Source: an uncultured delta proteobacterium
GTDB taxonomy: Bacteria > Desulfobacterota > Binatia > Binatales > Binataceae
Direction of reading: 5' to 3'
DNA length: 64,000 nucleotides
Assembly (NCBI GenBank): GCA_963842085.1
Contig: CAWJET010000001.1
Coordinates: 1,984,001 to 2,048,000, forward strand
Part shown: piece by piece, positions 1-64,000 of the stretch
Position numbering within the stretch: the first letter of the stretch is position 1
Layout of the letters: each line of letters opens with the position of its first letter
The notes under the pieces: model-generated
What the model was told of the DNA's origin: nothing
What the model saw: the letters and a program-made list of their open reading frames with translations, nothing else
The model's database searches: none
Position numbers and translations under genes: made by a program

Positions 1-103
1 AGAATGGTCCAGGCCGGCCACTGAAAGGCAATTCTGCGCGGGCAGACGACGGATCCGCGGTTCGCCGATGATGGGTTCGAACAAGGAGCAGGGAGACGAA
101 AAA

Positions 104-232
104 GATCCCGGGGTCCCTCGACTCGGGAAGCCTCCCCGCTCGGGATGACGAAGGGGAGAGAGGCTCTGAATGACACAAGTAGCAGAGAGAGAAATAAAGT
201 CCCGGTCCTTTCGACTTCGCTCAGCGCAGGCT
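104..232. repeat. Cluster of REP-like palindromic intergenic repeats
   Basis: TCCCTCGACTCGGG...CGCTCGGGATGAC, CTCTGAATGACAC and TCCTTTCGACTTCGCTCAG resemble the GATTCTTCGCTTCGCTCTGAATGACA repeat at about 5603 and 16790. Confidence 0.5.
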
Positions 233-287
233 GGCGGCCTGGCTCGGGGATCGCGCACGGCATTCGGAGGGGGGAAACAAACTCATA

Positions 288-316
288 TTGATTAGATGGG
301 CGGCGCTTGTTAGATT
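288..316 (+). promoter_or_regulatory. Putative sigma70 promoter of guaB
   Basis: TTGATT(288-293)-N17-TAGATT(311-316). Confidence 0.55.
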
Positions 317-369
317 CGGACATGGCGCATCTGACTAAACGGACTGCGTGCAAAAACTGAAGGGTGATT

Positions 370-400
370 GGGCCCGCGGAAAACCGCGGGCTCTTTTTTT
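370..400 (+). terminator. Intrinsic terminator inside the guaB 5' leader (candidate attenuator)
   Basis: Stem GGGCCCGCGG-AAAA-CCGCGGGCTC followed by T7, about 40 nt upstream of the guaB ATG. Confidence 0.7.
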
Positions 401-439
401 ACCCGCTGACTTTACGGTTTGCCCAAGGAGGGCTTTAAA

Positions 440-1894
440 ATGGCGCATCAGGAGCTCCGCGAAGCACTTACCTTCGACGACGTTCTCTTGATCCCTCAAT
501 CGTCCGATTTGCTGCCGGCGAATTGCGACGTCTCGACCGCGCTGACGCCCAAGATCCGCCTGCGTATCCCGCTGGTCTCGAGCCCGATGGACACCGTCAC
601 CGAATCGCGCACGGCGATCGCAATCGCGCAGATGGGCGGGATCGGGTTCGTGCATCGCAATCTTTCGATCGAAGAGCAGGCCAGCGAGGTCGAGACGGTC
701 AAGAAATATGAAAGCGGGATGATCGTCGATCCGATCACCGTCAGTCCCGAGCAGAAAATCGGCGAGGCCCTGGCGGTGATGGAACGCTACCGGATTTCCG
801 GGCTGCCGGTGGTGTCGGACGGCCGCCTGGTCGGGATTCTGACCAATCGCGACCTCCGCTTCGAGCGGCGGCTGGACAAGCAGGTGCGCGACGTGATGAC
901 CAGCAAAGTGATCACGGCGCGTCCCGGAATCGATCTCGAACACGCCAAGGAACTTTTGCAAGCGCATCGGATAGAGAAACTGCCGCTGGTGGACGAGCAG
1001 AACCGGCTGCGCGGGCTTATCACCGTCAAGGACATGGACAAGGCAATTCGGCATCCGCATGCGAGCAAGGATCAGATGGGGCGGCTGCGGGTTGGCGCGG
1101 CGGTCGGCGTCGGTCCGGAGCGGGAGGCGCGGGTGGCGGCGCTGCGGCGTGCGGGCGTCGACGTGATCTGCATCGACACCGCGCATGGGCATACGCGCAA
1201 CGTGATCGACGCGATCAAGGCGACCAAGAGCGAGTGGCCCGGGGTGGAAGTGGTGGCCGGAAACGTCGCGACCAGCGAGGGCGCCAAGGCGCTGTGCGAC
1301 GCGGGGGCCGATGCGCTGCGCGTCGGGATGGGACCGGGGTCGATTTGCACGACGCGGGTGGTGTCGGGAGTCGGCGTGCCGCAGATCACGGCGATAATGG
1401 ATACAATCGCGGTTGCCGAGCCGCGCAATATCCCGGTGATCGCCGACGGCGGAATCCGGTTCTCCGGCGATATCACCAAGGCGATTGCGGCCGGCGCGAA
1501 CAGCGTGATGATCGGCTCGCTGTTCGCGGGCACCGAGGAAAGCCCCGGCGAGACGATTCTCTACCAGGGGCGTACGTACAAACTTTACCGCGGGATGGGA
1601 TCGATCGGCGCGATGAACGAGCGCACGGGAGATCGTTACGGGCAGCTCAACCTGACCGACGGCAAGCACGTGCCGGAAGGAATCGAGGGGCGCGTACCGC
1701 ATCGCGGGTCGCTCGCGTCGAATATCGAGCAGCTGGTGGGCGGGCTGCAATCCGGGATGGGCTACCTCGGTGCGGCGAACCTGGCGGAGCTACGCAAGCG
1801 GGCGCGCTTCGTCAAGGTGAGCGACGCCGGGATGCGCGAGAGCCACGTGCACGACGTGTTCATCACGAAGGAAGCGCCGAATTACAGACAGTAG
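440..1894 (+). CDS. guaB: IMP dehydrogenase
   Basis: [11 protein letters not shown] pair, catalytic [21 protein letters not shown]; AAGGAGG RBS before ATG 440. Confidence 0.98.
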
Positions 1895-1896
1895 GA

Positions 1897-1944
1897 TGCG
1901 GGGCTCCTCGCCCCGCGCCCCCGGCAGGGGTGACCCCTGCACCC
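1897..1944. repeat. Partial copy of REP-like family A
   Basis: GGCAGGGGTGACCCCTGCACCC shared with the 5599-5723 and 16692-16815 copies. Confidence 0.55.
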
Positions 1945-2054
1945 AGTATTCAGAAAAGAAGGATGCGGGACTTCGTCCCTGTTAGGAGTTGTCTTGGGGT
2001 CGCGGCAAGCATTCTGCGCATGGCCGCGCTGCGACGGCATTCAGCTGGAACCGC

Positions 2055-2116
2055 AGAACCCTCACCTGTCGGCCGCGATGCGGCCGGCCGCCTCTCCCGT
2101 AAAGGAACGGGCGAGG
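2055..2116. repeat. REP-like family B (CCTCACC...CCTCTCCC hairpin)
   Basis: GAACCCTCACC...CCTCTCCCGT...AACGGGCGAGG, similar to 30761-30808. Confidence 0.6.
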
Positions 2117-2186
2117 TAATTAGGGCATTAATATACTTGACTGACCGAACATGGTAAAGTGTCCGTGACGTGACAGGCCGAATGTT

Positions 2187-3556
2187 TTAACGATTGGTTC
2201 GGTCGCTCTCCATCAACTCTTCAGCGGTACGACGCGAAGGATCGAGAGACGGCATATGCTCGAAGTAATCTTTGCGACCGGGGCTTAATCCCATGCGATA
2301 GAGATGCTCCGGTTCGTTAAGCATCTGTTCGACAGTAACGAGATGAATTTCTAGCTTCTCTGATCGGACGCGGGCGACCTCTTCGTGAGAACCGCTCGTG
2401 AAGCTGAATGCGACAATATATCCACGGTTCTTTTTCGCGCGCTTCATCGCTGTTTCAAAGTTGTCAACTACATTCCGCCCGACGCTTTCGGATTGTTTCA
2501 CTTGTACTGGTTCGTGAAGCAAAAACGTCCAGCCGTCGATCCCCATGTCTCCACTTTTGCGATTTGTCTGGATGCCTGTGATCTGCGCGATCACCCAGTT
2601 CTGAAATTCACCTGGCTTCAACTGTTTCAGGTCTTCAATCGAACTTGGCATCCCGATTAGTGTGATTTCGGTGCTTAGTTTACCGAACCGTCGGTTAATC
2701 AGATTGCAAGCTGTGGGCGAGATGTCGATCCCATCCAGCGGCGTTTTAGCTTTTGTGCAACGGTCAGCGCCGTGCCGCAACCTGCAAACGGATCGAGGAC
2801 GATTTCGCCCTTATTTGACGATGCCTTTACGAACACTTCCAACAGACGTTCGGGCTTCTGAGTCGGATAGCCCATGCGTTCTTTTGATGACGGCATAGTT
2901 GGTTGAATGTCGAGCACGTCGTCAGGATGTTTGCCAAGCGGATTCGCTTCGTAAGTGTCGTAAACGTGTTCGCCAGTCGCCGTCTTGCGGAACGAGCGGG
3001 CTTTGTATTTAAGGCGGTCGAGCGATTCCTGACTGTACTCTGTGCGAATTTCATCGACGTTGAACGTCCATTCGTCGCCCTTGGTGTAAAAGAAAATGGT
3101 GTCATGGCGTCTGCCAAACCGCTTGGACGAAACGCCGCCGCCTCGATAGTGCCAGATCACTTCGTTCTGAAAATGATTCGCGCCGCATACTTCGTCGAGC
3201 ATCGCCTTTAGGTAGTGAGCGGCATGCCAATCGCAATGCAGGTACATCGAGCCAGTCGGCTTGAGCACGCGCCAGATTTCGTGCATCCGTTCCCGCATCC
3301 ATTCGACATAATGATGGACGCCACCTTCCCAACGGTCCTCGAAACTGCGGACTTCGGCTTCATCTCCCCAAATCACTTCGTATTGGCGATTGCTGAAAAA
3401 TGGCGGGTCGAGATAAACGAGGTCGATGGACTCCGTTGGGAGCACGGCCAACCGGCTTAAATTGTTGTCGCGATAAACGACGCCGGTTTCGGGGCCTGAC
3501 TCTTCCGGGGCTTCTATAAGGCGTGCAGCACGTCGTCTTCTGGGCATGCGCGCCAT
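2187..3556 (-). pseudogene. Beta-class N4/N6 DNA methyltransferase fused to an Mrr-like endonuclease domain, split by a 1-nt frameshift near 2732
   Basis: DPPF...YPTQKP...DPFAGCGT in 2699-3556 continues in the other frame as GIDISPTAC...GDMGIDG...VQVKQS...GYIVAFSF; adding one base restores RRW(I)GIDISP. Confidence 0.8.
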
Positions 3557-3695
3557 TCTACAGAGTCTCAAGAAAAGCGAAAGACCCGAAATGTCTGCCG
3601 CAGATAGACTCTGATAGAGAATCTATCGGGTCTATCAGACCTCTTGCGTGAAACAACTGAATGAGCATATTGTGTCCGATAGAGGTAATCCGACG

Positions 3696-4298
3696 ATGAG
3701 CAATAAAACGCAACCTATCAGCCAAGTACAGAAATTTGCGGATGAAGCCGAAAGGCTCGGCTGCTACTCCAAAGACCAGCGGTACAATTTCGGAACCGCT
3801 TGGGCAATCGTGCTTAAAGGCCTCACGGGAACGGGGCTGACAGATGCCTCTACTGTGGAGCAGTTGCGCCCGAAAATCGCAGAAATTTTCAAGGAACACG
3901 GGCGTCAAAGCCGCGCCAAGGCCGACAGCCTCAAAGCGTACTCAGGGCGTGTCATGCGGCTATTGGATGATTTTTTGAAGTACAACGGCGGGGATTTCAT
4001 GGCGTGGAAGGAAGCGCTGGCAAAATCTCCGTCAAACGATGATAATGGAAAACGTCGGCGGCGGAAGCCGTCGCGCCAGACTAGCAGTGGCGGAGATAAT
4101 ACCGACGTTATGATTCATCGTTTGGTCGTGCGGCAAGGAACAGAAGCGAAGATAGAGCTTCCTCAAGACCTATCTGAACCCGAACTTGAATCTGTGTGGG
4201 CGCAACTAACCGCGCTGAAGGGATACATCAAAGCACAGATTGAAGCCTTGGAGAAAAAGCCCGCGAAGACTTCGGAAAAAATTGCGCCGCAGGTCTGA
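3696..4298 (+). CDS. Hypothetical passenger protein (helical N-domain, basic linker, small C-domain)
   Basis: Long ORF with GAGG RBS before MSNKTQ; divergent from the MTase. Confidence 0.7.
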   Translation: MSNKTQPISQVQKFADEAERLGCYSKDQRYNFGTAWAIVLKGLTGTGLTDASTVEQLRPKIAEIFKEHGRQSRAKADSLKAYSGRVMRLLDDFLKYNGGDFMAWKEALAKSPSNDDNGKRRRRKPSRQTSSGGDNTDVMIHRLVVRQGTEAKIELPQDLSEPELESVWAQLTALKGYIKAQIEALEKKPAKTSEKIAPQV

Positions 4299-4377
4299 CA
4301 ACCTACGGCGCTTGAAGCATCTCCGCCCGTGGATGGGCAAAGGACGGTGACGCTAAGTGCGGAGACCCCGCGCGTTA

Positions 4378-4542
4378 TTATGAACGCGCCCCCGCAAGGG
4401 GGCGCTTCCTACGCGGCTGTTTAATCGTTTTCTGGTCAACTTCTTTCTTGCTCACCGCGAGAACGCCCCGCGCTAGTTTGCGCAAACGATCAAACGCGGC
4501 CCCTGGTTCAAATTTTAAATTTTCAACCTTCGGAGATTTCAC
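4378..4542 (-). CDS. Small basic IS1595-associated protein (54 aa, not in ORF track)
   Basis: GTG start; MKSPKVENLKFEPGAAFDRLRKLARGVLAVSKKEVDQKTIKQPRRKRPLAGARS; directly downstream of the transposase; similar ORF at 37381-37512. Confidence 0.6.
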   Translation of the reverse strand: MKSPKVENLKFEPGAAFDRLRKLARGVLAVSKKEVDQKTIKQPRRKRPLAGARS

Positions 4543-4582
4543 GAGCGACAGCGTAACACGTTGCCGCTTTCCCCGCCATTGC

Positions 4583-5539
4583 TTACGCCGGTAAGGGTTC
4601 GGCGGTCGATTCGGTCTTGCCAGTCAATTCCGCATACGTGAGCCGTCTGCCAAGCACGGAACTGGCAACGCCGATGAACCGCTCGCCGTCGTTCAGCTCG
4701 CGCTCGTTGAAGCGATACGCCTGTTCATCCAGATAGCGGAACAGGTGAAACGGCTCGACGCTGACGTATGTTCCCTTGAGACCACGTTTCAGCAGACTCC
4801 AGAAATTCTCGATTTTGTTAGTATGCACGTTGCCATCAACGTAGCGTTCGGCGTGATCGATCACATTGTGAATGTAATCCTGATCGAGGCCGTGATAACC
4901 GGCCCACGCATCAGTGAAGACATACGAGCCACCCTGCACATAGCGGCGCACATGGCTCTTGAGCGTTTCGCCTTGCGTGTTCGGTACATGAACGAGCCGG
5001 ACCTTGGAGCTATGCCGGTCCAGCAGACCCATCACGATTGCTTTACCAGCCCCGCCTGTGCCCGTGATTTTGGCCTTCTTGCTTTTGTGCATGTTTCGAG
5101 CGAGGCCGCCGATAAAAGTTTCGTCTGCTTCAACCTCTGAACCGGGGAACATATCGACCGACTGATTCTGCATCGCGAGCCGAATGCGATGATCCATGAA
5201 CCATGCGGTTTTCTGTGTCACGCCAAGACCGCGTGCCATTTCATAGCTGCTGATTCCGTTCTTGCAGTTCGCGATCAGCCACATCGCGGGTAGCCACTTA
5301 TCAAGGCCGATTGGCGAGTCCTCGAAGATCGTTCCGACCTTGAGCGAGAACTTTGCGCGCGGATGTTTCACGTAGCATTTCCACAGACGCGCCTTTTCGA
5401 GATACGTCACTTTCTCCGATTTGCAAGTCGGGCATCGGACCGTGCCATCCGGCCAGCGCATCTCGATCATGAATTGCTGGCAGTTATCGAAATCGGTGAA
5501 GTAGCGCATCGCTTGCTGGAGTGTGCTTGGATACTTCAT
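4583..5539 (-). CDS. IS1595-family DDE transposase
   Basis: RWPDG-CPTC zinc ribbon, GTIFEDS, VEADET, TD, HTNKIENFWS, YLDEQAYRFN. Confidence 0.95.
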   Translation of the reverse strand: MKYPSTLQQAMRYFTDFDNCQQFMIEMRWPDGTVRCPTCKSEKVTYLEKARLWKCYVKHPRAKFSLKVGTIFEDSPIGLDKWLPAMWLIANCKNGISSYEMARGLGVTQKTAWFMDHRIRLAMQNQSVDMFPGSEVEADETFIGGLARNMHKSKKAKITGTGGAGKAIVMGLLDRHSSKVRLVHVPNTQGETLKSHVRRYVQGGSYVFTDAWAGYHGLDQDYIHNVIDHAERYVDGNVHTNKIENFWSLLKRGLKGTYVSVEPFHLFRYLDEQAYRFNERELNDGERFIGVASSVLGRRLTYAELTGKTESTAEPLPA

Positions 5540-5598
5540 GCCCCAAACATAGCAAATCGAGCGTGGTCAGTCAAGTATATTAATGCCGTAATTAGGAG

Positions 5599-5723
5599 CC
5601 GGGATTCTTCGCTTCGCTCTGAATGACACGAAAGGAATTGGGTGCAGGGGTCCGCGCCGGTGGCGACACCCCTGCCCAAGGAAGCGCGAAACCCACGGTG
5701 GGTTTCGCTACAATAAAGTTCCT
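5599..5723. repeat. REP/MITE-like composite repeat family A (about 125 bp)
   Basis: Closely similar inverted copy at 16692-16815; several hairpins. Confidence 0.85.
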
Positions 5724-5744
5724 TTTCCACGCGGTGGCGGCGGC

Positions 5745-6938
5745 ATGATGGCAGAAAAAAAACGACTCAGGGTTGGGGTTCTGTTTGGTGGACGCTCGGG
5801 CGAGCATGAGATTTCGCTGCGCTCCGCGCTGACCGTGATGTCGGCGATGGATCCGGCGCGGTACGAGATCGTTCCGATTGGGATTGTCCGCGACGGGCGC
5901 TGGTATCTCGAACGCAACGCGCTCAAGCTGCTCGCCGAAAAGACGCCGCATCTTGCGGCGCTCGGCGCCGGCGGCACACAGGTGACGCTGCTGCCGCATC
6001 CGGAAGGGCAATCGCTGGAGGCGACGCCGGCCGACGGTGCGCGCGGCGCAATGACCGGCACACAAGATGCGATTCCCGGCGTCGACGTGGTGTTCCCGGT
6101 GTTGCACGGCACCTACGGCGAGGACGGCACGGTGCAGGGGCTGTTCGAGCTGGCGGGAATCGCGTACGTGGGAGCGGGGGTGCTCGGCTCGGCGCTTGGG
6201 ATGGACAAGGACGCGCAGAAGCGCATCCTGCGCGACGCCGGCGTCGCGGTGGTGAAATATTTCGCGATCGAGCGCGCCGACTACCGCGAGACTCCGGAGC
6301 TTGGGGCGCGGCTCGCGCGCAAACTTGGTTATCCCGTATTCGTCAAGCCCAACGCGCTGGGCTCGTCGATCGGAATAAGCAAGGTGAAGCGCGCCGCCGA
6401 GCTCAAAGCCGCGCTCGACGACGCTTTCCAGTACGATCGCAAGGCGCTGATCGAGGCGGCGTGCGAAGGCCGCGAGTTCGAGTGCTCGGTGCTGGGCAAC
6501 GATCGTCCCGAGGCGTCGATTCCCGGCGAAGTGCTGGTCAAGGGCGCGCATGAGTTTTACGACTACGAGTCGAAGTACGTCGATCCGGAAGGCTCCGCGA
6601 CAAAAATTCCCGCCGAGCTGCCGCCCGCCAAGACGAAGAAGCTGCGCGCGATGGCAGTGGCGGCATTCAAGGCGTTGTCGCTGCGCGGGATGGCGCGCGT
6701 CGATTTCCTGGCGAGCAGCGATTTGCGCGAGATCTACGTGAACGAGGTTAATACCATCCCCGGCTTCACGGCGATCAGCATGTATCCGAAGCTGTGGGAG
6801 GCGTCGGGCCTGCCGTTGCCCAGGCTTATCGATCGGTTGATCGAGCTGGCGCTCGAGGAACATCAGGAGCGCGCCTCGCTCAAGATCACGTATCATCCGA
6901 AATCTCTCGCGAAGTCTCCCGCAAAGCCCCGCGACTGA
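5745..6938 (+). CDS. ddl: D-alanine--D-alanine ligase
   Basis: [38 protein letters not shown]. Confidence 0.97.
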
Positions 6939-6948
6939 ATCGATCACG

Positions 6949-7587
6949 ATGCGGCGGCTGCTGATTGCGACGACGAACCCGGCGAAGCTGGCTGAATACC
7001 GCTTGATTCTGAACGGCGCCGGCGTCGAGCTCGAGCTGGTGTCGCTCGCAGAGCTCGGAATTTCGGAGACTCCCGAGGAGACGGCGGCGACGTTCGGGGA
7101 GAACGCGCTGATCAAGGCGCGGTTCTACTTCGAGCGCGCGCAAATTGCGACGCTGGCCGACGACGGCGGACTCGAGATCGACGCGCTCGGCGGAGAGCCG
7201 GGAGTCAGGTCGCATCGCTGGCTCGGTTCGGGCGGCGATGATTCGGACCGGGCGCTGGTGGACGAAGTTATCCGCCGGATGAAGGATGTCGAGGCGGCGC
7301 GGCGGACCGCGCGAATTCGCGCCACGATCGCGCTGATACACGAGGAGGGCGGCGCGATCCGCGAGAAGACGGCGGAGGGCGCAATCGAGGGCGTGATCGC
7401 CGAGCGCGCGTATCCTGAAATTCGCGCGGGATTTCCTTATCGCGCGGTGCTGGTCATCCCCGGCCGCAACTGTTATCTGGGCCAACTCGGCGACGAGGAA
7501 GAGGCGCAAATCAGCCAGCGGCGGATCGCGGTGCTCAAGCTACGGGACGAACTGGAGCGGATAGCCGCAGGACGCGGCGCGGGCTAA
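6949..7587 (+). CDS. Non-canonical purine NTP pyrophosphatase (Ham1/RdgB family)
   Basis: ATTNPAKLAE, ENALIKA, ADDGGLEIDALGGEPGVRS; C-terminal SQR in place of SHR. Confidence 0.88.
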   Translation: MRRLLIATTNPAKLAEYRLILNGAGVELELVSLAELGISETPEETAATFGENALIKARFYFERAQIATLADDGGLEIDALGGEPGVRSHRWLGSGGDDSDRALVDEVIRRMKDVEAARRTARIRATIALIHEEGGAIREKTAEGAIEGVIAERAYPEIRAGFPYRAVLVIPGRNCYLGQLGDEEEAQISQRRIAVLKLRDELERIAAGRGAG

Positions 7588-7603
7588 GATCGCCACGCAT
7601 AAG

Positions 7604-8776
7604 GTGAACGGCAAGCGCAAGGGCAAAGTCGTGGTGCTGCATCTGGCGGCGCGGTACCCGTTCGCGGGGGTGATCTGGCAATTGGTGCATCACCTGTTGG
7701 GGTTCAGACAGCTTGGGCTCGACGTTTACTATATCGAGGATCATTGCGCCTATGTGTACGATCCGACGATCGAAACGACCGCCACGGACCCGTCGCGCAA
7801 CCTGAAGGTGCTGGGCGGCGTGCTCGAGCGCTACGGCTTCGGCGAGAGGTGGGCCTTCCTGGACTCGGTGAAGGAGCAATACATCGGGATGTCGCGGGAG
7901 CGATGCATGGAACTGTTTCGCGACGCTGACATGGTTATCAATCTTTGCGGCGCCACCGAGCCGCGACCGGAGCATGAGCGCAGCCGCTGCCTGGTGTATC
8001 TCGAGACCGATCCGGGAGTGTTCCAGCTCGAGCTCGCGCGCAAGATTCCGACCACCGTGGCGTTTGCCAAATCGCACAAATTGTTCTTCACGTATTGCTA
8101 CAATATCGGCGCGCCCGATTGCCTGCTGCCGACCGCGGGCCTCGAATGGCATCCGACGCGTCCGCCGGTAAGTCTCGACGAGTGGCATCCGGGCGTCGGA
8201 CCGGCGGAGCCGACGACGTTCACGACTGTCGGCACGTGGCAGAATAACGGCAACGACATGGAAATCGCGGGCGAGACGTACTACTGGTCCAAGCATCTGA
8301 ATTTTCGCAAGGCACTCGAGGTTGCGGGGCGCGCGAAGCAGCCGATCGAGATTGCCACCAACCTGAGCGGCGGCCCCGACTACGAGCGCGCGCTCGCAGG
8401 AGGATTCAGCATCACGCCGGTGGTGCCGATGTCGCTCGACATCGATGCGTATCGCGATTACATCAGCTGGTCGCGCGGCGAGTTCACCGTGGCGAAGGAC
8501 ATCTACGTGAGGCCGCGCACGGGATGGTTCAGCGATCGCACGGTTTGCTACCTGGCGGCAGGGCGTCCGGTCGTGACGCAGCGGACCGGGTTTGAGAAGT
8601 TCATTCCCACCGGCGCCGGGCTGCTCGGATTCGACACGCCCGACGAAGCGGTCGATGCGATAGAGGAAGTCAACGCCGACTATCCGCGCCATGCCCACGC
8701 CGCGCGCGAGATAGCGGCCGAGTATTTCGACGCGGTGAAACTGCTCGACGAAATCGCGGTGGCCGCGGGGATCTGA
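7604..8776 (+). CDS. Glycosyltransferase-like (GT-B) protein
   Basis: C-terminal GEFTVAK...GWFSDRTVCYLAAGRPVVTQ...AREIAAEYFD. Confidence 0.7.
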   Translation: MNGKRKGKVVVLHLAARYPFAGVIWQLVHHLLGFRQLGLDVYYIEDHCAYVYDPTIETTATDPSRNLKVLGGVLERYGFGERWAFLDSVKEQYIGMSRERCMELFRDADMVINLCGATEPRPEHERSRCLVYLETDPGVFQLELARKIPTTVAFAKSHKLFFTYCYNIGAPDCLLPTAGLEWHPTRPPVSLDEWHPGVGPAEPTTFTTVGTWQNNGNDMEIAGETYYWSKHLNFRKALEVAGRAKQPIEIATNLSGGPDYERALAGGFSITPVVPMSLDIDAYRDYISWSRGEFTVAKDIYVRPRTGWFSDRTVCYLAAGRPVVTQRTGFEKFIPTGAGLLGFDTPDEAVDAIEEVNADYPRHAHAAREIAAEYFDAVKLLDEIAVAAGI

Positions 8777-8779
8777 ACG

Positions 8780-10285
8780 ATGGTGCCGACACCTCTGCAG
8801 TCGATGCTGGGATTGGACGCGCTGCATCGCGATTTGCGCACGCTGGTCGAAAGCGTGCTGGTCCTGTTCGGTCTGCTGGGGGCGTTTGCCGTGCGGCGGC
8901 GCAGGCGGGCGGTGACCTCGACGACGTTCCTGCTGCTGTCGGGCAGCGCGCTGATCGACGCCGGCTCGCGCTTCATTCCCAACGAGTTGGTCGGCCAGAA
9001 GGTTGCGGTCGCGGCGTTGGTGCTTTTCCTGTTCGGCGTGATCCGGCTGGTGCTCGAGTTCGTCGACTCGGTGACGCGGCGCGGCAAGGTCCACTTCTCG
9101 ACCATCGGCAAGGACCTGCTGATGCTGGTGTTGTGGTTCGTGGTGCTGATGGTGGTGCTGTACACCGACTTTGGCGTGCAGCCGCTTTCGATCCTGACCA
9201 CCACGACGGTGTTCGCGGCCGTCCTCGGCTTCGCGCTGCAGGAAACGCTGGGCAATATCTTCAGCGGGCTGTCGCTCTCGATGGGGCGGCCGTTCGAGCC
9301 GGGCGACTGGATCCGCAGCGGCCAGTACCTGGGCCGGGTCAAGGGAATCGCGTGGCGTGCGACGACGATCGTGACGCGCGCCGGCGAGCGGCTCGAGGTA
9401 CCCAACTCCGTGATCGCCAAGGACGTGCTGTTCAACTACGCCACCGGCGCAGTGCGCGACGAACTAAAGATCGGCATCAGCTACGGCGTGCCGCCCAATC
9501 ACGTGCGCGAGGTCGTGCTCACCGTTCTGCGCGACGTGCCGCAAGTGCTGCGGGAGCCGCCGCCCGAGGTTCTGGCGTGGAACTATTCCGATTTCTCGAT
9601 TGAGTATCAAATCAAGTACTGGATCGCGGACTACGGGGTGCAGGAACACGTGCGCGATCGGGTCGCGTCGAGCCTGTGGTACGCGCTCCGGCGCCATTCG
9701 ATCGAGATTCCGTTCCCGATCCGCACCGTCCGTCTGCACGACGCGCGCCAGAGCGTGGAAGAGCGAGCCGACGCAGATTTCGAGCGCGAATTGATGGGCG
9801 ACCTGCGCCAGGTCGATTGGCTGCGCGGCCTTAGCGACGAAGAGCTTCGCTTACTGGTGCCGACCGTTTCGGTGCGCCAGTTTGGCGCCGGTGAGATGCT
9901 GGTGCGCGCCGGCGAACCGGGCGAGTCGATGTTCATCGTGCGGAGCGGAAAGGCCGAAGTCTTTGGTCACGCCGCCGACGGCCAGATCCGCCACATTGCC
10001 AATATTGGCCGCGGCGACGTCACCGGCGAGATGGCGCTGATGACGGGCGAACCGCGCAACGCAAGCGTGCGCGCGCTCACTGACCTGGAAGTGATCGAGA
10101 TGGATCGCGAGGGATTCATCCGCCTGTTCAAGGAGCATCCCGACGCCGCCGCCGGCATCGGCGACATTATTGCCGCGCGAAACCGCGACCGGCTGGAGAA
10201 GCTCTCATCGGGCGACGCGACGAACGGCAAGGGCGGACCGCATCGATGGCTGCTGGCCAAGATGCGCGAGCTGTTCGATTTCTGA
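8780..10285 (+). CDS. MscS-family mechanosensitive channel with C-terminal cNMP-binding domain
   Basis: GFALQETLGNIFSG...GDWI; GEMALMTGEPRNASV. Confidence 0.92.
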   Translation: MVPTPLQSMLGLDALHRDLRTLVESVLVLFGLLGAFAVRRRRRAVTSTTFLLLSGSALIDAGSRFIPNELVGQKVAVAALVLFLFGVIRLVLEFVDSVTRRGKVHFSTIGKDLLMLVLWFVVLMVVLYTDFGVQPLSILTTTTVFAAVLGFALQETLGNIFSGLSLSMGRPFEPGDWIRSGQYLGRVKGIAWRATTIVTRAGERLEVPNSVIAKDVLFNYATGAVRDELKIGISYGVPPNHVREVVLTVLRDVPQVLREPPPEVLAWNYSDFSIEYQIKYWIADYGVQEHVRDRVASSLWYALRRHSIEIPFPIRTVRLHDARQSVEERADADFERELMGDLRQVDWLRGLSDEELRLLVPTVSVRQFGAGEMLVRAGEPGESMFIVRSGKAEVFGHAADGQIRHIANIGRGDVTGEMALMTGEPRNASVRALTDLEVIEMDREGFIRLFKEHPDAAAGIGDIIAARNRDRLEKLSSGDATNGKGGPHRWLLAKMRELFDF

Positions 10286-10291
10286 GCGGCG

Positions 10292-11560
10292 CTAGGCGAT
10301 TGCGGCCAGGGCGACCTGAAGCTGGCGCAGGTTCCGCGCCGGAACGATAGCCTTCACTTCGCGCGCGTACTGCTTGATCGCACTGTCGCCGGTGCCCCAG
10401 CGCGCGGGATCTTCCGGATTCAGCCACACCACGGCGCGGCAAGAGCGCGCGATCTCGCGGACCAGGTCGGCGCGCGCCGGCAGCCGGTTGTTGCGAGCGT
10501 CGCCCATTATCACGACGAGCGTGCCGCGCGTCAGCAATCCGGTTCGGCGCGCCCAAAGCTCGCCAAGCACGCGGCCGAAATCCGAGCGCGCGTACAGGTC
10601 AAGCGCGGGCGTCATTACCAGATGGCCCTGCTCGAAGTCCGCCTCCGCCATATGGTCCACGTAGACGAAACTACTGACGCGGCGGAAGCATCCGCGCGCG
10701 CCCGCCATCAACTCGAGCATCAACTGCGCCGCGTAGCGGACCGAACCCGAGATGTCGGCGAGGATTACGAGATCGACGTGACGCGGACGGCGCGCGCGGA
10801 AATTGAGATCGACCAGCGCGCCGCCGCGCTGCAGGGCTGCGCGAATCGTGCGGCGGAAGTCGATTCTGCCGGTCGGCGCCAGCCGCAGCCGGCGTCCGAG
10901 CCGAATCCGGAAGCGGCGAATCAGGGGCGCGAGCGCGTCGCGCGCCTCGTCGTAGTCGAGGTCGGAGTATTGGTCGAAGGGCATCCGCTCGATCGCGCGG
11001 ATTCGCGCAACGCGGGCGGCGTCAATACCGGGCGTTGGCGACTCCGCGCGCGCCGCCGCGTCGCGACCCTCCTCGCGGCCGCGCGCCTTATTTGACCGGC
11101 GTTCTGCGTCTTTGTCCTCTGTGTCATGGAGGCGGGACGCCGATGCTTTCTTTGCGGGCCTCGCATCTGACGGTGGCGATTTCTCATCGCGATTGCTCGC
11201 GAGCACGCCTTCGCGAGGCTCTTCGGACTTACGCGGCGGCAAATCGTCGCGCGAAGACGGATGCTCGCCCGCGCGGCCGCGACCGGCTGCAGCGGAGAGC
11301 TGAGCGCCGCGTTGATCGGGATGCTCGCCGCGATCCGCGCGCGGCGCTGCGAAAAAACGGTTGAACGAATCGTTGAAGATCGGGCGGTCAGCCTCGTCTT
11401 TGATCAATGCCGCCGCCAGCGCCTCGTGCATCCGCGCCCGCTCGAGTCCCACCGCCGCGACCGCGTTCATCGCGTCGATCGACTCCGCCACCGAGATTCT
11501 GACGCCGGCGTCCCGCAGCGCGGCGATGAAGTTCACGAGCTGATCGCGAAGCCGGGCCAT
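10292..11560 (-). CDS. VWA (CoxE-like) domain protein
   Basis: IDFRRTIR, MIDAS-like DISGS, GDARNN, VVWLNPE. Confidence 0.88.
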   Translation of the reverse strand: MARLRDQLVNFIAALRDAGVRISVAESIDAMNAVAAVGLERARMHEALAAALIKDEADRPIFNDSFNRFFAAPRADRGEHPDQRGAQLSAAAGRGRAGEHPSSRDDLPPRKSEEPREGVLASNRDEKSPPSDARPAKKASASRLHDTEDKDAERRSNKARGREEGRDAAARAESPTPGIDAARVARIRAIERMPFDQYSDLDYDEARDALAPLIRRFRIRLGRRLRLAPTGRIDFRRTIRAALQRGGALVDLNFRARRPRHVDLVILADISGSVRYAAQLMLELMAGARGCFRRVSSFVYVDHMAEADFEQGHLVMTPALDLYARSDFGRVLGELWARRTGLLTRGTLVVIMGDARNNRLPARADLVREIARSCRAVVWLNPEDPARWGTGDSAIKQYAREVKAIVPARNLRQLQVALAAIA

Positions 11561-11577
11561 CTAACCACGTCGTGAAA

Positions 11578-12450
11578 TCATCGCCGGTGCGGGGCGAGCG
11601 ATGAGGCTTTCGACTCCACCTTGGCGCGATCGTCTTCGTGCTTGAGCAGGACGCCCAGCGCGGTGCGCACCGCGTCGGTGTCGAGTTCGCGCACGCCCAG
11701 GCGCACGAGGGCGCGCGCCCAGTCGAGAGTCTCCGCGATCGACGGCGGCTTGCGCAGTCCGAGCTTGCGAATCGCGCTGACAAAACGCGCCGCCTCGGTC
11801 GCCAGCGTCGCGTCGAGCTCGGGCACCTTGAGCTCAATGATCTTTCGCTCCTGCTCTGTCCCCGGAAAGTCGATGAACAAATGCAGGCATCGGCGGCGCA
11901 GCGCCTCCGATAGTTCGCGTGCGCGATTCGAGGTCAAAATCACGGCCGGCCGCTCGTGCGCCTTCAACGTTCCCAGTTCGGGAACGCTGACCTGGAAGTC
12001 GGACAGCAGTTCGAGCAGAAAGGCCTCGAACTCCTCGTCGGCTTTATCGACCTCGTCGATCAGCAGCACGACGCGATTGGGCGAGGTGATCGCGCGCAGC
12101 AGCGGACGCTCGAGTAAAAAATCGCGCGAGAAAATGTGCTCGCTCAGTTCCTCCCATCGCAGGCCCTCGTTCTCGCCGGCCTGCATGCGCAGGAGTTGCT
12201 TCTGGTAGTTCCATTCGTAGAGCGCGCGCGCCTCGTCGAGTCCCTCGTAACATTGCAGCCGGATGAGTTCGGTGTGGAGAATCTCGGCAAGCACTTTGGC
12301 GACTTCGGTCTTGCCCGAACCGGCGGGACCTTCTATCAGCAGCGGCTTCTCCAGCGCGAGCGCCAGGAAGATCGCGGTCTCGACGCGCTCGTTGGTGACG
12401 TAGCGCGCACGCTTGAGGCCGTCGGAGATCTGCTGGTGGGTGATTTGCAT
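11578..12450 (-). CDS. MoxR/CoxD-family AAA+ ATPase
   Basis: GPAGSGKT, LQCYEGLD, LLIDEVDKAD, ALRRRC. Confidence 0.93.
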   Translation of the reverse strand: MQITHQQISDGLKRARYVTNERVETAIFLALALEKPLLIEGPAGSGKTEVAKVLAEILHTELIRLQCYEGLDEARALYEWNYQKQLLRMQAGENEGLRWEELSEHIFSRDFLLERPLLRAITSPNRVVLLIDEVDKADEEFEAFLLELLSDFQVSVPELGTLKAHERPAVILTSNRARELSEALRRRCLHLFIDFPGTEQERKIIELKVPELDATLATEAARFVSAIRKLGLRKPPSIAETLDWARALVRLGVRELDTDAVRTALGVLLKHEDDRAKVESKASSLAPHRR

Positions 12451-12455
12451 GGCGT

Positions 12456-12884
12456 TCAGCGGCGGTTGATCTTCGGCGCGCGGCGGCGCTCGAGGAAAAT
12501 CCGCGCGCGATGCTTGAGCCCGTCGCGCTCGTCGCGCGGGGTCGCGCGCACCTCTTCGGTGTAGGCCGCCAGCTCGACGCAGAGCCGCTCGATGTCGACG
12601 CCGCCGCGCGCGGGCTTCAGGTCGTCGAGCGCGAGCATCGCCTGCGACATCAGGTTGATCGACGCCTGCCGTCCGCCGCGTTCGAAGCGCAGATGGAGCG
12701 CAGCGGCGATTTGATTGAACGCGACGATGAGCGCTTTCAGATCGTCATCGGCGGCTTGAGATGCCGTCTCGAACATCTCGGCTGCCTCGAAATACGCGCC
12801 CCGGTTGAATGCGGCGATCGCGTCGTCGATCGGCGCAGATGGGGAATCGTTTTTCACGGTTCGCGTTTCACTGTTGGAATTCAC
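12456..12884 (-). CDS. DUF309-like helical protein
   Basis: FNRGAYFEAAE...QIAAALH pattern. Confidence 0.6.
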   Translation of the reverse strand: MNSNSETRTVKNDSPSAPIDDAIAAFNRGAYFEAAEMFETASQAADDDLKALIVAFNQIAAALHLRFERGGRQASINLMSQAMLALDDLKPARGGVDIERLCVELAAYTEEVRATPRDERDGLKHRARIFLERRRAPKINRR

Positions 12885-12918
12885 AGCTTAAGAGATGGCG
12901 GACAGATTCAGGATAAGA

Positions 12919-12998
12919 GCAGAATCTTGAATCGCGCGAGGCGCGCTGGACAAGGATCCTCACCTTCGATCCTCTCCCTTACAGGGAGAGGGGAAGAA
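12919..12998. repeat. REP-like family B, about 80-bp copy
   Basis: GCAGAATC.TGAATCGCGCG...CCTCACCTTCGATCCTCTCCCT..CAGGGAGAGGGGAAGAA, repeated at 15949-16033. Confidence 0.8.
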
Positions 12999-13826
12999 CT
13001 ACAACTGCTCTTTTTCCTCGACCGCGCGATACTCCGCCTCGCCGAGCGCCTGGGCCTTGCGCGAGCCGTAGCGCTCGTAGAGGTCGAACAGGCTCGACTT
13101 GTGCGGCCGCACCTTGCCGAGCGGGCACTTCTGCCATTCGTCGAGCGACTCGTCGCAGTAGCCCATGCGATTCTCGCCGCACTTGGGCTGCAGGAACACC
13201 GCGATTTCCGGCAGCACGCGCTTGATTTCCGCGCGCATCATCGCGACCATCCGGCGGATTTCCCACTGCGCGCGCACGCACAGGCGCAGATCGCAGATGT
13301 GCAGCATCTCGGCGAAATTCACCATCACGTGGAAATTGGTGGGCGCGGCGTTGGGCAGCACGAAGCGCGCATCCTCGGCGGGGATCCCGGCCTTGAGCGC
13401 TCTCGCGTAGAGTTCGGAGGTCTTCGAAAGCAAATCCGAGAATTCACTCTCCAGCCCCGCGCGCGACCACGAATCCGGCAGCACGAACGCGAGCTTGTCC
13501 CGCTTGAATTTCACGTAGCGCTGGCTTTGCTGCTCGAAGCTGATGCCGATCCGATGGCGCACGAACTGATGCGACAGCGAGCGCGAGACGTTGGCGATCC
13601 CGAACCAGAAGACGATCTGCTCGAGCGGCGAGGCGTGGCCGGTCTTGAGCCGGTCGGTGATGAACTCGCGAATTTTTTCGTGCGTAATCTTCTCGGATTT
13701 GATTTTGTCCCAGACTTCGATTGGCGTGTCGGAGGAATAGCAGGTGCGAAACGCCGCGTAGAGTTTTTCCAGCGGCTGCTGGGCGTAGTCGATCAACTTG
13801 ACTTGCATTTTCGCCTGATTTTCCAC
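12999..13826 (-). CDS. thyX: FAD-dependent thymidylate synthase
   Basis: GHASPLE, ThyX motif RHRIGISFEQQSQRY, EDARFVLP, AQWEIR; start at GTG 13826 or ATG 13808. Confidence 0.95.
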   Translation of the reverse strand: MENQAKMQVKLIDYAQQPLEKLYAAFRTCYSSDTPIEVWDKIKSEKITHEKIREFITDRLKTGHASPLEQIVFWFGIANVSRSLSHQFVRHRIGISFEQQSQRYVKFKRDKLAFVLPDSWSRAGLESEFSDLLSKTSELYARALKAGIPAEDARFVLPNAAPTNFHVMVNFAEMLHICDLRLCVRAQWEIRRMVAMMRAEIKRVLPEIAVFLQPKCGENRMGYCDESLDEWQKCPLGKVRPHKSSLFDLYERYGSRKAQALGEAEYRAVEEKEQL

Positions 13827-13994
13827 GCGATCCTGACCTCTCCCGCAAATGGCCGCGCGCTTCACGCCGCCAGCGCCTCTCATCTTATTCCAAGCCGCCG
13901 TGCGACTGCATCAGGGGCGGCCGCTCTTAATCCACACCATGCGTTCCGATTGCGCCAGCCGTGCAGCATTGCAACATTGCCTGTCAGAGCCGTG

Positions 13995-15065
13995 ATGCCT
14001 GCTGTTTCCGCAATCGACGCCGCCTATCGGCAGTTCTTAAAGAGATACCTGTTCGGCCTCGATGCCGAGTATGCGCATCGTCTGACGTTGCGGATGCTTT
14101 CGATGATGCCGCCTTTTCCGGCGCCGCGTGAAAGGCCCGAGCTCGCAATCAAGTTGTGGGGAACCGACTTTCGCAACCCGATCGGGCTCGCCGCCGGCAT
14201 GGACAAGGACGCCGTCGCCATCCGCGGATGGGAGACGCTCGGCTTCGGCTTCGCGGAGCTGGGAACGATAACGCCGCGCCCGCAGACGGGCAATGCAACG
14301 CCGCGGGTCTGGCGCATTGCCGAACGCCGCGCGCTTATCAATCGGCTCGGGTTTCCCAGCGAAGGGATGGAGGCGGTGGCGCCGCGTATCGAGCGCATCC
14401 GCAAGGCCGGGATTTCGATTCGGCTGGGGCTGAACTTCGGGCCGAACAGCAACACTCCGCCCGAGGGGATAGCCGCCGACTACGCCGCCCTGATGCAACG
14501 GCTGGGGCCGCTGGCCGATTTCATCGTCATCAACGTGAGCTCGCCGAATACGCCGGGGCTGCGCAACTGGCAATCGCCGGAGAAAATGAGCGAGTTGTTC
14601 GCCGCGATGCGGGAAAAGGCCGGCGAGTCGCCGCGTCCGGTGCTGGTGAAAATCTCTCCCGACCTCGAACGCAACGAGCTGTTTCGAATTTGCGAAACCG
14701 CGCTCGAGCTCGACGTGGACGGCATCGTCGCGTGCAACACCACGGTTGCGCGCGAGTCCGTTGGCGTCTCGTCACCGCATCCGGGAGGACTGAGCGGTCG
14801 CCCCTTGACGATCCGCGCGCGCGAGTTGATCCGCGACATCTTTACGCACACTCGCGGAAAAATCCCGATCATCGGGGTCGGCGGAGTCGGCAGCGCCGAG
14901 GATGCGTGGCTGCACATCCGCGCCGGGGCCACGCTGGTCGAGCTTTACACCGCCCTCATCTACGAGGGCCCGGGCGTGGCGGAAAGAATCAAAGCGGGAC
15001 TGGCAGACTTGCTCCGCCGCGGTGGATTTCGTTCTATTGGTGAAGCGGTAGGAGTAGACCGGTAG
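13995..15065 (+). CDS. pyrD: Quinone-dependent dihydroorotate dehydrogenase (class 2)
   Basis: NPIGLAAGMDK, INRLGF, NVSSPNTPGLR, VKISPD, GGLSG; the true gene is the 3' part of the 851-aa ORF. Confidence 0.95.
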   Translation: MPAVSAIDAAYRQFLKRYLFGLDAEYAHRLTLRMLSMMPPFPAPRERPELAIKLWGTDFRNPIGLAAGMDKDAVAIRGWETLGFGFAELGTITPRPQTGNATPRVWRIAERRALINRLGFPSEGMEAVAPRIERIRKAGISIRLGLNFGPNSNTPPEGIAADYAALMQRLGPLADFIVINVSSPNTPGLRNWQSPEKMSELFAAMREKAGESPRPVLVKISPDLERNELFRICETALELDVDGIVACNTTVARESVGVSSPHPGGLSGRPLTIRARELIRDIFTHTRGKIPIIGVGGVGSAEDAWLHIRAGATLVELYTALIYEGPGVAERIKAGLADLLRRGGFRSIGEAVGVDR

Positions 15066-15084
15066 GGCCGCGCGCGGAGGCGAT

Positions 15085-15909
15085 TTGAATCAGGAAGAAA
15101 CACAATTGATTGTCGACGCGCGATGGCTCCGCGAGCGTCGCGACGATTCCGATCTGATCCTCATCGACACGCGGCCCGCGAAGGACTTTCACGCCGGGCA
15201 TCTGAGCGGCGCGCGGCACTTCGATCCGTTTCCGTTTCATCACACCGACACGTCCGAGCGCGGCATCGCGGAGTTCGACGCGCAGCTCCAGTGGATATTT
15301 TCGGCGCTCGGAATCACCGGCCGCGAAACCGTCGTGTTTTACGAGAACGAATCCGGAATGCGCGCGGCGCGCGGGCAGTGGGCGCTCGAATACGCGGGAC
15401 ATCCAAGGGCGCAAATGCTCGACGGCGGACTGAAGGCGGCGGGCCGTGAAGGCGAAAAGCTGGTCACGAACGTCGAGAAGTTCGCGCCTGCGGATTTTCA
15501 GCTCAGTCCGCGTGCGGAAATCCTGGCGACGTATCCGCGTCTGCTCGAGCAACTCGGGCGTCCCGGCGTGCAAATCTTCGACGTTCGCAGCGATGCGGAA
15601 TACTTCAGCGAACGCGTCCGCGCGAAACATGGCGGTGCGATTCCGGGCGCGTTCCATCAAGACTGGACCGCAGCGCTGGCCGCCGACGGGACCGTGAAAT
15701 CGCCCGCCGAGCTGCGCGCACAGTTCGAAGCGCTCGGTCTCGAGCCCGCCAACGAGATAATTCCGTACTGCCAGGGCGGCTACCGCGCCGCGCATGCGTA
15801 CCTCGCGCTCAAAATCGCCGGCTACCCGAAGGTGAGAAACTATCTCGGGTCGTGGGCGGAATGGGGCAACCGCGACGACCTGCCAATCGAGCATCCGCGG
15901 CGCAAGTAG
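15085..15909 (+). CDS. Two-domain rhodanese / sulfurtransferase
   Basis: YCQGGYRAA active site and YLGSWAEW signature. Confidence 0.93.
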   Translation: MNQEETQLIVDARWLRERRDDSDLILIDTRPAKDFHAGHLSGARHFDPFPFHHTDTSERGIAEFDAQLQWIFSALGITGRETVVFYENESGMRAARGQWALEYAGHPRAQMLDGGLKAAGREGEKLVTNVEKFAPADFQLSPRAEILATYPRLLEQLGRPGVQIFDVRSDAEYFSERVRAKHGGAIPGAFHQDWTAALAADGTVKSPAELRAQFEALGLEPANEIIPYCQGGYRAAHAYLALKIAGYPKVRNYLGSWAEWGNRDDLPIEHPRRK

Positions 15910-15948
15910 AATGCGTGCGCAACCTTAGAGCAGGCATTCGGAGGAGAG

Positions 15949-16033
15949 GCAGAATCGTGAATCGCGCGCGAAGGAGCGCGCTGCAAAAGGACCCTCACCT
16001 TCGATCCTCTCCCTGGCAGGGAGAGGGGAAGAA
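15949..16033. repeat. REP-like family B copy
   Basis: Direct copy of 12919-12998. Confidence 0.8.
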
Positions 16034-16063
16034 GCTCGGAAGCGGAAACAAGAAAATCAGCCG

Positions 16064-16681
16064 ATGCCGCCAATTTTGATTCTCACGGGGTTCGAGCCGT
16101 GGCGCGGCGAGCGGATAAATCCGTCGTGGGAAGTTGCGCGCCGATTCGACGGCGAGGTGATTGGCGGCTTGCAGATAAAGTCGGTGCGCGTGCCGGTCGG
16201 ATGCGCCAAGGCGGCGCGGCGCATTACCGGCGCGATCGTGCGCTACCGGCCACGCGCAGTGATCGGACTCGGCGAAGCGGGTGGCAGGCCGGCCGTCTCA
16301 CTGGAGAGAATCGCGATCAATCTCGCCGACGAACGCGGCGCGCTCGCCAAAAGCGGCGACCCCGGATTCACGCCCGTGATTCGCGGCGGACCCGACGCGT
16401 ACTTCTCGCGATTGCCGCTGCGCGCGATCATCCGCGAGCTCGATCGCAAAGAGATTCCCGCGAGCGTATCGCTAAGCGCCGGCGTGTACGCATGCAACGC
16501 GCTGATGTACGCGGCGCTGCATGACCTGCGGCGCAAGCCCGGCATCCCGGTGGGATTCATCCATCTGCCGTACGAGGCGCGCCAGGCGGGGCGTCATCGC
16601 AGCCTGCCCAGCATGCCACTGACGCTGATGGAGAGCGCGGTGCGCATTGCAATTGTCGAGACCGCGCGCGCGGCGAAGTGA
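16064..16681 (+). CDS. pcp: Pyroglutamyl-peptidase I
   Basis: LTGFEP...NPS, ERIAIN, SAGVYACN, GFIHLP. Confidence 0.93.
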   Translation: MPPILILTGFEPWRGERINPSWEVARRFDGEVIGGLQIKSVRVPVGCAKAARRITGAIVRYRPRAVIGLGEAGGRPAVSLERIAINLADERGALAKSGDPGFTPVIRGGPDAYFSRLPLRAIIRELDRKEIPASVSLSAGVYACNALMYAALHDLRRKPGIPVGFIHLPYEARQAGRHRSLPSMPLTLMESAVRIAIVETARAAK

Positions 16682-16691
16682 AATCCAGACG

Positions 16692-16815
16692 AGGAACTTT
16701 ATTGAATGTGAAACCCCCGGTGGGTTTCACGCTTCCTTCGGCAGGGGTGTCGCCACCGGCGCGGACCCCTGCACCCAACGGCTTTTGTCATTCAGAGCGA
16801 AGCGAAGAATCCCGG
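16692..16815. repeat. REP/MITE-like composite repeat family A
   Basis: Reverse complement of 5599-5723; lies between convergent genes. Confidence 0.85.
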
Positions 16816-16833
16816 ATCTCTTTGCTTGCCCGC

Positions 16834-17811
16834 TTACTTGATTGCGACGGCGTTGGGGGGCGAGGCGATGCCGCCCTCCAGGTTCATCGGGACCGACACC
16901 AGCATGAAATCGTAACGCTTGTCGGCGGCGCAATCCGCGGCCAGGTCCTCGAGGTTGAACTGCTCGCCGATCGGCAGGCCGAGCAGGCATAGGGTGCGGT
17001 AGTGCAGCGCGCCCTCGTTCTTGAAGTCCCACGGCCACGGCTCGACGGCGGGACAATCGGTGCCGACCGCGGCAACGCGATGATCCCAGAACCATTCGAC
17101 CATCGCGCTGCTGTCCTCGATGCCGCACGCTTTGAGCCCGTCCAGCGGCGCCATCGCGGCCTTGTCCGCCGGCGACGCGGCCAGGTACGCCTGCATCCAG
17201 CCCGTGCGAATCAGCAGGATCGTGCCCGGCTTCAGCTCGACCCCGTCGGCGACGGCGGTCTCCTTCAAATCGTCGAGGCTGTATTTTTCCGACTTGAGCG
17301 GATCGATCGTGCGGCCATGCGAGATGCGGTAGCGGAACACGTCGAGCAGCACGGCACGGCCGACAAACTTGTTGGCCCATTTGTGGATGCTAAGGCGCCC
17401 GCCTGGGCCGTCCTTGATCTCGCCGGATTTCACGCCGTTGTAGAACGCCTTGTAGCGCGGGCTGCCGACGTGCGCGAGGCCGTCCCACTGGCTGCCCTCC
17501 TGCGTGTTGTAGCTGTCGAGCGAGTCGTCGAAACCGAGCAGGCCGAAGCTCTCGAAGCTCATGATGTTGTGCTTGGCGGGACGGCGCGCGAAGAGAGGCG
17601 GGTTAGCGTAATTGATTTTAGTATCGAGCCGGAAGACGGAGCCCTTGCGCACCAGGCGCGCCGCGTCGATCACGCCTTCGGGCGTCAGGAAATTCAGGCA
17701 TCCGAGTTCGTCGTCGTCGCCGAACACGCCCCACGACGACTCTTTGGGCTTGTTTGGCTTGATCGGGAGTTCGGAGAAGCGGGGAACTTTGTTGAGATCG
17801 ATTTTTGCCAT
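16834..17811 (-). CDS. Cyclase-family (kynurenine formamidase-like) metallohydrolase
   Basis: WGVFGDDDELGCLN, SQWDGLAH, LLIRTGW, GGIASPPNAVAI. Confidence 0.88.
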   Translation of the reverse strand: MAKIDLNKVPRFSELPIKPNKPKESSWGVFGDDDELGCLNFLTPEGVIDAARLVRKGSVFRLDTKINYANPPLFARRPAKHNIMSFESFGLLGFDDSLDSYNTQEGSQWDGLAHVGSPRYKAFYNGVKSGEIKDGPGGRLSIHKWANKFVGRAVLLDVFRYRISHGRTIDPLKSEKYSLDDLKETAVADGVELKPGTILLIRTGWMQAYLAASPADKAAMAPLDGLKACGIEDSSAMVEWFWDHRVAAVGTDCPAVEPWPWDFKNEGALHYRTLCLLGLPIGEQFNLEDLAADCAADKRYDFMLVSVPMNLEGGIASPPNAVAIK

Positions 17812-17844
17812 CGCATCAGCTCCTTGGCGAAAAAGTGCGGTCCT

Positions 17845-18294
17845 TCAGGGCGTCCATTGGTAGAGCACGTCGGCTTCGCGCTCCATGTTGGTGGCGCCGT
17901 CGGTAAATTTCCTTGCGATGAAGCCGCGCGCCTCGTAAAAGCGACGCGCGGGAGCATTGCGCTGGAACGCCCAGAGCCGAAGTCCGGCGGGGCGAAGCCG
18001 CTTGGCATGCGCGAGCATCGCGTCGCCGACGCCGCGGCGCTGGTCGTCAGGCGCAACGTAAAATTGATCGACCTCGTCGTCGTGGAGCACCAGCACGGCG
18101 ACGATCCGGCCATCAATCTCGGCGACCCAGCACTCGCGCTCCGGGATCATCCGATGGATCACGAACGCGCGAATCTCCGCGTCGGTGCCGACGGTCGGCA
18201 GGTATTCGGCAGCGCCGCGCCGCGAGGCGATATACACCGTCGCTACTTCGGGCGCATCGGCGGCGGTCGCGCGTCGGAATGAAACAGCCATCAA
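17845..18294 (-). CDS. GNAT acetyltransferase
   Basis: QRRGVG motif A, NAPARRFYEARGF. Confidence 0.9.
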   Translation of the reverse strand: MMAVSFRRATAADAPEVATVYIASRRGAAEYLPTVGTDAEIRAFVIHRMIPERECWVAEIDGRIVAVLVLHDDEVDQFYVAPDDQRRGVGDAMLAHAKRLRPAGLRLWAFQRNAPARRFYEARGFIARKFTDGATNMEREADVLYQWTP

Positions 18295-18487
18295 TGTCGG
18301 TCTCCGCCCGAAAGCGGTGCGCTGTCAAGAAGCGGTGGAGCAAGCACGCCTGACTGCGAAGGCAAGCGTTGCGCGTCAGGAACAATCACGCGACCTGCTG
18401 AAACCCTTCGGGTCGAAGCTGCGTACCGTTTGTGATATTTAACTCACTGTTGTTTTTTTTGACCGGAAGGGCCGGAAAAGGGCTCGA

Positions 18488-19720
18488 ATGGCTACAGACC
18501 AACGCACCCGATTGTCCAGGCGAGCCACGATTAAGAACGTCGTCCGGCTGATTCCCGCCGTTGTTATTATCGCAGCGACGCTCAATACGGTGTCGTGCGG
18601 AAGCAATGGGCTTCTGACGTCGGTCAATAACAATTCCGCGTCCCCGACATCTACTCAGACACAGGGCACGGGAGCGCTCGCGTTCGTGACCAACTACAAC
18701 GATGCCAAGGTGTCGTCGTTCACGCGCAATCTCACGACTGGCGCGCTCAAGCTTACGGGGCAGGTGAAGGCAGGCGCAACCAATGGGCCGCGCGGCGTGA
18801 TCGCGTCGCCCAACGGCAACTTTCTCTACGTCGCGAATATCGGCGACGATAGTATCTACGAGTTCGCGATCAATTCGCACAACGGAAAGCTGACGCAGTT
18901 GGCGAAGGTGGCAAACGGGAGTGGGACTGGACCCGACGAACTTGCGATGAATTCCAACGGGACGCTGCTGTGGGTGACCAACGCGCACAAGGGAACGGTT
19001 GGATGGTACACAGTTAACGCCGCCACGGGATTGATCAACCTGAACTCGGGAGGCTCGATTGGCGGCTTCGGTACTCCTTTTGGTGTCGCGCTGCATCCAT
19101 CACTGGCGGAGTTGTACGTGTCGGATACGGCCGCCCCCGGGCTTATACAGCCGATGTCGTACAACACCAGCACCGGAGCGCTGGCGAAGAACTTTCCCGC
19201 GGTGACGAGTGCGTCTCCGCTGGCGATGAAGCCCGCTGCGATCGCGATCGACGCAGCGGGAGCAGCGCTGTTCATCGCGGACCAGGGAAACGGCGAGGCA
19301 TCGTCGTTTTCGATCGATGCCATGGGCGCTCTTACCCCGATCATTGCAGTCGCCAACAGCAGCGTTGGCGACGTGCCGGTGGGAGTCGGCATCGGGGTAA
19401 ACGCTGGCGCTGAGTACCTGTTCACCGCCAACCAGGGCGGTGGCTCGGTGTCGTCGTTTACCGTCACCAGCGTGACGAACGTCATCACGCCGCCGGTGAC
19501 CGTGCCGCAGCCGCCGGGAGCAGCCTACAACGGGCCGACCGGGTTGGTCGTCGATCCGCAGAACCTGTTCGTTTACACTGCGGACAATTTCGACGGCACC
19601 GTCTCGCAGTCAAGTATCAAAGGCTCGTGCGGGATTCAGCTGTGCGAGGTTGGTCTGGTATCGACCGAGAGTCCGCATAATGCCAACAGCGGTCCGTTCG
19701 GGATCACGCTCGCGCAGTGA
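18488..19720 (+). CDS. Secreted/lipoprotein lactonase-family beta-propeller
   Basis: Signal peptide with SCG; repeated P.G...SP.G.FLYVAN blades. Confidence 0.8.
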   Translation: MATDQRTRLSRRATIKNVVRLIPAVVIIAATLNTVSCGSNGLLTSVNNNSASPTSTQTQGTGALAFVTNYNDAKVSSFTRNLTTGALKLTGQVKAGATNGPRGVIASPNGNFLYVANIGDDSIYEFAINSHNGKLTQLAKVANGSGTGPDELAMNSNGTLLWVTNAHKGTVGWYTVNAATGLINLNSGGSIGGFGTPFGVALHPSLAELYVSDTAAPGLIQPMSYNTSTGALAKNFPAVTSASPLAMKPAAIAIDAAGAALFIADQGNGEASSFSIDAMGALTPIIAVANSSVGDVPVGVGIGVNAGAEYLFTANQGGGSVSSFTVTSVTNVITPPVTVPQPPGAAYNGPTGLVVDPQNLFVYTADNFDGTVSQSSIKGSCGIQLCEVGLVSTESPHNANSGPFGITLAQ

Positions 19721-19722
19721 CC

Positions 19723-20523
19723 TCACATGCTGAGGCAGGCTTCGGCGGCGAGTGCGAACAAGCGCTCGCGGATTTGATGACGCGTCCAGTTGCGATGGTC
19801 CCAGTCGTTGCCGCCTAGATCGTCGCCACCATAGAGAATCTGCCCGAACTGGACGCGGCGGAACTGCGCGACGGCGAAAAACGCCGCCGCTTCCATCTCG
19901 ACCGTGAGGCATCCTTCGCGCTTGCGCGCGCGCATCCGGGCGCGCGTCTCGCGAAGGATCCCGTCGGTGGTCCAGGTCTTCGCGACAATGTAATCCAACC
20001 CGTTTCGCCGCAGTGTTTTTTCGATCGCTGCCAGGGCGCGCGGATGCGGCGCGACTTCGCGCGACGGCGGCAGGTAATGGTACGAGGTGCCCTCGTCGCG
20101 AACGGCGGAGTTGGGCACAATGATGTGGCCGACGGCGATCTTCGAATCGAGCACGCCCGCGCCGCCGCATGCGATGAACTTGCGCGAGCCGAGCGCGATC
20201 ATCAGTTCGAGCATCGCCGCCGAGATCGGAGCGCCGACGCGCGGATGAAGCACGGCGAGCCGGCGGCCGTTGAAATCGAGCTCGTAAACCGGATGCCTGC
20301 CGGTCTCCCAATTCGCGATGTGAATTTCCCGGGCGCCGTTGCGCACCAGCTCGTCGATCACGTCCTGGAAGAAGCAGAGCACGCAATGCTTTGGCACGTC
20401 GATGGATTTGTAGACGCGGCGCGGCTCGATGATGGCGGTCGGGGAGGGATCGTGCTCGAGGATGGGAAAGGGGTGAGTGGGAAGCCGCTTCAGGGTGCGC
20501 GATTTGCGGCGTCGGGATTTCAT
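19723..20523 (-). CDS. Nucleoside phosphorylase (PNP/UDP family)
   Basis: RDEGTSYHY, WTTDG..RET, VEMEAA. Confidence 0.9.
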   Translation of the reverse strand: MKSRRRKSRTLKRLPTHPFPILEHDPSPTAIIEPRRVYKSIDVPKHCVLCFFQDVIDELVRNGAREIHIANWETGRHPVYELDFNGRRLAVLHPRVGAPISAAMLELMIALGSRKFIACGGAGVLDSKIAVGHIIVPNSAVRDEGTSYHYLPPSREVAPHPRALAAIEKTLRRNGLDYIVAKTWTTDGILRETRARMRARKREGCLTVEMEAAAFFAVAQFRRVQFGQILYGGDDLGGNDWDHRNWTRHQIRERLFALAAEACLSM

Positions 20524-20539
20524 GGGGAGAGAGCTTAGT

Positions 20540-20600
20540 AAAACCCGCTGTGGGTTTCACACTTCCTTGAGCAGGTAATGCCACCCCAGGCCCCTGCCCC
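20540..20600. repeat. Degenerate partial family A repeat
   Basis: AAACCCGCTGTGGGTTTCACACTTCCTTGAGCAGG matches the left arm of the 16692 copy. Confidence 0.6.
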
Positions 20601-20604
20601 CTGG

Positions 20605-21054
20605 CTACTGCGTGATGACCATCGCCGCTGTGCGGGTGAGCGGGATGGTGACCGAGGAGACTAAGCTGGTCAGCGGCGGGTAGTTGTAGCTGACGACCAC
20701 GGTAACCACGCTCCCGGGCTTATTGTTCGGTGACCAGGTCGTGGCGACGGTCAGCGATTTGGTGTTGAGCACACCGACGACGAGAACGTTCACGTAATTC
20801 TGGACATCGGTCGACGACACAACGGTCGGCGCGGTCGAGCCATGGACTGTCGCATAGCGAACGGCCTGCTGGGCGCTGTAACAGACGAAGTCGTAGCAAT
20901 AGAGCGCCAGCGCGAAGTTGATGATGCCGAAAAACAGGGCCAGGCACGGCGTGAGCACCAGCGCGAACTCGGCCATCCCCTGTCCGCGATGCGAACCTCG
21001 GATGGCCGCGCGCCATTGTCGGCGCGATGGCTTGGCGATGCCCGTCGCTTCCAT
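20605..21054 (-). CDS. TadE-like pseudopilin
   Basis: RGQGMAEFALV prepilin motif followed by a TM helix. Confidence 0.88.
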   Translation of the reverse strand: MEATGIAKPSRRQWRAAIRGSHRGQGMAEFALVLTPCLALFFGIINFALALYCYDFVCYSAQQAVRYATVHGSTAPTVVSSTDVQNYVNVLVVGVLNTKSLTVATTWSPNNKPGSVVTVVVSYNYPPLTSLVSSVTIPLTRTAAMVITQ

Positions 21055-21058
21055 TTGG

Positions 21059-21526
21059 CTATTGGACGACCCGCATAACGGCTTCGCCGGGCACCGTCAT
21101 CGACGGCAGGGCGCCCATGAAATTGATCAGCGGCGTGTATGGCGCGCTGGTGTTGACCTGCGCGTATAACAAGCGATGGCTGCCGGCGCAGTCGGTGGCC
21201 AGACAGGTCGAGGCGCTCCCGTCGGAGCACTTGCAGAAGTGAGTCGCGGTAACGGTCATCCGGGCAATATTCGGAGCGTCGTTGGTAGCCGCCTGAATCA
21301 TCCCGGCATTGTCGGCCGCGGTCGACAGATTCTGCGCACCGTACTGAACGCCGGCGCGCGCCGCGTTGGCGACCGAAATCGCGATATAGAACGCGCGGCC
21401 CGTTTCCACCACCACCAGGAACATCATCAGCAGCATCGGCAAACTAAGCGCGAGCTCCACCGAGGCCTGGCCAGGAGCGCGGCCGCCGCGCGATCGTATC
21501 CACCTCGATGTGCGCATCGCACTCAT
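21059..21526 (-). CDS. TadE/TadF-like pseudopilin
   Basis: GQASVELAL, NAARAGVQYG. Confidence 0.88.
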   Translation of the reverse strand: MSAMRTSRWIRSRGGRAPGQASVELALSLPMLLMMFLVVVETGRAFYIAISVANAARAGVQYGAQNLSTAADNAGMIQAATNDAPNIARMTVTATHFCKCSDGSASTCLATDCAGSHRLLYAQVNTSAPYTPLINFMGALPSMTVPGEAVMRVVQ

Positions 21527-22812
21527 TCCGCCAGGATCGTTGATTTTATTGGCGAGCCGTTTGGCAGCGACGAATAGTTGCTGCCGACCGACGAGTTGCC
21601 GCAGACCACCAACTCGTCTGCCACCACGATGCTGTAGCCGTTGGCGCTGCTGTTGCCGTTGAAGGTAAGGGAAGTCGTCGGGAAGTAGAGCGCGCCGTCG
21701 AAGGTCGAGCTCGAATTCCCGCTTATCGTGCTGCCTGCGGCAGTGCTCGGGATCGAGCGATCCTGAAAAAACAGGATGCCCGCCAGCGGACCCGAGGTCG
21801 GCGCACTGAAATTAGCCTGCGAGTTGCCGTTCAGCGTAATTGCCCCATAACCACCCAGCCCGGTCGTATTGTAGAAGGTTATCCCGGTGCCGGTCATCAC
21901 CGCGTTGGCGTTTATGTTCATTCCGCCGCCGGCGAGCACGTAGGTTCCCGTGTTGAAATTCAGCCAGGCATTGCCGCGGACCGAGATACCGCCGCAATAA
22001 GTGCCGGCGTAGAGCTGGTAAGGACTGCCGCTGCTCCCGGTGTTTCCGTTCAAGGAAAAATTGGTGTGAGCGCATGAGCCGACAGCAGGCGCCTGCACGT
22101 AGGCCAGCGGATCGGTCGCTGCGATCACCCCGGTCTTGGGCGTAGGCGTGAGCGTGACGTTGCCGGTTTCGCTATAGTTGCCGACGACTCCGATCATCGG
22201 CGCGCTGATCGTCACGTTGCCTTTGGCGGTTAGACCGCTCGAGGAGCTCGAGTCGACCATCAGGCCGCAGCTACTCTGGACGTTGACGTTGCCGTTGGTG
22301 GACAGCGCGCCCGAGGCCGACGGATCCAGTACGTAGATGCAGTTCGGCCCATTGCCCTCGTATGCAACCGCGCGCGCCGACACCGTCATCGAGCTGACTC
22401 CGAGCACGCGCAGGAAATAAGTAGGCTCGGGCTTGGTGACGATTGCCTCGACGTACGCCGAGTTCGACGCATTCGGGCCCGTACTCGGAGGATTATTGAT
22501 AGCAACGGTGACGCCGCTTTGGCCGTCGGTGTATCCGCTGGTTGCCGCGTCCGCTTTGCCCGCAGTAATCAGGTCGCCGTAGTTCAGTTCCGCGGCGCCG
22601 GCCATCGCCGCGCTATCGGCCGCCGTCTGCATCATGTTCCTTTGGTGTTGCATGAAGCTGAAATCGGCGACGACGGCAATCATGCCCATGAGCGCGATCA
22701 GCGCGACGCAGATCAACACCATGACCTGACCGCTCGCGCTCGCCGCCACGCCAATCAGGTTGTTTGTGGCCGGTCGTCCTGCCGTGCGCCGCGCCGCTGG
22801 ATTGCTCGTCAT
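21523..22812 (-). CDS. TadG-like Flp pilus assembly protein
   Basis: SGQVMVL TM, QTAADSAAMAGA, Gly/Asn-rich beta C-terminus. Confidence 0.82.
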   Translation of the reverse strand: MTSNPAARRTAGRPATNNLIGVAASASGQVMVLICVALIALMGMIAVVADFSFMQHQRNMMQTAADSAAMAGAAELNYGDLITAGKADAATSGYTDGQSGVTVAINNPPSTGPNASNSAYVEAIVTKPEPTYFLRVLGVSSMTVSARAVAYEGNGPNCIYVLDPSASGALSTNGNVNVQSSCGLMVDSSSSSGLTAKGNVTISAPMIGVVGNYSETGNVTLTPTPKTGVIAATDPLAYVQAPAVGSCAHTNFSLNGNTGSSGSPYQLYAGTYCGGISVRGNAWLNFNTGTYVLAGGGMNINANAVMTGTGITFYNTTGLGGYGAITLNGNSQANFSAPTSGPLAGILFFQDRSIPSTAAGSTISGNSSSTFDGALYFPTTSLTFNGNSSANGYSIVVADELVVCGNSSVGSNYSSLPNGSPIKSTILAE

Positions 22813-23061
22813 AATCGGTACACTCCAAGCGTATAAAGCACCGCCCGTGCCATCCGATTAGTCCTCGGATCGCCACGGCATACGCCGAAATATGTCCTAA
22901 GCTGATTTGCTGTGTGTCCGGTTTTGACGCTGCGGGAGAGACCGCGCCCCGCTCAGCCGACAGGCGACCGGGGGATAAATCCTATTGACGATTCATCCCC
23001 GCTTGCCCTAATGTCCGAGAACAGACAAAAACGCGGCTCCACGCCGCTCGGAGGCTAGTGT

Positions 23062-24378
23062 ATGCGAAGGCAGCAGACTTTGTCATCCCGGATTTCGGCG
23101 ACCGTGGTGGCTTTGGCGTTGTTTGCAATCGGCGCGCTCAGCTCTTCAGGGTACGCCCAAGTCAAGCCGGGTGATTTCATCACGCCGGATAATGCAACCA
23201 AGGTTAGAGATCTCGTATCACCCGGCGTGTACTACAAGGTCGAGCGCGGCATGACGATGAAGATCGTGCCTGCACAGCGCGTCGATTGGCCGCCTCCATA
23301 TAAGGATGCGACCGAAAAATATTCTTCACAGGTCCGGCTTTCGCGGGACAAGCGCTCGATCGTCGGTTTCGTCGCCGGTCAGCCATTTCCGCTGATCGAC
23401 GCCAACGACCCCGATGTGGCCGTCAAGGTTATCTGGAACAACGTCTTCCGCCCAATCACTTCGGACGACTACGATCTCCGATACTATGACTGCGATTCCG
23501 AGTACCAGAAAAGGGGCCCGCAGACCGGGCAGATCGAGTATTTCCAAATCGGCCATTACGCCGGTTACGACCTGGTCGGCCGGACCGAAGTAGAGCCTCT
23601 TCCCACCGATCCGGATTTCAAAGTCACCGGCCGTTACTGGCTGTTCGGCCTCTACCCGATCCTGGCGCCGCAGGAAATTCGAGGAACCGGATTCATCCGA
23701 TATCGCTACGCCGATCCAAAACGGGGCGACGACATCTGGAGTCTTGACGCCGGCTCGCGCCGCCTCCGCCGCGTCAACGAGTCCATCATGAGTTCCTCAA
23801 CCACCGCGGGCGGAACCTCGGCTCATGCGTGGGACCCCGATCATTACTCCGGCTTCAATCCCAAGACCGAAGAGTACACCTACAAATTCCTTGGCGAGAA
23901 GAACATGCTCGCGACGATCCACGCCGAGCATTCGCCCGAACAGCGATGCCCCACCGACGGCGGCGCCAGCGCATGCCCCGAGGCATGGGAGATGCGCCAT
24001 ATGTACATAGTCCAGGCGTTGCCCGATCGCTCGCGCGTCAACGCGCTGGATTCGCGCACCGTCATTTTCATGGACAGTGAGATGTGGTTCGAGCCCTACA
24101 TCGACACTTACGACCGCGCCGGCCATCTCTTCCGCTCCCACATCTATTGGCTGGCGACTCGCGATCGTCCGGTGCCCGACGCCAAGGTCGCAATCTATCC
24201 GTTCAAGCGCTCGTTCGTCGTAGGCGCGGTCTCGACCGACGTGCAGTCCGGCCTCGCGACTATGTGCTATCTGCCGGGGCTGGAAACGCCGGAACGCGAA
24301 TGCTGGTATATCAACATGGGTGCGGTTGATCGCGCCTTCTTCACCACTCAAGCGATGTTCCGCGCGGCCTCGTTCTAG
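23062..24378 (+). CDS. DUF1329-family periplasmic protein
   Basis: Signal peptide, VKPGDFIT, GQPFP..D.NDP..A.K..WN, RRLRR. Confidence 0.8.
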   Translation: MRRQQTLSSRISATVVALALFAIGALSSSGYAQVKPGDFITPDNATKVRDLVSPGVYYKVERGMTMKIVPAQRVDWPPPYKDATEKYSSQVRLSRDKRSIVGFVAGQPFPLIDANDPDVAVKVIWNNVFRPITSDDYDLRYYDCDSEYQKRGPQTGQIEYFQIGHYAGYDLVGRTEVEPLPTDPDFKVTGRYWLFGLYPILAPQEIRGTGFIRYRYADPKRGDDIWSLDAGSRRLRRVNESIMSSSTTAGGTSAHAWDPDHYSGFNPKTEEYTYKFLGEKNMLATIHAEHSPEQRCPTDGGASACPEAWEMRHMYIVQALPDRSRVNALDSRTVIFMDSEMWFEPYIDTYDRAGHLFRSHIYWLATRDRPVPDAKVAIYPFKRSFVVGAVSTDVQSGLATMCYLPGLETPERECWYINMGAVDRAFFTTQAMFRAASF

Positions 24379-24412
24379 GCCACTCGCATCAAGCGACAAC
24401 TGTCCGTGATGA

Positions 24413-24451
24413 AACGGGCGCGGTCATAGGTACCGCGCCCGTTCCTTTTTT
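24413..24451 (+). terminator. Intrinsic terminator
   Basis: AACGGGCGCGGT...ACCGCGCCCGTT followed by a T-tract, between convergent genes. Confidence 0.8.
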
Positions 24452-24485
24452 CCGTAACCCTGAGCCCAGCGCCCCGCGTCTCCCA

Positions 24486-25478
24486 CTACACGATCCGCTT
24501 CTGGCCGTGCTTGAATCCGCCCTGCTCGCCGATCGCTTCGTTGCCGCGCTCGGGCTCGGCCCGCTCCCGCTCGGGTTGAGGGTCGCGCTCAGGCTCGCGA
24601 CGTCGTCCGCGGCCCGGTCCCTCTCCGCGCGGCTGGGGACGGCCGCCCGCAGTCGGCACTATCTCGATCGACCGCATCAATCCTTCACCCGCCGAGCGCG
24701 TGGTGAGCATGGGATCTTCCCTGAGCGCCAGATGCACCACGCGGCGGTCGCGCGGCGGCATTGGATCCAGCCGCACGGGCTTGTGCTCGCGCTTGGCCTT
24801 CTCGCCCATCGACAGCGCCATCCGATGCAATTGCTGGCGGCGCCGCGCGCGATACGCTTCGGTCTCGAGCGAAATCGGCGCCGCATCTTTGATTCGGCGC
24901 GCGAGGATCCGATTCACGAGGTACTCGAGCGCGTCGAGGGTCTGGCCATGCCGCCCGATGAGGATTCCCGAGCCGTCGCCCTTTATTTCGAGCTCGACGG
25001 TCTCCGCGTCCAGCTCGATCTGGCGCACGTCCCCGCGCTCGCCCATCCGCTCGAGGATCTCTTTGAGGATCATCGTCGCTTCACGGCGCTGCTCTTCGAC
25101 GTCCGCGCTCTTGCGCCCCGCTGCGCCGGCGTCATCATCACCGGCTGCGCGATTCCTGCCGCGCGCGCTCGGGTCATTGCGGTCTCGCGCTTGATTCTCG
25201 CGCCCGCCAGGCCGCCCGCGGGGTGCGCCTTCCTTGCGCGCAGGCGGAGCCTGGGGGTTCGAGCCCGCATGCTCGCCGGCGCCACCGACCGCATCCGCGC
25301 TCTTGCGCGTCACCCGCACCCGCGCATTGCGTGCGCCGAGTCCGAGCACGCCCGCGCGCGGCGTTGCCAGCACTTCGATCGTGACCTCGTCCTCGCGCGC
25401 GCCGAGCTGTTCGAGGGCTTCCCTGGTCGCCTCTTCCACCGAGGCGGCCGCCAGTTCTATCGAGTCGTTATTACTCAT
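24486..25478 (-). CDS. jag: RNA-binding protein Jag/KhpB (Jag_N, KH, R3H)
   Basis: SVEEA...GVLGLG, LIGRHGQTLDALE, RRVVH; ATG overlaps the yidC stop. Confidence 0.93.
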   Translation of the reverse strand: MSNNDSIELAAASVEEATREALEQLGAREDEVTIEVLATPRAGVLGLGARNARVRVTRKSADAVGGAGEHAGSNPQAPPARKEGAPRGRPGGRENQARDRNDPSARGRNRAAGDDDAGAAGRKSADVEEQRREATMILKEILERMGERGDVRQIELDAETVELEIKGDGSGILIGRHGQTLDALEYLVNRILARRIKDAAPISLETEAYRARRRQQLHRMALSMGEKAKREHKPVRLDPMPPRDRRVVHLALREDPMLTTRSAGEGLMRSIEIVPTAGGRPQPRGEGPGRGRRREPERDPQPERERAEPERGNEAIGEQGGFKHGQKRIV

Positions 25479-27214
25479 GTAGCCGGGGTGTATTGTTGGA
25501 ATTCGCGGTTGAGAAAATATTGCTGGACTACGCCCAGCAGGTTCGACGAAAAATAGTACAAAGCCAATCCCGCCGGAAAGTTTATCAGCATGATCGTGAA
25601 AATCAGCGGCGTCAGCATCATCATCCGCTGCTGATTCGGATCGGGCGTGGTCGGCGTCATGTATTGCTGGATAAAACTGGTCAGGCCCATCAACAGCACC
25701 AGCACCGGCAGACCGTGGCAATGCATCAGCGGCAGTTGCGGCAACCCCGGTATATGCAAACAGTCTGGCGTTGACAAATCATTGATCCATCCGATAAACG
25801 GCGCGTGGCGCAACTCGATCGAGTTCAGCAGCGCCTCGTACAAGCCCAGGAAAATCGGCAACTGCAGGGCCATCGGCGCGCATCCGCCCAGCGGGTTGAC
25901 GTGATTGCGCTTGTAGAGGTCCACCATCTCCTTCTGCAACTGCTCGTTCTGGTCCTTGTATTTCTCGCGCAAGCGCTCGATCTGCGGCTGCAGCCGCTGC
26001 ATCTTCATCATCGAGCGCTGGCTTCTGATCGATATCGGCAGGAACGCAATCCGGATCGACACCGTCAGCAGGATGATATCGATGCCGTAGTTGGGCGCGA
26101 TGTAGTGAAACAACTTCAGCGCGCGCAGAAAAATCAGCGCCAGTATCCCGGCCCAGCCGAAATCGATCGCCTTGTGCAGCGCCGGATTTACCGCGTCCAG
26201 CGCCTCGAGCAGCTTCGGCCCCATGTAGATTTCACTGTGGATTCGCGTCGTGCCGTCGAACAGCAGACGCGCGATCGCCTCGTCACCCGCGTACGCCATC
26301 GCGAGCAGGCCGGTCGTCGGCGCCTGGGGCAGAAATACCGCCAGAAAATACCGATCGCCGAAGCCCGCGTACGTGATCGTTCCCGCGACCGGCGGCACTC
26401 CGGTCTTCAGCTTCTTTTCGTTCTCGGTGAGCACCTTGTCGGCGACATCGGCCTGCAGCTCGGGGATATCGTAGTATCCCTGATGCGCCGTCAGCGGCTG
26501 GCTCATCGAGACGCCCAGTTGTCCCGGCGCCGGCCCGCCGGTTACCGCCACGTCCATCGAAAACACATAGCTGGACGGCTTGAATGTGAAGGTCTTGGTG
26601 ATAGTGGTGCCGTCCGCGGTCCTGCCGACGAAGACCGCCGTCGCGTCCGCCCCGGCAGACGCGTTGACTTGCGCGGGCGCGGTCGTCTGGTAGTCGAGAT
26701 CGCGGTCGTCGAGAACCTGGCCCTCGCGCGTTATCACCGCGCCGAGCGGCAGATGGCCTCCCGGCGGTACCTGCACCATCTCGTAGGGCGGGCTGTCTTT
26801 GGCCGCGGTCTGCCGGTAACGCTTCAGAACAAAGCTCTTGAGCCGCGCGCCGTGAGTCGTGAACACGGCGGTGTAAAAATCGGAATCCACTTCGACCGTC
26901 TTTTCCGGCTCCGGCGTCCCCGCCGGCGTCATCGCAGCCGATTGCTGCCCCGCGGCCGCCGTCGCGGCGGTGCCGACGCTCACGACCGCACCGGGCGCGG
27001 CTGCCGTGCTCGCGGCGCCGGCGGGCAATCCCGTCGGCTGCCCGTTGCCAAGCGCCTGGCCCTGCGCAGCCTTGGCCGCCTTCGCCTGCTCGGCGGCCTG
27101 CTGCTGCTGTTGTTCAGTGGGTGGCGGAAAGAATCGCTTCAGCACCAGTTCCTGGTAGGCGACCACCAGTATGATGGACAGAATGACCGCGATTAGAACT
27201 CGACTGGAATCCAA
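25475..27214 (-). CDS. yidC: Membrane protein insertase YidC
   Basis: IDFGW, NYGIDIILLT, VNPLGGC, FPAGLALY. Confidence 0.97.
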   Translation of the reverse strand: MDSSRVLIAVILSIILVVAYQELVLKRFFPPPTEQQQQQAAEQAKAAKAAQGQALGNGQPTGLPAGAASTAAAPGAVVSVGTAATAAAGQQSAAMTPAGTPEPEKTVEVDSDFYTAVFTTHGARLKSFVLKRYRQTAAKDSPPYEMVQVPPGGHLPLGAVITREGQVLDDRDLDYQTTAPAQVNASAGADATAVFVGRTADGTTITKTFTFKPSSYVFSMDVAVTGGPAPGQLGVSMSQPLTAHQGYYDIPELQADVADKVLTENEKKLKTGVPPVAGTITYAGFGDRYFLAVFLPQAPTTGLLAMAYAGDEAIARLLFDGTTRIHSEIYMGPKLLEALDAVNPALHKAIDFGWAGILALIFLRALKLFHYIAPNYGIDIILLTVSIRIAFLPISIRSQRSMMKMQRLQPQIERLREKYKDQNEQLQKEMVDLYKRNHVNPLGGCAPMALQLPIFLGLYEALLNSIELRHAPFIGWINDLSTPDCLHIPGLPQLPLMHCHGLPVLVLLMGLTSFIQQYMTPTTPDPNQQRMMMLTPLIFTIMLINFPAGLALYYFSSNLLGVVQQYFLNREFQQYTPAT

Positions 27215-27215
27215 C

Positions 27216-27581
27216 TTAGTTCCTTGTTTCCTGTGTCTGCGCTGATGCCGAGGGCGCGGATGAGGGTGCGATTCCAGCTGAGGTCTCCGCTAGGTATGCG
27301 TCGGCTTCGGAAGAGGCCGCGCGCACGGGATCGTACCCATGGCCACCCATCGGATTGCATCGCGCGAGTCGCCAAATCGCCATGACGCCGCCGCGAATAA
27401 TCCCGTATTCGGCAATCGCGTCTTGCGCATACGCCGAGCAACTCGGCTCGAAGCGGCATGCCGGCCCGTTCATCGCATGGAGCAACGGCGAGACGGCCGC
27501 GCGATAAATCGCAACCGCGCCGAGCGCGACGAATCGCGGCGTCGCCTTGAATCGATCTAATGTGCCTGCCACCGCCATCAT
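27216..27581 (-). CDS. yidD: Membrane protein insertion efficiency factor
   Basis: CRFEPSCSAY...RCNP..GHGYDP. Confidence 0.95.
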   Translation of the reverse strand: MMAVAGTLDRFKATPRFVALGAVAIYRAAVSPLLHAMNGPACRFEPSCSAYAQDAIAEYGIIRGGVMAIWRLARCNPMGGHGYDPVRAASSEADAYLAETSAGIAPSSAPSASAQTQETRN

Positions 27582-27952
27582 TTGCGCCCGGCGATTCGAC
27601 CGCTCAGATTGCGCGCAGCCATCGTGAGTTCATCGCTGATCGCCGCCGATTCGAGCGCAGCCGCGCCGCCGCGCGCAATCACGACGATCGAGGTCCCGGC
27701 GGGAAGCTCATCGCGAATAACCCGCCTGAAAATCTCGCGGACGCGACGCTTGACCCGGTTTCGCGTCACCGCGTTGCCGATCCTGCGCGAGACCGTAACA
27801 CCCAGCCGTGAGCGCGCCGGCTCGCCGCCGAGCTTGCCCGCGTAGAGCACGAAGTGGGGGCTCTGAAATCGCACGCCGTCGCGCTGGAGGCGCAAAAATT
27901 CCGCGCTTCGATGCAGCCGGTCCGCCGCCGCGAAGCTCAATTGCGCGCGCAC
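27578..27952 (-). CDS. rnpA: Ribonuclease P protein component
   Basis: RLGVTVSRRIGNAVTRNRVKRRVRE (RNR motif). Confidence 0.96.
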   Translation of the reverse strand: MRAQLSFAAADRLHRSAEFLRLQRDGVRFQSPHFVLYAGKLGGEPARSRLGVTVSRRIGNAVTRNRVKRRVREIFRRVIRDELPAGTSIVVIARGGAAALESAAISDELTMAARNLSGRIAGRK

Positions 27953-27958
27953 TGGAGG

Positions 27959-28117
27959 TTAGCCCGGCTGCTTGGGCGGTATCGAGATTGCGAGGCGCAC
28001 GCGGCCCTTGGCGCGGCGGCGCTTGAGCACCTTGCGTCCGCCCGGCGTGGCCATCCGCGCCAGGAATCCATGAGTTCGTTTGCGTCGGCGGTTGTGAGGT
28101 TGGTAGGTCCTTTTCAT
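27959..28117 (-). CDS. rpmH: 50S ribosomal protein L34 (52 aa, not in ORF track)
   Basis: [52 protein letters not shown]. Confidence 0.97.
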
Positions 28118-28399
28118 TGCTCGCAGCCAGCTTCACTCGGGGTTTGTATTCAGACCGATGGGGTCTGTTGCAGGTCGGGTGTCTTTCGTTCCGGCTTGAT
28201 CTCTTTCGGGTGGATTGATGTCTCGAACGACCCCGAACACGCAATCGAACCATACCACGCGCCTTTGAGCAAGCGGCAGGGTTCGCCGGTACTGGCGTCA
28301 TTCGGCCAAAAGACGCCACTGGGGCTGAAATGACGCCATCCATGTCGGACTCGCGAACGCTTCAATTTCGATGCTATTACTCCGACAATCGGAGAAGCG

Positions 28400-28684
28400 A
28401 TGCCGCCAGATCAACCAGAGAAACCGCCGCCGCCGTTTCCACCAAAAAAACTGGATTTGGAGCGGGCCGAACAGAAATTTGCGGAATTTTGGAAGGGTCC
28501 TGTTGTTTGTCCGATCTGCAAAACTTGGGAATGGCACTTCGGTCAGGACATTATTCATCTTTTGAATATCAACGTCCTGAGCGAAGCGACGCCCGGTGTA
28601 TATCCTTGTGTCGTTGTGATCTGCAACACCTGCGGATACACGATGCTCTTCAATGCCAAAAAGCTAGGCCTGGACAATGGCTGA
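28400..28684 (+). CDS. Small zinc-ribbon-like hypothetical protein
   Basis: GGAG RBS; CPIC...CNTCGY. Confidence 0.7.
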   Translation: MPPDQPEKPPPPFPPKKLDLERAEQKFAEFWKGPVVCPICKTWEWHFGQDIIHLLNINVLSEATPGVYPCVVVICNTCGYTMLFNAKKLGLDNG

Positions 28685-29021
28685 TAATCTTCCAAGCCGT
28701 CCTGGTTCGTCGGGCTCAAGAGATATTGATGAACGATATGAACGAATAGACACGCACTATTTTACCCATATGTCACAAACTCAAGCCGATGCGATGATCC
28801 AAGTCTCAAAAAATGAGCATGTCATTCCAGCCCGCCACGAAACATATCGAGCGTATGGACCAATTATTCTGGTAGGAATTTTACTGATCTTTTTGATTCC
28901 CCAATTTCTAGCGGCGAATCCCGACGCGAAAACTCTCGCATATCTCATCGCGGGAGTGATTGGAATAGTGGCCGCTGGTCCGACCGCCAAAGCCGTGATT
29001 GAAGCCCTCAGACGCTCTTAG
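28677..29021 (+). CDS. Small two-TM hypothetical membrane protein
   Basis: Overlaps the upstream gene; two C-terminal hydrophobic helices. Confidence 0.65.
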   Translation: MADNLPSRPGSSGSRDIDERYERIDTHYFTHMSQTQADAMIQVSKNEHVIPARHETYRAYGPIILVGILLIFLIPQFLAANPDAKTLAYLIAGVIGIVAAGPTAKAVIEALRRS

Positions 29022-29177
29022 ATTCGCGGCATATTTGTTCCCTTCCGGCCGCGTCCGACGATCAGTCTAAACCGCCGCGTTCCCGGTCGCAGCGTCGTTT
29101 CTGGCTTGCGCGGGATCGGCGGCACGTCTGACGGCTCGTTCGCCGCATTGGTCAATTCTCCGACCGACCAAATGTGG

Positions 29178-29651
29178 TCCGTTACGGGGGCGCGACATTA
29201 ACGATCCCCACAGAGAAACTGCGGCCGTGCGAAAGCGTTTTTGTCGGTCCCGCTTTACCTCAAGATTTTCAATACGTACAAAGGCGGTCCGCTCCCGAAA
29301 GATGATGATCTTGAAGCGGTGATCGAATCTTTTGGCGTCGCATCGAAGCAGACAAAGCGCGCGCGGCAGACTTTTCAACGATCCGCCGAACAAGCGAAAG
29401 TATTTAATGAGAAAAAAGATCGACTTGTTCTGCCTGCTGGTGTATCTCTCGACTTGACAACTCCCAATGGAGGAAAGGGTCGAAAGATGGAACAAACAAT
29501 TACTCAGACTTCGACAGGCGAAATAAATCCGCTGCTCGCATCACTCCTCGAAGAATTGCCAGCGAGTGGAGAATGGTCACGCGAGGAACACGATCTCTGG
29601 GCGCGAGTGTTTTGGCGGACTGTGGAGAAGCTAGTTAAAATCAAAGAATGA
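29178..29651 (+). pseudogene. 5'-truncated, frameshifted hypothetical gene
   Basis: GRDINDPHRETAA in one frame joins AKAFLSVPLYLKIF... in another frame near 29226; no proper start. Confidence 0.55.
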
Positions 29652-30007
29652 AGCCCCGTCACGCTGCCGCGTTCGCGCTTGTGGGCTGGTATCTGATGAT
29701 GCCGCCGATGCCACACGAAGAGGACTGGCAACCTGGCGGCCCGCCAGCTACAGCGTCACTCAGCGAATGGTTTATCTGGAAGTCGTTTGATACGGCTGAC
29801 GCATGCGAAAAAGCCAAGGATGCGCTTTTCTGGAGGGCGTCGGAAAGCAACTCAAATGACTATCATCGATGGCTGGCCGGTCGTGCGTCGTCAGACGACC
29901 TGCTTGACGAATGGGCGAGTACTTATAGCGGCGTCGCGGCCTTGAACGCTGCACTTAGGCAATCGCGTTGTATTGCTACCGACGATCCGCGGCTCAGATC
30001 AAAATAA
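29648..30007 (+). CDS. Small secreted hypothetical protein (MKPRHAAA...CIATDDPRL type)
   Basis: Signal-like N-terminus, two Cys; ATGA-coupled to the upstream ORF; stop codon lies inside the first right-end motif. Confidence 0.75.
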   Translation: MKPRHAAAFALVGWYLMMPPMPHEEDWQPGGPPATASLSEWFIWKSFDTADACEKAKDALFWRASESNSNDYHRWLAGRASSDDLLDEWASTYSGVAALNAALRQSRCIATDDPRLRSK

Positions 30008-30101
30008 GACACTCGCGGATTCAAATTCAGACACTCAGGGTCGAATTAAGACAGTACCGTTCGCCCCGCACCAGGAATAAGCAGAAGCTGCGGCGCTTGA
30101 A

Positions 30102-30692
30102 TCAATTCGAGGTTGGGGGTGCGGGGCTGGCCTGCGCGGGAGGGGCGGCGTCGGCGACGCCGAGGTCGTTGAGAATTTCGATCGCGTGGGTGGACGGATC
30201 GACGCTCGGATAGACCTTCAGGATCTTGCCGTTCTCGTCGATGACGTAGGTGATTCGGCGATCGAGGCCGAGGATCGGAATGCCGTTGGCGGCGCCGTAG
30301 GCCTTTGCAATCTTCTTGTCGGGATCGAGCAGGAGCGGGAACGGCAAGCCGTTCTTGCGGATGAAATCCTTGTGCGCCTCGGCCGAGTCGATGCTGCATC
30401 CGAGCACCACCAGGCCGGCGTTGGTATAGCGCGCGTAGCCGTCGCGGAACGCGCATGCCTCTTTGGTGCATCCCGGGGTTTCATCCTTGGGATAGAAATA
30501 GAGGACGACTTTTTTGCCGTGGAAATCGGCGAGCGAAACCGGGGCTTGGGTGTCGCCGGTAACCATCTGGGTGGTGAACGGCGGCGCAATTTCGCCTTCC
30601 TTGAGCAGGGTGGTGCGCGCGACGCGCGGGCGTATCGCGATTGCGAGGATGATTACGGCGATTGCGATTAGGCCTGCGGTGAACATTTTCAT
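30102..30692 (-). CDS. BCP/PrxQ-type peroxiredoxin with N-terminal signal
   Basis: YFYPKDETPGCTKEAC. Confidence 0.92.
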   Translation of the reverse strand: MKMFTAGLIAIAVIILAIAIRPRVARTTLLKEGEIAPPFTTQMVTGDTQAPVSLADFHGKKVVLYFYPKDETPGCTKEACAFRDGYARYTNAGLVVLGCSIDSAEAHKDFIRKNGLPFPLLLDPDKKIAKAYGAANGIPILGLDRRITYVIDENGKILKVYPSVDPSTHAIEILNDLGVADAAPPAQASPAPPTSN

Positions 30693-30760
30693 GCGAGTCT
30701 CCCTGGTCGCGGGCTTAACTGCGAGTGGGGTTGGAAAGTTCCCGATCCATTTGCAGGAGT

Positions 30761-30808
30761 CGGCAGAACCCTCACCCAACCTCTCCCGTGAAATAACGGG
30801 CGAGGGAC
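30761..30808. repeat. REP-like family B copy
   Basis: GCAGAACCCTCACC...CCTCTCCCGTGAAATAACGGGCGAGG, similar to 2052-2116. Confidence 0.65.
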
Positions 30809-30835
30809 CAGATAGCAACCGGCGAGGGATCAAAT

Positions 30836-31762
30836 TCAGATGTAGTAGAGCCAGTCGCGGTAGCGCGGCTCGCGGCCGTGCAGGGCTGCCTGGAAGACCT
30901 GCTGCACCTTGGCCGTGATCGGGCCGGGCTTGCCGGGGCCGATCTTGCGGTCGTCGAGCTCGACCACCGGAGTTACTTCGGCGGCGGTGCCGGTCATGAA
31001 GGCTTCGTCGGCGATGTAGAACGCGTCACGCGCGAAATATTCCTCGCGTACCTCGACCGCGTTGTCGCGCAGAATCCTGATGACGGCGTTGCGCGTGATT
31101 CCCGCCAGCACCGACGTGAGCGGCGGCGTGCGCACGATACCGTCGCGAATCACGAACACGTTCTCGCCGCTGCCCTCGGCCACAAAGCCCTCGGTGTTGA
31201 GCAGGAGCGCTTCGTCGTAGCCGTTGCGGCGCGCCTCGTAGCCGGCGAGGATCGAGTTGACGTAGTGGCCGGTGGCTTTCGCCGCCGGCATCATCGAGTT
31301 GTGATGGAATCGCACGAACGACGAGGTCTTGAGCCGCACGCCCTTGGCGACGCTGTCCTGGCCGAGATAAGCGCCCCACGGCCATGCAGCGATCGAGACG
31401 CGAATCTTGTTGCCGCGCGCCGAGAGTCCCATCTCACCTTCGCCGAAGAAGACCAGCGGCCGGATGTAGCATTCGGCGAACTTGTTGATGCGCACAACGT
31501 CGGCGCATGCCTTGAGCAACTCCTCCTGGCTGTAGGGCACTTCCATCTCGACGATATGGCCGGAGTCGATGAGGCGGCGGATGTGCTCGCGGGCGCGGAA
31601 GATTGCGGAGCGGCCGTCGTCGCTCTTGTAGCATCGCATCCCTTCGAAGACCGCCAGGCCGTAGTGCAGGCTGTGGGTCAGGACGTGAACGGTGGCCTCG
31701 TCAAAGGGGACCATCGCACCGTCCATCCAGATACGGTCGGAGCGCAGATTATTCGCCGGCAT
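30836..31762 (-). CDS. ilvE: Branched-chain amino acid aminotransferase
   Basis: LHYGLAVFEG, AKATGHY, EGSGEN, GITR, TGTAAEV. Confidence 0.96.
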   Translation of the reverse strand: MPANNLRSDRIWMDGAMVPFDEATVHVLTHSLHYGLAVFEGMRCYKSDDGRSAIFRAREHIRRLIDSGHIVEMEVPYSQEELLKACADVVRINKFAECYIRPLVFFGEGEMGLSARGNKIRVSIAAWPWGAYLGQDSVAKGVRLKTSSFVRFHHNSMMPAAKATGHYVNSILAGYEARRNGYDEALLLNTEGFVAEGSGENVFVIRDGIVRTPPLTSVLAGITRNAVIRILRDNAVEVREEYFARDAFYIADEAFMTGTAAEVTPVVELDDRKIGPGKPGPITAKVQQVFQAALHGREPRYRDWLYYI

Positions 31763-31826
31763 AGTGGAGTCAAAAGTAGTCGATGGTGCGGAGTTAGTCG
31801 ATGGGGCGCGTCGGGGCGGCGCGATG

Positions 31827-33179
31827 TCAGTCGCGGCGCGTGGGATCCGGTGATGGAGGTGGCGCGCCGGCGCCGTTCGTTTCGCCGGACGGCGCACTCC
31901 GCTCAACGCTTCCGCCGTGGCGCGGGCGGCGGCGACGCCGCCGGCGTCTGCGGCGATTGCCTGCGGGTGCCGGGGTTGCGGGCGCGGCGGCCGGACTCGG
32001 GCTGAAGCTGTCGGGGTCGGCGAGGAAGCGAAGCGTGCGCGTCGGATCGATCGAGTAGGTCGGCGCGATCATCTCGAAGAACATCCGCGCGTCGGGAAAG
32101 TACGGCCGGCGCATCAGGCGCCGCGTGCGGCGCGTCGGCGCGGCGAGGTTCTCGAAGGCCTCCATTATCAGGCGCATCTGCTCGGTGTCGCCGCGCGCGA
32201 AGCCACGCGCACGAAGCGCGCCGAGCAGATCTGCGCGCGCGTCGCCGTCGTCGGCCCCGCCGCGGTCGGCCCCGCCGCGGGTGCGGCGATGCTGGTCGCG
32301 ATAGAGGTCGAGCATCAGCGCGGCGAGCACGAGCGAATGCTCGGGAGCGAATCCGCTCGCGATGGCGCGGCCGAGCGCGGCCAGGTTGCGGACGGCGGGC
32401 TGCTCGGCGAGCGTGGCGCCGCGCGATTTGAGATGCGCTGACAGAATCGGGATGACGTACTCGAGCAACCCCAGCTCTTCCATCAGGACGAGCGCATGCG
32501 CGGCCTCGGGCTGGCCTAGCGTCTTGTAGGTTTCGTCGACCAGGCGCGGCACGGAGGACTTGGCGAGGTCGGCTCGATGACGCTCGATTGCAGCGCGGGT
32601 GGCGGGCTCGATTTCGAAGCCGAGCTTGGCGGCGAAGCGCACCGCGCGCATCATGCGCACCGGATCCTCGCGCATCCGCAGCTCGGGGTCGCCGATAGTG
32701 CGGATCAATCGAGCCTCGAGATCGCCGACTCCGCCGGGAAAATCGATCACCTGGAAATTTTGCGGATTGTAGAACAGCGCGTTGACAGTAAAGTCGCGGC
32801 GAAACGCGTCTTCCTCGGGCGTGCCGAAAGTGTTGTCGAGGCGAATCAGCGGATCGTCGGTGTCGGCGACGGCCTCGGCCTGTTTGCGGAAGGTGGCGAC
32901 CTCGACATTCTGGCGGCCGAAGAAAACGTGGACCAGGCGAAAGCGCCGGCCGATCAGGCGCGAGTTGCGGAACAGCTCGCGGACCTGCTGGGGATGGGCC
33001 GAAGTGGCGACGTCGAAATCCTTGGGCTTGCGCGCGAGCATCAGGTCACGCACGCCGCCGCCGACCAGGTAGGCCTGGTGGCCGGCGCCGGCCAGGCGAT
33101 AGAGGACCTTGAGGACGTTGGCGTCGATATCGCGCCGTGAGATGGGATGTTCGGCGCGCGCTAGTATGCGGGGTTCCAA
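31827..33179 (-). CDS. pcnB: Poly(A) polymerase
   Basis: VGGGVRD..L...PKDFD, PAP signature LIGRRFRLVHV, RRDFTVN, EDPVRM. Confidence 0.95.
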   Translation of the reverse strand: MEPRILARAEHPISRRDIDANVLKVLYRLAGAGHQAYLVGGGVRDLMLARKPKDFDVATSAHPQQVRELFRNSRLIGRRFRLVHVFFGRQNVEVATFRKQAEAVADTDDPLIRLDNTFGTPEEDAFRRDFTVNALFYNPQNFQVIDFPGGVGDLEARLIRTIGDPELRMREDPVRMMRAVRFAAKLGFEIEPATRAAIERHRADLAKSSVPRLVDETYKTLGQPEAAHALVLMEELGLLEYVIPILSAHLKSRGATLAEQPAVRNLAALGRAIASGFAPEHSLVLAALMLDLYRDQHRRTRGGADRGGADDGDARADLLGALRARGFARGDTEQMRLIMEAFENLAAPTRRTRRLMRRPYFPDARMFFEMIAPTYSIDPTRTLRFLADPDSFSPSPAAAPATPAPAGNRRRRRRRRRRPRHGGSVERSAPSGETNGAGAPPPSPDPTRRD

Positions 33180-33324
33180 TTGCCTTTGCCCGAATTCGTT
33201 CCAAAGCTAGCACGACGGCGCGCGGTCTTCATCGTCCCGGCACATGAGCTGGCGACCGGCGCGACGCTTTGCCCATAAAGCGCGAAAAGAGTTACGCTGG
33301 GGCGCCACCAAAGGAGACTTCCAC

Positions 33325-33855
33325 ATGGACAAATTTCTAACTGACGTTAAAAAGCTGCGCGACAACGCCCGCAAGAATATGGAAAAGGGCTCCGTTACCG
33401 AGGGCTACAAGGCGGACGTCAAGCAGGTGCTGAAAGTGCTCAACGACGTGCTGGCGACCGAACTGGTCTGCGTGTTGCGCTACAAGCGGCATTACTACAT
33501 GGCGCAGGGCATCAGCAGCGATTCGGTCAAGGCGGAATTTCTGCAGCACGCCAACGAAGAGCAGCAGCACGCCGACTGGGTCGCCGAGCGGATCACACAG
33601 CTCGGCGGCGACCCGGACTTCAGTCCCAGCACGCTCGCGGACCGCGCGCACTCGGAGTACGTCGAGGGCAAGACGCTGGTCGATATGATCAAGGAAGATC
33701 TGATCGCCGAGCGGATCGCAATCCAGAGCTATTCGGAGATCATCCGATGGCTGGGCGACGGCGATCCGACCACCAAGATCCTGATTGAGCAGATCAACAA
33801 GATGGAAGAAGAGCACGCCAACGACATGCTGGACCTGCTCGCCAAGATGGGCTGA
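33325..33855 (+). CDS. Ferritin-like (DpsL/bacterioferritin-related) protein
   Basis: EEQQHAD...RITQLGG, AERIAI, EEEHA; AAGGAG RBS. Confidence 0.88.
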   Translation: MDKFLTDVKKLRDNARKNMEKGSVTEGYKADVKQVLKVLNDVLATELVCVLRYKRHYYMAQGISSDSVKAEFLQHANEEQQHADWVAERITQLGGDPDFSPSTLADRAHSEYVEGKTLVDMIKEDLIAERIAIQSYSEIIRWLGDGDPTTKILIEQINKMEEEHANDMLDLLAKMG

Positions 33856-34015
33856 GGATCCCGCCTGCGAGGGGACGCGGCCGCGAACGCGATCGCGTCC
33901 GCTTCCCCGACTTGCGACTCGGGCGGATTGACATACTCACTGCGCTTGCACTATCAGGAATTCCACAGCGCGCGGAGCATCACGCTTCGCCATCGGGCCG
34001 CCGGAGAACGCCACG

Positions 34016-35320
34016 ATGAAGCCCGCACGCATCCTGTTCTTGATGCTCGTCGTCTCGGCGGCGGCGGTGGCCTCATTCAGTCTGGTTGAAGCGCAAGGAC
34101 CGGGTCCGCTCGCTGATCCCAAGTCCGAGAACCAGGCGGGCTTTCCGGCCACTCTGTATTCGGCGGTGATCCCGCCCGACAATCCGCAGACGCCGGCAAA
34201 GATTGCGCTCGGCAAGGCGCTGTTCTTCGAGGACGCCTTGTCGGCGGACGGCAAGATCTCGTGCGATCACTGTCACGCGCCCGCCAAGGGTTTCACCGAT
34301 CAGCTTCCGACCTCGATGGGCATCCACGCGCAGTTCGGGCAGCGCAATGCGCCGTCCGTCCTCAACGCGCTGTTCAATGTGACGCAGTTCTGGGATGGCC
34401 GCTCGCCCACGCTCGAGGCGCAGATCGAGGGCCCGGTGACCAATCCGGTCGAAATGGGAATGAAATCGACTGAGGACGCGGTGGCGGCCGTCAAGGCGAT
34501 TCCCGAGTACCAGAAGCAGTTCCAGGAAGTGTTCGGGCACGACGTCAACTTCGCCGATATCGAGCGCGCGATTGCGGCGTACGAGCGCACGCAGCTCGCG
34601 TTCGACTCGCCGTTCGACAAGTTTATCGCCGGCGACCAGAGCGCGATCAGCGATTCGGCCAAGCGCGGATGGGCGATTTTCAACGGCAAAGGCCGCTGCA
34701 TGTCGTGTCACGGATGGAATCCGACACAGCCGCTGTTTACCGATCAGAAGTTTCACAACATCGGCGTGTCGGCGCATAAGTCCGACTTCGTGCCGCTCGC
34801 GCGCAAGGCGCTCGACGTGCTCGGCACGAGCGGCGGCGGCTCGGAAGCGATCGACAAGCTGGCGATTGGCACCGACATGAGCGGGCTTGGACGATTCCTG
34901 GTGACCAAGCAGCCGCATGACATCGGCGCGTTTCGCACCATGAGTCTGCGCAACCTGCTGGTAACGCAGCCGTACTTTCACGACGGCTCGCAGGCGACGC
35001 TGTGGGACACGATCGATCATTACAACAAGGGCGGGGTGCAGAACCCGTACCTGGACGGCGGGATCGTTCCGCTCGGACTCAGCGAAGATGAGGAGGACGA
35101 CCTGGTCGCGTTTCTCGCGAGCCTGACCAGTCCCGAATACGCTGAAGCCGCCCAGCAGGAGTACGACCTGCAGTTCAAACGCTCGCGCACCGACAGGCCG
35201 CAGCGCGATACCGCCGCCGCCAACGGCGACAAGGGGCGCGGGCCGGGATTGGCGGGACCGTTCGGCGATATCGGACCGGCGCAGACCGAGGAGAATCCGG
35301 CACTGCTGGGCGGTGATTAA
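34016..35320 (+). CDS. Di-heme cytochrome c peroxidase / MauG-superfamily protein
   Basis: Signal peptide, CDHCH, RNAP, QFWDGR, CMSCH, LRN...PYFHDGS. Confidence 0.92.
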   Translation: MKPARILFLMLVVSAAAVASFSLVEAQGPGPLADPKSENQAGFPATLYSAVIPPDNPQTPAKIALGKALFFEDALSADGKISCDHCHAPAKGFTDQLPTSMGIHAQFGQRNAPSVLNALFNVTQFWDGRSPTLEAQIEGPVTNPVEMGMKSTEDAVAAVKAIPEYQKQFQEVFGHDVNFADIERAIAAYERTQLAFDSPFDKFIAGDQSAISDSAKRGWAIFNGKGRCMSCHGWNPTQPLFTDQKFHNIGVSAHKSDFVPLARKALDVLGTSGGGSEAIDKLAIGTDMSGLGRFLVTKQPHDIGAFRTMSLRNLLVTQPYFHDGSQATLWDTIDHYNKGGVQNPYLDGGIVPLGLSEDEEDDLVAFLASLTSPEYAEAAQQEYDLQFKRSRTDRPQRDTAAANGDKGRGPGLAGPFGDIGPAQTEENPALLGGD

Positions 35321-35349
35321 CCTGATGAAAGAAAAAAGGCAGGCGCACG

Positions 35350-36498
35350 ATGGCTGCTCGGCATAAGAGCGTCGAAACCAAATACCTGGAAGAGCGCGAC
35401 GCGGTCCTGCGCGGACTGCGCGGTCTTGACCGGCGCACGTTTCTGAAGGTGCTGGCCGCGTCGGCCGGTGCGGTGATGGCGAAGAGCCTGATGCCGCCGC
35501 ATTCGTTCCAGCTCGTCCAGGTCGCCAACGCCGCGACCGACAAGGGTGCGGGTGCGACCGGCATGGCTGGCCAGCCGCCGTTCACCTTCGCGTACATCTC
35601 GGACACGCACCTTTATGAGCGCACTCTCAACCAGCGCTTTGTGCGGGCGGTGGTCAAAGCGGTCGATGACGTGAACGCGCTCGATCCGCAGCCGGACTTC
35701 GTGCTGTTCGGCGGGGATCTGGCGCAACTGGGGCGGCGCGAGGAGCTCGATCTCGGCAAGCAGATTCTCGACGAGGTGAAGGCGCCGGTGAAAATGATGA
35801 TCGGCGAGCACGACTGGTTCTACGACATGGGCGACGCGTGGCAGGAGATGTTCGGCCCGCCCAATTACTCATTCGACTGGAAAGGCGCGCACGTCGTGGT
35901 GCTGATGAGCGTGCACGAGAAGGATTTCTGGACGGCGCGCAAAATGACGCCGGCCGAGAGGATGCAAACGGTCGCGGGACTCGACAACGGCATCCAGTCG
36001 CGCTTCGAGGTCGGCGACGAGGAGCGCAAGTGGCTGTCCGACGACCTCGCCAAAGTGCCGCACACCACGCCGCTGCTGGTCTTCTCGCACTCGCCGCTCT
36101 ACAAATACTACCGCAACTGGAATTTCTGGACCGAAGACGCCGAGCAGGTGCAGGCGATTCTGAAGCCGTACAAGCACGTAACGGTGATTCACGGCCATAC
36201 GCATCAGATGCTGTTCAACCAGATCGGGAACATCAGCTTTTACGGGATGCTCTCGACGGCGTGGCCGTGGCCATACGCGCCGAGCGGGCTGCCACCGCTG
36301 ACGGTTCAGATGAACCGGGCGGATCCGTTCGATCAGTTCGACGGGCTGGGCGACGGCCAGATAAATGTTCGCGCCGACGGCTTAGTCGACAAGATTTATA
36401 ACCTGTGGGATCGCAACCCGGTCACGGTGAAGGCCGATTACCTGGTTTCGCACGGCAAGGTTGCGCGGCCGCCCGCGCCGCAGTTCGCGAGCTACTGA
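35350..36498 (+). CDS. Tat-exported calcineurin-like metallophosphoesterase
   Basis: DRRTFLK Tat motif; DTH, GGD, GEHD, HSP, GHTH. Confidence 0.9.
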   Translation: MAARHKSVETKYLEERDAVLRGLRGLDRRTFLKVLAASAGAVMAKSLMPPHSFQLVQVANAATDKGAGATGMAGQPPFTFAYISDTHLYERTLNQRFVRAVVKAVDDVNALDPQPDFVLFGGDLAQLGRREELDLGKQILDEVKAPVKMMIGEHDWFYDMGDAWQEMFGPPNYSFDWKGAHVVVLMSVHEKDFWTARKMTPAERMQTVAGLDNGIQSRFEVGDEERKWLSDDLAKVPHTTPLLVFSHSPLYKYYRNWNFWTEDAEQVQAILKPYKHVTVIHGHTHQMLFNQIGNISFYGMLSTAWPWPYAPSGLPPLTVQMNRADPFDQFDGLGDGQINVRADGLVDKIYNLWDRNPVTVKADYLVSHGKVARPPAPQFASY

Positions 36499-36501
36499 AG
36501 T

Positions 36502-37257
36502 ATGCGCAGACGATTGATCGCAATGGCAAGCGCCGCGGGATGTGCGGCGATACTCGCGGGCGTCGCGTACGCGCCGCGTGCTCTTCGCGCGCAACAAGCC
36601 TCGATCAACAATTCGGCGCCGACACTGCCTATCCATCAAGTGCCGCAAGCGAAAGACGGCGGCGTGGTCGTGATGCTCTGCGACGGCAAGACCAGCATGG
36701 AAGTGAAGGGCCTGAAGACGGGCCAGTCGATGACTCATGCGCAGGCGGTCGAGGTAACGCGCGAGTTGATGGCTAAATGGCAGCGCGAGCATCCCAACGA
36801 GAAGTGGGAGATGGCGCAGAGCGAGCAGTCGCCGGCGCCGATGTCGTATGCAGCATCGGCCGCCGGCGGGAAGGCGAAGCCGGCATCCAAAGGAATGCAG
36901 CAGGGCGACACTTACGCCAGCTTCACCGAGCGTGACTACAAAATCTGGAAGAACGAGACCGACAACTTCGTCGCGGAAGGCAAACGGATTTTCCACAGCG
37001 ACAAGGAGCTCGGCGGCACGATCGGCGTGAGCTGCGACATGTGCCATCCGGACGCGTCGAACACGCATCCCGAGACCTATCCCAAATACCAGGTGCAGCT
37101 GCAAAAGGTGGCGCTGCTGCGCGATATGATCGATTGGTGCATCGAGAACCCGGTCAAGGGCAAGGCGCTCGATCCCAACGATCCGAAACTGCGCGCGCTC
37201 GAAGCCTACATCCTGGCCCAGCGCAAAGGCGTCGCGCTCGACTACGGCAAACATTGA
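36502..37257 (+). CDS. Monoheme c-type cytochrome (SoxA-like C-terminal region)
   Basis: Signal peptide, CDMCH, YPKY...MIDWCI..P..G. Confidence 0.8.
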   Translation: MRRRLIAMASAAGCAAILAGVAYAPRALRAQQASINNSAPTLPIHQVPQAKDGGVVVMLCDGKTSMEVKGLKTGQSMTHAQAVEVTRELMAKWQREHPNEKWEMAQSEQSPAPMSYAASAAGGKAKPASKGMQQGDTYASFTERDYKIWKNETDNFVAEGKRIFHSDKELGGTIGVSCDMCHPDASNTHPETYPKYQVQLQKVALLRDMIDWCIENPVKGKALDPNDPKLRALEAYILAQRKGVALDYGKH

Positions 37258-37380
37258 GCGCGCGCGCTCGGTCAGCTCCTTTACAAAGCATCCTGCGACT
37301 GATGGCACCTAATTAGGGGATTGATATAGTTGACACACAAGGCCCAGCTCCGATATGGTGGTCATCGATGACGCGGATTC

Positions 37381-37512
37381 CTAGGCTTTCTGGCGAGGTT
37401 TGCGCTTCGCTCGTTCGTCAGCAAGAAGTTGTTTCACTTCGTCTTTGGGGACGGAGACGATGCGCCGGAGTGCCGTGCGCATCTTGGACAGTGGCAGTGA
37501 TTTTTTCTTCAT
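37381..37512 (-). CDS. Small basic IS1595-associated protein (43 aa, not in ORF track)
   Basis: MKKKSLPLSKMRTALRRIVSVPKDEVKQLLADERAKRKPRQKA; AAGGA RBS; similar to 4378-4542. Confidence 0.6.
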   Translation of the reverse strand: MKKKSLPLSKMRTALRRIVSVPKDEVKQLLADERAKRKPRQKA

Positions 37513-38371
37513 AGGGAGATTCCTTCAATGACAGACGATAATCAGAATGCTGGCAATACGGGTGGCGCAGCGCAGGGAAATCAACAAGGACAAAATCCCG
37601 CGCCGGTAACACCTCCCGTCCCAGTGCCTCCTGCGACCACCACCAACCCTCGACAGACACTGAATACTGTGCAAGAGGAGGTGAGTCCGCGCGATACGCT
37701 GAACACGTCACAGCACAACAATCAGTCAGAGGCGCGGCGCTCGTTGAATATAATTCAGAAGGGCGGGAAGTGATCGACCGAACAAGCGTCATTGCGACGG
37801 CAGCCGCCAAAGTAATTGCCAAGAGCACGCCCGCGAGCGCGACTAGGATCTGAGCCATGATCATTTGATCAGCCTTGTGATTTGCGATCCGATGATTGTC
37901 CTGTAGAACTTGGTGCATGGCGCTTATGTAGAATCGCTTGAGTGAATCGGAGCCTTGTAATACTCGATCGCGCGGGAACCATGTTCCCTCACTTAGTTGG
38001 CTCCAATTCTGTGCACCGTGAAGTGCCATTAGAGAAAAGAGACACGCACTTCCTGCGGCCAAAGCCACGATCACGATTGCGATCAGCTCAAGCCACGAAT
38101 GCGTCCAAGTAGCACCGCGCATTAACAGAAGCGCCAGTATCGCACTACTATATCCAACAAGTGTCGTGGCCTTAGAATCTATGAGCCCGACACGCTCCTC
38201 GTTCGCCGTAAGCAACATCTGTCCGAAATCGAACAGTTCCGTTGTTACGTCTTCCGCCGAATATTTCGCGAGAAGTTCATCGACTTCGGCTCCGGGCAAT
38301 TCTATTGTCTTTGTCTTGCCCAAAACGGAATTTCGTAACCAGCGGCGCAATTCAGAAAAGTAGTTCTTCAT
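37418..38371 (-). CDS. Three-TM membrane protein (PycTM/DUF5706-like topology); tail beyond about residue 200 doubtful
   Basis: ATGA-coupled to the transposase stop; IDSKA-TM-TM-loop-IANHK-TM. Confidence 0.6.
   Translation of the reverse strand: MKNYFSELRRWLRNSVLGKTKTIELPGAEVDELLAKYSAEDVTTELFDFGQMLLTANEERVGLIDSKATTLVGYSSAILALLLMRGATWTHSWLELIAIVIVALAAGSACLFSLMALHGAQNWSQLSEGTWFPRDRVLQGSDSLKRFYISAMHQVLQDNHRIANHKADQMIMAQILVALAGVLLAITLAAAVAMTLVRSITSRPSELYSTSAAPLTDCCAVTCSAYRADSPPLAQYSVSVEGWWWSQEALGREVLPARDFVLVDFPALRHPYCQHSDYRLSLKESPYEEKITATVQDAHGTPAHRLRPQRRSETTSC
37528..37773 (+). CDS. 81-aa low-complexity peptide with three RxT/SLNxxQ repeats
   Basis: GGGAG RBS; PRQTLNTVQ, PRDTLNTSQ, ARRSLNIIQ. 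Confidence 0.65.
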   Translation: MTDDNQNAGNTGGAAQGNQQGQNPAPVTPPVPVPPATTTNPRQTLNTVQEEVSPRDTLNTSQHNNQSEARRSLNIIQKGGK

Positions 38372-39288
38372 TGGGTCAATTCCTTGTAAGTAAGTCTTCT
38401 GCCATCGGCTTGAGCGAGCGCCAACGCAAAGCGATCCCCATCCCCGATTTTCCGTTGGTTGAATCGAAACGTCGCGTCGTCAAGGTAGCGATCAAGCTGC
38501 CACGGCATCACGAAATGATGCGTCCCATAAACCGTGCGCTTGAAGTTTGCCCAGAAACTCTCGATCCCGTTCGTATGGACCGCGCCACGCACATACTCCT
38601 CAGAATGGTTAATGACTTCGTGCGCGTAGTCTGCGTCTAGTCCGCGAAAGGCCGCTGCCTCATCGGTATAGAGGATCGCGCCTGATTCGACGTTACGACG
38701 AATCACACGTTGGAGCGTTTCCGCCCGTTCGTTAGGTACGGATTTAGCACGGATCTGCCCGTGCCTTGCGAGCAATCCGAAGACCACGGCTTTGCCAACG
38801 TTGCCCGTTCCACGATGCAAGCGTTTGCTGCGATGTTTGTTCTTCTCCAGTCCGCCGATGCCTGTAGTATCGCCTTCAACCGGCCCAGACATAGGCGTCT
38901 CGAAGCTGCCCGCCCTCAACGCGAGCCGGATTCGATGGAGCATGAACCATGCGGTCTTTTGTGTGACGCCTAGGGCCTTTGCCAGCCGGTGGGAGCTATA
39001 GCCCTTTGTCGAGCAAGTGAGCAGCCAGACGGCGGGGAGCCACTTATCGAGCGTAATCGGCGAATCTTCGAAGATGCTACCGACCTTCACCGAAAACTGT
39101 TTGCTGCATGATTTGGATTTGCAGCGCCAGATCGCCCGCGTTTGGATGAACCATACGTCTCTCGATCCGCAACCCCTTCGCGGGCATCTTACGCCGGTCG
39201 GCCAACGGCATTCGGCCAAATAGTTACGACAGATTTCTGGGTCTGCAAAGTATCGAATCGCTTCAATCAGTGTCCGTGGCGTCTTCAT
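38368..39288 (-). CDS. IS1595-family DDE transposase
   Basis: RWPTG-CPRRGC zinc ribbon, GSIFEDS, VEGDTT, YTDE, HTNGIESFW. Confidence 0.95.
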   Translation of the reverse strand: MKTPRTLIEAIRYFADPEICRNYLAECRWPTGVRCPRRGCGSRDVWFIQTRAIWRCKSKSCSKQFSVKVGSIFEDSPITLDKWLPAVWLLTCSTKGYSSHRLAKALGVTQKTAWFMLHRIRLALRAGSFETPMSGPVEGDTTGIGGLEKNKHRSKRLHRGTGNVGKAVVFGLLARHGQIRAKSVPNERAETLQRVIRRNVESGAILYTDEAAAFRGLDADYAHEVINHSEEYVRGAVHTNGIESFWANFKRTVYGTHHFVMPWQLDRYLDDATFRFNQRKIGDGDRFALALAQADGRRLTYKELTQ

Positions 39289-39368
39289 AAGCTAGATACT
39301 ACACGCACAACGCTTGTGTGTCAAGTATATCAATCCCCTAATTAGGTGCTCGCTCATAGAGGTGCTGC

Positions 39369-39665
39369 GTGACCCGGATCAACATCGCGAAGGACATTCA
39401 GTCGCTTACGACCTTCAGGCGTAAGTCGGGCCAATTTCTCAAACAGATCAAGAAGACCAAACGTCCAATCGTGCTGACCGTGAACGGCAAGGCCCAGGCG
39501 GTCGTGCAAGACGCAGAAGCTTATCAACGACTGCTCGACATAGCCGCTCGCGCGGACGTTTACGAGGCTCTCCGGCAAAGCGAAGACGACATCGCTCATG
39601 GGCGGACGCGGCCCGCCCGCGAAGTTTTCAGCGAGATGCGGCGACGCTACGGCATACCTCGTTGA
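39369..39665 (+). CDS. Phd/YefM-family antitoxin
   Basis: DIQSLTTFRR...PIVLTVNGKAQAVVQDAEAYQ; GAGGTG RBS. Confidence 0.9.
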   Translation: MTRINIAKDIQSLTTFRRKSGQFLKQIKKTKRPIVLTVNGKAQAVVQDAEAYQRLLDIAARADVYEALRQSEDDIAHGRTRPAREVFSEMRRRYGIPR

Positions 39666-39900
39666 GCTGACGCTTCGCGCTCGGAAAGACCTGGTCGACA
39701 TATACGAACGAATCTCGGCTGACGACTCTGTCGTCGCCGCTCGCTGGTTCAACGGACTCGAGGCGGCGATCGCCACACTCGAACAGTTTCCGCGCCGCGG
39801 ACCGTCAGCTCCCGAAAGCGAAAAGGCCAAGCGGCAATTGCGACATTGTTGGGCGCTCACGCGGTTTGAGGTGTGCGCTCGTGGTCAGCGCGCGCGGTAG
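39649..39900 (+). pseudogene. ParE/RelE-family toxin remnant
   Basis: AYLVELT.RA.KDL..IY..I...AARWFNGLE.AI..L.QFP.R; ACG where ATG is expected; similarity ends at LRH. Confidence 0.7.
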
Positions 39901-40412
39901 AACAGCCAGGCGCGTTCGGAGATCGCGGCGATGTAGAACAGTGCGATCAGCGGCGCGAGGTCGCGCACGAGCGTCCCGGGAAGCGCTGGCGGCGGCGCGA
40001 TCGCGAGCGCGATCACGAGTGCATAGTTGATGATGCCGCCCCAGTGGCCCAGCCGGCTTTTTATCGGGCCTGATTCGCGGGCGCCGATCACGAACGAATC
40101 GATCGCATACTGGCTGAACGAGAGCGCTATCAGGATCGGAATGTAGAACGGGATCGCACCGGCCGCCGCTTCGCAGAAAAGTGCCGCCAGCACGAACGTA
40201 ACGTCCGCGACTCCGTCGAGCCATCGACCGCTGCTGCTCGCGACGCCCAGCCGCCGAGCGATTCGTCCGTCGATGAAATCGCTGGCAGCGGCGACAATCG
40301 CGACGATCGCGAATGCCAGCCGGCCGTCGTGCCCATGCGATTCAAGCTCGACCCAGACCGCGGCCAGCGCGAGCCGGAGCGCGCTAAGCCCATTGGGTAT
40401 CTGCGCGAGCAT
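39885..40412 (-). CDS. CDP-alcohol phosphatidyltransferase family
   Basis: PNGLSALR, DFIDGRIAR...G..LD.VAD. Confidence 0.9.
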   Translation of the reverse strand: MLAQIPNGLSALRLALAAVWVELESHGHDGRLAFAIVAIVAAASDFIDGRIARRLGVASSSGRWLDGVADVTFVLAALFCEAAAGAIPFYIPILIALSFSQYAIDSFVIGARESGPIKSRLGHWGGIINYALVIALAIAPPPALPGTLVRDLAPLIALFYIAAISERAWLFYRAR

Positions 40413-40475
40413 CGCGGCGCCGCGGCCGGCCGGCGTTTCGCTCGGTGGCGGCGAATGCTCTACAATCGTGCTCTT

Positions 40476-41459
40476 ATGCCCGGAAAAACTTCCCGCACGA
40501 TCCAGGTCGTCAGCCACGGCCCGTCATGCCTCGACGGCGTTATGGCGGCGGCGGCGGTGGCGCGCTTTTACGATGGTCATAAGGTCTTGACGACACTGGC
40601 CGGCAACAACGACGCCGACCGCGTGCTGCAGGCGCTCACGCTCAAGTCCGACGACGGCGGCAGCGAAAACGAAATCTGGATCACCGATTTGTCCTGGAAT
40701 TCACCCGCCACCGGCGCGCACCTGACGGAGTTGAGCGAGCGGGGCGCACGCATCTACTGGATCGATCATCATCGCACCGCAGTTTCCCGCGCCGACGCCC
40801 CGGAGTTCAAGGTGCCGTTCGCCGGCAAAGTTCTGAGCGAGCAATACTCGGCGGCGCGGTTGACGTTTAACTTTCTCAAGCGAATGGGGCGCGACCTTCC
40901 CGACCGCCAGCGCGCCGAGTTCGACGCCTTCCAGCCGTTCGTGATGATAGCCGACGATCACGATCGCTGGATTCACAGAATTGCAGAGTCGTCCGACTGG
41001 GCGCTCGCCGTGCAGACGCTCGGCGGCACGTCGTCGTATCGCGAAATCCTGAAACTGCGCGAGCCGCGGATGAGCCGCAAGCTGCGTGCGGCGTTCGAGT
41101 CGGGCCAGGATGCGATGCGCCGCAGCCTGGAACTGGCGCACGCGACTATGGTCGATCGCAAGCTCGACAACGGAATCACGGTGCGGACGGCGTGCTGCTT
41201 CGGCTACAGCAGCGAAGTTGCGGCGCACCTCTACAAGGGACAGACGCGGATGGTCGTCGCGCTGTTCGACTTGCGCAGCCAGGGCGTCAGCCTGCGGCGC
41301 AGCGCCGACTGCGAGGTGGATCTGTCGATCCTCGCGCAACATTACGGCGGCGGCGGTCATGCGGCAGCGTCCGGCTTCGCGATTGCCGATTTGCGCCGCC
41401 TGCCGGCCGAGCGGCTAGCGGAAATTCTGGGCGATCAGCTCGAAAAGCCGCCAGCCTGA
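40476..41459 (+). CDS. DHH/DHHA1-family phosphoesterase
   Basis: HG..CLDG, ITD, IDHH, SLR, GGGGHAAASG. Confidence 0.88.
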   Translation: MPGKTSRTIQVVSHGPSCLDGVMAAAAVARFYDGHKVLTTLAGNNDADRVLQALTLKSDDGGSENEIWITDLSWNSPATGAHLTELSERGARIYWIDHHRTAVSRADAPEFKVPFAGKVLSEQYSAARLTFNFLKRMGRDLPDRQRAEFDAFQPFVMIADDHDRWIHRIAESSDWALAVQTLGGTSSYREILKLREPRMSRKLRAAFESGQDAMRRSLELAHATMVDRKLDNGITVRTACCFGYSSEVAAHLYKGQTRMVVALFDLRSQGVSLRRSADCEVDLSILAQHYGGGGHAAASGFAIADLRRLPAERLAEILGDQLEKPPA

Positions 41460-41545
41460 GCCAACCCACAACGTCCGTCTGCCAGCGCCAGTCAGCATTT
41501 TGCGGGGCGGTACCATCCCTTGCGTCAAAGCTGGCAATTTGCCTA

Positions 41546-41583
41546 GACTGACCGTACGTTCATTTGACTGACTGTCCAGTTCA
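41546..41583. promoter_or_regulatory. Tandem putative TetR operators
   Basis: GACTGACCGTACGTTCA and GACTGACTGTCCAGTTCA directly before the tetR ATG. Confidence 0.45.
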
Positions 41584-41585
41584 CT

Positions 41586-42191
41586 ATGACCAAAGAAGAA
41601 GTAATCAAGGAATACCGGGTGCGTGAAATCCTCGAAGCGGCACGCCGCGTGATGGCTCGATACGGTATGCAGGGCACCACGGTCGACCGCGTTGCCGAGG
41701 AAGCGAAGGTCGCCAAGGGCACTATCTACCTCTACTTTGACACCAAGGACGAGCTGGTCCACGCGGCGGTGCTCGAGGGTTTGCGCGAGATGGTGGCGGA
41801 TACGATCGCCTCGGACGACCCGTCGATGCCGCCGCTGGAGCGAATCCGCAACCTCATCCTGGCGCAGTTACGTATCCAGGCCTCGAACCAGGATTTTTTG
41901 AAGACGCTCATCATCGGCAACTCGCTCGATATCGAACTCGAATCGGAGGCCGGCCGCGAATACATGCGGGTCTACGCCGGGCACCTGGACTTCGTCGCGT
42001 CGGTGCTGCAGGACGCGATCGATCGGGGAGCGATTCGGCCGCTCGACCCGCAATTCGCGGCGTTCATGCTCGGCGAGATGCTGACCGGAACGCTGCGGCG
42101 ACGGCTACTCAAGCTGGCGTCGAGTCCGCTCGAATCCGATGCTGAAGCAGTGGTGGAACTTTTTCTCAAAGGAATTACGGCGATTCCATGA
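41586..42191 (+). CDS. TetR/AcrR-family regulator
   Basis: TTVDRVAEEAKVAKGTIYLYF.TK. Confidence 0.93.
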   Translation: MTKEEVIKEYRVREILEAARRVMARYGMQGTTVDRVAEEAKVAKGTIYLYFDTKDELVHAAVLEGLREMVADTIASDDPSMPPLERIRNLILAQLRIQASNQDFLKTLIIGNSLDIELESEAGREYMRVYAGHLDFVASVLQDAIDRGAIRPLDPQFAAFMLGEMLTGTLRRRLLKLASSPLESDAEAVVELFLKGITAIP

Positions 42192-43288
42192 AGCCGTTTT
42201 TCAGGGTTCCGTCCCTCTTCCTGCTGGCTGCTGCGCTGGGCTCGCTGGCGTTGGCGGGATGCCATCAGCCGGCGGCGGCCGAAGTCGACAACAAGACGGG
42301 GCCGGCGCCGATTACGATCGCGGTTGCCGCGGCGCATCAACAGAGTCTCGATCGAACGGCCGAGGTGCAGGGCGCGCTCTTCCCGCGCGAGCATGCAGTG
42401 ATGTCGTCGGAAGTCGAGGGCACGGTGGCGGAGGTCGTCGCGGACTTCGGCGACAAGGTCACGGCCGGCCAGGTGATGTTGAAAATCAACCCGCGCGAAT
42501 ACCAGTTGCGGGTTGACACCGCGCAGGCGGCGCTCGACCAGGCGCGCGCCAAGCTGGCCAACTCGACGGCGCGCTACAATCGCGCCCGCACGCTAAAGGA
42601 AACCGGAACGATCTCGGCCGAGCAGTTCGATCAAATCGCGTCGCAGTTGCGCGTCGATCAGGCGGACACCGAATCGGCGCAAGAGGCGCTCGCGATGGCG
42701 CGCAAAAAACTTGGCGACACTCAAATCAAGGCGCCGTTCAGCGGATCGGTGCAAAAGCGGATGGTCTCGCTCGGCGAGTACGTCTCGCCCGGCAAAGAGA
42801 TTTATGAACTGATTGCGACTGACCCGATTAAGCTGCGGTGCCCGATGCCGGAGCGGTTCGTGCCGCTGGCGCGCGTCGGCATGCCGGTGAAGCTTGCGAT
42901 CGACGCGAATCCCAATGCGTCGTACACGGGGAAAATCACGCGCATCGCGCCGGCGCTCGATGAAAGCAGCCGCACGCTGCTGATAGAGGCCGAAGTCGCC
43001 AACCCCGACGGCGCGCTGAAGCCGGGATTCTTCGCCCACGTGGTCATGGATCTCGGGCACGACCGCGCGCTGTTCGTGCCGACCGCGGCGGTGCTGCGCT
43101 ACGCGGGCGTCGCGCGGGTGTTCGTCGTCGAGCAAGGGATAGTGCGCGCGCGCGAGGTGACGACGGGCAGCATCGTGGGTGACCAGACCGAAATCACCGG
43201 CGGGCTGAAGGAGGGCGAGCGCGTGGCAGTCAGCGCCGTCGATCGCCTGGCCGACGGCAGCGCGGTGATCGCGAAGGAGCAGTCGTGA
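42188..43288 (+). CDS. RND efflux periplasmic adaptor
   Basis: Lipobox LAGC, IKAPFSG, LKPGFF, GLKEGERV. Confidence 0.93.
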   Translation: MKPFFRVPSLFLLAAALGSLALAGCHQPAAAEVDNKTGPAPITIAVAAAHQQSLDRTAEVQGALFPREHAVMSSEVEGTVAEVVADFGDKVTAGQVMLKINPREYQLRVDTAQAALDQARAKLANSTARYNRARTLKETGTISAEQFDQIASQLRVDQADTESAQEALAMARKKLGDTQIKAPFSGSVQKRMVSLGEYVSPGKEIYELIATDPIKLRCPMPERFVPLARVGMPVKLAIDANPNASYTGKITRIAPALDESSRTLLIEAEVANPDGALKPGFFAHVVMDLGHDRALFVPTAAVLRYAGVARVFVVEQGIVRAREVTTGSIVGDQTEITGGLKEGERVAVSAVDRLADGSAVIAKEQS

Positions 43289-46200
43289 TTCTCGCCGACC
43301 TGTGCGTGCGCCGGCCGGTGTTCGCCACGATGTTCGTTGGCGTGCTGGTGGTGCTTGGCTGGTTTTCTTACATGCGGTTGGGGGTCGATCTGTTTCCGCG
43401 GGTCGATGTGCCGACCGTGATGGTCACGACGTTCCTGCCCGGCGCCGCGCCGGAGGAGACCGAGGCGCGCGTCACCAAGCCGATCGAGGAAGCGGTCAAC
43501 ACCGTCAGCGGCATCGACGAAATGCGCTCGAACACGCTCGAAGGCGTCTCCCGCGTGATCATCGAGTTCAAGCTCGAGCGCGACCTCGACGCCGCCGTGC
43601 AGGACGTGCGCGACAAGATTTCGACCGTGCTCGATCAACTGCCCGAAGGCACCAAGCCGCCGGAAGTGCAGAAGTTTGACCTCGACGCGGTGCCGGTCGT
43701 AACGATCACGGTCACCGGCTACCAGAGCCTGAAGGAGCTTACCGAGCTGGCGCGCCGGCGCCTCAAGGAACCGCTCGAATCGGTTGACGGCGTGGGTTCG
43801 ATCGATCTCGTCGGCGGACGCGAGCGCGAGATCCATGTCGCCGTCGACGCCGACAAGCTGCACGCAACGGGCGTGACGATTCAGCAGGTGGGGGCCGCGC
43901 TCTCGCGGCAAAACGTCGAGTACCCGGGCGGCCGCATGAAGCAGGGGATGTCGGAGGAGATGCTGCGCACGCTCGGCCGAATCACCGAGGTCCCCGATTT
44001 CGCCAGGATAATCGTCAGCGAAGTCGACGGCCGGCCGGTCACGGTCGGCGACGTCGCGTCGGTCGAGGATGCCGTCAAGGAGCCGCGCTCGCTGTCGCGC
44101 TGGGACAACAAGAACGCGGTATCGCTGGTGGTGCGCAAGCAGTCGGGCGAGAACACGATCGCGGTCGTCGATCGCGTCAGGGAGCGCTACGAGGCGATCA
44201 AGGGCACGCTGCCGCCCGGAGTGGAGGTGATCTTCACGCGCGACGCGTCCACGTTCATCCGCGAGGCGGTTCGCACCGTGCAGGAGCATCTCTGGCTTGG
44301 CGGGCTGTGCGCCGCGATCGTGGTGTTCTTTTTTCTCGGCTCGATTCGCTCGACGCTGATCGCCGCGGTCGCGATTCCGGTCTCGATCATCTCGACTTAC
44401 TCACTGATCCTGTGGATGGGTTTCACGCTGAATCGCATGACCCTGCTGGCGTTGACGCTCGCGGTCGGAATAGTAATCGACGACGCAATCGTGGTGCTCG
44501 AAAATATTTTCCGCTTCATCGAAGAAAAGAACATGGACCCGGTGTCCGCGGCGAAAGCGGCCACCGCCGAGGTCGGGCTGGCGGTCAGCGCGACCACGCT
44601 CTCGCTCGCGGTCATCTTCGTGCCGGTCGCGTTCATCCACGGCGTGATGGGCCGGTTCCTGAATTCGTTCGGCCTGACGATGGCGTTCGCGATCATGGTG
44701 TCGCTGCTGGTTTCGTTCACGCTGACCCCGATGCTGTGTTCGCGCTATCTGAAGCCCAAGGGCGCGGGCGGCGCGACCCACAACCGCAGCAAGGACTGGA
44801 AGGTTTTCCGGTGGATCGAGGACTGCTACGACCTGGCGCTGCGCTGGTCGCTGGACCATCGATGGGTGCTGGTGGCCGTGTCGCTCGCGCTGGTCATCTC
44901 GATTCCGTTCCTGGGCAAAATGGTCGGCGCGACTTTCATGCCCGACGACGATTCGAGCGAGTTCGCAGTCAACATCCGCACGCCGCCGGGATACTCGCTC
45001 GCGCATACCGACGAGATCGTCGCTCAGATCGAGGATCGCCTGCGCACCATCCCCGAAGTTCGCGATCTGTTCACCACCGTCGGCGACACCAACGGCGACG
45101 ATCGAGTGACGGTCGCTCAAGTCGACGCGAAGTTGTTCCCGCTCGATCAGCGCCGCCGCAGCCAGGAACTGGTGATGGCCGACGCGCGCAAGTTGATGGA
45201 CGCGTTTCCGGCGCTGCGCGTCAGCGTCGATGCGATCAAGCCGTGGGAACAGAGCGGCTATCGCGACGTCGCGGTCGAATACGACATGCGCGGTCCCGAC
45301 CTCGACACGCTCAGGACGTATGCGGACGGCCTGATGTTGCGGCTCCGAAAAATCCCGGGCATCGTCGATCTCGACTCGAGTTACGAGGGCGGGCTGCCGG
45401 AGCTTCAGGTCAATATCGATCGCGCCAAGTCGGCGGACCTGGGCGTGTCGGTGGACGATATCGCGCAGACGATGCGCACGATGGTGCAGGGCGACGTGGT
45501 CACGCGCTTTCGCGAAGGCCAGGATACCTACGACGTGCGCCTGCAGTTGGCGGAGAAGGATCGCGACAATCCGGTGGTGGTCGCAGGGCTGACGATTCCT
45601 TCAAGCAAGGTCGGGCAAGTGCGGCTGGATAACGTGGCGACGCTTACGCACGGGACCGGCCCGGTGCAGATCGACCGGCAGGACCGCCAGCGCAATATCT
45701 CGATCGTCTTCAACCTCGCGCCCGGATTCGCGATGAACAAGGTGATGGACGCGGTCACGCGCGAGGTCGACCAAATTCATCTGCCGCCGGGCTATATCAC
45801 GGCGTTCGGCGGCCAGAGCAAGATTTACGGCGAGATGGTCACCGGCTTCGTGATCGCCTTCCTGCTTTCGATCATCTTCATGTACATGGTGCTGGCGGCG
45901 CAGTTCGAGAGCTTCATCCATCCGATCACGATCATGTTGTCGCTGCCGCTGGCCGTCCCGTTCGCGCTGATCTCGCTGTTTGTGTTCCGCGAGCACCTGA
46001 TGCTGTTCTCGACGCTCGGCATCCTGCTGCTGTTCGGAATTGTGAAGAAGAACTCGATTCTGCAACTCGATCAAACGCTCAACCTGCTCCGTGCGGGGCT
46101 GCCACGACGCCAGGCAATCCTGACTGCGAATCGCGATCGGCTGCGGCCGATCCTGATGACCACGGCGGCGCTGGTCGCGGGCATGATTCCGGTCGCGATT

Positions 46201-46419
46201 GGGCAGGGCGCCGGTGACAGCTCGATTCGCGCAATCGCGCTGGTCGTGATCGGCGGTCAGACGCTGTGCCTGCTAATCACGCTGCTGATTACACCGGTCG
46301 CCTTCTCGCTGTTCGACGACCTGGAGAATTGGTTCCGCAGTTTCCGTAAGCCGCCGACGCGGCTCAAGCTGGTCGAGCCGCTGTACGACGACGAGTCCGA
46401 GCGCCACGCGATCGACTAG
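43285..46419 (+). CDS. RND efflux permease (AcrB/MdtC-like)
   Basis: RRPVFA, GIVIDDAIVVLEN, KKNSIL, RLRPILMT. Confidence 0.95.
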   Translation: MILADLCVRRPVFATMFVGVLVVLGWFSYMRLGVDLFPRVDVPTVMVTTFLPGAAPEETEARVTKPIEEAVNTVSGIDEMRSNTLEGVSRVIIEFKLERDLDAAVQDVRDKISTVLDQLPEGTKPPEVQKFDLDAVPVVTITVTGYQSLKELTELARRRLKEPLESVDGVGSIDLVGGREREIHVAVDADKLHATGVTIQQVGAALSRQNVEYPGGRMKQGMSEEMLRTLGRITEVPDFARIIVSEVDGRPVTVGDVASVEDAVKEPRSLSRWDNKNAVSLVVRKQSGENTIAVVDRVRERYEAIKGTLPPGVEVIFTRDASTFIREAVRTVQEHLWLGGLCAAIVVFFFLGSIRSTLIAAVAIPVSIISTYSLILWMGFTLNRMTLLALTLAVGIVIDDAIVVLENIFRFIEEKNMDPVSAAKAATAEVGLAVSATTLSLAVIFVPVAFIHGVMGRFLNSFGLTMAFAIMVSLLVSFTLTPMLCSRYLKPKGAGGATHNRSKDWKVFRWIEDCYDLALRWSLDHRWVLVAVSLALVISIPFLGKMVGATFMPDDDSSEFAVNIRTPPGYSLAHTDEIVAQIEDRLRTIPEVRDLFTTVGDTNGDDRVTVAQVDAKLFPLDQRRRSQELVMADARKLMDAFPALRVSVDAIKPWEQSGYRDVAVEYDMRGPDLDTLRTYADGLMLRLRKIPGIVDLDSSYEGGLPELQVNIDRAKSADLGVSVDDIAQTMRTMVQGDVVTRFREGQDTYDVRLQLAEKDRDNPVVVAGLTIPSSKVGQVRLDNVATLTHGTGPVQIDRQDRQRNISIVFNLAPGFAMNKVMDAVTREVDQIHLPPGYITAFGGQSKIYGEMVTGFVIAFLLSIIFMYMVLAAQFESFIHPITIMLSLPLAVPFALISLFVFREHLMLFSTLGILLLFGIVKKNSILQLDQTLNLLRAGLPRRQAILTANRDRLRPILMTTAALVAGMIPVAIGQGAGDSSIRAIALVVIGGQTLCLLITLLITPVAFSLFDDLENWFRSFRKPPTRLKLVEPLYDDESERHAID

Positions 46420-46502
46420 CCACGCGCGCGCTTCCATCTTCAATCCCGTTGCCGCGTTCTGATACGCTCGCGCAATTGTTGAGCGCGGGAGACAAATCGA
46501 CA

Positions 46503-46862
46503 ATGGGCCAAATCTTGATCGTTCTGGCGCTGGGACTTGCCGCGGGCATTCTCGGCGGATTCGTCGGCGTCGGCGGCGGCGTCCTGATCGTTCCGGTGCT
46601 CGTGCTGGTGCTCGGTTTCGATCAGCATCTCGCGGTCGGCACGTCTTTGGGCGCGCTGCTGCCTCCGGTGGGAATTCTGGGTGCGTACGAGTACTACAAG
46701 CACGGCCACCTCAACGTCACCTACGCGCTGGTCATCGGACTGGGGCTGTTGCTCGGCGGTTATATCGGCTCAGTTTACGCAGTGAAGATGTCCGGCATCA
46801 CCCTTCGTCGCGTCTTCGCCGTCTTCCTGCTGATTATCGCGCTTCGGATGCTGTACAAATAG
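46503..46862 (+). CDS. TauE/SafE (TSUP) family half-size transporter
   Basis: GFVGVGGG...VP, AVGTSL. Confidence 0.85.
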   Translation: MGQILIVLALGLAAGILGGFVGVGGGVLIVPVLVLVLGFDQHLAVGTSLGALLPPVGILGAYEYYKHGHLNVTYALVIGLGLLLGGYIGSVYAVKMSGITLRRVFAVFLLIIALRMLYK

Positions 46863-46929
46863 TTCATCGCGTCATCGCGCTCGGCCTGATTTCCTTGCGA
46901 TCCCGGATTGCCCTTACTAAGTTCGCGCT

Positions 46930-47355
46930 ATGGACGCGGCGCTCGAACAAGCACTCAACCTTCTGCTCGAATCCGAGCGCGCTGGAGTGATTGCGCTCGA
47001 CAAGCTCATCGCGGACGTCAAGCAGGACGAGCTGAAGAAGTTCCTGTCCGGCTCGCGCGCCATGGAACAGCGCAACGCCGAGGAACTCGAGTCTCTGATT
47101 CGCGACAACGGCGGCAAACCGTCGAGTGGGGTCGGGCCGTTCGCCCGCAAGGTCGCCGCGCTCGATTCGATTCGCGACCGCCTGAACCTGATGTCGCGCG
47201 GGCAGGAATGGGCCGCGCGCAAAACCGAAGTCGCGCTCGCGCTCGCCCCCGAAAGCGGTCCCATTCACGACTACCTGAGGGCGATGGCCAACCGGCATCG
47301 CGCCGAAGTGGAATGGGGCCGTGCCGAAGCGATCCGCCTTATGTCAGCGAACTAG
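46930..47355 (+). CDS. Ferritin-like hypothetical protein (DUF6306-like)
   Basis: LNLLLESERAG...RGQEW...M..RH. Confidence 0.65.
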   Translation: MDAALEQALNLLLESERAGVIALDKLIADVKQDELKKFLSGSRAMEQRNAEELESLIRDNGGKPSSGVGPFARKVAALDSIRDRLNLMSRGQEWAARKTEVALALAPESGPIHDYLRAMANRHRAEVEWGRAEAIRLMSAN

Positions 47356-48064
47356 GACGCTTCGCAAGGAAGATTTCGCGCTTCCAGTCGTCGATCAACG
47401 TGCGCGGTTCGAAGCCCGCTTCGCGCAGCATGCGCATCCATTGGGCGCGCGGAAAAAGTCCTTCGACGTGGGAGTCGTGCACGACGCGCGTGTCGTCGCG
47501 ACGGTCGCGCAGCATGATCGCGAAGTCGGTTCGGTACGTCGTGTCGGTCGGATCGGGATCGACGGTCCACATCAGGTAGCGAAGGCTGCGCCCGTCGTCG
47601 CCGTCGTGTCCGCCATGCCTGGTTTCCGCAACGAAGGTTTCCCGCACGCAGTCCGGAACGAACAGCGCGACGCCGCCCGCGCGGCAGTGCCGGTACGCGG
47701 CGCGGATCGCGGCGTGCAGGTCATCCTCGCTCGTCATGTATGCAATCGCGTCATGGATAAAAACCGCATCGAGCGTGCGCCCGAGGTTCACCGTGCGCAT
47801 GTCGCCCTCGCGATGCTGGCACTCGGGATTGAGCGCGCGGCTGACGGCGAGCATCTGCGGCGACAGATCGACGAGTGTCATTTCGAATTTCGATTTGAGG
47901 TGAAACGCGTTGTTGCCGCCGCCCGATCCGAGCTCGAGCACCGTGCGCGGCGCGGGCTGGCACGCCTCGGTCAGCACGCGTGCGAAGAACGCCGCCTCCT
48001 CCGCATAGTCGGCGGGCGCGGAGAAGAGCGGCCACCACTCCGCCAGCTCGTCGTACAGCTTCAT
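47339..48064 (-). CDS. Class I SAM-dependent methyltransferase
   Basis: VLELGSGGG, VDLSPQML, GDMR. Confidence 0.92.
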   Translation of the reverse strand: MKLYDELAEWWPLFSAPADYAEEAAFFARVLTEACQPAPRTVLELGSGGGNNAFHLKSKFEMTLVDLSPQMLAVSRALNPECQHREGDMRTVNLGRTLDAVFIHDAIAYMTSEDDLHAAIRAAYRHCRAGGVALFVPDCVRETFVAETRHGGHDGDDGRSLRYLMWTVDPDPTDTTYRTDFAIMLRDRRDDTRVVHDSHVEGLFPRAQWMRMLREAGFEPRTLIDDWKREIFLAKRPSSLT

Positions 48065-48074
48065 CGCGCGCTGC

Positions 48075-48680
48075 TCACTTCCTGGGCGGCGGCGCAGGCA
48101 CTTCCGTCATGCGCGTGGTAGTATCCGCGTCATACTCGAGATGCAGCGCGCGGACGATCATGCCGTGCATCCGCCACAGCCCGATCACGTAAAACATCTC
48201 CATGATCTGCTCGTCGGTCAGATGACTTTTCAGCGCGGCGAAGGTTTCGTCTTCGACCAGGTTGCGCCCGACCAGCTCGTCAGTCGCCTGCATCACGGCG
48301 CGCTCGACGTCGGAGAACTTGCCGCTGGTCGCCCAGCCCTTGATCGCCGCCAGCTTGTCTTCGGCAACGCCCACCATTCGCGCGACCTTCAGATGCTGCG
48401 AGTACTCGAACCGCGACTCACCGACGATTCCGGTGCGGAGAATCGCGAGTTCGCGCAATTTCGCCGGCAGCTTCCGTCCTGGCTGCATCAACGCCATCAG
48501 CGAGTTGCGCGCCTGGAAGAGCAGGTCGGGAACCAGCGCGAACGTCGTCCAATAGTCACCGAGAGTACCGGTGGCGGTGCCTGGCTCGGCGACAGGATCG
48601 CGGTCGCCGAAGAATTGCTGGTAGAGTTCCCGAATTTCCGGCGTGGCTTCGGCCTTACTCACCTGGCGTAGTCGTCCCAT
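48075..48680 (-). CDS. Carboxymuconolactone decarboxylase / AhpD-like protein
   Basis: LRELAILR...FEYSQH pattern. Confidence 0.8.
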   Translation of the reverse strand: MGRLRQVSKAEATPEIRELYQQFFGDRDPVAEPGTATGTLGDYWTTFALVPDLLFQARNSLMALMQPGRKLPAKLRELAILRTGIVGESRFEYSQHLKVARMVGVAEDKLAAIKGWATSGKFSDVERAVMQATDELVGRNLVEDETFAALKSHLTDEQIMEMFYVIGLWRMHGMIVRALHLEYDADTTTRMTEVPAPPPRK

Positions 48681-48785
48681 GATGTGCTCCTGGCGCTCGC
48701 GCGCGCGTTTCGACGACACCACTATCGCCGATGTGGCGTACTCTTGCGAGGTTGCGTGCGCGGCGCGATAATCCTCTGCTCCGGT

Positions 48786-48863
48786 GGACGCATAGCTCAG
48801 CCCGGTTAGAGCGCTTGCCTCACATGCAAGAGGTCCCTGGTTCGAGTCCAGGTGCGTCCACCA
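48786..48863 (+). tRNA. tRNA-Val(CAC)
   Basis: Acceptor GGACGCA/TGCGTCC, anticodon arm CTTGC-CTCACAT-GCAAG, T-loop GGTTCGAGTCC, encoded CCA. Confidence 0.96.
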
Positions 48864-48873
48864 ATTAATTCAA

Positions 48874-50049
48874 CTAGTTAGGAAGATCTCGTTTTCCGAC
48901 CGCTGCAGATTGTGCCCAATTTTGTGCCCTGCTCGTTTGGTGGTCTTCCGCTCCAACGGCGGAAACCGCCTGATCGAGGGTCGCGATCGCGGCCTGTTTG
49001 GCGGAAATCCGAATGTGACTGTAACGTTCGAGCATCTTCCGGGAGACGTGCCCGGCTAGGGATCGAATCGTTTCTTCGCTGACGTTGGGGTTCTCAGCCA
49101 GGCGGGTGATGAACGTATGTCGGCAATCATGCCAGCGATATTGAACCTTGGCCCCCTTGCACGCGACCTTCCAAGCCTTTTTCCATTCACCGATTGGATG
49201 TGCGAGGTCGGCCCCATAGAACTTGGGGCGACGAGCGTTACCCTCTAAGCCGACCGAAAAGCGCGGAAATACATAACTGTCGGCTTCGGTTTCGAGAAAA
49301 CGCGACAACCACAGCGTCAGGACCGCACAGACTCTGGACGTGAGCGGTACGCTGCGTCCAGTGCCGGCTTCCGTCTTTGACTTGGGAACCGTGAGTGCGC
49401 CCTTCTCGATTACGCCGCTGCGCCACTCCAACATTAGATCGCGTCGGCGCAACGATCGTATCTCGGAAGCGCGCAGTCCACTGTCTAGGCTGACAATTAA
49501 CAAGGGGAGAAGGGCCGGCGAGCGGCTCTTCGCTGCTGCGTCTATGAGCTTCTTTTCATCTCCGCAACTAATCGCGCGCCCTACGTCGCGCCGCTCTCGA
49601 AGGCTCTTCACCTTGTCCGAAATGGCTCCCCACAGCCCGTGAGCCTTGAGGATTTGGCGCAATATGTTAATTTCGAAATTCACCGTACGCGCCGACTTCT
49701 GTTCCGCCAATCGCTTGCGTTGAAGAGCCGAGATGTCTTGGTCGTCGATGTCGCACACGAGCCGCTTTCCGAATTGTCCGGTGAGCGTCTCGACAAAATG
49801 CTCATATGCTTCGAGTGTATTTGCCGCGAGAGCCACTCGACTGGCCAACCATTCTTTCGCGGCAACCGAAAAGAGCGGCATCCGCTCGCGCTTTGGGATG
49901 CGATTAACCGCGAGCTCGATCTCGCGGCGACGAGCTCGTTCCGCTTCGCGGGCGACCGTCTTTGAGTTGGTCCTGGCCGATTCTCGAATGAGCTGCCCTT
50001 GGAACAGGAACTTGAACCAGTACGTCTCGCCCCGTTTGTAAACACTCAT
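48874..50049 (-). CDS. Tyrosine recombinase / integrase
   Basis: GLRASE, KSKT, HDCRH, GH, RYSH catalytic set; N-terminal arm-binding region. Confidence 0.95.
   Translation of the reverse strand: MSVYKRGETYWFKFLFQGQLIRESARTNSKTVAREAERARRREIELAVNRIPKRERMPLFSVAAKEWLASRVALAANTLEAYEHFVETLTGQFGKRLVCDIDDQDISALQRKRLAEQKSARTVNFEINILRQILKAHGLWGAISDKVKSLRERRDVGRAISCGDEKKLIDAAAKSRSPALLPLLIVSLDSGLRASEIRSLRRRDLMLEWRSGVIEKGALTVPKSKTEAGTGRSVPLTSRVCAVLTLWLSRFLETEADSYVFPRFSVGLEGNARRPKFYGADLAHPIGEWKKAWKVACKGAKVQYRWHDCRHTFITRLAENPNVSEETIRSLAGHVSRKMLERYSHIRISAKQAAIATLDQAVSAVGAEDHQTSRAQNWAQSAAVGKRDLPN
48910..48929. repeat. Putative integrase arm-type sites
   Basis: TTGTGCCC direct repeat at 48910-48917 and 48922-48929, near the att end. 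Confidence 0.5.
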
Positions 50050-50072
50050 CGCGTTAGCTCCCTGCGCAATCT

Positions 50073-50309
50073 TCAGGCCGCGCGATCGCTCGCCTCGGCC
50101 AGGTAGCGACGAACTTCGGTATCCAGCACGACTACGCGCCGTCCGAGATGTGCCGCTTTGAGCCGTCCGCGCTTGACCTCCAGTCGGATGAACGGCACCG
50201 AGACGCTGAGGCTGCGGGCTAGCTCGTCCAGGGTCCAGCCGAGTTTGGGGGTACTCAGCCTCTCAGAATCTGCGCCTTGAGCTTGGGAACTGACTTGAAC
50301 TACTGACAT
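50073..50309 (-). CDS. Excisionase-like HTH protein
   Basis: WTLDELARSLSVS...GRLKAAHLGRRVVV...YL; upstream of int. Confidence 0.8.
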   Translation of the reverse strand: MSVVQVSSQAQGADSERLSTPKLGWTLDELARSLSVSVPFIRLEVKRGRLKAAHLGRRVVVLDTEVRRYLAEASDRAA

Positions 50310-50366
50310 GATAACAAACACCTCGATCCATTGAGTGCGACGGTCATTTACCCATCGTCAAGCTGG

Positions 50367-50403
50367 ATCATAGACCAATTCTGATGGAATTGTCAAATTC
50401 CAT
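50367..50403 (-). promoter_or_regulatory. xis-int promoter with palindromic operator over the -35
   Basis: Minus strand TTGACA(50396-50391)-N18-TATGAT(50372-50367); ATGGAATT-N4-AATTCCAT at 50384-50403. Confidence 0.7.
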
Positions 50404-50427
50404 AATTCCGTTACGCATGGCCGGATT

Positions 50428-51099
50428 TCACGATTCGGTCAGCAGACCCAAACGCAGGAGCCGGACCCGTGCGGCCTGTTCGGAGACCTGGCAACCCCTC
50501 ATGATCCGTGTGATCACGGCACGGCCGGGCTTCGAATCGATGAACAGGGGGGACTTGCTCCCATCCCGCATCGCGATCTCACCGGCCATCGTGAGCACGT
50601 ACGACCGTGGCATCAGCAGCGCCCCGCTGATGTAAGCTGCCTGCCATTCCATCCAGTCGTTCTCGGGAGCGGTCACGATGGTGTCGCGTTCGCAGCGCCA
50701 TGAGCGCGCGGCGGGACGACGGTCAGAATCCCGCCCGGATTTTCTCCACAGCGGAGCGTGGAATCGCACGTGGCCATACTCATGGCCCAGAGTCATCCGG
50801 AGCCGGTTCTCATAGCGCGGCGAGGATAGGCGTTCAGAAATTTTCACCTTGGGATTACGGTCAGCAAAGTAGTCTGTGTATCCGTCTACGCTTTCAGGGA
50901 GGTCGGCATACAGGTCGAGGTCGTCGGCTTCGGCCTCGATCATGCGGATTATGTCGTCGGTGGGGATCGGAAGCCTGAAGCCGCCGGAGCGGTGGCCCAT
51001 AAACTCCGCGACGATTCGCTCGCATCGCTCGTCAAGCTCGTCGGCCTTGAAGTAAAGGCGATCGATCGGCCGTCCTAGCGGATCGCGAAGCACTTTCAT
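50428..51099 (-). CDS. ImmA/IrrE-family metallopeptidase
   Basis: R.RMTLGHEYGH, EWQA....GALLMP. Confidence 0.9.
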   Translation of the reverse strand: MKVLRDPLGRPIDRLYFKADELDERCERIVAEFMGHRSGGFRLPIPTDDIIRMIEAEADDLDLYADLPESVDGYTDYFADRNPKVKISERLSSPRYENRLRMTLGHEYGHVRFHAPLWRKSGRDSDRRPAARSWRCERDTIVTAPENDWMEWQAAYISGALLMPRSYVLTMAGEIAMRDGSKSPLFIDSKPGRAVITRIMRGCQVSEQAARVRLLRLGLLTES

Positions 51100-51425
51100 T
51101 TTCGCTTGCCCGGTGGTCTTACCCCCAGTGCCTTTCGGAACGCGCGGTAGGCGGCTTCGAGCCGTTCCTGGTCCGCCTCGGTCTTTACGTCAGGCGGCTG
51201 GCGGTTTGCGTGAAAGTACAGCACATCAGGCGAGACGCCGACAATCTTTGCCATCTGCTCGATCAGGTAGTCCTCTGGCGGATAGCGGTGATCATGCTCG
51301 ACCGCATTAAGATACGGAGGGTCCACTGGACGCCCGTCCTCGCGCTTCAAGCGCGCGGCAAGCTCTCTCTGCGTAAGCCCGGCCTTTTTCCGAGCGTCCC
51401 TAAGCACCTGACCGAAACTCTTCAT
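51096..51425 (-). CDS. XRE-family (ImmR-like) repressor
   Basis: FGQVLRDARKKAGLTQRELA...YLNAVE; ATGA-coupled to immA. Confidence 0.9.
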   Translation of the reverse strand: MKSFGQVLRDARKKAGLTQRELAARLKREDGRPVDPPYLNAVEHDHRYPPEDYLIEQMAKIVGVSPDVLYFHANRQPPDVKTEADQERLEAAYRAFRKALGVRPPGKRK

Positions 51426-51782
51426 TCAAGTTTATCAGCGCCAGCAACCGCCGCTCGCCGCCTCCTGCCGCTAAAGATTATCGGAATCTGCAAGAAAAGT
51501 CATCGAAAGCTACAATCTCAGAATTACAGAAATCCACAATGACAGACCAATCACGCCGGTATGATTACGTCCGCTTCCCCGCAGGGGCAGGACGCGCTTC
51601 TGTTCTTCGGGTAGCGCACCATTTTGAGGGCGCGCGCCCTTCACTCGAACCTGAGGGCGCGCGCTGGATTCCGAGTCGCGCGGAGCGAAACGCTGCATGG
51701 CGTGCCAAGCGAAGCGCCCGGCGTGAGCCGGTGGAACGCCGTGCCAGTGTAGCGAGCGTCACCGCTTTTGATTGCGAAGAGT

Positions 51783-54506
51783 CTACCTGCGAATGCCGTG
51801 CCCTCGACTGATACTCCGATGCTGTTCCGGCAAGATGGCAAAGCCGCGATTGGCAATAGAGGGACTCTCCAAAGCCATTGATTTCTCACGGCTTCGAGCT
51901 GCTGCCGGCGCAAGTCTGCTGCGGTCGTCCGTGAAGATCGCGACTGCGTGGCGGGCTCGGCTGATCGAGACATAGAACTGCTTGCGGTTGACCAGCTCGG
52001 GGGAGAGCCGGGTATCGATATCGACGATAACTCGATCGACCGTTGCGCCCTGCGCCGAGTGCGAAGTGGAGGCGTAGCCGTGGTCAATGTGGCGAAGACG
52101 ATCGAGCGCGGCGGTTATCTCCTTGCCGTTATCGAGCTGGATCACCGCACGCTGGGCATCGATGGATTTAATTGTGGCGAGTTCACCGTTCGCAACGCCG
52201 AGCGCCCGGTCGGGTGCCCGGAACTGTATGCGGTCGCCTCGTGCGATCGTGCGCTGCTCCTCGCGGAAGACTTCGACGCCGAAGAGTCTGGTGGGACTGT
52301 ACTCGATGCGATGGCCATCGGACCTCGTGACCGCGAGCATATTGGCATCGCGATCGACTGCTTCAACTCGCCCGTAGCTGCCCTTGGGAACCGCGAATTG
52401 TTTGCTTCCGCGCGTGAAGCGGATCACATCGCCTTCTTCGTAGTTGTAGGCCATCGCTCGTTGGGCGCCGGATAGCCCGCGATTTACGAGGATCGCATGC
52501 TCCTTCCCGACGAACGGTATATGGCCACGGACGATCAGCTCAGACCGAATCGCTTTGTTGAGTTCGCGACGCTCCTGGTTCGCCGGGCTGACGACCAGAA
52601 CGCGCTGTCCTGATTCATATGCGGCGGCGTATTCTCTGGCGATCTGCTTGCGTCTCTGTTCGACGTTCGCGACTTCGCGGATATCACCACGGCGGTCGAG
52701 GATCGCAAGGGACTCGGGGATCTCGCCTTTAGACGCTAGCGTAACGGCTATGCGGAGCTCGGGATCGCGCTGGCGGCGGATGGTATCGAGGCGGGTGACC
52801 AGCATGCCAGCCTCTTGCATTTGATAGATCGGTCGTCCGGCTTCGATCGCGTGATGCTGGCGCTGGTCGCCGACGAAGATGATCCGCTCGATGCCTTCGT
52901 CGCGTGCCTTGTGGAGGAGCCGGTTGACCTGCCGGGTCGGGAGTAGGCTCGACTCGTCAACAATCCATATCTTTTTCGTTTGCGCATCCGGTGATTGGCC
53001 TTCGAGGAGGCTGGCGACAGTTCTTGCGGAGACGCCTGCCTCGGAAAGCGACTTGACCGCACGCGTCGTTGGCGCGAACCCGTAGACCGCGTAGCCCTGC
53101 TCTTCCGCGAACTCGCGAATCGCTCCGACAGTGGTCGTTTTCGCAGCGCCCGCGCGGCCTTCGATTGAGGTGATCCAGTCGGTGGACTCAAGCGTGAGTC
53201 CGGCGGCGACAGTCTGATCAGGAAGCAAGTTGCGCTGGCTCGCCCATCGGCGGATCTCGGTTGAACTGCCGATAGTGGCGGCCCTGCCTTGGCCCGCACG
53301 CATCAGGTCGATGTTCCCGCGCTCAAGGGCGATCATCTCCGGCGTCGTGTAGGCGCCTCGCGGTGAGTTCACGGAGTCGCCGGCGACGATCAGCCGGCCG
53401 TTTCGCTGGAACCGCTCGCGCTCAGCGCGTATCGAATGAAGGTCCGCCTGCCCCATCGCATGCTGCAGTGCCTTCGCTTCAAGTGCGCGGCGATCAATGA
53501 CTGCCTCGCGCTCGCTGTTTTCGTCGATACTCTGGCGAATGGCTTCTTCCGCCGTCTCCGGATGTCGAAACTGGATGGGACCGCGTTCGCGCGATTGCGA
53601 CAACAGACGCTCGACTTCGATTCCATACTGCAGCGCGCGTGAGCGCCATTCCGCCTTGAGGCTTTCTTCATCGCGATGATCTTTCGACAGTCTGGTCCGA
53701 TGCGCGATGATCTGCGCCGCCTCGGCACCCGCCAGCCCCTCACGCGCAAGCGTCCGTTCGATGTCCTGGCGACGACGGGAGAAGGCCATCACCTGCTCGC
53801 GTGTGTAGCCGTCAACCTCCCATCGCCCGTCATGGCCCGCGACCCGGATTTCGTATCCGAGTTGTTGAACCTGTCGGGCTAGTTCAGAGCGGTAAACTGC
53901 CGTGGCAAAAGCTTGCGCGCGATAGATTTCAATGGGATCGAGGCCGCGCCACCGTCCGTCCGGGCGGCGGGTCATGTTGGCGATGACGACGTGCGTGTGA
54001 AGGTGAGGGTCGGGACCGTAGCCGTCTTTAACTCCGCTGGCGGGCCGAGCGGCAATGTGATCGAAGCGCGCGGCGACTATATTGCTGGCCGCGACCCATT
54101 CGCTGCCGCCTCGGCGTCGCGAGAGCGCGTATTGTTCGAGCTCCTCCAGTGCGCGACTGACTGCCTGACGGTGCGCCTCGATAAGGCGGTGATCGTCTCC
54201 GACCAGCCCCTGGATGCTGACCGACTTCGGCGCGTTGAAGGTCGCGTCCCAGCCAGCGCGCCGGTCGTCGTAGCCGTTGGCCTTATGAACGAGCACCTCG
54301 CCGGACGCGGGACGAAGCCCACGCAGTACGGCGTGGAAGTCCTCGGTCGCGACGTCGCCGGAGAGTCCCAGCTCCTCAGCGCCGCGGCCGAACCATTGCC
54401 CGACTACGCTCTGCTTCTCCGAGTAATAGTCGTCGTGCGAGTACTTCTCCTCGTAATAGGTCTCGGCCTGAGCGGCGGTGAGCGCGCCTTTGGACATTAC
54501 CAGCAT
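51783..54506 (-). CDS. MOBF (TrwC-like) relaxase-helicase
   Basis: YY...DDYY, DATFNAPKSVS, PHLHTH, GRAGAAKTT, VDES, GD..QH, TSHSAQGAT, YVSISR. Confidence 0.95.
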   Translation of the reverse strand: MLVMSKGALTAAQAETYYEEKYSHDDYYSEKQSVVGQWFGRGAEELGLSGDVATEDFHAVLRGLRPASGEVLVHKANGYDDRRAGWDATFNAPKSVSIQGLVGDDHRLIEAHRQAVSRALEELEQYALSRRRGGSEWVAASNIVAARFDHIAARPASGVKDGYGPDPHLHTHVVIANMTRRPDGRWRGLDPIEIYRAQAFATAVYRSELARQVQQLGYEIRVAGHDGRWEVDGYTREQVMAFSRRRQDIERTLAREGLAGAEAAQIIAHRTRLSKDHRDEESLKAEWRSRALQYGIEVERLLSQSRERGPIQFRHPETAEEAIRQSIDENSEREAVIDRRALEAKALQHAMGQADLHSIRAERERFQRNGRLIVAGDSVNSPRGAYTTPEMIALERGNIDLMRAGQGRAATIGSSTEIRRWASQRNLLPDQTVAAGLTLESTDWITSIEGRAGAAKTTTVGAIREFAEEQGYAVYGFAPTTRAVKSLSEAGVSARTVASLLEGQSPDAQTKKIWIVDESSLLPTRQVNRLLHKARDEGIERIIFVGDQRQHHAIEAGRPIYQMQEAGMLVTRLDTIRRQRDPELRIAVTLASKGEIPESLAILDRRGDIREVANVEQRRKQIAREYAAAYESGQRVLVVSPANQERRELNKAIRSELIVRGHIPFVGKEHAILVNRGLSGAQRAMAYNYEEGDVIRFTRGSKQFAVPKGSYGRVEAVDRDANMLAVTRSDGHRIEYSPTRLFGVEVFREEQRTIARGDRIQFRAPDRALGVANGELATIKSIDAQRAVIQLDNGKEITAALDRLRHIDHGYASTSHSAQGATVDRVIVDIDTRLSPELVNRKQFYVSISRARHAVAIFTDDRSRLAPAAARSREKSMALESPSIANRGFAILPEQHRSISRGHGIRR

Positions 54507-56329
54507 CAGTCCTGAATCCTCACCGGGACGCCCGCGGTCCCGTTGGGAGGCGTCGGGCCGCGACTGATCGTCAGCGCCGCCAAATCGGCGCTGGGCTCAT
54601 CGCTGACCGGCCTCGGAAGAGCGCGCGGAATGAACTCGACCTGCCGCCGGCGCGGAAGGCACGGCTTCACTTTGACGCGGGCGCGATCGAGTCCGGCGAT
54701 GCAGAGATAGCCTTCCAGCTTCGGCAGCCGCTGGATCTCGGAGGCCATGACGACCGGCTCGGTCCGGCGCGTCGGATGGACGTTGAACCGATTGCCGTGC
54801 TCGGCGGTGCTCATTCCGATCTCCTCGCGCAGTGCCTCACGGTCGCCGATCTGCCGCGCGATGAAGGCGGCCGTCTCGGGCTCATCAACGCGCAACAGGA
54901 GCTTGGTCGAGGGCATCGAGGCGAGCACCGCTGCCTGCTCGTGGCCATAGATCCGGCGCAACTGAGCGATACTTTGGAAGCCGAGAACGGCGGCGAGTCC
55001 GCGCTTTCGGCCACGCGTGACCAGCGTCTCGAGCTTCGCCTGACGGCCAAGCACCGGCAGCTCGTCCACCATGATCCAGACCCTTCGGCGATCGCTGGCG
55101 GAGTTGAGCATGCGGCCTACAACGAGGTCGAGCCAGAGGTTCGCGAGCGGCAGCGCCGCCGAGCTGGACTCGTCGCGCATCGTCACGAACAGCCATCCTT
55201 CCGAATGCTCGGTCCATTCAAGCGCGCTCCACAGCGGTCGCCCGTCGGCGGGCGGCAGATAGAGGAATGGTCTGGTCGCGTTCGCAACGGTCGCAATGAT
55301 CCCTGCTCCCTGCTCGTGTGCTCCGGGGTCGATCAGACTGTATGCCGGCGTGCCGGAGAGCGCCTGCTTCAACTGATCGCGAGTGAGTTCGAGCAGCTTC
55401 GGGATGCTCTGCGGCTCTCGGGAGGCCGCGACCTGAAGCAGGCTTTCGAGCAGCGTCCGGCTGGATTGACGGAAGAAGTGATCGGACCCGCTTTCGTAGC
55501 CGCGCGGGGCTTCGGGAATGAGCGAAGCGGCGAGCGTCGCCGCGTCAGCCTGGTAGTATCGTTCGCTCAATTCCAGCCACGGTGACCAGTACGGACAGCG
55601 TTCATCGACCGGGTTCAGGATAAGGTCTCCGCGCACGGGTCGATAGAATTCCGAGACGTATTCGCACTCAGGATCGACCACGATCGCAAGCTCTCCGCGC
55701 ACCTGGATCTGGCGAAGGAGCGAGCGGATCGCCATCGACTTCCCGGCTCCCGTCGCGCCGGTGATGAGGAAGTGTTCGCACTCGGTCGAGCGCGGAATGC
55801 GAACCTGGGCGAGCTCGACTCCCGCCCGTTCGCTCCGCAATTCGGTGCGGCGAAGTTCTCGGGCGAGCCGGCGCGGCGGGATCAACGTGAGGCCTCGCAG
55901 ATGCTTCCCCTCTGAACGGTCCTCGGGATCACGGAAGAGGAGATAGCCGAGAGCGGCGAGAGTTATGGTTGCCGGGACCGCTCCCCATACGCTGTAAGAG
56001 GCGAACCACTGTCCGAATGAGCGCCCCAGATAGAAGCGCCAGTTGAGGTAGAGATACATGCTGCCGATCGTCGCACGTCCGCCTCGGTACGGGAGCGACA
56101 GAAAATAGAGCGGGACTTTCTGAGTGAAGAACCAGGCGAGAATCCAGCGGCCGAAGTATTGATGCGCGCCGGGTCCTGAGACGCGGCCGGTCCAGTACCA
56201 GACGAAGAAAAGGTCGGAAGCCGCCCAGATCAGAATCCAAAGCAGCAGGATTCGAAGATAGAGGCGCAGCAGCGTCGCGGCTGAACCGCAACTCAATTCG
56301 TATCTGATGGCGGTTCGTGACAAATTCAT
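54506..56329 (-). CDS. Type IV coupling protein (TrwB/TraD-like)
   Basis: N-terminal TMs, GATGAGKS, VDP, VDELP, GRKRG...LGFQ. Confidence 0.93.
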   Translation of the reverse strand: MNLSRTAIRYELSCGSAATLLRLYLRILLLWILIWAASDLFFVWYWTGRVSGPGAHQYFGRWILAWFFTQKVPLYFLSLPYRGGRATIGSMYLYLNWRFYLGRSFGQWFASYSVWGAVPATITLAALGYLLFRDPEDRSEGKHLRGLTLIPPRRLARELRRTELRSERAGVELAQVRIPRSTECEHFLITGATGAGKSMAIRSLLRQIQVRGELAIVVDPECEYVSEFYRPVRGDLILNPVDERCPYWSPWLELSERYYQADAATLAASLIPEAPRGYESGSDHFFRQSSRTLLESLLQVAASREPQSIPKLLELTRDQLKQALSGTPAYSLIDPGAHEQGAGIIATVANATRPFLYLPPADGRPLWSALEWTEHSEGWLFVTMRDESSSAALPLANLWLDLVVGRMLNSASDRRRVWIMVDELPVLGRQAKLETLVTRGRKRGLAAVLGFQSIAQLRRIYGHEQAAVLASMPSTKLLLRVDEPETAAFIARQIGDREALREEIGMSTAEHGNRFNVHPTRRTEPVVMASEIQRLPKLEGYLCIAGLDRARVKVKPCLPRRRQVEFIPRALPRPVSDEPSADLAALTISRGPTPPNGTAGVPVRIQD

Positions 56330-56664
56330 ATAGCTCTTCTCCTGAGCCTGCGCATGTACTGCTCGGCTTCTTGTTGCGCAGTCTGGCGGATCTGATCGGT
56401 CGCCTCGGAGCCGACCTGGTGGTCAAGCAGATGCTGGAGCGTGAGGCGGGTGCGGGTGAGATCGAACAGAATCTGATCGAGGCTTGGGCGTTGGTTTGAT
56501 TCGTCGATCGGCCCGCCGAGGCGAGGGCGACCATCTCCACCGAAGTGCTCAGCGAGTACTGCGCGGATCAATTTGCGCGGCGCAATTCCTCTGTCCCGCG
56601 CGATTTTCTCAATCCGCTCCAACAGCTCCGGCGCCAGGCGGACGGTATATGGAATCTCCGGCAT
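56326..56664 (-). CDS. Ribbon-helix-helix relaxosome accessory protein (TrwA-like)
   Basis: YTVRLAPELLERIEKIARDRG...LIR; coupled upstream of the T4CP. Confidence 0.7.
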   Translation of the reverse strand: MPEIPYTVRLAPELLERIEKIARDRGIAPRKLIRAVLAEHFGGDGRPRLGGPIDESNQRPSLDQILFDLTRTRLTLQHLLDHQVGSEATDQIRQTAQQEAEQYMRRLRRRAI

Positions 56665-56690
56665 CGGACTACTCTTCTTTTTCCTTCAAA

Positions 56691-56893
56691 GCGTACACGC
56701 CGTACACGTCAATGAATCCGGGGCCTTAGGCTGACGTGCTTCGCACGGGTGGGCGCGCCGTACACGCTCTCGTGTACGAAAAGCGCCCGCGGTCACGCCA
56801 CTTTCCGATGGGCCGTGTACGCTCTGGTACACATCGTTCATCCAAAGGGATGAGTGACGTGTCAGTCGTAAACACGTGCGAAGCACGTCAGCC
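56691..56893. promoter_or_regulatory. Candidate oriT
   Basis: Perfect 19-bp IR (56729-56747 / 56875-56893) and multiple CGTACACG/CGTGTACG iterons upstream of RHH-T4CP-relaxase. Confidence 0.6.
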
Positions 56894-56912
56894 GGTACCT
56901 CGATGATGCAAG

Positions 56913-57185
56913 TCACGGTTGAGTCTCGGCGCTGCTGTTGGAAGAAGGCAGAGCGGGGACGCGGCGTGGCTGATTGTCAGCGGAGCGCGACCACGACTGG
57001 AACTCACGGTCTGCGTCGAGAAAGGCGCGGAGAATCTCGGCGATGAGCGAGCGAATATCCACCGACTCGCCGTGAACGTGCTCGTAATATTGGGCGTAAC
57101 GTTCGAGGGTTGCATTCAGGTCGCCGGCGAGCATGACGCGGACCTGAATGGAGCGAAGGGGTTTGATGATGCGTGCGAGTTTCAT
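56913..57185 (-). CDS. DUF2274-like protein
   Basis: DL...L..YA..Y....G......LI..IL..FL..DR.F pattern; GGAGG RBS. Confidence 0.7.
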   Translation of the reverse strand: MKLARIIKPLRSIQVRVMLAGDLNATLERYAQYYEHVHGESVDIRSLIAEILRAFLDADREFQSWSRSADNQPRRVPALPSSNSSAETQP

Positions 57186-57221
57186 AGTGACCTCCACAAA
57201 ATTGGTCTCTGGAATGATTCG

Positions 57222-57536
57222 TCAGAATGGAAAGAGATAAGACAGGAAGCGGACGGCGATGAGCGCAGCGGAACTCGCGAATCCGCCAACCAACAAACGT
57301 CCCGCGAATTGCCTGCTTCCAAGCGCGTACAGGATTGCCGAGCAGGCAAAGTTCAGGACGATCGCGGCGTGAGCCAACGGACCGGCGATGATGTCCTGCA
57401 GGGCAGTCAGCGTCTGGTCCCAAGGCAAAGCGCCGGCACTAGTCGCAGCAAAGCACGGGCTGCCCTGCACGAGGAGGGCGGTGATCATGCTGACGATCAG
57501 CAGAGTGAAAGTTGGACCCTCAAATGTTTTGTTCAT
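57222..57536 (-). CDS. TrbC/VirB2-family conjugative pilin
   Basis: Signal peptide, LPWD..L..LQ..IAGPLA, two TM segments. Confidence 0.8.
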   Translation of the reverse strand: MNKTFEGPTFTLLIVSMITALLVQGSPCFAATSAGALPWDQTLTALQDIIAGPLAHAAIVLNFACSAILYALGSRQFAGRLLVGGFASSAALIAVRFLSYLFPF

Positions 57537-57600
57537 TGGAACTCCCGGACTGCAAAAAAGCTGCCTGTCGAGCAACGTGTGTCTACATGGCTGTAAGAAG

Positions 57601-57629
57601 TAATTACGAAATTACGTAATTCATGTCAA
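57601..57629 (-). promoter_or_regulatory. Putative transfer-operon promoter/operator
   Basis: Minus strand TTGACA (57629-57624) next to a perfect palindrome AATTACGTAATT (57610-57621) and an extra AATTACG half-site; -10 not convincing. Confidence 0.5.
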
Positions 57630-57926
57630 GAGCGACGATCGGAGGACTATCGTCGGGCGCGCTCGCTCGATGCTAGCCGGTTGTTGCACCTTCATCGCTC
57701 GCGGGTGTCTTGCCTGTAGGGGTGCCGAGTCCTACGATTTCGTAGGTTGCTCGTCTTTGATGGCGGGGGAGTTCGCCTGCGCACTCCTGACTGGTCTGCG
57801 CCTTATCAATAAGCGAGCATTGGACAAGAAGGATGCGGGGCCGACCATCCAGCGCCTCAGAGTCCACTTTGAAGCGCTGCGATACACGCCGAACCCCATA
57901 AGACCGCTCGACCAGTGGAGATCGTC

Positions 57927-60755
57927 ATGACGCCCGAAGAATCACCGCCGATGCCTCCTTCGACATTGCAGGCTCGCCGCGGGTGGCTCCGGGATGCGCT
58001 GGGTCTAATGGGAAACGATGCTCCCTTCCCGTGGCAGGAAGAGCTGTTGCGTTGCTTCATGCAGGGGGAAATTCCCCCAGCGCTCGACATTCCGACAGGT
58101 CTCGGGAAGACGGCCGTCATGGCGATATGGCTTGTCGCTCGGGCGTCCGGCGCGAGGCTGCCGCGGCGGCTCGTCTACGTAGTGGATAGGCGTGCCGTGG
58201 TGGATCAGGCCACGGAGGAGGCCGTGAAGCTCCGCGAGTTTGTCGATCAGGTTACGGACTTTAGGCATCGGCTCGACCTCAAGGAAGGGCGCTCGCTTCC
58301 AATCTCCACGCTCCGCGGTCAACACGTCGATAACAAGGAATGGCTCGAAGATCCGGTGTCATCCGCGATCATCGTCGGAACTGTGGACATGGTCGGATCG
58401 CGGCTGCTGTTTGAGGGCTATCGGGTCTCGCGAAAGATGCGGCCGTACCATGCCGGCCTTCTTGGAGCTGACGCCCTGATCGTGCTCGACGAGGCTCACC
58501 TCGTCCCGCCGTTTGAGGAGCTTCTGCGAGCGGTCGCCGAGGATGTGGCGTTCCGCCCCGGGGACCTGGAGTTGCGAAAGGTCGTTCCTGCGTTCAAGCT
58601 TCTGCCGCTGTCGGCCACGGGACGTACCGTCGATGCCGGGGTCTTTGGCCTCACACCCAAGGATTTGGAGAACAAGATCGTGAAGAAGAGGCTGGACGCG
58701 AAGAAGCACCTCGGCATCGTGCCGCTCAAGCACGATGCGAAGCTGGAAGAGGAGCTCGCGCAGCGAGCTTGGGATTTGTCGTGCGACGGGCAAAGCACGA
58801 TGCGGTGCATCGTGTTTTGCAACGAGCGTCGGGTCCTTGAGAAGGCGAAAGGGGCCGTCGAGAAGCTGGCAAAGGGTGACAAGAAAGCGGGGAAGGCCGC
58901 TACGGAAATCGACACCGAGCTACTTGTCGGGGGCCGGAGGGTGTTCGAGCGCGAGCAAGCCAGGGAGCGACTGAACGAGCTCGGCTTTGTAGCCAGCAGC
59001 AAGGCGGAGCGAAATCGGCCAGCATTCCTCTTCGCGACGTCGGCTGGGGAGGTGGGCATTGACCTCAATGCCGACCACATGTCGTGCGACCTCGTAGCTT
59101 GGGAGCGAATGGTGCAGAGATTCGGCCGTGTAAACAGACGCGGTACTGGCGAGGCGCGTGTGGTCGTGCTGGTCGAGCCAGAACCGCGGCCCAACAAGAA
59201 AGAGGCAGAAGCACTCAAGAAGCAGAAGGATGGCGAAGAGCTGGACGAGAAAATGCAAAAGTTGGTCGCGGCCTACGAGACAAGAATCAAAACCTGGCGG
59301 GCCGTTCAAGCACCGCTCAAAGAGCTTCCGAAGAACAGTGAGTTCCTGAATGCGAGTCCTGGCGCGTTGCGGGATCTGAGGACGCGCGCGCAGACCGACC
59401 CGAAGCTGCGAGAGATTCTGGATGCGGCAACTAGCCCAGCACCGTTGCGACCGACGCTTTCACGGGCGTTGGCCGACGCTTGGTCGATGACTTCGCTCAA
59501 GGAACACACGGGCCGTCCTGCGATTAACCCTTGGCTACGGGGATGGATTGAGGACGAGCCTCCACAGACGGCGATTGTGTGGCGGACGCATCTACCCCTG
59601 CGCGTAGGGGGAGCCCCACCAACGTGCAGCGAGATCGAGACGTTTTTCGAGGCCGCGCCGCCACACACGAGCGAGATATTGGAGACTGAGACCTTTCGCG
59701 TCGTCGAGTGGCTGGAGAAGCGGGCCGAAGCTCTACTCTCGTCATCATCAGTAATAGCGCAGGAAGGTGATGCGCGAATGCCGGCGGTGTCGAGAGATTC
59801 GGTTGTGGCTTTTATGCTCGCGCCAGACGGCGATCTGCGCGGGACGCGGAGACTCGGAGATCTAATCGTTTCGAAGGACAAGAACGGCAAGAAGGCTCTT
59901 CAGGATACTCTCGCGGGGGCGACGCTACTGCTTGATGCGCGCTTAGCAGGCTTGAAGGACGGACTTCTGAACGACGAGGAAGGCGCAACTCCCAAGACCG
60001 CTGACGACGGTGACGAATGGCTCGGGCAGGGGGTGGTTCGATTTCGTGTGCGGAGTGCCGACGCGGGCGCAACTCCAAGCAGCGGCGGGCAATGGTACGA
60101 GCGGCTGCGGTTCGCAACCGACATTTCCGAAGACGGCGAGCCGCAACGCTGGCTAGTCGTCGATAAAATGCGTCACGACGCCGCGACCGAAGAAGATCGT
60201 TCGGCGGGACATCCACAGTTGCTCGACGAGCATCAGTCTTGGGCCGAGGGTAAAGCCCGTGCGCTCGCAAAGGCTCTCGGCCTCGATGACTATGGTGAGA
60301 TGCTCGCCGTCTCCGCGCGGTTCCACGACGAAGGCAAGCGCGCTAAGCGGTGGCAGCGATCCTTCAACGCCCCGACTGATGGCGTTTACGCGAAAACTGA
60401 GGGCCCGATTAACTACTCCCTTCTGGACGGGTATCGACATGAGTTAGGCTCGCTGCCCTCTGTGGAGAAGAATGAGCGTTTCCTCGCCTTACCTCCTGAC
60501 CAACGCGAGCTAACGCTTCATTTGATCGCCGCGCACCATGGCTTTGCTCGCGCGGTGATTGGAACGGATGGATGCGAGGATGTGCCACCTTCGAAATTGC
60601 AAGAACGAGCCCGCGAAATCGCGTTGCGCTTTGCGCGACTGCAGCACCGTTGGGGGCCATGGGGGCTGGCGTGGTGGGAATCGCTGTTGCGCGCGGCCGA
60701 TCAGCAGGCTTCACGCGATAACAATGCCAAGATCCCGAGGAAGTATAGAGGCTGA
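57927..60755 (+). CDS. cas3: Type I-G (I-U) Cas3 helicase with C-terminal HD nuclease
   Basis: PFPWQ, IPTGLGKT, PRRLVYVVDRRAVVDQ, DEAH, SAT, QRFGRVNR; C-terminal EH..HDEGK..RHE..HHG..AD. Confidence 0.96.
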   Translation: MTPEESPPMPPSTLQARRGWLRDALGLMGNDAPFPWQEELLRCFMQGEIPPALDIPTGLGKTAVMAIWLVARASGARLPRRLVYVVDRRAVVDQATEEAVKLREFVDQVTDFRHRLDLKEGRSLPISTLRGQHVDNKEWLEDPVSSAIIVGTVDMVGSRLLFEGYRVSRKMRPYHAGLLGADALIVLDEAHLVPPFEELLRAVAEDVAFRPGDLELRKVVPAFKLLPLSATGRTVDAGVFGLTPKDLENKIVKKRLDAKKHLGIVPLKHDAKLEEELAQRAWDLSCDGQSTMRCIVFCNERRVLEKAKGAVEKLAKGDKKAGKAATEIDTELLVGGRRVFEREQARERLNELGFVASSKAERNRPAFLFATSAGEVGIDLNADHMSCDLVAWERMVQRFGRVNRRGTGEARVVVLVEPEPRPNKKEAEALKKQKDGEELDEKMQKLVAAYETRIKTWRAVQAPLKELPKNSEFLNASPGALRDLRTRAQTDPKLREILDAATSPAPLRPTLSRALADAWSMTSLKEHTGRPAINPWLRGWIEDEPPQTAIVWRTHLPLRVGGAPPTCSEIETFFEAAPPHTSEILETETFRVVEWLEKRAEALLSSSSVIAQEGDARMPAVSRDSVVAFMLAPDGDLRGTRRLGDLIVSKDKNGKKALQDTLAGATLLLDARLAGLKDGLLNDEEGATPKTADDGDEWLGQGVVRFRVRSADAGATPSSGGQWYERLRFATDISEDGEPQRWLVVDKMRHDAATEEDRSAGHPQLLDEHQSWAEGKARALAKALGLDDYGEMLAVSARFHDEGKRAKRWQRSFNAPTDGVYAKTEGPINYSLLDGYRHELGSLPSVEKNERFLALPPDQRELTLHLIAAHHGFARAVIGTDGCEDVPPSKLQERAREIALRFARLQHRWGPWGLAWWESLLRAADQQASRDNNAKIPRKYRG

Positions 60756-60758
60756 CCG

Positions 60759-61715
60759 ATGGCGTCGATACCAGTTGACCTCTTCAACCCCGGCCAGGTA
60801 TTCGCGTGCGTGGGCTTCCTTGAGGCGGCGGAGGTTCTTCTTGGTGATGCGATAGGAGGGTTCGACTGGCGATACGAAGAACACGTGCGATTCGAGCTTA
60901 GCTCACGTGGCGAAAGAAATCCTTTCGACGTTGTGCTTGGTTTCCTTGCGGAAGCCGACATCTGCTGCCGCGTGCCCGTCGGGTACGCCAATTCGCTACC
61001 CGTGTCCAAGCGCCGTAAAGGGCGCAAGGACGACGGCGAATCGCAGGAAGAAGACGACAGCGACCTGTTCGATCGAGTCGAGGCTGAGGACACGTTTCCG
61101 GGTCCTAAAGGCGATCCGATGGCTTTACCCATACGCTTGGTCGCACCGATTGACGGACGAACCCGAACACTTTGCATCGGGCATTGGGCCGACGCTTCGA
61201 GCCGGAACGACTTCAAGTTGTACGCCGGTAACCGTTCCGCTGCGACGATTGCACGCGCGATGCTTCGCGGCACTCGCGAGAAACCGAAGAAGGGGGAAAT
61301 GAAAGGGGCCGTAAGGACGCGGGGCATCGATTCACTGTGGAATTCACGCGAGGAGTTGGTTGCAAACCCGTTCGATGTACTCACGCCCATGGGCGGGAGT
61401 TTTAACTTCGATCCTCGTGGTGCCTGGATCGCGATCGATGCAGGATATTCTCCAAACGACCATAAGCATGTGGTGTCAGCGTCCCCGGTCGTAGAGATAC
61501 TCGCAGCGGTGGGTATGGAGCACGCGCGCCCGGATGAGTACGAGACGCGGCGCGTTCGCTATGGTGCCTGGGGCGGTCTCGTACCCCCCATTCTTGCGCG
61601 AGCAGCCTTGGGCTGCGCTCGTATCGGAATCCCCCTTCGGACATTCCAGTTCATGCTCGATCTATCGGGCAAGAACAAGGTCGTAACGATCGCTAAAGAG
61701 GAGATAAGCGGATGA
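60759..61715 (+). CDS. csb3: Type I-G large subunit Cas8g (Csb3)
   Basis: IPVDLFNPGQVFAC.GFLEAA, FKLYAG, FDPRGAW..ID.G.S, VEILAA.G; lies between cas3 and csb1. Confidence 0.85.
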   Translation: MASIPVDLFNPGQVFACVGFLEAAEVLLGDAIGGFDWRYEEHVRFELSSRGERNPFDVVLGFLAEADICCRVPVGYANSLPVSKRRKGRKDDGESQEEDDSDLFDRVEAEDTFPGPKGDPMALPIRLVAPIDGRTRTLCIGHWADASSRNDFKLYAGNRSAATIARAMLRGTREKPKKGEMKGAVRTRGIDSLWNSREELVANPFDVLTPMGGSFNFDPRGAWIAIDAGYSPNDHKHVVSASPVVEILAAVGMEHARPDEYETRRVRYGAWGGLVPPILARAALGCARIGIPLRTFQFMLDLSGKNKVVTIAKEEISG

Positions 61716-62983
61716 CCACCGAGTTGGAGATCGTGAGCGCGGAGGTTCTGGACAGATGGGCGATTGAGATGAAGGGGCCGGTGGCGCTGCATCTCAAGCA
61801 GAAGCTTCTTCCGGTCGAAGTCGACGGTAGCATCATCTTCCCCCCGACATATGCCGACATTGGTTACAACATCGATGCATTATCGGACGGAACGCGCATC
61901 GCCACGATAGACAGTGTTGGATCGCAGGCCAATCGGCTGGAGCCGATCTTCAAGGCGACGGCGGGAACAAAACGCGACGAGTGGCTGGTGCCGCAGATCG
62001 AGATCGTCCTGCGCACAGAAGAGTGCGGTGAATGCGATGCATGCAAAACCGCCAAGGCGGAAAACGACCAGAACGCAAAAAAGAAGAAGGGCCAGTGCGC
62101 AAGCCCGCATAAAGTAACGCGATCGATCCTTGACCTGGCGCACCGGGGGGCCGATGCGGTCGTTCAGTCTTGCCCCGGACTGGCATCGCTGGTCGGAGAG
62201 GCGTTTCAGAAGCTCCGCAGCGCCGGAGACGCGGGTCTTCTTTGCGAGATCGTTCCGACGTCGCTCGTGTTCGGAGTGTGGGACTCTCGTGGCGGGAGCG
62301 GTGAGAAGCGTCCGCGGCTCGTGCGCTCTATCATCCGCGCGTGGGACGTGGACCCTCTCCACGCGGCGGCGCAGTTCAACTCCATCTCGAAAGCTCTCGA
62401 CCAAAATCAGCGCGAGGAGTTGGAGAAGGAAGCAAAGGCTAAGAAGGTCGAATTATCGGCGAAAGGCTTCAACGATGCCCCTGCGACTTTTCGCAAGGTA
62501 GGCACAAACGCCGCAAAGTACATGCAGGAGTTCCGGGATGGATCTCCAAATCCGGAGCGCCGCGTGCTTGGTGGCGTGGTCGCGAGGGGCCCGATCGAAC
62601 GCCAAGTTACCGTGAATCTCGTGGCGTTGCGGGGCTTGCGCGGCAGGGACAACACTGAAACCGAGCACATCCGGAAATACCTCCTCGGCTTGTCGCTCGT
62701 TGCCGCCACTGCGGACATTGACCTGTTCCTCCGCGAGGGCTGCCATCTGAGATATGCGAGCGAAGATGAATGGTACAACATACCGCGACGCGGAGAGCCG
62801 GTTGCATTCAAAATAAAAGACTCGGCAAGAGAGTACGCAAAGGCGGCGACGAATCACTTTCGAGAAGCGTGGCAAAAGAGGTGGCCGAAAGACGAGAACA
62901 TAGAGTACCGCTTCGATCTCAACGAGGCGAAGAAGCTTCTCGCTAAGAAGACAGAGGAGGAAAAAACGCCCGAAGAACCTTGA
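61712..62983 (+). CDS. csb1: Type I-G Cas7 backbone (Csb1)
   Basis: IFPPTYA, IDSVGSQANRLE, HR.AD, P.SLVFGVWDS, LREGC.L. Confidence 0.93.
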   Translation: MTTELEIVSAEVLDRWAIEMKGPVALHLKQKLLPVEVDGSIIFPPTYADIGYNIDALSDGTRIATIDSVGSQANRLEPIFKATAGTKRDEWLVPQIEIVLRTEECGECDACKTAKAENDQNAKKKKGQCASPHKVTRSILDLAHRGADAVVQSCPGLASLVGEAFQKLRSAGDAGLLCEIVPTSLVFGVWDSRGGSGEKRPRLVRSIIRAWDVDPLHAAAQFNSISKALDQNQREELEKEAKAKKVELSAKGFNDAPATFRKVGTNAAKYMQEFRDGSPNPERRVLGGVVARGPIERQVTVNLVALRGLRGRDNTETEHIRKYLLGLSLVAATADIDLFLREGCHLRYASEDEWYNIPRRGEPVAFKIKDSAREYAKAATNHFREAWQKRWPKDENIEYRFDLNEAKKLLAKKTEEEKTPEEP

Positions 62984-62986
62984 GAC

Positions 62987-64000
62987 ATGTCTACCGCGAT
63001 CCTCATAAGTGTACGGCTCCACGACGGACGTTATTATGGCGTGCCAGATTGGCCGCCAGCGCCGGCGCGGCTGTTCCAGGCGCTTTTGGCCGGTGCGGGC
63101 TTGAGCGGGCCGTCCGGAAAGGCGGAGTTAGAAGCGCTGCTTTGGCTGGAGAATAAGTGCGAGAATGAAGCGCCCATTATTGGTGCTCCAGCAGCTTGGC
63201 GCGGCCAGCAAGTAATGTTCTACATGCCGAACAACGATCTCGACCGGGTCGGAGGTGATCCGCATCGGCTGGCCGAAGTGCGCACTGCGAAGAAATTCTT
63301 CAGGCCCTGCATTTTCGATGCGGAAGTTCCGTTCCTATACGTTTGGCCCATTTTCGAAAGCGAAGAACGCGGGCCGCATGTGCGCGTAATCTGCGCGCTC
63401 TCCGAGCGGCTATATCAACTAGGTCGCGGCGTTGACATGGCTTGGGCCTGGGCCGAGTTGCTCGATGCTTCTAGACTCGAAGAGGTTTTGTCGAACTATC
63501 GAGGCCGCATCTACCGACCGTCAAATAGAGGGAGCCAACGTACGCTCGCGTGTCCCACCGCAGGCTCTCTCGATAGTCTTGCAGCGCGCTATCGGGCCTA
63601 TAGCCGGCGTTTCGAGTCAGTGGCCGAGGACAAGAAGATCAACCGGGTCTTCACAAAGGCACCGAGGCCGAGATTTCGGCCAGTAGCATATGAGAGCCCG
63701 CCGTCTAGGCGCGTTTACGAACTTCGCGGGCCGTCCGGCTCTGCACCGTTCGTCCCATGGTCGTTAGTCCGCGCGTCAGAACTTATCGAGCATGTGCGGG
63801 ACCGCGCGCTCGAACGCCTCCAGCGGGCACTCCCGTCGAGAACGGAGGAAATTGCTCGCGTGCTCGTGGGCCGCAAGCCCGACGGCTCTAGCGACGGACC
63901 GATCGATGCGCGAGTGCGACTTGTCCCCTTGCCTTCGGTTGGGCACCATCATGCCGATCGCGGCATCAGGCGCGTTTTGGTGCAGGTCCCAGCAGATTGC
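62987..64000 (+). CDS. csb2: Type I-G Cas5/Cas6 fusion Csb2 (partial, runs off the window)
   Basis: MSTAILISVRLHDGRYYG..DWPPAPARLFQALLAG, YMPNND.D, QLGRGVDMA, PLPSVGHHHAD. Confidence 0.92.
   Translation, partial: MSTAILISVRLHDGRYYGVPDWPPAPARLFQALLAGAGLSGPSGKAELEALLWLENKCENEAPIIGAPAAWRGQQVMFYMPNNDLDRVGGDPHRLAEVRTAKKFFRPCIFDAEVPFLYVWPIFESEERGPHVRVICALSERLYQLGRGVDMAWAWAELLDASRLEEVLSNYRGRIYRPSNRGSQRTLACPTAGSLDSLAARYRAYSRRFESVAEDKKINRVFTKAPRPRFRPVAYESPPSRRVYELRGPSGSAPFVPWSLVRASELIEHVRDRALERLQRALPSRTEEIARVLVGRKPDGSSDGPIDARVRLVPLPSVGHHHADRGIRRVLVQVPADC

Follow-up and report, generated by a model that had tools for sequence, protein, structure and literature searches.

A probable transposase-deleted IS1-family derivative with passenger genes between bcp and rpmH of an uncultured delta proteobacterium

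Closest Described Systems

IS1 is the textbook minimal insertion sequence (IS). Its copy IS1A from E. coli K-12 measures 768 bp, carries insA and insB with a frameshift, and ends in the tips GGTAATG and GGTGATG, both of the form GGnnnTG, the ISfinder rule for terminal inverted repeats of the IS1 family. Target duplications of IS1 are 8 to 9 bp long. In the classical IS1 subgroup, a programmed -1 frameshift joins insA and insB and the protein begins with a zinc finger; IS1 subgroups with a single-ORF transposase also exist. More elaborate ends are found in Mu, Tn7, and IS21, which have TG...CA ends and transposases of the Mu/retroviral-integrase type; Tn7 and Mu make 5-bp duplications. MIC231 is derived from IS231, a member of the IS4 family.

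The concepts of mobile insertion cassettes (MICs) and transporter ISs (tIS) are set out in sections of PMC3129680, PMC9330008, and PMC7986276. The section on the IS6 family in PMC7986276 describes members of 700 to 890 bp with 14-bp inverted repeats and 8-bp duplications.

The locus described here is an element of 1771 bp at positions 28288 to 30058 of the window, the whole 64-kb stretch of DNA that was analyzed. It is best read, with a probability of roughly 0.85, as a transposase-deleted, passenger-carrying derivative of the IS1 family (a transporter IS), i.e., a mobile insertion cassette. The cassette is of a known kind, a dead IS1-type copy of a family with unusually elaborate ends. Like the MICs of those sections, it combines IS inverted repeats, a flanking repeat, and passenger genes with the absence of a transposase, and its intact relatives are ISs with passenger genes, as are the transporter ISs treated there. 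It differs from MIC231 in its IS1-like parent and in a 3' stub of the transposase gene, which shows an origin by internal deletion. With Mu, Tn7, and IS21 it shares several spaced recombinase sites per end and two ends of different build, whereas the family has GG...CC tips, an 8-bp repeat, and an IS1-type transposase; this likeness appears to be an analogy of design and not kinship. A previous reading of the locus, made from the sequence only, had proposed a non-autonomous transposable cassette, and the retention of both ends, six sites, and the flanking direct repeats without a transposase bears this out.

Limits, Tips, and End Sites of the Cassette

The tips GGTACTG (28288-28294) and CAGTACC (30052-30058) belong to a terminal inverted repeat of 21 nt with 81% complementarity, the longest inverted repeat within 28100-30300. 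The G+C content is 46 to 59% in the interior of the element, compared to 61 to 70% outside. Both tips are abutted by GTTCGCC (Table 1), an ordinary 7-mer in the window with 12 copies on the plus strand and 17 on both strands compared to 20.8 expected. From these counts over 64 kb, the chance of equal 7-mers abutting both tips is ~2e-4. The coordinates given for repeats, tips, and motifs in the sequence-only reading are exact to the base. The check that it proposed, a scan for paired ends with 7-bp duplications, finds many complete copies in relatives, with repeats mostly of 8 bp. The flanking repeats of 50 inverted-repeat pairs in related loci are exact at 8 bp in 36 cases and at 9 bp in 2; none has the 7 bp of the window copy, and the 12 pairs without a repeat include chance pairs. 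The repeat of the related locus L016 contains one mismatch. Loss of one base in the CCC or GG run of the junction, or an atypical cut, would explain the 7-bp repeat.

Table 1. Coordinates of features of the cassette in the window
Feature	Position	Strand or orientation	Remarks
Left flanking direct repeat GTTCGCC	28281..28287	no strand	Read from sequence; chance ~2e-4
Transposase-distal end	28288..28340	+	Tip GGTACTG; GGCGTC-type site core; 96% identical to L065 distal end, 93% to L015
Distal site 1	28291-28305	+ orientation	Position weight matrix match
Distal site 2	28306-28320	inverted	Abuts site 1
Distal site 3	28326-28340	inverted	Weakest matrix score of the six
ORF1, passenger gene	28400..28684	+	94 aa; two CxxC pairs (zinc-ribbon-like); Zn_ribbon_13 E 0.0035, below cut-off
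ORF2, passenger gene	28677..29021	+	114 aa; hydrophobic C-terminal half; overlaps ORF1 by 8 nt
3' remnant of IS1-family transposase gene (VTDHIWSVGEL...GTNMPRI + stop)	29018..29185	-	~260 N-terminal codons gone
Zone of the internal deletion junction	29186..29225	no strand	Between two 3' gene remnants; homology limits
3' remnant of gene divergent from transposase gene (ORF3)	29226..29651	+	Family A1 alignment; mechanical ORF3 start 29241
ORF4, small-protein family (MKPRH...GWYLM...DDPRLK)	29648..30007	+	119 aa; frequent passenger beside proximal end
Transposase-proximal end (conventional IRL)	29999..30058	-	Sites 29999, 30021, 30041 in same orientation; tip CAGTACC
Right flanking direct repeat GTTCGCC	30059..30065	no strand	Read from sequence

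Each end contains three sites of 15 bp with a spacing of roughly two turns of the helix, an arrangement that reproduces the canonical site layout of related elements. The right-hand triplet corresponds to the direct-repeat family D1, with spacings of 22 and 20 bp, and by IS convention this "right" end of the window copy is the IRL. As the sequence-only reading had seen, the outermost left copy alone is flipped. A position weight matrix built from 76 sites of 13 related elements, all of them in other genomes, was scanned over both strands of the window. Its best five hits are the sites at 30041, 30021, 29999, 28291, and 28306, with 22.3, 21.5, 20.7, 17.1, and 15.5 bits, respectively. The top hits are thus five of the six motifs of the sequence-only reading; the sixth, at 28326, scores 11.6 bits and is outscored by three isolated hits in the window at 13.2 to 13.6 bits.

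The two ends show different affinities. The distal end is nearest to those of L065, L015, and L085 (96%, 93%, and 91% identity), elements to which the transposase stub is also nearest. The proximal end, with a site core of the GTCT(T/G)A type, is nearest to the proximal ends of L083 (90%), L092, and L082 (90 to 86%) and has no match among the proximal ends of the L065/L015/L085 group. The window copy is thus a mosaic with ends of two site types, presumably formed before the last move of the element. A transposase of one specificity may hence fail to act on both of them, and their pairing would mean cross-recognition between types or two transposases acting jointly.

Interior Genes and Internal Deletion

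The sequence-only reading had listed small hypothetical genes and a gene fragment in the interior. This agrees with four ORFs on the plus strand, and the fragment can now be identified: it is the 3' part of a gene for a transposase. Searches of the four ORFs against Pfam, PHROGs, PADLOC, and NCBIfam gave no match above cut-off, Pfam at E <= 1 returned no family except weak zinc-ribbon hits for ORF1, and an Rfam search of 27900-30300 gave 0 matches at E <= 1. The DNA of ORF1 has no match in 13 related elements, and a protein homologue of ORF2 is found in the cargo of L065, downstream of the L065 transposase gene. ORF4-type genes adjoin the proximal end in 7 of 31 elements. The ORF4 family comprises 503 database homologues, none functionally named and none with a Pfam domain, with one JGI label as YfaP/DUF2135. 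The cargo of the elements includes a lineage-specific small-protein family spread by them.

On the minus strand, 29021-29185 codes for the C-terminal ~55 residues of the transposase, and this remnant shows 83% DNA identity with L015. On its other side, ORF3 can be aligned with the A1 family in the C-terminal half alone; the N-terminal ~115 aa, including the winged-helix region, are missing. The homology of ORF3 extends in frame upstream of its mechanical start to ~29226, with a stop codon at 29199. In the A1 family (211 to 357 aa), the N-terminal part of the profile resembles the winged-helix (wHTH) domain of Csa3 (E 5e-4), and in 13 of the 30 related elements compared, a gene of this family and that of the transposase diverge.

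The two 3' remnants in the window face outward and lie ~40 bp apart, and intact elements carry both genes in divergent orientation. The arrangement shows that one internal deletion took away the 5' part of each gene together with the spacer between the two. Compared to L091, the loss comes to about 1.4 to 1.5 kb, which gives a progenitor of ~3.2 kb. This progenitor lost ~1.4 kb in a single event that spared both ends, ORF1, ORF2, and ORF4.

In the slot that separates the transposase gene from the proximal end, 14 of 31 elements have an A1 family member and 4 have a gene for a P63C-domain protein, whereas L015 and L017 have ORFs with a weak likeness to HARE-HTH. The P63C-domain proteins, of 357 to 372 aa (E down to 6e-29), take the slot of the winged-helix gene in L082, L083, L086, and L092. 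An obligatory accessory protein encoded in the proximal slot was considered and rejected; the occupants of the slot are mutually unrelated.

Assignment to the IS1 Family

The window fragment corresponds to residues 261 to 314 of the intact transposase of L017 in a tblastn search, with 68.5% identity. L017:8218-12118 is a complete element of 3901 bp with the 8-bp repeat AACGGCTC and a transposase ORF of 315 aa at L017:9564-10508. Its transposase passes the cut-off of the Pfam model DDE_Tnp_IS1 (PF03400) with 34.3 bits against 24.1. In BLASTP with InsB of IS1A from E. coli K-12 (E 1e-7), the motifs DEQW, (S,T)DG, and ERxNL...FSK align. The protein has 3640 homologues at E <= 1e-20; of the 120 that were listed, many bear the JGI or NCBI name "IS1 family transposase". 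Against the NCBIfam IS1 equivalog NF033558, it scores 62.5 bits, below the cut-off of 100 (E 5e-17), over model positions 44-167 only. This score points to a distant IS1 branch, and the part absent before model position 44 would be the IS1 zinc finger. The first 60 residues contain a helix-turn-helix and no CxxC pair, which sets the protein apart from the classical IS1 subgroup. A weak match to rve_3 (E 0.019) stays below the cut-off.

The IS1-type likeness comprises the DDE transposase motifs, the Pfam IS1 domain, the GGnnnTG tips, and, in the relatives, 8-bp duplications. The window copy has GGTACTG at both tips, which also fits GGnnnTG. Since its stub (residues ~261-314) falls outside the Pfam IS1 domain, the membership of the window copy itself rests on the 68.5% identity of the tail and on the shared ends. 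The clade differs from IS1A in its size of 2.3 to 5.2 kb with one long ORF, in passenger genes on both sides, and in ends that each carry three spaced sites, arranged asymmetrically. Most intact copies listed have a transposase of one ORF of 296 to 315 aa, and the InsA/InsAB' frameshift layout is absent from the clade. Several points count against the preferred explanation as a whole: the 7-bp repeat, ends of two types, the lack of an empty site, the sub-cut-off NCBIfam score, and the missing InsA/InsAB' layout.

A derivation from the IS6/IS26 family, with its GGnnnTG-like tips and 8-bp duplications, was weighed against the IS1 assignment. The tips of some relatives begin with GGCACTGT, as IS26 presumably does, and GG..CTG tips are common to both. 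IS6 members make 8-bp repeats, as stated in the section on that family (PMC7986276). They are, however, only 700 to 890 bp long with 14-bp inverted repeats according to the same section, compared to 2.3 to 5.2 kb and 60-bp multi-site ends here. The intact transposase of the clade has no IS6-type hit in Pfam or NCBIfam at E <= 0.1, whereas IS1 models hit it. This leaves the IS6/IS26 derivation highly improbable.

The sequence-only reading had held the family to be unassignable and favored an undescribed system, perhaps one for gene capture. A system with a recombinase of its own would fit the absence of multi-site asymmetric ends within 40 nt of each IS1A end and the fact that such ends were not found described for the IS1 family in the literature searched. 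Against it, an IS1-type transposase is the sole shared gene in 30 of 31 elements with these ends, and the window itself keeps the 3' end of the gene. The fragment encodes the tail of a DDE transposase of the IS1 family and the tips fit the GGnnnTG of IS1A, so that the family can be named. A match of the ends to a described IS family is one of the outcomes that the sequence-only reading had itself listed as refuting it; gene capture finds no support, and an undescribed transposon or gene-capture system deserves hardly any credence.

Related Elements and Covariation of Sites with the Helix-Turn-Helix

Intact relatives measure 2.3 to 5.2 kb and carry the same ends, a single-ORF DDE transposase of 313 to 315 aa with an N-terminal helix-turn-helix, and passenger genes both before and after that ORF. 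This answers the question, raised with the first description of the cassette, of which recombinase sits inside the larger copies: it is an IS1-type transposase. The tips of the relatives read GG(T/C)(A/G)(C/G)TG. Within the genus, 39 of 47 genomes contain matches to the transposase, a tally that includes the unpublished genomes G018 and G023, as do the bcp/rpmH flank survey and one flank alignment described below; none of the conclusions depends solely on these two genomes. Outside the genus, matches are found in Alphaproteobacteria, Planctomycetota, and Acidobacteriota, with relatives of ~30% identity in Methanosarcinales; the Planctomycetota relatives are more distant and have no site arrays. 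In L015:7794-8740 (G001:C40, an otherwise complete element of 3472 bp), a frame change of one base interrupts the transposase within its catalytic region, after the second D and before the E motif; the gene is probably a pseudogene rather than a case of programmed frameshifting.

Direct site copies at the proximal end, which lies upstream of the transposase gene, together with inverted ones behind the tip site at the distal end are present in 21 of 31 elements scored, the window copy included. The layout is found at one end only in 3 and at neither end in 7, five of these in the more distant GGTAGTG-tipped clade; the control rate is ~0.05 hits per interior segment. The sites lie at offsets of +24/+46 or +34/+56 in the proximal end and +12/+34 or +22/+43 in the distal end.

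In all 20 array-bearing elements, the helix-turn-helix variant of the transposase matches the site type: HRD goes with GTCCTAA in 11, NRN with G(T/G)CTTAA in 5, ERN with GGCGTCA in 3, and NRG with GGCC in 1. This correspondence suggests that the helix-turn-helix reads the end sites, although each type is also a clade and the match is confounded by shared ancestry. Several transposase protomers would then bind the sites via the helix-turn-helix and build an asymmetric synaptic complex, after which the DDE domain would cut at the GG tips and join them to staggered target cuts.

No description of asymmetric multi-site ends in the IS1 family was found in the papers searched, nor any mention of ISMhu11. 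It is conceivable, at less than even odds, that the window copy is the fossil of a large, maybe undescribed IS1-family clade with passenger genes, Mu/Tn7-like ends of 3 + 3 sites, and at least four helix-site specificity types. Members of the clade occur in Ca. Binataceae, Alphaproteobacteria, and Acidobacteriota. An IS1 branch with 60-bp multi-site asymmetric ends, 2 to 5 kb of cargo, and helix-site covariation would offer a natural system for the diversification of end specificity.

Insertion Site between bcp and rpmH

As part of the best explanation, the copy very probably inserted 13 bp beyond a conserved rpmH promoter block, between bcp and rpmH. Alignments of 13 rpmH-upstream and 9 bcp-downstream regions show conservation as far as GAGCAAGC(GGCA) in the former and as far as the stop codon of bcp in the latter. 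The block upstream of rpmH (window 28118-28280) is kept up to GAGCAAGC in 13 of 13 aligned relatives, and each lineage differs beyond it.

The empty bcp-rpmH site that had been expected from the sequence did not turn up in relatives, in metagenome contigs, or in four sequencing runs. Adjacency of bcp and rpmH was found in none of the same-genus relatives with both flanks listed, and the two genes lie 51 to 259 kb apart in relatives that have both on one contig. Because no relative has an empty site, insertion into a pre-existing bcp-rpmH spacer is deduced from the flanking repeat alone. Scanning metagenome contigs for an exact match to 24 bases of the right flank gave 0 hits. Contigs of the runs X1, X4, and X7 (three soil runs of two studies) bridge a junction in occupied form. 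A joint that skips the element or an excised form was found in none of the Logan contigs of 4 of 8 runs containing the stretch; run X8 covered only 16 of 30 bins, and this survey is not informative on the absence of an empty site. The contigs of X1 and X7 show a one-base deletion at 29132, in the transposase stub, and G>A at 29576, and represent strain variants of the occupied locus.

These flanks bear on a second origin of the locus, a rearrangement scar. Two different copies of the family, the first situated upstream of rpmH and the second downstream of bcp, would have recombined via their shared interior; the two loci would have been fused with a hybrid element between them, and the 7-bp repeat would be coincidental. 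Such an event would account for window ends from different sublineages, for the distance of 51 to 259 kb and the lack of listed adjacency in relatives, for the variation among relatives past the rpmH promoter block and past the bcp stop, and for a repeat of 7 bp compared to the 8 bp of the family. An exact 7-mer against both tips, however, would arise with a chance of only ~2e-4, and since both neighborhoods vary in all relatives, the adjacency of bcp and rpmH may predate the insertion. The scar is therefore considered unlikely, and insertion of an IS1-family element remains the preferred reading.

Two further relatives, L021 (G016) and L014 (G004:C6), carry a decayed proximal IS end 14 to 17 bp past the rpmH block, in the orientation opposite to that in the window. 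These decayed ends suggest a target that was hit more than once or a place where synteny breaks. A replication origin at the local GC-skew turn was considered as well and rejected; the global minimum is found at C1:1,974,774, and dnaA is 70 kb away.

State of the Family in This Genome

The genome is reported as 100% complete in 2 contigs. It contains no intact IS1-type transposase: tblastn finds only the window remnant and one further remnant in a miniature element of 487 bp, and a search with PF03400 gave 0 matches. Because the genome has no cognate transposase, the window copy is stranded and now immobile. Mobilization in trans, which the sequence-only reading had assumed, does not apply to the present genome.

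A census of the genome with the weight matrix of the relatives gave 10 site clusters, compared to 0 to 1 in three shuffles; the clusters are the two ends of this element and eight solo ends. Tip pairs with flanking repeats are limited genome-wide to this element, the 487-bp miniature element, and two GC-rich pairs due to chance. The array of the right end is present at other places in the same genome, and longer complete elements with the same ends are found in same-genus relatives. No other complete copy with array-type ends exists in this genome, and L001-L003, the loci around its other left-type ends, contain no complete element. The eight solo ends and the miniature element show that the family is extinct here. 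For this genome, an apparently unknown mobile system is thus reduced to a stranded IS1-family relic.

The miniature element (G000:C1:2472967-2473453) has perfect 17-bp inverted repeats GGTAGTGTCCTAATTTG and an 8-bp repeat CAATAACG. A decayed stretch within it corresponds to transposase residues 227 to 298 of the GGTAGTG-tipped clade.

Genes similar to ORF4 are scattered through the genome. The first ~60 nt of these genes (MKPRHAAALALVGWYLM; window 29648-29706) show 79 to 94% DNA identity within the genome (blastn E < 1e-3) and 85 to 94% across species, compared to 24 to 49% protein identity for the remainder of the gene. By tblastn, 17 ORF4-like loci are found, 8 of which have a cluster of IS end sites no more than 700 bp away; one tandem run lies at C2:1653574-1654625. 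A repeated unit of ~100 nt (GGAACGGGCCAGCGAGGGAGGGG...AGCCAGCGATC) is located before two of the solo IS ends and after one gene of the ORF4 type, at the loci G000:C2:1042400-1042720, C1:552050-552140, and C1:561200-561250.

Follow-up and report, generated by a model that had tools for sequence, protein, structure and literature searches.

A 28-kb tRNA-Val-integrated element carrying mobilization genes and a type I-G CRISPR-Cas locus

Boundaries, integration genes, and mobilization module

The window analyzed here is a stretch of 64,000 nucleotides from an uncultured delta proteobacterium of the family Binataceae. It contains a tRNA-Val(CAC) gene (48786..48863, + strand), which was identified by ARAGORN as the sole tRNA bearing this anticodon in the genome and is the integration target of the element described below. 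An exact 57-nt direct repeat, composed of the 3'-terminal 45 nt of the tRNA and the 12 nt that follow, marks the left boundary (attL, 48819..48875). As the contig continues beyond the window, features past position 64000 are given in window-equivalent coordinates, defined as the C1 position minus 1,984,000 or the L003 coordinate plus 63,000. The right boundary, attR, exactly repeats these 57 nt from the tRNA-Val(CAC) 3' end and was found outside the window at 77088-77144 (C1:2061088-2061144; L003 14088-14144), 28,269 bp from attL. Besides attL and attR, no copy of the repeat was found at 14 nt or more in the 4.93-Mb genome. Among congeners, the site was empty in at least six genomes (G003, G005, G007, G011, G014, and G020), where the tRNA directly adjoins the right flank; the junctions of G003, G007, and G020 were checked base by base. 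The same tRNA is an insertion hotspot, with congener inserts of approximately 1.3, 2, 8, 13, and 41 kb.

A sequence-only reading of the window had assumed that the cas genes lie inside the element, an assumption that an attR upstream of cas3 would contradict, and had proposed extending the contig to look for attR, an array, and adaptation genes. All of these were located past the window end, and attR, 28.3 kb from attL, comes only after the entire cas operon, the array, and two more defense modules.

Integration and regulation genes occupy the left end of the element, all on the minus strand. A tyrosine integrase of 391 aa (48874..50049; PF00589, E-value 1.3e-15) retains the HxxR motif (HDCR at 307) and the C-terminal tyrosine, and it is followed by an excisionase-type HTH_17 protein (50073..50321; PF12728, 28.6 bits; TIGR01764, E-value 1.4e-5). 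Next to these are an ImmA-like metalloprotease of the Peptidase_M78 family (50428..51099; PF06114, E-value 5e-7; HEYGH at residue 106) and an ImmR-like XRE-family repressor with HTH_31/HTH_3 matches (51096..51425). The int, xis, immA, and immR genes, as well as those for the relaxase, the coupling protein, the RHH-like protein, cas3, csb3, csb1, and csb2, were each recovered at the position given in the sequence-only reading.

The mobilization module, also on the minus strand, includes a TrwC-type MobF relaxase of 907 aa fused to an SF1B helicase (51783..54506; PF08751, 287 bits; NF041492, 262 bits against a cut-off of 100; AAA_30, 157 bits). Its assignment to the MOBF family agrees with a His-rich HLHTH stretch and N-terminal tyrosines, and its best plasmid match, located on Acidisarcina and Granulicella plasmids, was only 41% identical. 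A type IV coupling protein of the TrwB/TraD type (54506..56329; PF10412, 304 bits) carries the Walker A motif GATGAGKS. In the TrwA position is a small protein (56326..56664) that was weakly assigned as RHH-like, with matches to RHH_1 and CopG at E-values of 1e-3 and 6.5e-3 that fall under the Pfam gathering scores. An oriT had previously been listed at this module with no observation behind it. A candidate, unproven but conserved as a non-coding hairpin block in all four paralogous elements of the genome, was now found at 56829..56895 (unstranded), and five GTACACG/CGTGTAC motifs occur just upstream of it in this element alone.

The backbone is completed by a conserved DUF2274 protein (56913..57197, minus strand; PF10038, 44.7 bits), whose copies are 64-67% identical in three sibling elements, and by a small membrane protein resembling TrbC/VirB2 pilins (57222..57575, minus strand). 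The latter is a borderline case, as it scored 27.8 bits against the PF04956 cut-off of 27.9, and the homologous ORF of the sibling E2 scored 26.8 bits. In the annotation of every ORF from attL to attR, these two were the only T4SS-related genes, and no mating-pore genes were found there. The earlier designation of the element as mobilizable rather than conjugative was thus upheld: relaxase, coupling protein, integrase, and excisionase are all present, and the mobilization ORFs are open, of full length, and intact in their motifs. Together with the flanking 57-nt att repeats, the integrase-excisionase pair and the lack of a complete T4SS set of its own agree with the definition of an integrative mobilizable element (IME).

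The type I-G CRISPR-Cas block and further defense genes

The CRISPR-Cas genes follow the backbone on the plus strand. The first, cas3g (57915..60755; TIGR02621, 575 bits against a cut-off of 400), encodes a helicase with a C-terminal HD nuclease. The sequence-only reading had described its HD motifs as intact, and the alignment bears this out: H773, H804-D805, K808, H842, H869, H874-H875, and D929 match columns that show no variation across the alignment (79 of 79 sequences). The protein also has helicase motifs I, II, and VI, and it carries the consensus residue at 110 of the 112 columns with at least 95% conservation. Downstream are cas8g2 (csb3; 60759..61715; TIGR04106, 162 bits against a cut-off of 125), cas7g (csb1; 61712..62983; PF09617; TIGR02570, 88 bits against a cut-off of 38), and csb2, which encodes a Cas5-Cas6 fusion of 737 aa. 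The csb2 gene starts at 62987 and runs past the window end to 65200 (TIGR02165, 339 bits against 45), and residues 530-730 at the C-terminus of its product match a Cas56g model.

The absence of an array and of cas1, cas2, and cas4 from the window had been correctly recorded, as all of them lie just past its end. They comprise cas2 (65209-65538, plus strand; PF09827, 67 bits), a cas4g/cas1g fusion (65550-67376, plus strand; NF049935, 746 bits against a cut-off of 560), a leader (67377-67556), and an array of 82 repeats of 36 nt with 81 spacers (67557-73479). The spacers are 35-40 nt in length, the repeat forms a hairpin, and a degenerate repeat was found at the cas1-distal end. With Cas3g, the Cas8g2, Cas7g, and Csb2 effector proteins, the Cas4-Cas1 fusion, Cas2, and an adjacent array with its leader, the locus is of type I-G. 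It makes up approximately 55% of the 28-kb element. As judged from its sequence, the system is complete in interference genes, adaptation genes, and array, and it is apparently functional.

The modules of this system differ in their affinities. For the effector genes, identity to the 78 relatives compared, which span many phyla, did not exceed 62-69%, and the adaptation genes were 82-87% identical to those in a congener's otherwise divergent I-G locus. The I-G system is therefore a mosaic, in which the effector module of a multi-phylum clade is combined with a repeat and an adaptation module native to the genus.

Matching the spacers to plasmids and phages, a check proposed by the sequence-only reading, yielded no convincing protospacer. 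None of the 81 spacers had a match among 50,697 phage records, and the search of 72,556 plasmid records returned one marginal match of 33/35 (E-value 0.01), present in three records. Matches in the genus genomes fell mostly on the repeat, with no whole spacer cleanly covered, and in the host genome no match of any of the 81 spacers exceeded 23 nt.

Two further defense modules lie between the array and attR. The first pairs a PD-(D/E)XK_11 protein (73852-74265, minus strand; PF20472, 52 bits) with a Dam-family D12 methyltransferase (74269-75087, minus strand; TIGR00571, 191 bits), whose best PADLOC model was an orphan methyltransferase at 247 bits. The PD-(D/E)XK_11 protein was recognized by its domain match, with no match to a PADLOC or restriction endonuclease model, and the two may or may not form a type II restriction-modification system, although the D12 methyltransferase itself is clear. 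The second is an AbiE pair of the type IV toxin-antitoxin/abortive infection class on the plus strand, composed of the AbiEi regulator (75380-76003; PADLOC, 209 bits) and the adjacent AbiEii nucleotidyltransferase (76000-76881; PADLOC, 292 bits), whose genes overlap by 4 nt. Similar arrangements were found in metagenome contigs, where an array is followed by PD-(D/E)XK and Dam genes (L103 and L104) or by abiEi (L111).

Sibling elements and alternative explanations

The distribution of the cas block was patchy. A Cas3g homologue was found in three of the 47 genus genomes including this one, and the other two were only 39% and 30% identical, which identifies the block as cargo. The sequence-only reading would have been contradicted by a cas locus in strains lacking the element; of the other 46 genomes in the genus, 44 had no Cas3g match, among them all six with the empty site. 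In addition, none of the 78 loci of the closest Cas3g relatives contained backbone genes within 10 kb, and the association of this backbone with cas genes is thus not a recurrent one.

Sibling elements were found at the same tRNA in three other species (G006, G059, and G051), with integrases 95-96% identical, a common backbone, and no cas block. Their DNA homology extends from attL to window position 57713, ending 200 bp before cas3. In G006 and G059, the homology restarts at 75344, at abiE, and runs on to attR. Exactly at the position of the cas-array block, these two carry a replaced segment of 12.5 kb of non-defense content, with two lone repeats of the same family, one at each edge. As the left backbone and the abiE-attR end are both shared, the two ends belong to a single type of element, which varies only in its middle. 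A paralogue at tRNA-Asn in the genome studied here has the same backbone with non-defense cargo. The nucleotide identity of the backbone to the siblings (77-94%) brackets that of the flanks (80-86%), and it therefore does not separate horizontal from vertical spread within the genus.

As the mobilization genes are intact and mating-pore genes are absent from the interior, the locus is probably best explained as an IME of 28,269 bp that is inserted at the 3' end of the genome's only tRNA-Val(CAC) gene and whose cargo is a defense island made up of a complete I-G CRISPR-Cas system, the methyltransferase/PD-(D/E)XK pair, and the AbiE pair.

The most serious alternative, although an unlikely one, is that the element arrived as an IME and no longer moves in this genome, either for want of a working helper or through defective regulation, such that the CRISPR-Cas system is now an ordinary chromosomal defense locus. 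Matches to VirB4, TrbL, and TrbI were confined to C1:5-20 kb of the genome, and this only T4SS cluster, a potential helper, has possibly undergone decay: the open frame that holds its VirB11-like match is just 196 aa long, and no relaxase of its own was seen in the 40 kb annotated. The element lineage also tends toward decay, as relaxases were in pieces or interrupted by internal stops in two of the three closest siblings (fragmented in G006, with up to six TGA codons in one matched stretch in G051), and in the paralogue E4 of this genome the relaxase is frameshifted and the coupling protein truncated. Neither an attP nor an attB form of the element was found in public runs, where contigs were searched. 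In the copy described here, however, every mobilization ORF is undamaged and the att repeats are identical across all 57 nt, and an incoming plasmid could supply the helper.

An addition to the preferred IME reading, put forward as rather improbable, is that the array itself is the site of cargo exchange in this lineage, with the immune system as a module subject to loss and replacement. The suggestion comes from the single repeats kept at each edge of the non-defense segment in G006 and G059, along with the mosaic nature of the I-G system. If true, the repeats would serve as recombination handles for cargo swaps, and the element could also turn its 81 spacers on competitors for its tRNA hotspot or its helper.

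The siblings also bear on a scenario of two tandem islands, in which the int-relaxase module and the cas/array/AbiE block landed separately at the tRNA and only the outer att copies survive. While an insertion hotspot and the end of sibling homology just before cas3 would fit such a history, no third copy of the att core was found within the element, the only other partial match being 26 nt at C1:1497361. In G006 and G059, furthermore, the shared left backbone and the shared abiE-attR end on the right flank lone repeats that belong to the same family, which indicates that the two ends travel together and makes separate arrivals very unlikely.

Least credible of all is an assembly artefact joining an IME to an unrelated CRISPR locus: if the genome derives from a metagenome, repeated sequences such as its four paralogous backbones might have led the assembler astray, but the assembly consists of two contigs and is 100% complete, a 2,284-nt metagenome contig (run X1, possibly the source sample) spans the backbone-cas3 junction (L002 8869-11152) with no differences, runs from two studies contain zero-difference contigs over the cas genes, and the array-PD/Dam and array-abiE synteny recurs in other contigs.

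Proposed life cycle and comparison with known elements

A life cycle for the IME can be proposed from its gene families. The ImmR-like repressor would hold the element silent until a stress or helper signal leads the ImmA-like protease to lift the repression. Int and Xis would then recombine the 57-nt attL and attR into a circle, and the MobF relaxase would nick the putative oriT between the RHH gene and DUF2274. The element-encoded coupling protein may dock the relaxosome onto the mating pore of a co-resident conjugative element of the VirB/Trb type. In the recipient, Int would insert the element into tRNA-Val and restore the 3' end of the tRNA, and the recipient would acquire ready-made adaptive immunity with 81 spacers as well as innate defenses. 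The AbiE pair may additionally stabilize the element. The sequence-only reading had also put forward competition with helper elements, which may occur but gained no spacer target in the searches above.

The element leaves the understanding of CRISPR-Cas systems and of IMEs unchanged. It offers a clean and fully delimited case of adaptive immunity packaged for horizontal transfer, in which the I-G system and the mobilization genes form a compact, self-contained unit and a small element needs only a borrowed mating pore. Siblings with and without the cas block also provide a natural series on the gain, loss, and recombination of CRISPR modules on mobile elements.

Several parts of the element resemble known systems. 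In the Dtr region of the IncW plasmid R388, trwABC encodes a small RHH-like protein, a TrwB-type coupling protein, and a TrwC-type MobF relaxase-helicase. The operon of the element has the same order, with the candidate oriT upstream of its first gene, whereas its module is chromosomal, linked to an integrase, and without Mpf genes, and its oriT is a candidate only. ImmR and ImmA form the switch of ICEBs1. Here, too, an XRE-type repressor gene overlaps a gene for an M78 HExxH protease beside int and xis, although the likeness is at the domain level only and the nearest PADLOC models are CapH/CapP.

Among the CRISPR-Cas systems, the locus has the components of characterized type I-G systems (PMC9638904 and PMC10504553), namely Cas3g with a C-terminal HD domain, Cas8g2, Cas7g, the Csb2 Cas5-6 fusion, the Cas4/Cas1 fusion, and Cas2; it differs in that cas2 stands before cas4/1. 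CRISPR-Cas systems on ICEs and IMEs have already been published, for example type I-C on ICEs of Pseudomonas aeruginosa (PMC9841420). As in the cases covered by the available part of that survey, a complete locus lies within a chromosomally integrated element with an integrase and a relaxase. In contrast to the I-C and IV-A3 systems described there, the present one is of type I-G, in an environmental host, and on a 28-kb element that consists of CRISPR-Cas by about 55% and lacks a mating pore. The same source reported a bias of CRISPR-Cas toward mobile elements larger than 100 kb, against which the present case shows that an IME of 28 kb can accommodate an entire class 1 system along with a large array.

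Finally, 31% of 6,331 IMEs were reported to bear a defense gene, with a mean IME size of 27 kb (PMC10201445). The present element is similar to those defense-loaded IMEs in its size, its tRNA-type integration, and its multiple defense systems, which include cargo of restriction-modification-like and abortive-infection types. A difference is that CRISPR-Cas is not among the systems named as commonest on IMEs in the available text of that study (restriction-modification, CBASS, and Thoeris). The element is thus a clear case of defenses travelling on a mobile element, and not an unprecedented one.

Insertion site and ends of the element

The G000 assembly totals 4.93 Mb in two contigs (C1 and C2), and the window (C1:1984001-2048000) was read together with 40 kb beyond it; positions above 64000 are given as window-equivalent coordinates, i.e., the C1 position minus 1,984,000. 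The single tRNA gene identified in the window by ARAGORN was a tRNA-Val(CAC) at 48786-48863, and no other tRNA with the CAC anticodon was found in the genome. The attL sequence, composed of the final 45 nt of this gene and the following 12 nt, had one exact second copy (attR) at window-equivalent 77088-77144, with an attL-attR spacing of 28,269 bp. No att copy was found inside the element. The sequence-only reading had taken the cas genes to lie inside the element on the assumption that attR would be found past them. Indeed, attR was located beyond the whole cas operon and the array, and the extended contig also recovered the array, cas2, and cas4/cas1 past the end of the window.

Past attR, the genes for cytochrome b561, Memo, and RlmD were found. 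The site was empty in six congeners (G003, G005, G007, G011, G014, and G020), where the tRNA is directly joined to the DNA that flanks attR in G000; the junction was read in sequence for G003, G007, and G020. Further congeners hold inserts at this tRNA, of about 1.3 to 41 kb in size, and the site is therefore an insertion hotspot.

Mobilisation backbone and its paralogues

All genes named in the sequence-only reading were recovered by Pfam and NCBIfam, including the integrase, a xis-type HTH protein, the M78 protease, the XRE repressor, the relaxase, the coupling protein (T4CP), and cas3 through csb2. The M78 protease gene overlaps that of the XRE repressor. The relaxase is a MobF relaxase-helicase (NF041492, 262 bits against a cut-off of 100), the coupling protein is of the TrwB/TraD type, and the RHH-like gene is a weak match to its family. 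The relaxase and the coupling protein have their motifs, as do the integrase and the M78 protease. From attL to attR, the only T4SS-related ORFs were a DUF2274 gene and a borderline TrbC/VirB2-like gene, and the element is predicted from this gene content to be mobilisable, not conjugative.

The DUF2274 gene (56913-57197, minus strand) and the pilin-like ORF (57222-57575, minus strand; 27.8 bits against a cut-off of 27.9) both belong to the conserved backbone, although the element is without a mating pore. The two genes may have been left over from an ancestral Trb-type ICE, or they may offer a means of contacting the pilus of a helper. Among the papers searched, none mentions DUF2274 together with a relaxase. 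An ORF on the plus strand (56919-57596) was judged spurious, as it is antisense to DUF2274 and its sibling matches mirror that gene. Additionally, 172-175 nt at 57427-57600 (9428-9601 of L002, a stretch of the element), within the pilin-like ORF and the sequence upstream of it, were skipped by contigs of the metagenome runs X4, X6, and X7. With flanking matches of just 31 nt, these contigs may come from related elements.

Four related backbones were found in G000, that of the studied element included. The three paralogues (C1:3013636-3044199, C1:1248877-1257623, and C1:1299630-1309159) encode ImmR/ImmA, DUF2274, a T4CP, a MobF relaxase, and an integrase. One paralogous element, E2, is inserted at a tRNA-Asn, spans about 30.5 kb with ends marked by a 78-nt repeat of 91% identity, and carries non-defence cargo (a sulfatase, a split FadL, a two-component system, and an OmpA-family gene). 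Another, E4, is decayed: its relaxase is frameshifted and its T4CP truncated. The immR-immA pair is located between xis and the relaxase in the studied element and beyond DUF2274 in its siblings.

A non-coding hairpin block at 56829-56895 was kept in all four backbones, with diverged flanking intergenic DNA, and represents a candidate oriT. Upstream of the RHH gene, five copies of GTACACG/CGTGTAC occur within about 130 nt (56691-56822), against a C1 background of 0.09 per kb, and these are bracketed by a perfect inverted repeat of 18 nt (56729-56746 and 56876-56893). None of the three paralogues has these motifs, which may serve as binding sites for an accessory protein of the element's own.

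All matches to VirB4, TrbL, and TrbI in G000 came from one cluster of the VirB/Trb type (C1:5-20 kb). This cluster (C1:5000-20000) encodes VirB3, VirB4, TrbL, VirB8, VirB9/CagX, TrbI, a TraF peptidase, TraD, and a VirD4-type T4CP, and it is flanked by an IS, HipA, and an HNH gene. No relaxase was seen in the 40 kb annotated there. As its VirB11-like match is confined to a 196-aa open frame, this potential helper may be defective.

The type I-G system as cargo

The cas genes run divergently from the backbone and encode Cas3g, Cas8g2/Csb3, Csb1/Cas7g, and Csb2. In an alignment of Cas3g (TIGR02621, 575 bits against 400) with 78 relatives, its HD residues matched columns invariant in 79 of 79 sequences, and its helicase matched the consensus at 110 of 112 highly conserved columns, motifs I, II, and VI included. 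Csb2 has 737 aa, and the Cas5/6g model matched its C-terminal third. Following Csb2 are Cas2, a Cas4g/Cas1g fusion (746 bits against 560), a 180-nt leader, and an array of 82 repeats of 36 nt and 81 spacers. The repeat folds as an 8-bp hairpin, and 81 repeats are identical, the distal one having one change. The spacer nearest the leader has just 16 nt (67593-67608; 4593-4608 of L003, a second stretch of the element), and spacers 60 and 61 are mutually identical (71871-71980; L003 8871-8980). Measured from the first base of cas3 to the last of the array, the system covers 15.6 kb, about 55% of the element. Beyond the array are a PD-(D/E)XK_11 protein and a Dam-family methyltransferase, a putative restriction-modification pair, followed by AbiEi, AbiEii, and attR. 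A Dam-family methyltransferase 64% identical to that of the element is also encoded on the second replicon (C2:1485313-1486113).

The element carries the cas block as cargo. Among the 47 genomes of the genus set, which includes G000 as well as the unpublished G018 and G023 (counted as members only), Cas3g was found in three, the other two proteins being 39% and 30% identical. Sibling elements at the same tRNA in G006, G059, and G051 have integrases 95-96% identical and the same backbone order, and their DNA homology spans attL to 57713, ending 200 bp before cas3. In G006 and G059, homology picks up again at 75344 (abiE) and extends as far as attR, so that a single element type accounts for both the left backbone and the right end. 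Identities between the siblings and the studied element are mixed and would be compatible with either horizontal or vertical spread.

In place of the cas genes and array, G006 and G059 contain a 12.5-kb segment with FRG, APH-like, BacA, rhodanese, AhpC, and SCO1 genes. At each edge of the segment stands a lone repeat of the array's family, with the stem and 3' handle unchanged and a different loop. The lone repeats are located at C1:19567-19601 and C2:185906-185939 in G006, and at C4:1565508-1565542 and C4:1552943-1552976, 12.5 kb apart, in G059, with an imperfect 15-nt direct repeat (CCAGAGGATTTTAAG) just inside each. From its edges, the segment looks like an insertion into the last spacer left. 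In the simplest history, an ancestor with cas would have lost its cas genes along with most of its array, with the insertion taking place afterwards. In metagenome contigs with the same repeat family, the array was followed by PD-(D/E)XK and Dam (L103 and L104, with protein identities of 84-94%) or by abiEi (L111).

Two further repeat traces were observed in G000. A half-repeat, which agrees with the 3' part of the repeat at 20 of 22 nt, lies beside a 45-aa PD-(D/E)XK fragment among ordinary chromosomal genes (C1:3233409-3233863), and a lone degenerate repeat with 6 mismatches lies on the second replicon (C2:1262815-1262850). These two traces may be left over from earlier copies of the module.

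Among species-representative genomes, the 78 closest Cas3g loci were at most 62% identical and came from many phyla, including archaea. None of the 78 had the element's backbone within 10 kb in a tblastn search with the element's own proteins, a search blind to unrelated recombinases. Among 72,556 plasmid records, just 23 encoded a Cas3g relative (best identity 40%). The congener G056 has a Cas2 87% and a Cas4/1 82% identical to those of the element, but its Cas3, Cas7, and Csb2 were just 24-48% identical, and the element's I-G system is therefore a mosaic. This comparison points to a shuffling of adaptation versus interference modules. The G056 locus (C21:449822-461920), the second I-G locus of the genus, has a similar repeat and a tRNA-Glu gene 5 kb upstream, and no backbone gene was found within 20 kb of it.

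Spacer targets, metagenome contigs, and known elements

Spacer matching, which the sequence-only reading had proposed against plasmids, ICEs, and phages, yielded no convincing target in the own genome, INPHARED, PLSDB, or the 47 genus genomes. No self-target was found, the longest spacer match in the own genome being 23 nt and gapped, and no spacer matched the INPHARED phages. The sole PLSDB match (spacer 45, 33/35, in three Sinorhizobium medicae megaplasmids, E 0.01) is regarded as chance-level. In the genus genomes, most spacer matches fell mainly on the repeat among the six candidates scored per genome, a search of limited sensitivity. The sole whole-spacer match there, of spacer 58 in G061, was rejected, as its 81-nt, 75%-identical alignment takes in flanking repeat sequence. 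Likewise, none of the 81 spacers matched 12 metagenome contigs with the same repeat family.

To look for an excised form, contigs from four metagenome runs were placed on attL through cas4/1, and none was seen. Loose ends at L002 864 (the tRNA end) and 820 (the repeat start) were rejected as excision junctions, their sequences being unlike the attR side and from other contexts. The contig data neither support nor oppose excision. The stretch from DUF2274 to cas3 was found in seven runs from two studies, all as contigs, and one of these runs may be the source sample. No RNA run was listed as containing it. One contig from run X1 spans the backbone-cas3 junction with 0 differences.

A partial literature search found no paper tying type I-G to an IME. 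CRISPR-Cas systems on ICEs and IMEs have been described; MGEs are enriched in types I-C and IV-A3, and there is a bias to elements above 100 kb (PMC9841420). IMEs commonly carry defence cargo (PMC10201445). The element is well supported as a further case of CRISPR-Cas carried on an ICE or IME.
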